From: Paecilomyces variotii
Taxonomy: Eukaryota
Assembly: GCA_004022145.1 (NCBI GenBank)
Contig: RCNU01000009.1
Direction: 5' to 3' (one strand)
DNA: 26,813 nt
Part shown: positions 1 to 26,813 of the stretch, piece after piece
Layout: every line of letters begins with the position of its first letter
Position numbering within the stretch: the stretch's first letter is position 1
Notes under the pieces: model-generated
Database searches by the model: none
What the model saw: only the letters and a program-made list of their open reading frames with translations
Told to the model about the DNA's origin: nothing
Translations under genes and position numbers: made by a program

Positions 1-66
1 CACACATGGGCTCGGAGAATACCTTAAGGCCCCAACGGAGATGTGCGAAGCAGCGTTCGTAGCCAT
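1..66 (-). CDS. RFA1: 5' end (exon 1 = 66..23, then intron) of probable replication protein A 70 kDa subunit; gene continues beyond the window
   Basis: The minus strand reads ATG GCT ACG AAC GCT GCT TCG CAC ATC TCC GTT GGG GCC TTA AG|GTATTC = MATNAASHISVGAL(S), then a GT donor at 22. This resembles my recollection of Eurotiomycete RPA70 N-termini (xxASQISVGALSAIF). Two MCB boxes lie upstream. Only 14 codons are visible. Confidence 0.6.
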   Translation of the reverse strand, partial: MATNAASHISVGALRYSPSPCV

Positions 67-254
67 AACGGCGGTTGACGGGGTCCCGATGAACACGGAA
101 TCTCAGATGTCTGAAGCGCTGGTTGGTTTTCAGTTTCGGATAAATGAGATACAGTACGCCAGCAGGAGGGTATACTAGCTGGGCTTGCAGGGGAGAGAGG
201 AGTTGTCATGAAATGGCCGAGGTCGGGAACTCCTAGAGGCAAAATGGCATGAAA

Positions 255-298
255 ACGCGTTGTTTCTATGAGGGGCGCGATAAAGACTCTGGACGCGT
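255..298. promoter_or_regulatory. Pair of MluI cell-cycle boxes (ACGCGT) plus extra CGCG cores
   Basis: ACGCGT at 255-260 and 293-298, with CGCGA near 276 and 309, about 190-250 bp upstream of the minus-strand ATG at 66. MCBs are typical of fungal G1/S DNA-replication genes. Confidence 0.6.
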
Positions 299-741
299 TC
301 TAGGATCCCGCGAATAAGTGGTTATTCCCCTTTAGGTTTGGTACAATTTCTGCCTACAAGTCAAGTTGTAGACTTAGTGAGATGAATAATAATGTACAGT
401 ACCTTTTTTGCACTGCAAGCTATAAGGCTAAAATATTGAAGTAATTTAGATTTATTTTCGTACACTCAAAATTGTAATCAATAGTTATCTAATCCTTTTT
501 TTTTATTATTATCATTAACTAAGCCAGTCACCTTGTACATCAGTGCTCAAAGCTATTAACTAGGTAGCTCACTCAGTTATTCGTACTGCCCCGCCTGAGC
601 CCACTTACAACATAACTTGCGGGAAGCTTCACTCATCAAACCTGCCATTTGCTTCAACCACTGAAAATACTTCTGGTTTTGGGCAGATACTCTAGACCAG
701 AGAAGATCACCCCTCTCTTCTTATCTCATACTCAAGTCACC

Positions 742-3384
742 ATGGGGAACTGCCCTCACATCAATGCACCAGGTATGCTGAATCTTACCCCGCCTCTTAT
801 CCACCATCGTTGACTGAGATTAATGTCCTCCCTTTAGAACTAAAACCGCCCCAGCCATCGCAGCACGTCTATCGAGAGGAATGTACCCAATGCTTCGATT
901 CGGTTGTACGTACGCGACCTAAACACAGCTGATCCGGGATTGCCATAATTCAGTGTGCTTAATTGTGACAGGATAACCCCTCAGGTCTTAACGTCTGCCT
1001 CCACTGTTTCAACGGTGGCTGTTCTGACGACCGAAACCATGCCTCTCTTCATTACACGCGCTCAGGACATCCTCTGGTCTTGAATATAAAGAGATTACGG
1101 AAGAAGCTCCAGGTTGGTCTGCATCCAATACTCAAAATATCTCCCATATCTAACAGTCTAGCGGGATGAACCTCCACATAAGATTTCCAAGCTCGCCATT
1201 GCTGCAGAAACGGAAGAAGATAGGTATGAGACTATTACCAGCGTGCTTTGCTATGAATGCAAGGAAGAAAACATCGACAAGGTTTCTGGGAAACTTCCCA
1301 GTGTGATAGACGGAATCATGAAAGCCCTATCCTTCACCGAACGCGAGGAGATTAAAGCATGGGAGCAGGAGTTTGTGCCATGTGAACACACCTTGTTACT
1401 CCAGCAGCAGGAAGGCAGGAAAATCGAGTCTACAGGTAATAAGGAGTACCCTTGTCTTATACTGCAAGTTACTTATCTACTATTTAGATCTCACCCACTG
1501 TTCTATGTGTGACTTGAAAGAAAATCTTTGGCTCTGTCTCGAGTGCGGCAATCTTGGCTGCGGTAGAAGCCAATTCGGTGGCGTGGGAGGAAACTCGCAT
1601 GGTCTTGCGCATGCGAATTCTAGTTCTCATGCTGTAGCTGTCAAACTCGGCTCCATTACGGCAGATGGCTCGGCAGATATTTATTGCTATAAGTGCAATG
1701 AAGAACGGACGGATCCTGAACTTGCCTCCCATCTCGCTCACTGGGGAATAAATATAGCCGAACGGGAGAAGACCGAGAAGAGTCTTATGGAAATGCAAAT
1801 CGAACATAACATGAAATGGGAATTCTCGATGACAACCGAAGATGGGCATGAGCTGGAACCAATTTTCGGTCCCGGTTTCACCGGGCTCAAGAACCTCGGG
1901 AATAGTTGTTATCTCTCAAGTATCGTTCAATGTCTACTAGCTCTGCCGGAGTTCCAGGACAGGTATTATCATCCGCAATCAGATCCGCCTGAGTGCGCCT
2001 TCCCGGCGGAGGATCTCGAGACGCAAATGCGAAAACTGGCGGATGGGATCCTTTCAGGCAGATATTCGGGCCCTGAGACGAACATAAACGCCACGCCAGA
2101 TACTCCAGAAGTCCCTCACCAGAAAGGTCTACCGCCGGCAATGTTCAAACATCTGGTCGGTCGAGGCCACGAGGAGTTCTCTACTATGCGACAGCAAGAT
2201 GCTTTCGAGTTTTTGCTTCACCTCTTCAAGCTTGTCAGCTTATCTAGACATCCAGAACACCTTACAGACCCTGTACGGTCTTTTCGCTTTGTCGTCGAGC
2301 AGCGTCTGCAATGCCTGTCCTGCAAGCGGGTGCGTTATAGGCTCGATGAGCAGGACAACATCTCCGTTTCCGTACCTGCACGTCGCTTGCCTCCCAATAC
2401 CTACCCCTCTGAAGGATCTGAAACCGACCAATTTGAGTCTGTTACCCTAAAGGAATGCTTAGACATATTCACATCTGAAGAGACAGTTGAGCTAAAATGC
2501 CCTGCTTGTGGAAGTAATGACGGCTTTCGCAAGCGCTCTATGTTCAAGACCTTGCCCCAAGAACTGGTCATCAATGCGAGGCGTTTTGAGCTGGTAAATT
2601 GGGTTCCTACAAAACTAAACATTCCAGTTCAAGTCAATGAAGATCCGCTGGACTTCAGCAACTACCTGTCTCGTGGCCATCAAGAAGACGAAGAACTTTT
2701 GCCTGACGAAAAGAGCGAAGCATTCACTGCAAACCAGGAGGCGCTCGACCAGCTCATGAGCATGGGCTTCCCACGCGTGCGAGCCGAGAAGGCACTTCAT
2801 GCAACCGGAAACGCTGATGCGGAGGCTGCTATGAACTGGCTGTTCGCTCACATGGAAGACCCTGATATTGATGAACCATTGGTCCTTAATCAAGCCACGG
2901 CCGACCATGGTGATTTACAAGACCCAGAGAAGATTACACAACTAGGGGAAATGGGGATAGATGCACGTCGCGCTAGGAAGGCACTCGCGGCCACAGATGG
3001 TGATATCAATAGAGCGGTGGACTGGGTTTTCAGTCACCCCGATGATTCGGACAGTGCAGATAATGGCGCAATCAGCCCAGTATCAAATTCTGGAAAAGCG
3101 CGGGAAATTCCCGGGTCCGTTGATACTCCCGCTCAGTATCAACTTCGGTCTATAGTCTGTCACAAAGGCAGATCGGTCCATGCGGGGTAAGTTCAGTTCC
3201 CTTATATGTATCCTAAGGTCTATTACTCACCTGTCCTAGACACTATGTTGCCTTTGTCCGAAAAACTATACCTGGAGAGAGTGGCTTATCCTGGGTACTC
3301 TTTAACGATGAAAAGGTGGTTAAAGCACATGATATCGAGGAGATGAAAAAGTTTGCGTATTTGTATTTCTTTAGTCGTGTCTAG
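742..3384 (+). CDS. UBP14: Ubiquitin carboxyl-terminal hydrolase 14 (USP5/USP13 family), 785 aa; exons 742-772, 838-905, 972-1112, 1162-1435, 1488-3186, 3240-3384
   Basis: Five GT-AG introns join into one open frame (2358 nt). Domains: N-terminal ZnF-UBP variant ([24 protein letters not shown]), ZnF-UBP ([25 protein letters not shown]), Cys box ([13 protein letters not shown]), QQDAFEF, two UBA domains (LMSMGFP, LGEMGID), and a His box split by intron 5 ([23 protein letters not shown]). Confidence 0.96.
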
Positions 3385-3503
3385 AATGTAGTGTACTGAA
3401 GAATAATAAAAGTTCTATCGCCATAATTAACCGATTTATCTTTCATAGTATAATGACAATCTCTGATTTAGCAGAAAGAAATTAGTTAGAAAGCGGAGGA
3501 AGC

Positions 3504-3509
3504 AAAAAA
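3504..3509 (-). terminator. RNA polymerase III terminator (T6) of the tRNA-Leu gene
   Basis: A6 run on the plus strand (T6 on minus) about 15 nt downstream of the tRNA 3' end. Confidence 0.6.
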
Positions 3510-3523
3510 TTAATAAAGATAAA

Positions 3524-3625
3524 TGACAAGGGTGGGATTCGAACCCACGCCATTTTCATGACACGGAATATTATGGATCAGGTGAAACCTGAACCGTGCG
3601 CCTTAGACCACTCGGCCACCTTGCC
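3524..3625 (-). tRNA. tRNA-Leu(CAG) with a 20-nt intron (3568-3587)
   Basis: Minus strand: GGCAAGG TGGCCGAGTGGTCTAAGGC G CACGG TT CAG G [intron] T CCGTG, long variable arm, GTGGGTTCGAATCCCAC CCTTGTC A. Acceptor, D, anticodon and T stems pair. Anticodon at 3591-3589; the intron follows position 37. Confidence 0.95.
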
Positions 3626-4284
3626 TCTTGATGTTAGTGTTTTATTCTTTCCTAATTTAATAGTTACTACTAGATATAGTAAGAAGCTTATTAATTATTT
3701 ATTATAAAGCTAAATAAAGTAATAAAAATAAAGGAGTAAATTTAGCTAATAAAATATTAAATTATTTATTAGTTTAAGAAATAATTAAATATTAAAGAAT
3801 TATATAATAATTTCTTTAAATTCTTTAAATTTCTTTTTTAAATTTTTCTTTTCTTTTCTCTTTAACTTTAAGTTCTATTATATTATTATATTAAGTTAAA
3901 CTTTTTAATAAATATAATTTAATTTACTTAAAATATAATATTACTTTAAGCTTATTAATTATTATTTTATTTTACTTATTTTTAATTTTTTTTTATTTAA
4001 AAATATTATATTATTAAAAACTTATTTATCTTTAATTAAAGAAAACTTTAATTTATTAAATTAAGTCTTTACTATAATAAAGCTTATTTTTAAATTTAAT
4101 TACTTAGAGAATAAATTTAAAAGCTATAATAATTAGCTTAAATATAAATTTAAAGAAAACTAATATTTATTATATTTTAATTTATTAAAATAAAGAAATA
4201 AATAAAATTATTCTAGAAAATTTTTAAAATATATTTAAAGAAACTTTCTTAATATATAAAATTAATATTAGTATTAAGTTAAAT

Positions 4285-4450
4285 TATAGCTTAGCTTAGC
4301 TTAGCTTAACTTATTAAAACTCTTAAGTTTTATTAAAAATACTAGCTTAATTTATTAAGCTAAGCTAAAAAATTTAGCTTAATTTATTTAATTAAGCTAA
4401 AAGGTTTAACTTAACTTAACTTAAGAATTTATAAATTTAGCTTAAACCTT
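4285..4450. repeat. Cluster of GCTTA(G/A) short repeats; possible heavily RIPped terminus of a TIR element related to 14844-21483
   Basis: tatagcttagcttagc equals tatagctcggcccagc (left TIR of the 14844 element) by transitions only. gcttaa(c/t)ttatt at 4304, 4345 and 4377 resembles RIPped GCTCAGCCYACC. Confidence 0.3.
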
Positions 4451-5280
4451 ATATATATTATTATTATATAATTATTATATATAATAAAATATATATAAAA
4501 ATAAACTTAAAATTTAATTATAGTATTTTAATTATATTAATTTATATAAATTAAAAAATAAATTTAAAAATCTAATTATATATTTATAATATACTATTAC
4601 TATATTTTAATTTATAAGCTTATTCTTAGATTTTAATTATTTTATTTCTTTTTTACTTTCTTTATTATAAGTTTATTATTTAGCTAAATTTATTTTTTAA
4701 TTTTCTCTTTTTCTTAAAATATTTCTTAAACTTAACTTAAGAGTATTAATTAATTTATAAATTAAATTCTTATTTTATATAATTTAATTAAGAAATATTT
4801 TAATATTATTATAGTACTTTAGCTTAATATATAATAATAACTTATTAAAATTAACTACTTATTTCTTAAAGTTTAATAGTTTTATCTTTTTATTAAAATA
4901 TACTTAAATTATATTAATATTTAATTCTATAATAAGATTTAATATTAATTTATTTAAGTTTAATATTAGCTAGTAAAAGTTAAATAAGTTCTTTAAAAAA
5001 TAATTATAAATCTTTATAATCTTTCTTTAATTAAGCTAATAAATATAGCTTATAACTTATTATATATAGTAATTTAAGATAAAAATATTTTATAAATAAA
5101 TATTATAATAAAGACTTTATAAGTTTAAATTTATAAAATTAATATAAAAAAAGTATATTAAAATATAAAAATTTTATATTAAGTATTAAACTTCTATATT
5201 AAGACCTTTTATTTAAAATAATCTAGCTTTATATAGAAAATATAAATATTAATATTATAAAGATATAGTATAGCTTTAAT

Positions 5281-5332
5281 TATTAAGATATAAGCTTAAG
5301 AAATAGATTAAAATAAATATAATAAGGTAATT
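5281..5332 (-). mobile_element. Gypsy LTR fragment, part 1 (3' end of LTR, inverted), interrupted by copia insertion
   Basis: 5281-5332 joined to 10636-10746 (163 bp) is the gap-free reverse complement of 12803-12965, the LTR end preceding the gypsy gag. Confidence 0.8.
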
Positions 5333-5604
5333 AGTTAAAAAGAATAAGTTTAGATAGAATTTCTAGATTAATCTAATAGCTTAAAAGGCTAATAATACTT
5401 AGGGAGAAAGAGTATTAGCATATATAATAGATATAAAGTATCTCTATATATTCTTAGTTAGGGTAATAGATTTTTTATAAAGCTTAAGAAATAGTTTCTC
5501 TAAGCTGCCTAATTTTACTATAATAAAATTTTTTTTAAAGATTTTTTTAAAGTAAAATCTTAATTATATTAGAACTTATTAATTCTAACTGCTATTTTAT
5601 AATA
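5333..5604 (-). repeat. 3' LTR of copia element A
   Basis: Colinear with 10359-10630 and the same length; differences are mainly transitions. Confidence 0.9.
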
Positions 5605-5611
5605 TTTTTCT

Positions 5612-8600
5612 TTAATCTAGACTTACTAAATTAGTTAATCTTAATTAATCTAAGAATCTTAAGAAGTTTATCTTTAGCAATAGTTTAGTAAAACTATTTA
5701 CTATTATATCTTATATTTTAATAAACTTAATACTAATTTTATTCTTTTAATATAGGTTATATATATAATAGTATATAATATTAATATACTTTAATCTCTT
5801 ATAGATATAGGTATCTCTAATTAATAATAATAATGCTTAGTTATCTTTATAAACCTTAACCAGAGAATTAATAATAAAAGCTTATTCTTTTCTTATTATT
5901 AGTTTAAATTTATTTAGATTAATATAGTGCCTATATCTTATATCTCTTAAAAAAAAGGCTAATTATTAGGACTGCTTTATAGCTTAATATATAGCTATAT
6001 ATTTAGCCTCTATAATTAAAGTTATAACAGACTTTTATTTCTTACTTAATTAGCTTATTAAGCTATTAATTAAAATAAAAATATTCTCTAAGATTAATAT
6101 CTAATTAGTCTTATTTATTATATAATCTAAGTCTAAATATTTAATAAGTTACTAATCTTAATTTATATTAAACTTAAGACTAAGATATATAATTAATTAT
6201 AAGTATCTTATAAGAGACTTTAATATTTTAAAATATCTTTTAAATAGATCTAATAAATATTAACTTAATCTACCTATTATAAATATAATATCTAGTCTTA
6301 TTAAAATTATTAAATAGATTAGGCTATTAATAATCTTTTAATATTCTCTTTAGTCTATTTTTTTATTTTAAGGGCTAAATAGGTTTAGAGAGTTATATCT
6401 ATTTAATAAGATATTAACTAAATATACCTTCTTCTTACTTATTTTATATTATAATAAGAGTTCTTTAATATAATAAGATTAATCTATTATTAATATTTAG
6501 TCCTTTCTATTCTAGGTAATTTAAATATTAAAAATCTTCTTTACTTCTCCTAAGTTCTTTATCTTATATATTAATCTAAACTCTTATTTAAACTAATAAA
6601 TATTCTCTATTTGCTTTATATTAATTAAGATATTATTAATATATACTAAGAGTAAAATCCCTTTTTTTAAGTGCTATAATAAGCACAGATTAATATTAAT
6701 CTATATAAAACTTATTTTTTAAAGTATTTTTATACAGGTTTAATTTTAATTCTTTATAACCTATTTTAGGCTATATAAAAATTAAAGAACTTTTAATATT
6801 ATTCTTAGTAATATATTTATTTCTAATAAAGGTACTATATAAATCTTCTTCTTTAATATTAACTTTATAAAGGTATTATTAATATTTATAATATAATACT
6901 TATAATCCTCTATTATAATAATAGCTAAGAATATTTATAGCATATTATATTATAAAATAGGAGTAAAAATATACTTAAAATTAATACTATATTTCTAAAT
7001 AAACCCTTAGGTAATAAGATATACTTTAAGCTTTTAAAGAAAATTATCTAAGTTATACTTTATAGCTAATACTTAATAACTAGTTATAATATTAGCTCTT
7101 AATAGTAATATAATTACTTTAAAAGTTTTATTTACTTAAAATATATCTATTTTAGCTTTAAATATATTTTACTATAATTTATTCTAAATAGGGTTATTAA
7201 TTATAGTATAATATAAGTTTAAGATTAAAATATACTTCTTTACTATATATATTGCTATTATAATATTTAATACTTATTTTATATACTTCTCCTAGTCTAT
7301 ATTAATACCCAGAGGTAAGAGATTTAGTATAAATATTACTTAATATAATTTCTTAGTATCTTATTTATTATTTAGTAATTTAACTTTCTCTCTTTTATAT
7401 TTTGCTATATAGGGGATCTTTATATAAGATATAATTTATTTATTTAGCGGGGATAAGGAATTTATTTATAAGTTCTTATAATTATTTAGATTATTAGAGT
7501 AAGAATAATTAAATATCTTCTCTTATTCTATAATTTTACTATAATAAGATATTTTAATTTCTTTTTAATAAAAAACTTCTTTTTTTTTAAAAAAAAACTA
7601 AAACTTTTTTATAATTCTTCTCCTAATTTTTAATATTATTCTTCTTTTTATTTAAGAGTATATATATATTTAAGGTAATAGATTAAGTTACTAGTTAATC
7701 TTTTAAATTTTTTATTAATACTATATTTAATAATAATCTTTAAAGAATTTTAAGATCTAGATCTTTTTTTAGTTTATTTTTAAAAAACTTAGCTTAATAA
7801 GTTTTAATAGTCTTTTTTATATATAAAGCTTAAACTTTTTATTATTTATTTATTCTCTTAATATATCTTATAAAAATATAGATTTTACCTTAATCTATTA
7901 ACTTATCTCTCTATATATCTTATAATAAAGATTCTGGGTTTATATATAATATTGCCTAATATCCTTATACTTTTAAATAATTAATTAATAGCTTAACTCT
8001 AGTAAAAGCTTTCTCTAGAGATATCTAAACCTTATTAACTATTAGTCTATTTAATACTCTATTTCTAATATATATATATTAGTTTAAGCTATCTCTACCT
8101 ATAATTTAATTAAAAGGTTTAAATTTTTAAATATAACTTTTATTTCTTTTTTAATAATTTAATATACCTATTCTATAGCTTTATTTTATATTAATATATA
8201 TAGAACTATTAGTTTATAATAAATATTAAACTATTTCTTCTAGGTCTTAAAAAGATTCTTAAGTTCTAGTATATTATCTAATTATATACTAAGAATTTAA
8301 AGACCTATTATTATCTTAATCTTCTTTTTTTATTTATTTAAGATAGGGGCAATATTAGATTTAGCTCTTATTAAAAATATCTATATTTTTCTTAAAAATT
8401 ATTTATAACTATTAAAAAGTAAATATATTTATCTTTAAACTTTAGTATTTAACCGCATATATTTATATAAATAAGTTTAAGAATACTAACCTTTTATATA
8501 TTAATAGTCCCCCTTTTATTTCTAATATTAGCTATAGTATATATTATATACTAATAGTTTATTATTATTTTAATAAGTTTCTTTAATATAGTTAAGTTAT

Positions 8601-10323
8601 ATAAGTTTTTAACTTTTTTAAGTTTAAGATAGCTAATTCTCTTATATTATAATTAATACTCTTCCTTAATTTTATTTTAATAAAATAAGGGAATAATTTT
8701 ATTTTAAAAAAATTCTTTCTCTTAGTTTATAATTATAATATTAAAAGTATTTTTAACAGATAGTAGTATAATAGATATATATTATAACTTTAATATTTAG
8801 TCTAAGAAGACTCTTTTAATAATATAAACTCTATATTTAATAATATCTTAAATTATAATCTTATCTAACTTATTTAATATAAATATTATTCTTTTATTAA
8901 AATACCCGCATATATTTAACTACTAGTAGAATATCTTAGTTAATAAGAGATTTACCCTAAGATTTAATATAAGTAATATATTTTCTAAGTTTAACTTCTT
9001 TCTATTCTTATTTTTTAAAATAGCTATCTCTATATATTTTAAATATAGGATCTCTTTACCTATATAGATATATCTTTATTAAATTTAAATTAATAATCTT
9101 CTAAAGTAATAATTCTTATTAATTATATATAAATTAATATTACTATTTATATACTATTAAGATAAATTCTTATTAATAATATCTTTTAAAAAATAAATAA
9201 TTTTATATAAGATTTAGTTATTAAAAATAATTAAAGTTAAGGATTTTAATTAAGATTAGCTTTTTTTAGAGTTTAAGGTTTTTTCTGCTTTATATACCTT
9301 ATATTTTCTATTTTTTAATCTCTTGCTTTTTAAAAATTAAACCTTTTTATAAAGTTTAGTAATTAAGTTTATTATCTTTTTATCTTAGATAATAGGACTA
9401 TTAAATATTTATTTAAGAAACTTCTTTCTTTATCTTTAACTATCTCTTATATTTTTTTAAATAATAAGTAAGAATAAGCAGTCTTTAATATAATAATCTT
9501 TCTTATAGATATAATATTTAATTAAGGTTTATTTATTCTTAATAAAGAATATAATAATTAGCTTTACTTAAAGTTAGGCTTCTACCTTCTTTAAAATACT
9601 TAAGATTTTATCTATATTTAGGCTTATTTATATATTAATTGCTATTCTAGTAATAGTATATTCTTTAAATAAGGCTAAGAGTAATTATTAAATCCTGGCT
9701 TTAAATTCAGCTAAAAAAGATATATTCTTATTATATGCTTTAATTTTCTTCCCTATTAGGTTTAATTATCCCTAAATATTTAAAATTATCTATCTAGGGG
9801 TTATTTAAAATTATATATATTATTAGATAAGCTAATATTTCTAAGTAAAGAGGGATTATTTATATTTTATTTATAGTCCCTTTTATAGATTCTTTATATT
9901 AGATAAATCTATAAAATTCTCTTAATTACTATTTAAAAGATATTTAATAATCTAATATTATATAATTATATTAGTCTTTTTAAATATCTTCTTATTCTAG
10001 CTTTTTTTTTTTTAGATAATTTAATAGCGTCCCAGTAATTCTTATTAAGAAGCTATTTTTTTATATATAAGAACTATATCTTATAGTTCTCCCTTAAAAA
10101 AGTAAAAACTAATTTATCTCTTTTATTATTCTTATCTTTTATTAAAGATATAATAATAATAGGTTAATTTTTTAACCTTTAATAAGATTTAATTCTTATT
10201 AGGTTTAGTGCTTAATATAGTATTAGAATAGTCTTATTATAGATCTTCTTATATAAGAATAGCTTATTATTACTAGTTTAAACTTAAATATTTAAAATAA
10301 AATAGTTTTTACTATATAGCTAT
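5612..10323 (-). pseudogene. Copia gag-pol polyprotein relic (5' limit approximate)
   Basis: Minus-strand translations: ISLEKAFTRVKLLINYLKV*GY (integrase C-terminal, ~8020-7960), LYSLK* (LYGLKQ, ~6775), GILLLVYINNI (YVDD, ~6640), DN*A..KRLKYINIIYYY..IVNSFTKLL (RNase H DNQA..RSKHID..ADGFTKPL, ~5845-5680). Confidence 0.88.
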
Positions 10324-10358
10324 TTCTCCTAAGTTATTATAAACCTAGGCTTATAACT

Positions 10359-10630
10359 AATTAAAAAGAATAGGTTTAGATAAAATTCCTAGATTAATTT
10401 AATAGCTTAAAAGGCTAATAATACTTAGGGAAAAAGAGTATTAGCATATATAATAGATATAAAGTATCTCTATATATTCTTAGTTAAGGTAATAGATTTT
10501 TTATAAAGCTTAAGAAGTAATTTCTTTAAGCTGCCTAATTTTATCATAATAAAATTATTCTTAAAGATTTCCTTAAAGCAAAATCTTAGTTATACTAGAA
10601 TCTGCCAGTTCTAACTGCTATTTCATAATA
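10359..10630 (-). repeat. 5' LTR of copia element A
   Basis: Direct repeat of 5333-5604. Begins tattatgaaa (RIPped TGTTATGAAA) on the minus strand and abuts the PBS-like motif. Confidence 0.9.
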
Positions 10631-10635
10631 TAGTT

Positions 10636-10746
10636 AATATTAAAACTAGCTATAAGATCTCTATTTAATTAATTTAAACTAAAATAAGCTATTATAAATA
10701 AGCTTAATAAATAAGATATAATTTAAAGAGCTTAAATCTAGATTAA
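10636..10746 (-). mobile_element. Gypsy LTR fragment, part 2, between the two copia insertions
   Basis: Reverse complement of ~12803-12913. Confidence 0.8.
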
Positions 10747-12341
10747 AGTTAAAAAGAATAAGTTTAAATAAATTTCTTAAACTATTATACTAGCTTAAAT
10801 AAGTATAATACTTAGAGAAAGAGAATATTAGCTTATAGTATAGATATAAAGCTATATCTTTAATATATATTCTTTAAGATAATAGAATAGTAAAAAAAGA
10901 AGCTTAAGAATAAATCTTTTTAAATCTTTAATTTAATTATAGTAAGATTATAATAATTATATAATTTTTAATTTAATTATAGTAAGAATATAATAGTTAT
11001 ATAAAGTTTTAACTATTATTTTATAATACTTCTCTTTAATTTAAACTTATTATATTAATTAATTCTAGCTAATTTAAAAATCTTAAGAAGTTTATTTTTA
11101 ATAATAGTTTAATAATAGTTTAATAAAGTTATTTATTATTATATTCTATATTTTCGGGATATAGCTCGGCCCCGGCTAGGCCGAGGTATATGCCCCTATA
11201 TTTTAATAAACTTTATATTAATTCTATTTCTTTAATATAAGTCTTATATATAGTAATATATAATATTAATATATTTTAACCTTTTATAAATATAGGTATT
11301 TCTAATTAATAATAATAATATTTAATTATCTTTAAAGACTTTAACTAAAAAGCTTATAATAAAGGCTTATTTCTCTCTTATTATTAGTTTAAATTTATTT
11401 AGACTAATATAGTATCTATATTCTATATCTTTTAAAAGAAGAGCTAACTACTAAGATTATTTTATAGCTTAATATATAGCTATATATTTTACTTTTATAG
11501 TTAAGATTATAATAAATTTTTATTTTTTATTTAATTAGCTTATTAAGTAGCTAGTTAAAATAAAAATATTCTCTAAGATTAATATCTAGTTAGACTTATT
11601 TATTATATAATTTAAATTTAAATACTTAATAAGTTATTAGTCTTTATTTATATTAAATTTAAGATTAAGATATATACTTAATTAAAGATATCTTATTAAG
11701 GATTTTAATATCTTAAAGTACCTTTTAAATAAATTTAATAAATATTAGCTTAATCTATTAACTGTAAATATAATATTTAGTCTTATTAAAATTATTAAGT
11801 AAATAAGGCTATTAATAATTTTCTAATATTCTCTTTAACTTATTCTTTTATCTTAAGAGCTAAATAGCTTTAAATAATTATATCTATTTAATAGAATATT
11901 AATTAAATATACCTTTTCTTTATTTATTTTATATTTTAATAAGAGTTTCTCAATATAGTAAGATTAATCTATTATTAATATTTAGTCTTTCTTATTTTAA
12001 ATAATTTATATATTAAGAATCTTTTTTATTTCTCTTAAGTCCTTTATCTTATATATTATTTTAAACTGCTATTTAAATTAATAAATATTCTTTATTTACT
12101 TTATACTAATTAAGATATTATTAATATATATTAAGATTAAAATTTCTTTCTTTAAGTATTATAATAAATATAGATTAATATTAGTTTATATAAAACTTAT
12201 TATTTAAAGTATCTCTATATAAGTTTAATTTTAATCTCTTATTACTTATTTTAAGCTATATAAAGATTAAAAGACTTTAAATATTATTTTTAATAATATA
12301 TTTATTCTTAATAAAGCTATTATATAAATTTTCTTCTTTAA
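10747..12341 (-). mobile_element. Second, diverged, 5'-truncated copia copy (3' LTR 10747-11028, RNase H and C-terminal RT)
   Basis: 11029-12341 is colinear with ~5605-6856. The LTR shares the start agttaaaaagaataagttta and the end ttttataata with the element A LTRs. Homology stops inside RT. Confidence 0.88.
11155..11195. mobile_element. 41-bp minimal derivative of the 14844-21483 TIR element, with 9-bp TSD
   Basis: ctatatttt (11146-11154) | cgggatatagctcggccccggctaggccgaggtatatgccc | ctatatttt (11196-11204). The paralogous copia position (~5711-5719) has a single ttatatttt. The sequence is identical to both ends of the large element. Confidence 0.92.
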
Positions 12342-12626
12342 GATATTATTAATAAACTATTAAAATATTACTAGTATTTCTATTAAGCTAAATAATATTA
12401 TTAATAATTTAAATAAGCTAAATTAAGTATAGAAAATAATTAGATATTCTTATCTTTTTTTAATATAAAGGTTATTAAATATAAAAATAATATTAATCTT
12501 TATAAAATACTTTATTTCTTTTAAATTATTTAAGATTTTCTTAATTAAAGATAAAAGGTATTAATCTTTAATAATTATTATATTTAAAGCTTAATAATTT
12601 ATATAGATTTATATTTCTTTATTAAG

Positions 12627-14330
12627 TATTATAATACTAGTATAAAAGATAAAAGAGTTTTAAAGAAAGCTATTTTAAGGTATTTTAATAAGATAATTAA
12701 TTTATTAGCTAATACTTACTTAATCTAGAAGAGTAAGGTTTAAACTTTTTTAAATTATATAAAGAATTATATAATTTTATAAAGATATCTTTAATATATA
12801 GCTTAATTTAAATTTAAGCTTTTTAAGCTATATCTTATTTATTAAGCTTACTTATAATAGCTTATTTTAGTTTAAATTAGCTAAATAAAGATTCTATAGC
12901 TAGCTCTAGTATTAATTACCTTATTTTATTTATTTTAACTTACTTCTTAAGCCTATATTTTAATATTATATAGCTCTTTATTTAGGAGTTAATATTATTA
13001 ATAATATTTACCTTAATTTCTTTATTTCTACTAATTATTTTAAATAAGTTTATTAAATATATTATTATTAGCTATAAGCTAGAATAATATAAATATTATT
13101 ACTTAATATATAAATATATTAATAAAGCTAAGACTATTATAAATAAAATAAGCTATTAAGCTAAAATATACTTTTAAAAATTTTGATAAGAATTTATTAT
13201 TATTTAATAAAAACTTAAATAAAAAATTATTAAACTTAAGACTATTTAATAATATTAGAAAACTTAATTTTAAAAAAAGAAATAATAGTATATTTAAGCT
13301 ATCTTTAAAAGGAATTAAGCTTATTATATAATTATATTTATTATAAATATATCTTTATTTATATTTAAACTTAAGCTTAATATTAAGAGACTTATAATTA
13401 TTTTAATAGAAATATTTAAAATATTTATTATTATATTTTCTTTTACTCCTAGACTTTTAAAATAACTCTTAGATTTAAATAAATTTAAAGATAATTAAAA
13501 GAATCTTTAGTATTTTATAGCTTAAATCTAAAGAAAAATAATAATTAATTAAGATTAATTTTTAATTTCTTAAAGCTATATAGCTTATATAATTAATTAT
13601 TTAAAGAATATATCTTATATTTAAATATTACTTTATATTAAGAATAAAACTTATACTCTTAATAATTATTAGGAGATTTTAAATATTTTAAAGTATATAT
13701 TTAATAACCTTAATTATATAAATAATATATATAATAAGTTATTTAATCTTTATTAAATTAATAAGGAATTTAAAATTTTTTTTATTAAATTTTAGCGCCT
13801 AGTATTAAAAAGAGAAATATTTAAAGAAATATTATTTATTTTACTTAAATAAGCTATTAATTAAAAATTTTAAGAAATATTATTATATAATTAGTCTTTA
13901 AGCTATAAATATTATTAATTTATTAAATTTCTATAAGATCTTAAGAATTATTACTATTAGTATATTATAAATTAGCCTTTTATTATAAAAATTTATACTA
14001 TTATTTTAAGATTTATTTAATATATTTAATCTTTTTTATTTATTTTAAATCTTATCTTTATTATAAGAATTAATAGCTAGCCTTAAAGAAATTTAATTTA
14101 AAAAGATAAACTAATCTTAATATAATAATATAACCTTATAAATTTAAATATATTTAAATATTTAAATAAAAGAGAATATAGCTTATTATATTATAAAATT
14201 AATATTTATTTTTATTATAACTTCTTAAAATATTATATTAAGAATTATTTATATTTAGATAATTATTAGAAGATTTAAATTATAGCTATATATAAACTCT
14301 ATCTTTAAACTCTTTAAATAATTTAGTTCT
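12627..14330 (+). mobile_element. Ty3/gypsy retrotransposon fragment: 5' LTR (ends 12965; start uncertain, 12627 or ~12344) plus gag; pol not seen
   Basis: The LTR end is defined by the inverted copy at 5281/10746; a gag relic follows immediately. Confidence 0.8.
12992..14330 (+). pseudogene. Gypsy gag relic with CCHC zinc knuckle
   Basis: One frame reads RLLK*LLDLNKFKDN*KNL*YF..SYIAYIINYLK..FFIKF*RLVLKREI, de-RIPping to [46 protein letters not shown]. A DPMDL-like motif lies near 14135, and CX2CX4HX4C spacing (TGT/CAT>TAT) at 14207-14248. Confidence 0.85.
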
Positions 14331-14843
14331 TAAACTTATATTAATATAGAAAAGGCACTAATAAAGAGGATAGTATAAGAAGCTATATAAGAACTTAAAC
14401 TATAAGGTATAACTAAGTATAGAGAATAGAAGTATTATAGAATAATCTAGTACTATATAAATAAAACTATAGTATATATTATATTAAGAAATAAAGAGGT
14501 ATTAATCTAGATATATAATATAGTTAAGAGAATAGGCTAACTATAGTTTTAACTATATAATATTATTATATAATATAGTTATAAATTCCTTATAATATAT
14601 AATTAAAGCCTAATATTAATATTCTCTACTAATATTAAAAAGAAAGAAAAGAATATAATAAATATTATAAATTAGTACTAATAATAGGAGAGAAAAGATA
14701 AAAGAAAGATAATTATAAAAATATATATAAATCCCTTAATAGTAATTATTTTTTAGGCTTAAATTTATAGAGATTATATTATTAACTAAATATATAAGAA
14801 TAGAAGTAAATATTAAGATAGAAGTATTAATATTATACTTTTA

Positions 14844-14883
14844 CGGGATATAGCTCGGCCCAGCCGGGGCTAAGCTTAGCCTA
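14844..14883 (+). repeat. Left TIR
   Basis: CGGGATATAGCTCGGCCCAGCCGGGGCTAAGCTTAGCCTA vs reverse complement of the right end GGGCATATACCTCGGCCTAGCCGGGGCCGAGCTTAGCCTA (34/40 match). Confidence 0.9.
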
Positions 14884-15441
14884 TCTGAAAAGCTCAGCCT
14901 ACCTAAGAAAAATCTAGGTTTAGCTCAGACACTAAGTTAGTTTCAGTATAGCATTTAGGTAGGCTTAGCATATATATAACTTATATAACTTATAATAAAG
15001 TTTTTATATTATATTGCAGTAAACTATATTTATTAAAAATTATATATAGTATATGCTCTATGCGTATTACAGCATATATTAAGTATAGGTTAAAGTAATA
15101 TTGGGATATATATAGGAAGCTAAAACTGATATTATTCTGTATAGTTTACTAAGGCGGTATATATAAAGGCAGTTATTAAGTATATGCTAAAGTAATATTA
15201 GAATCCTGTTATATAAAAGTTTATATTATTTATATTATTTTTAACCTCCTTAATAATGCCTTTACCTTGCCTTTATAGTATTATAGTCCACTCTCTTATA
15301 TTATTATTATATAATTATAAAAATACTATTATATTTAAAGGAATTCCTTATTTATAATATAGTTTTATTAATAGATAATCTAATAAACTATAAGTATTAC
15401 TATAGTAAGTATATTTTTACTTAATATTAAATATATACTAA

Positions 15442-16230
15442 ATAAAAATAGGCCTAATTCCTAATCTAAATCTAATATAGATCCTAAACTTATATACTGC
15501 AGCTAAGCAGGAAAATAAGAAATTTAATAAGCAGATATTGCGTATATGCTAAAAGCGCGCTAAATATAGATAGTGCCTATAATTATTATTAAGAAAAATG
15601 CCTATATACTAATCTTTAAGTTTTCTATTTTAAGTATAAATAGGAATATATAAGTCTTTTTTTTAAAATTAACTAAGTATATACTAAGCTTCTATAGTTA
15701 CTAAGTATAAATAAATATAAATAGCCTATTTATATGCAGCAAGGTTATTAATTTATAGCCTGCTATAAGTCTGATATAAGTTTTATATATATATAATATG
15801 CTGATAATTAAAGTTATAATATTATATAAGGACTATATACCCGGGGGCGAGTATATTATTATCCTTAATATATATTAGATATATATTAATCTGCTATAGC
15901 ATTAAATTATAATATAGAGACTAATAATATAACTATAAATAAAAAGATAATTAGGCTATAATAAGTTTAAGATCTATTTTATATATATTAAAGCTATGCT
16001 AATAATATATAGTACGCTAATTAAATATATTTTACTTAGCAAGTAGTAAGATACTGATTTTATTTATAAATTATAATAAGTCTTAAGCATATATAAAGCT
16101 TATATTAAGATAATATTTCTTCTAGTATAGGAAGTATACTAATTAAGGATATTACTATATTTTATAAAAAAATAGCTTATACTAATAATAAGTTTAGAAA
16201 CAGCTATAAGAGCTAGTTTTATTAAAAAGT
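15442..16230 (+). pseudogene. Possible second gene relic inside the TIR element, convergent with the transposase; product unknown
   Basis: One plus frame keeps protein-like stretches (LYTAAKQENKKFNKQILRIC*KRAKYR*CL; GLYTRGRVYYYP) and ends at a GTAAGT donor near 16229. No family recognised. Confidence 0.3.
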
Positions 16231-17350
16231 AAGTTTAATATATATTAATATATAAATAGGATCTATATGCTATCTTTTTTATTATTTATATTGCTATTTA
16301 TATTATTATTTATATATAACTTATAACTCTTAGCAGGCTTTTTAGATATATTTAATATATGCCTAATATTAACTTTAACTAATCTTAGCCTTTATTCTAG
16401 TATCTTATACCTTTATTAACTCTGTCTCGCAAGCACATAGTAAGTATACCCCTACTTATATTATATATATATTAACCTTATATAAATTAAAAATATCTTA
16501 TTATTATAAGATAATAATAATAGAAGTAATAGTAAATAGCCTTTTAATTTATCCTATATATATATTAAACTAGATTATAATATAAATCCTGCCTCAACTC
16601 TATTAAAGCATAGATAGTCTATATCTTATAATAAATATATAAATAGATATATTACTAATAAAGAAATACTAACTAAATTAAAATATAGTTATACTTATAG
16701 TTATAACTATAAATATCCTTATAGCACTAATAGCCGCAGTGCTAAGTCTACTAATAAGTTTTTCCCTTTTATATATAGAATATATGCTAAGTTTATATCT
16801 ATAAATTATAATCTTTTTTTTTAAGAATAAGTTTTCAGAGGCCTTAAATATATAAATATTTAAACTTAGCTCTCCTCTAAGCATATGCTTAATACTAAAC
16901 TTTGGTTTAATATTAAGCTCTTATACTTAAAGACTGTTTTTCTATATCTTTAAATAATTATAATATAATATTCTTTATTTTTTTATTTATTCTTATTGTA
17001 GGGGAAAAAGAAATATATATATATATTTATTATATAACTATAGCTATATAAATATATATATTTATTATATAAACTGCTATAATAATCCTTCTCTTTCTTA
17101 CTTAAATTCTTATTACCTTTACTTTATTATTTCTCTTAATTAAATAGTAAAATTAGTCTTTGTTATTTCTTTTAATAAGGGTCCTCTGCTATAGTATATA
17201 TAAGCTCTATTTTATCTAGAATTTATATTTAACTCCTAGATAATATATGCCAGATATAGAATTAGTATATACTTTAAATTAGAACTAGCAGAGCTATTTA
17301 AATCTAATAAAGGGGTTTAAACCCTTTTAAGTATTAAAATAGTATTAAAT

Positions 17351-18025
17351 TAAACCTAGCCTTAAATATAACTAAAACCTTTAAATCTACCCCTTCCTTA
17401 ACTTCTGTTTAGTATATACTCTTTACTTAATCTATATTAAGAAATATAATCTGAGTCTGATTTTTTAGAGCTTAGCTTAATCTACTTAGTCTTAGATTAA
17501 ATCTGGCTTTAATAATAACTAGAATCTTTAAGTCAACCCCTTTCTTAATCTTTATTTAATATATGCTCTATATTTAATCTGCATTAAGAATAATAATTTA
17601 AGTCTAATTTTTTAGAGCTTAGCTTAGTTTATTTAATTTTAAATTAAACCTAGCTTTAATAATAACCAAAATCTCTAGGTTAACTTCTTTTTTAATCTTT
17701 ATTTAATATATGCTTTATATTTAATCTGTATTAAGAATAATAATCTGAGTTTAATTTTTTAGAGCTTAGCTTAGTTTATTTAGTCCTAGATTAAACCTGG
17801 CTCTAATAATGACTGGAACCTCTAGGTCGATCTCTTTCTTAATCTCTTTTTTAATTTTTATTTAATATATACTCTGCATTTAATCTATATTGAGAATAAT
17901 AATTTGAGTTTAATTTTTTAGAGCTTAGCTTAATCTGCTTAGTCTTAGATTAAACCTAGCTCTAACAATAACTAGAATCTTTAGGTTAACCCTTTTCTTA
18001 ATCTTTGTTTGGCATATATTCTATA
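17351..18025 (-). repeat. 147-bp tandem repeat, ~4.5 copies, probably a coding 49-aa repeat
   Basis: Units start at 17351, 17498, 17645, 17792 and 17951. The anchor agagcttagctta lies at 17467, 17614, 17761 and 17920 (spacing 147, 147, 159). Confidence 0.9.
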
Positions 18026-18239
18026 GATATTTTATTTTTAGCCGGTATATATTTAGTAAAAGGTTTAAATAAAGATATTAAAACAACCTTAAAATTAGCA
18101 TCTTTATTAGAAGATTGATTATTACTATTATTTAAAGATATATTATAGGGATTATTAAGATTAAATAATAAATAAGATTAATTTATTTAATAATTAACAG
18201 CTCTTTAATTCTATTAGTCTAAAAGATATATTTAGCATA

Positions 18240-21200
18240 TATTTAAAGGTATATTAAACTTTTATCTTATTATTTCTCTATATTTATTAGGAGATCTATA
18301 TAGTATTACTATAGTTTCGCTATATATTATTAATATTATAGCTAAAAAGCTCTTATTATTTAGTAATATTTTCTATATATTATTATAGACTAAATATAAA
18401 TTAGCCTTATTAGTATTTAATCTATGCTAGATAGATATTAAATATATATTAAATATAAATATATTATTAAATAGCCCCCAATAAAGATAGGTTTCTCCCT
18501 ATATTATAATTATCTTAGAAGTGACTATTTTTAGATAATCTAGTATACTTTTGAGTATAACTCTATTATTTAAAAGAGATTTTTAATATTTCCTGTAATA
18601 ATATAGTAAGAATCTATAATTTTATTTTATTTTAAAGCTATTTTTTAGTATCTGGATATTCCTTACCCTATTAATATATAGTTTGAAGGATTTCTTAGTA
18701 AGAATATAAATCCCATAGATATTTTAATTAATAGATAAGGGGATAGAATTTTTTAAACTTCTTATAAAAATTATATTTAATATATGTTTAGCAGAAGATA
18801 AATATATGCTTAAGATATTTTTACTAGTTAAAAGAAGGATAAATAGAATATAAGTAGTTACTAAAGCTTAAATATATTTAGCATATATTTTGTATTTATT
18901 AAGATAATACTAATTAGGTGCTTATTTTTTATATATATCTATAGTAACAGTCTATATCCCTTTTTTATTTAAAATATGTGCCTATTAAATATATTAATAT
19001 ATAGCTTATAATAATATTTGAAATAATAATTTAAATATTTAAAAATATATATAATAAGTTTATAGAGAGATAAAAGTATAGCAATAGGTATTAATTCTTA
19101 ATATAAAGTTAGTATATACTAAATATATAATAAGGAGAAGTTAAATATATATCTAGCTTTAGAATTCTAGCTTGAGATTAAAAAGATATTTATATTTCTA
19201 AGTATTATTTTATAAGCTAAATCTATTTTAAGATATTTAGCTTTTATAAATGCTTTTATTTAAATATTTATATAATAAATAATAATATATTCTCTAGTTT
19301 TATTAATATTAACTGTATAAATCTATTATTTATTACTTTTTTTGCGTTAGTTAAACTTATACTCTTATATAATCCCTATATAATATTAGTATATATAAAA
19401 TATATAGTAAGAATAGATTCTAATTAGTAATATCTAAACTAAATAGGTATTGCAGAAGTTTTTGTTTTTAAATTAAATAAATAATTTTATTCTTAATATT
19501 TAAAGAAGCTCTAATTAAATTTAAAGCTTAACCTTAATACTTTTGCTTAAATATATATATTTTAGGAGATATTAAGAATTTATCTATAAGTATCTGGTCA
19601 GCATATATAAAATATAGGCTTAAGGTATATATAATATATATGTAGTTATAGTAAGAATATTTTCTTAATTAATTAAATCTATAAGTTCTTAAATAAAATT
19701 TTAACTCAACTTAGTTAGTAATAGAGGAAAATATATATAATCTTTTTAATAAATAAGAAGGATAAAAAGAAAATAATCCTAATTATAAAGAATAAAAATA
19801 TTAATTAAAGCATTATATTCTTTATATAGGACTTTAGATATACCTTAAGAATAGTTGAATCTTAGACCTATAGTTAATATATGCCTAATATATATAGAGT
19901 AAATACTTACTATAAATTATATGCCTTAAAGTAGTATAGTTAATATAGGTATAAGTAAATTAAATAGGAGTATTAGTATTATATATCTTATAAGCTACTA
20001 AGGTATATAAATAAGGTATATAAATTTAAGCTATATATATAGAGATAGCTTATATAGTATATTATAGTTTAAAATCACTTATTAATAGGCAATTAATAAA
20101 GGTAACTAATAGCTAAGAATATATTTAGTATATGCCGAGATTAAATATAGAGTTAAATTTATTTTATACTATTTAAAAATTATTAGAGTTTGATTTAAAT
20201 ATATTTATATTTTATTTTCTAGATAAAAACAATGCCCTGCTAATTATTAATTCTAAAAATAAAGAAATCTATTATACTAATTTTTAGTTTTTTTTTTAAG
20301 AAATTTATTAGTAGAAGTAATATTGGATATATAGCCTATTTCTTTATAAAGTATTTTAAAGATATTTGGTTTAATATAGCTATATTTATAGTGTTATCTA
20401 AGTATATGCTCTAGTATATACTCGCAATATTTAATACCGCTGTATTTATATGCCTGATAATATATCTTGCTTTAAATTTTATCCTTTTTATCTTTTTAAA
20501 GAAGTAGAAGAGATAGGGTTTTATAATTGCCTTAAGTATAGAGCCTAAACTAGATTTAAGCTATATTTAGCATATGCTTATAATATATTAAATATCTGCT
20601 TAAGATAAGGTATAGATATATTTTTAATAAAAATTGTTAAAATATTTAATAGATATTTATATTAAAATAGTTATAAGATAAAGGATTTTTTTAGTAAATA
20701 AAATATAAGATATTATTAAAATAAGTTGTTAGATATTTAAGAATAAATAACTTATCCTAAATATTATTAATTATAATCTCAGAGATACTATTACAGCTAA
20801 TAATAATATTTATAAAAAAATAATCTCCTAGATATATTTAGTATATGCCCTGCTAGAACTTATATAAAAAAAATATATTTAATTAAATCCTATATAAAGA
20901 GGAAATTTAAGATATATCTTAAATTTTTTATTTTTGCTTTCTATATAGGAATAGATATTACTTTAATTACTTATTATATCCTTAAACTAGTTTAAATATG
21001 CTTTATAAAGGTTATAGTTTTATATAAGTTTGCTCTATAATAAATTAGCATCTAGTCTAAATATAATAGATATTAAGTATATACTCAGCATCTACTAGGC
21101 CTCTATAGGAATTATATTAATATACCCGGATAAGAATATTATATAGTTATTAATTAAGAATGCTATTAATTTGGCTATTAATTATAGTTATTTAATTCTT

Positions 21201-21260
21201 GGCTATTTTTAGGTATTTAGGGAAAAAGTAATAGTATTTAGCTTTATATTAGCTATTATA
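18240..21260 (-). pseudogene. Intron-containing MULE-like DDE transposase relic (ends approximate)
   Basis: In order on the minus strand: YSGIKYCE (CSGVKxCE, 20444-20421); YIYFPLLLTK (HTHFPPPPTK, ~19735); LKIDLAYK (D1, 19223-19221); GI*TVTIDIYKK*AP (D2, 18939-18937); HIFIFC*TY (CxxH, 18793-18782); KYTRLSKNSHF (E codon GAA>AAA, 18532-18530); GRNLSLLGAI. Blocks are separated by intron-sized gaps. Confidence 0.82.
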
Positions 21261-21443
21261 TATATATATATTATAAATTTTAAAGAGTTTTATTGTATAA
21301 ATATTATTATTAATTCTTAGATGGGCTAATCTTATATTAATTATACAATTAGCTTATGCTGAGCTTATACTTAATCTGTATATAAGGTGGGTTGAGCTTA
21401 ATTTAGCTAAGGATGAGCTTTAGGGTGGGCTAAGTTCCTAGAG

Positions 21444-21483
21444 TAGGCTAAGCTCGGCCCCGGCTAGGCCGAGGTATATGCCC
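21444..21483 (-). repeat. Right TIR
   Basis: taggctaagctcggccccggctaggccgaggtatatgccc; inverted match to 14844-14883. Confidence 0.9.
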
Positions 21484-24400
21484 TTTTTATAGCTCTTAAT
21501 TATAGTAAAGAGCTTTACTTAAATTATAGGATTAATCTATTAAACTCTTCTTATAAATATATTAAAGATATTTTTTAAGCTTATAATTAGAATAATTATT
21601 AAAAATATATATAGGATAATAATATATTAATTTATAAGCCTAGATAAAGAAGTAATTTTAAGAATAAGGTCTTAATATACTATAAATAGCTATTCTTATA
21701 TCTTAGCCTTTATAATATTAAGAGTTTAGTAATTCTTCTAGATCTTAATATATTATAAGAGAAAAATATACTTAATATATATAATAGGCTTTGTTAATTT
21801 ATATAATAGTATAAAATATATAATATAAGTATTAAATATATAATATACCTTATTAGTTTAATCTATATTAAAGTCTTAGACATTTTAGTATATAAATATC
21901 TAGTTATTTATATAATAAATAAAGCTAGCTAATATTAGTCTATACTCTTAAATATAAGGTTATTATTTTTTAAGTTTCTAATATATATTTAAGAATATTT
22001 ATATATAGTTTCTTATGTTTTTATAATTAAGAAATATATTACTTTAAATTATTATAGAACTATAGCTATGCTAAATTAAGTTTAAAATATTTATATTAAT
22101 ATATTAAAAGAAGATAAAATCTTTAAGTTTTATATATTTTATATAATAAGAATAAGTAATTAAATACTAGTTTTTATTTAGCTAATATATAATATACTAT
22201 AAATAATAAATAAAGTCTTAATATATAATCTGCTATATAATAGAGTAATATATAGCTTATAGTTATTCTAAGTTATTTTAACTATTTACCTTATGCTAAT
22301 AGTATATATATATATTAAACTTTTTATAAGCAATTAAAGAGATAAATAGCTAATTAATATATATAAAACTTATTAAAATTTTCTTTTATTAGAATATTAA
22401 TCTTAAAATAATAAATAAATTAGAAATTACCTATTTTTATTTTATAAAACTAGCTTTTAGCTCTTTTTACTATAAATATAATAAGATATTAATTATATTT
22501 ACTAAGAACTCTTAATCTAAGTCTTAATATTCTTAAGTAATTAATACTATTATCTATACTAAAGTATATTAATAGATATTTAAAATATCTTTAGATTAAA
22601 TAAGATAAGAGTTTTAATAAAACTAATAATAATAAAAAATATAAAAATCTCTAAGTTAATAATAATAATTATAGAGATTTTTAATATATATATAAATAAG
22701 CTAGTTATAATTTAGGCTATAAGTCTATATTTTAGCTTTTAAAGTTAAGAGCTTTATATATATAAAATAGATATATTTATTTAATATAATAAGAGTAGCC
22801 TTTATTTATTCTATAAGTTTTATAAGCTTAATATTTAAGATCTTAGCTCTCTTACTAATTTTTTAATAAATACTTTTAAATAAATCTTAATATCTATATT
22901 TTATTTTAAATATTTAAGATACTTTTAAAAGAGTCTTATTTATATTATTAAAATTATTAAGAATATCTATAGACTTAGTAATAGATTATTTTATTATAAT
23001 AATAATAGTAATAATATTTTAGCGCTTATATAGTATTAGAAAAAGAGAGCTTAGTTTTAATTAGCTAGGGGATTTTATAAGTAATAATTTATAAAATCTT
23101 AATAAATTAAGAGTCTTACTAATTTTAGATAAAATAGATAAAATTAATAATATTCTTTAAGGTATAATAATACTATAAGATATAATTATACTTATATAAA
23201 ATAATAAGAAGCTATTACCGCTTTTAACTTAGAGCTTATATATTAAAGATATTAATAATTATAATAAATATATTAGAGATAAAATTACTATAGATAATTT
23301 TAAAGATAAAGAGATTTTTTATAATAAAGATTATAGTTTAATAAGGATAAATAGGCTAAAAAAATTATATTTTATTTATAAGCTTTAGAGCTCTATCTAT
23401 AGGATTAAATAAAGATTTTAAAAAAAAAAGGTTATTAATATTAGCTAGCTATAAGATTTTTTTAAAACTTTTCTCTTTATTAAAATATAAGAGCCTATTA
23501 ATTATAGCCTTATTTAATATATAGATAGTATTTTTAAAAGAATTAATATTTTTTATAAGAATAACTATATATTTAATTATTTATTTAGAATTAATATAAT
23601 ACTATATAAGCTCTATATTCTTAAAGCCTTATTTATTTATAATATTTTTTTTTATATTCTTAATCTATCTCTTCCTATTACTAATTTTTTTATAAGTAGC
23701 CTTAGTATCTTTAAAGTTATTCTAAAATTATTTAGTATTAATAATATATAACTAGGCTTAGAAGGATTTAATATACTCTTATAATTATATAAGGAGATTA
23801 TCTATAGCTTTATAATTCTAATATAATATAACAGCTAGCTAAAGCTAATAGCTATATTAAAGGGTTATTAATTATTAATTAATAAAGCTAATAGCTTTTT
23901 ATAAAGAAAAGAACTAGATATTATTAATTATTAAAATATTATTTTAGCTAGTTAGTATAAGCGCAGGTATAATAAGGTAAGAAATAATCTAATAGTATAA
24001 TATAGTTATAGAAAAGTAAAGTAAAAGAAATAAAATAATAAAAGAAATTATTTAATAAGAAAAAAAAGAATATATTTATTAATAAAATAGCGAGATTTTA
24101 ATCTTTTTTTATTATCTCTAACTAGAGCTAAAATTAATTATAGTCTTCTTAAAATAATAAAGAATAAAAGATAAATTTAATAAGTATTTTATTAAATAAT
24201 AGATAAATAAATAATAACTCTTTAAAATAGTAATAATAGCAGGTATAATAAAATAATTAGCTTAAGGGTTTAAGAAAAGTAAAAAAAAAGAAAGAAAAAT
24301 AAAAACTTAAGATATAAAGAGATATTAAATTTATTATATATAAATTTATTACTTAGAATAAATTCTTAAATAAGAATAACTATTATTATATAGATTTAAG

Positions 24401-24499
24401 CTTTAGCTAATTAAATAATTTTATTAATTAAAATAAGTTAGATTAATAATTATAGCTATATTTTATTTAGGTAAAATTTAATTTTTTATTATAGCTTTA

Positions 24500-25560
24500 A
24501 TATCTATATTACTTAATTTAGCCCTATTATCTTTTTATTTATCTTTAAATATATAATCTATTTTAATAGTATTACTTATTTTAAAGATATTATCTTCTCT
24601 ATTTAAAAAGCTAATAGCCTTATTAAATTTAAGAGTAAAGCCTTTTAATTAATTCTTACTAATAGTTTTATTTAATAATATATTATTTAGCTCTTTAAAA
24701 TAATAAAATCCTAGATCTTATAAAATCTTATATATATAATATAAGCTAAGCTAATAAAAGGCTAGCTTATTTAAATAAGATATATTATTTTTTCTTTATA
24801 TATTATAAAGCAATATTAAAGACTTATTCTTAAGCTCTTTAGTATAAATATTATAATAATTATTAAAATATTCCTTATTTTACTTATATATATACTCTAG
24901 ATATATAGCTATTTCTTTAAGGTCTTAATTATATTATTTTATTTAATAAGCTCTTATAATAAGTAAGTTAATAATAATTTAAATAGTCTTCTATAGAAAT
25001 ATAAACTATATAAAGATTTCTAGATTAATAAATAAAATTACTTTTTAACCTATAAATAAATAATATAAGATTATATTAATACTTATATAAATAGTATAAT
25101 AGTCTATAAATAATATTATAAGTAAGTATTAAAGCTATCTTTTATTAATTCTATTTATTATCTTAAATAATATATCTTTAATAAGATAATATCTTAATTC
25201 TATAATATTATTTAACTGTAAGTAATATAATAAAATAGAGATTTCTTTAATATTATATTTAGTAATAAGAGCTTCTATTAAGGCTTAATTTTCTAGCCTT
25301 TTATTTTTAATAATTTTAAGAGATAAGCTAAAATAATAGAAAATATCTTTTTATAAGAATTTTATAATTATATTTAAAATAGCTATAATAAGAGTATAAG
25401 CTTTTATTTATTTAAATAGGCTATTTTTAAAGATAATAAGAAAATTTTTACTATAATCTAGGAGCATATAGATTATATTAATATAAACCTTAGCCTATAA
25501 TATTAATAGCTATATTAGGTATAATATCTTTTTTTATTTATTTAATTCTTATAGTTAATA
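24500..25560 (-). pseudogene. Possible DUF3723-like gene relic (limits approximate)
   Basis: Same minus frame, in the expected order: APRL** (PGLW, 25465), LTVK, LILFI (LIPSI, 25069), VYI*VK*GIF, LA*LILYIRF (LAWLAxRVGF, 24754). Requires heavy de-RIP interpretation. Confidence 0.3.
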
Positions 25561-26813
25561 TAGGAGATAAATCTTAATATAGTATTTTATATTAAAATAT
25601 AAGCTTAGCTATTAATAATAAGTTATAATTTAATAATTTATACTTTCTTTTTCTCTATAACTATATTCTTTATATATTATATATAAGATTTTCTCTTTAT
25701 TTTTCTTATTATTAATAATCTTATATAAAGATATATTTTTACTTATATAATAAAATAGATATTAATCTTTAATTAAGAATTTTAAGGCTTTCTTTTAAAA
25801 CTATTAAAATTCTCTTATTAATATATTTTAAGGCTTTTTAAAAGTTATTAAATATTTAATAATATGCTTAAATTCTTTAAAATAAGAAGAATTAAAAATA
25901 TAGATTTTTTCCTTAGCTTAAAATATAGTTATATATATAAGTATAATATATATAAAGAAGTAATTTAGCTAGTTTTAAATAAAGTTATTTATATCTTTTT
26001 TAGTATTAGCTTTATTAAAAAATAGTATTTAAGATAGATTATTTACTATAATATACTTCTATTTAAGAATATATTTAATAATAAATTAAATAAGTAAATC
26101 TATATAAGCTAATTAATAATTAAGGTATTAAAGAGATTTATAGCTAATTTATTTAATTATATTACTAGAGTTTAAATATTAATCTTAAGCTTAAAATAAA
26201 TTTTATATAGCTAATAATAAAATTTTTTAAATATTTTTAGAATTATCTTATATTCTCTCTTTTCTATATTATATATTTTTTTTATATTATTTTATATACT
26301 AAACTTATATTTAATAAAATAATACTTATTTTATTATTTTTATATAATAATAGCTTTAAAGCCTTTTTTATTTATATTTATAGCAATAATAATATTAAGT
26401 AAGTCTTAAATATAATTAATAAAGATAATTATTTAGTTATTTATAAAAAGCTATTTAATCTCCTTAAAGATCGCTTACTACTTCTTATTCTAAATTTATT
26501 TTACTCTTATTTAAAGTAAATAATAAAAAGATATTATAATAATTTTATATTATAATATAAGAGCTTTAAAATAAGAAACTAACTTAAAAAATAAATAAAT
26601 TTAATCTATATTAATAAGTATAAGCTATTTTATAACTTTTTAAACCTTTTCTTTATCTATATAATAACTAGAATAATTATATAATTATCTTATTATCTTT
26701 AGACTAGCTATAATAAATTAGAATTTTTTAGTAAATATAATTATTTTAATAAGCTTAAGAAAGTAAAGAATATAATTAAGATTCTAAAAATATTTTATAT
26801 ATATAGGCATATA

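Follow-up and report, generated by a model that had tools for sequence, protein, structure and literature searches.

A 41-bp remnant made of the two ends of a putative Mutator-like transposon, probably left by a single deletion at a microhomology in a fungal repeat island

The window, i.e., the whole stretch of 26,813 bp analyzed here, corresponds to positions 1302001–1328813 of contig C86 in a 30.1-Mb fungal assembly of 86 contigs. It contains, at about 741–3382, a gene that we take to resemble a ubiquitin-specific protease. An intron-containing tRNA-Leu(CAG) gene on the minus strand (3524–3625) lies at the border between gene-rich DNA and an AT-rich repeat island: from about 3650 onward, GC content is 9–27% and the sequence is a nest of RIP-degraded repeats. 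The features relevant to this study are the following.

5711–5719, plus strand: empty paralogous target in copia copy A, from alignment of the paralogous sites
10354–12356, minus strand: the host, copy B of a RIP-degraded copia-type retroelement, found by self-comparison, with approximate limits taken from the match to copy A
11146–11154, plus strand: left copy of the 9-bp target site duplication, CTATATTTT, identical to 11196–11204 and present as a single copy in 20/20 paralogues
11155–11195, plus strand: 41-bp ends-only remnant of a long, putatively Mutator-like element, identified by sequence match and single in the genome
11155–11172, plus strand: left tip, element positions 1–18, equal to 14844–14861, the match stopping at exactly 18
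11163–11195, plus strand: right tip, the last 33 bases of the element, equal to 21451–21483, the match stopping at exactly 33
11163–11172, plus strand: 10-bp junction microhomology, AGCTCGGCCC, with no base added or changed, also found at 14852 and 21451
11196–11204, plus strand: right copy of the 9-bp target site duplication, CTATATTTT, identical to 11146–11154
14844–21483, minus strand (orientation of the transposase gene): 6640-bp RIP-degraded member of the parent family, full-length, without target duplication and with 118 bp of host sequence missing beside it
14844–14905, plus strand: left TIR, about 60 bp, with a subterminal motif repeated at 14852, 14873, and 14891
17340–18025, minus strand: 147-bp tandem array in the transposase tail, a 49-residue RGRP-rich repeat according to translation and copy comparison
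18470–19844, minus strand: putative MULE-like transposase catalytic region, broken by many stops and in several frames, matched in tblastn by the intact relatives P0001, P0002, and P0005 (E down to 4e-22)
21420–21483, minus strand: right TIR, about 60 bp, with the motif facing outward at 21451–21460 plus inward-facing copies

The host is of the copia type, since paralogues of the insertion site adjoin RVT_2 matches, about 0.25 kb away, on five contigs (C10, C20, C24, C51, and C56); the window's own copy is absent from the 21 RVT_2 matches. A preliminary description of this DNA had reported a perfect 9-bp duplication around the insert and an empty paralogous site in copia copy A. Both observations hold, and the second extends well beyond the window: all 20 aligned paralogous sites, namely 19 loci (the best-scoring of 70 matches) and the copy A site at 5711–5719, are exactly 50 bp shorter than the site of the remnant. 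These empty paralogues show that an insertion took place here and generated a 9-bp duplication.

The insert consists of two overlapping tips, which accounts for its length (18 + 33 − 10 = 41 bp). The identity of its first 18 and last 33 bases to the ends of the 6640-bp element was recognized in the preliminary description and is exact, as is the overlap. The window contains the 10-mer AGCTCGGCCC exactly three times, at 11163, 14852, and 21451, always on the plus strand, which confirms that the two ends of the element carry it in direct orientation. Both terminal motifs are kept in the remnant, and only about 5 bp separate its two 18-bp arms. The hairpin that it was said to form is real (−14.4 kcal/mol, z −4.5, with 0/200 shuffles as stable), but it follows from the TIRs and only restates the inverted-repeat nature of the two tips.

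Two families in this genome share such ends. The long family has 11 copies with both ends (6.3–7.0 kb), plus several partial copies; its TIR arms are 76% complementary over 59 bp, and the same ends are found in 10/10 aligned copies. Target duplications of 9–10 bp flank 10 of the 11 full copies (nine perfect, one with one mismatch), the copy at 14844–21483 in the window being the only one without. Next to this copy, 118 bp of host repeat are missing by comparison with four of five paralogues, as in an adjacent deletion. Adjacent deletions are known for Mutator, and one-sided loss of flanking DNA is typical of transposase activity. The second family is a MITE of the 519-bp type (16 copies, 501–520 bp, 97% uniform), with target duplications of 9–10 bp in 12/16 copies. 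About 64 bp at each of its ends are shared with the long element at 79–88% identity. Its interior cannot be aligned to the long element by blastn, and its autonomous partner may be another family. The 41-mer shows no difference, at any of its 41 positions, from two long copies (the window copy at 14844 and a copy on C44); every MITE copy differs from it at 1–3 positions on the left and 2–5 on the right. This comparison supports a derivation of the 41-mer from the long family and not from the 519-bp MITE.

Protein comparisons indicate that the parent is a divergent Mutator-like (MULE) element, though not a typical MULE, the transposase class being shown for its relatives and assigned to the parent by homology. 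A profile built from 11 natural copies, with X at the stops, retrieved 24 relatives at E ≤ 0.001, and a second region matched P0005 with a probability of 96%. Similarly, the language-model feature neighbors of the relative P0021 are MULE-type clusters, and the top five Foldseek matches of the predicted model of P0005 (pLDDT 71) are to ISCth4 (E 5e-4 to 2e-3, TM 0.28–0.29), presumably an IS256-family transposase. The C and H of the CxxH motif are conserved in the alignment. The parent has the traits expected of a MULE: TIRs, a variable 8–10-bp duplication, and, by homology, a DDE transposase of the Mutator/IS256 type with CxxH. Pfam MULE PF10551 gave no match in the genome, in the six frames of degraded copy L066, or in the nine intact relatives, and word-seeded protein searches using the RIP-degraded alignments found nothing. 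AcademH, a candidate on account of the 9–10-bp duplications, was rejected, since the relatives are MULE-like and no helicase domain appeared in six frames, a search that is weak on RIP-degraded DNA. In the long element, the leftmost 2.2 kb (window 14900–17100) match neither the transposase relatives nor Pfam; a second gene is possible there.

The parent resembles Muta1 of Aedes aegypti (PMC5499845, PMC5225508) and the maize MuDR/TED derivatives (PMC9569675) which, according to the accessible parts of these papers, have duplications of 8–10 bp, a DDE transposase with CxxH, TIRs made of a short, imperfectly palindromic terminal motif and subterminal repeats, and many truncated non-autonomous derivatives. 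It differs from these elements in lacking a Pfam MULE match, in its 9–10-bp duplications and RGRP-rich repeated tail, and in that all copies seen are RIP-degraded. Repeat slippage or repair is visible elsewhere in the family, where one of the 16 MITE copies has lost 18 bp between subterminal repeats, and the length of the 147-bp tandem array varies between copies. In fungi, Hop is a comparable Mutator-like element.

Differences among the 6.6-kb copies are almost entirely transitions (679–873, versus 1–9 transversions, in the 14 pairs listed), and the affected context is that of RIP, with 72% of scored sites changed at CpA and 67% at CpG versus 20–23% at CpC and CpT. All full copies are about equally diverged (87–90%), each by about 11% from the others. 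RIP nevertheless largely spares the tips, even amid RIP-degraded flanking repeats: the outer 60 bp of ten full copies have 42–67% GC versus 17–26% in the interior. Over the 41 positions of the remnant, these copies carry 0–8 changes and the remnant one, at 11178 (TG to TA), which is common to 7/10 full copies. It had been proposed that the insert escaped RIP by being too small to trigger it. This explanation is unneeded, since the ends of full copies are GC-rich too. The available portion of PMC12543289 mentions no size threshold for RIP. Dating of the deletion relative to RIP was attempted and abandoned, as their order cannot be read from one change in the remnant against 0–8 in ten full copies.

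The 41-mer is single in this genome. Allowing up to 3 mismatches, the exact sequence was found only at this site in 30.1 Mb, which was also the sole match, again with up to 3 mismatches, of a RIP-tolerant pattern of 34 places. A gapped pattern for remnants of 33–63 bp returned this site alone and one for remnants of 37–97 bp, passing through the central motif, returned none in the genome, with the caveat that the patterns could overlook remnants whose fixed letters have been heavily changed by RIP. A right-end pattern gave 71 genome matches versus 27 in a reversed control. With a limit of 2 mismatches, 34 matches are retained: the remnant itself, 15 long copies, 16 MITEs, and 2 distant relatives. 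The other 37 have 3 mismatches and are either left ends or, seemingly, chance matches. Unpaired end matches on C2 and C12 were considered as further remnants and rejected, the first being a lone end of a distant relative (L257:900–960) and the second a relative of the MITE (L258:330–950) that is older, free of RIP, about 620 bp long, and damaged at its left tip, both in GC-normal DNA. None of the 16 MITE copies has collapsed to its ends. The preliminary description had proposed a genome-wide search for the 41-mer, with many copies as support for a recurrent product and a single one as its refutation; the search returned one.

The same search bears on a second proposal, that of an ultra-short mobile MITE which arose elsewhere and was inserted here in its 41-bp form. 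The 41-mer is indeed short and non-coding, with TIRs, intact terminal motifs, and a perfect target duplication, and, in yeast, one terminal motif and one subterminal repeat per end were sufficient for Muta1, though with 315 bp between the ends (PMC5499845, accessible text). However, neither a second copy at an independent site nor a donor is present in the genome, and the arms lie only about 5 bp apart. We consider this origin very improbable. Because so few base pairs separate its 18-bp arms, the remnant most likely could not be synapsed by transposase and never moved.

That the assembler created the junction, by fusing both ends of one full element through the 10-mer, is equally improbable. 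The site does belong to a repeat island, and the matches listed include neither a read nor a contig that crosses the junction. However, 11 full copies, each about 11% different, were resolved with matching duplications, and a 10-bp overlap is far below what assemblers use. Of 24 public runs listed, 20 hold part of 10200–12200, the best share being 0.74. Four runs were compared over 10000–17000 at 90% likeness, a comparison in which paralogues swamp the matches. Three isolate runs probably share the locus, since they contain pieces of 143–240 bp that match copia B or the long element with 0–1 differences. Among the 32 pieces listed of a much longer, paralogue-swamped set (17,550 more), none bridges 11155–11195. 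Similarly, the 15 joints listed of 69 include neither a 50-bp skip at the site nor a join between 41-mer and element; the joint 11115–11197 in run X15 bears paralogue letters, and X15 and X16 show loose ends at 11163, as the right end of any full copy would produce.

The position of the junction leads to the properties of the ends themselves. In shuffling trials, independent 40-bp ends shared a direct repeat of at least 10 bp in 5/3000 cases, and the repeat between the two ends is thus beyond chance for independent ends. When a shuffled end was compared with its own reverse complement, 179/3000 trials reached 10 bp; a built-in repeat is therefore not rare for a TIR pair. The earlier inference that a quasi-palindromic TIR provides built-in direct repeats is well founded, as the motif is found in both orientations at each end and the junction falls exactly there. 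The further idea of a fixed 41-bp outcome does not stand. The inferred pre-RIP ends contain, besides the 10-bp repeat that leaves 41 bp, two exact 11-bp direct repeats, derived from a palindromic subterminal motif at positions 24–39, which would equally leave remnants of 62 or 80 bp; none was found. The repeat giving 62 bp is the longest shared repeat in 4/10 present copies, and the exact 10-mer is found at both ends of 3/10 full copies today, in addition to the inferred pre-RIP ends.

These repeats are the basis of the hypothesis that dyads in the TIRs program a recurrent collapse to fixed scars, seen once here, in a eukaryotic counterpart of the Tn10 process with the role of solo LTRs. In its most developed form, the putative transposase-binding motifs, palindromic within the TIR, would act as deletion points at which copies in different strains shrink again and again to fixed scars of 41, 62, or 80 bp, for as long as the repeats survive RIP; transposon bodies would be removed in this way. 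The exact placement of the junction and the persistence of the 10-mer are consistent with this hypothesis. In addition, one remnant against 15 long right ends is not a negligible proportion, and RIP, which ruins the repeat in most copies, would halt later collapse; low-frequency recurrence may be compatible with the survey of one genome. Against it, this genome offers a single case, compared with 15 right ends of long copies and 16 of MITEs, no collapsed MITE among 16, and none of the 62- and 80-bp scars that the two longer repeats predict. We therefore regard recurrent collapse as unlikely, and its elaboration into deletion points acting across strains as no less doubtful.

The interpretation that we favor, with good confidence, is that the remnant results from an internal deletion that happened once, the ends being joined at a microhomology, and that it is immobile and without function. 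The proposal of a microhomology collapse is thus borne out for the deletion itself, given its clean 10-bp junction, and not for recurrent or fixed collapse, of which there is one instance. A long member of the family would have inserted into an already AT-rich copia relic, generating the 9-bp duplication, and the insert at 11155 would thus have been long originally; its interior would then have been lost once, the tips being joined at the outermost 10-bp direct repeat. Among the matches listed from the four public runs, no allele carrying a long element at this site appeared. As to the route, the element could have been excised, gap repair from the sister chromatid then being aborted and the ends annealing at the microhomology. 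We prefer this route, by a narrow margin, to slippage during replication or the repair of a break inside the element, because imperfect 60-bp arms 6.6 kb apart should pair poorly. Gap repair after excision, with deletion at microhomologies of 6–8 bp, has been proposed for mosquito MITEs (PMC3814204, accessible part). According to the available text of PMC5499845, Muta1 cleavage forms hairpins on the flanks and frees the whole TIR; the tips at a donor site must therefore be recopied or never removed. In yeast, excision of Muta1 from sites with donor duplications was precise in about 90% of cases (in the part of PMC5225508 available), so that repair leaving a remnant would be a minority outcome. 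Where donor duplications were absent, up to 13 bp of TIR were occasionally left (accessible text of PMC5499845 and PMC5225508). The deletion may have come after the RIP-type change at 11178, in which case the parent would already have been dead and the excision route is weakened; once hit by RIP, the parent would depend on transposase supplied in trans.

A related scenario specifies where the excised element went: it would have left 11155 and reinserted 3.6 kb away at 14844, the donor site being repaired to the 41-mer. The two sequences have the same orientation, the neighbor is one of only 2/10 full copies identical at all 41 positions, and it shows the one-sided loss of 118 bp of flank. However, the C44 copy matches equally well, the neighbor has no target duplication, and the even divergence of the copies (87–90%) leaves no post-RIP move visible. 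Such a local hop is therefore unlikely, if slightly less so than recurrent collapse.

A deletion of this kind, joined at a microhomology, has precedents. Nearly precise excision of Tn10 was reportedly described by Ross, Swan and Kleckner in 1979 and by Foster et al. in 1981. Its remnants are reportedly about 50 bp long, and its route is slippage across the paired terminal repeats. Inverted repeats inside the element and copy choice play a part in the process (PMC5991714, PMC12524634) which, as far as the accessible text of these papers goes, removes nearly the whole transposon between short direct repeats that arise from inverted repeats within the ends, keeping the tips and the 9-bp duplication. 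The remnant shares this geometry: its junction lies at a dyad-made direct repeat, and both tips and the duplication are retained. However, the Tn10 process is bacterial, recurrent, and measured, and is helped by long IS10 arms, whereas the present case is fungal, with imperfect TIRs of about 60 bp and one event. In eukaryotes, Gnome, Elf, and Goblin derive from Ozma by internal deletion at 6–8-bp microhomologies, ascribed to gap repair and MMEJ in the accessible part of PMC3814204. Unlike the remnant, which consists of tips only and has not multiplied, they kept internal sequence and multiplied, Gnome to at least 116 copies (same source, in part). Miniaturization at microhomologies is thus a known kind of event in eukaryotic transposons, with a Tn10 precedent for its geometry. 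A limited open-access search for fungal counterparts, ends-only excision relics, and P-element footprints returned no matching publication, which is not proof of absence.

Solo LTRs are common and arise by homologous recombination between long direct repeats. The remnant had been likened to them, as a short relic between target duplications. However, its repeat is only 10 bp, its product is single in 30.1 Mb, and its length is not fixed, as the predicted 62- and 80-bp alternatives, neither of which was found, indicate; the analogy does not extend to a recurrent scar. The remnant is instead an extreme case of a DNA transposon reduced by microhomology deletion, and shows that relics of this sort can escape repeat annotation because they are so short. 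If the junction recurred in other strains, transposon load could be shed by a route set by the design of the TIRs, and such recurrent scars, if real, would record lost insertions in a datable form, as solo LTRs do.

Some minor observations concern the ends of these elements. In metagenome contigs, the right-end pattern had no match and the left-end pattern at least 122; in 80 of these loci, ARAGORN identified 68 tRNA-Pro genes. The start of the MITE, over 18 bases, is identical to the 5′ end of a bacterial tRNA-Pro, a likeness taken as chance. In a long copy on C57 (L072:1–4926), the left 2.8 kb are inverted and abut the interior at about 4713, so that the left tip faces inward, toward sequence of the same element. 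Finally, two MITE copies in opposite orientation on C27 (27239–27757 and 42973–43491) both lack duplications. The 10 bp to the right of one equal the 10 bp to the left of the other, which suggests an exchange or inversion between the two copies; the remaining two flanks differ.
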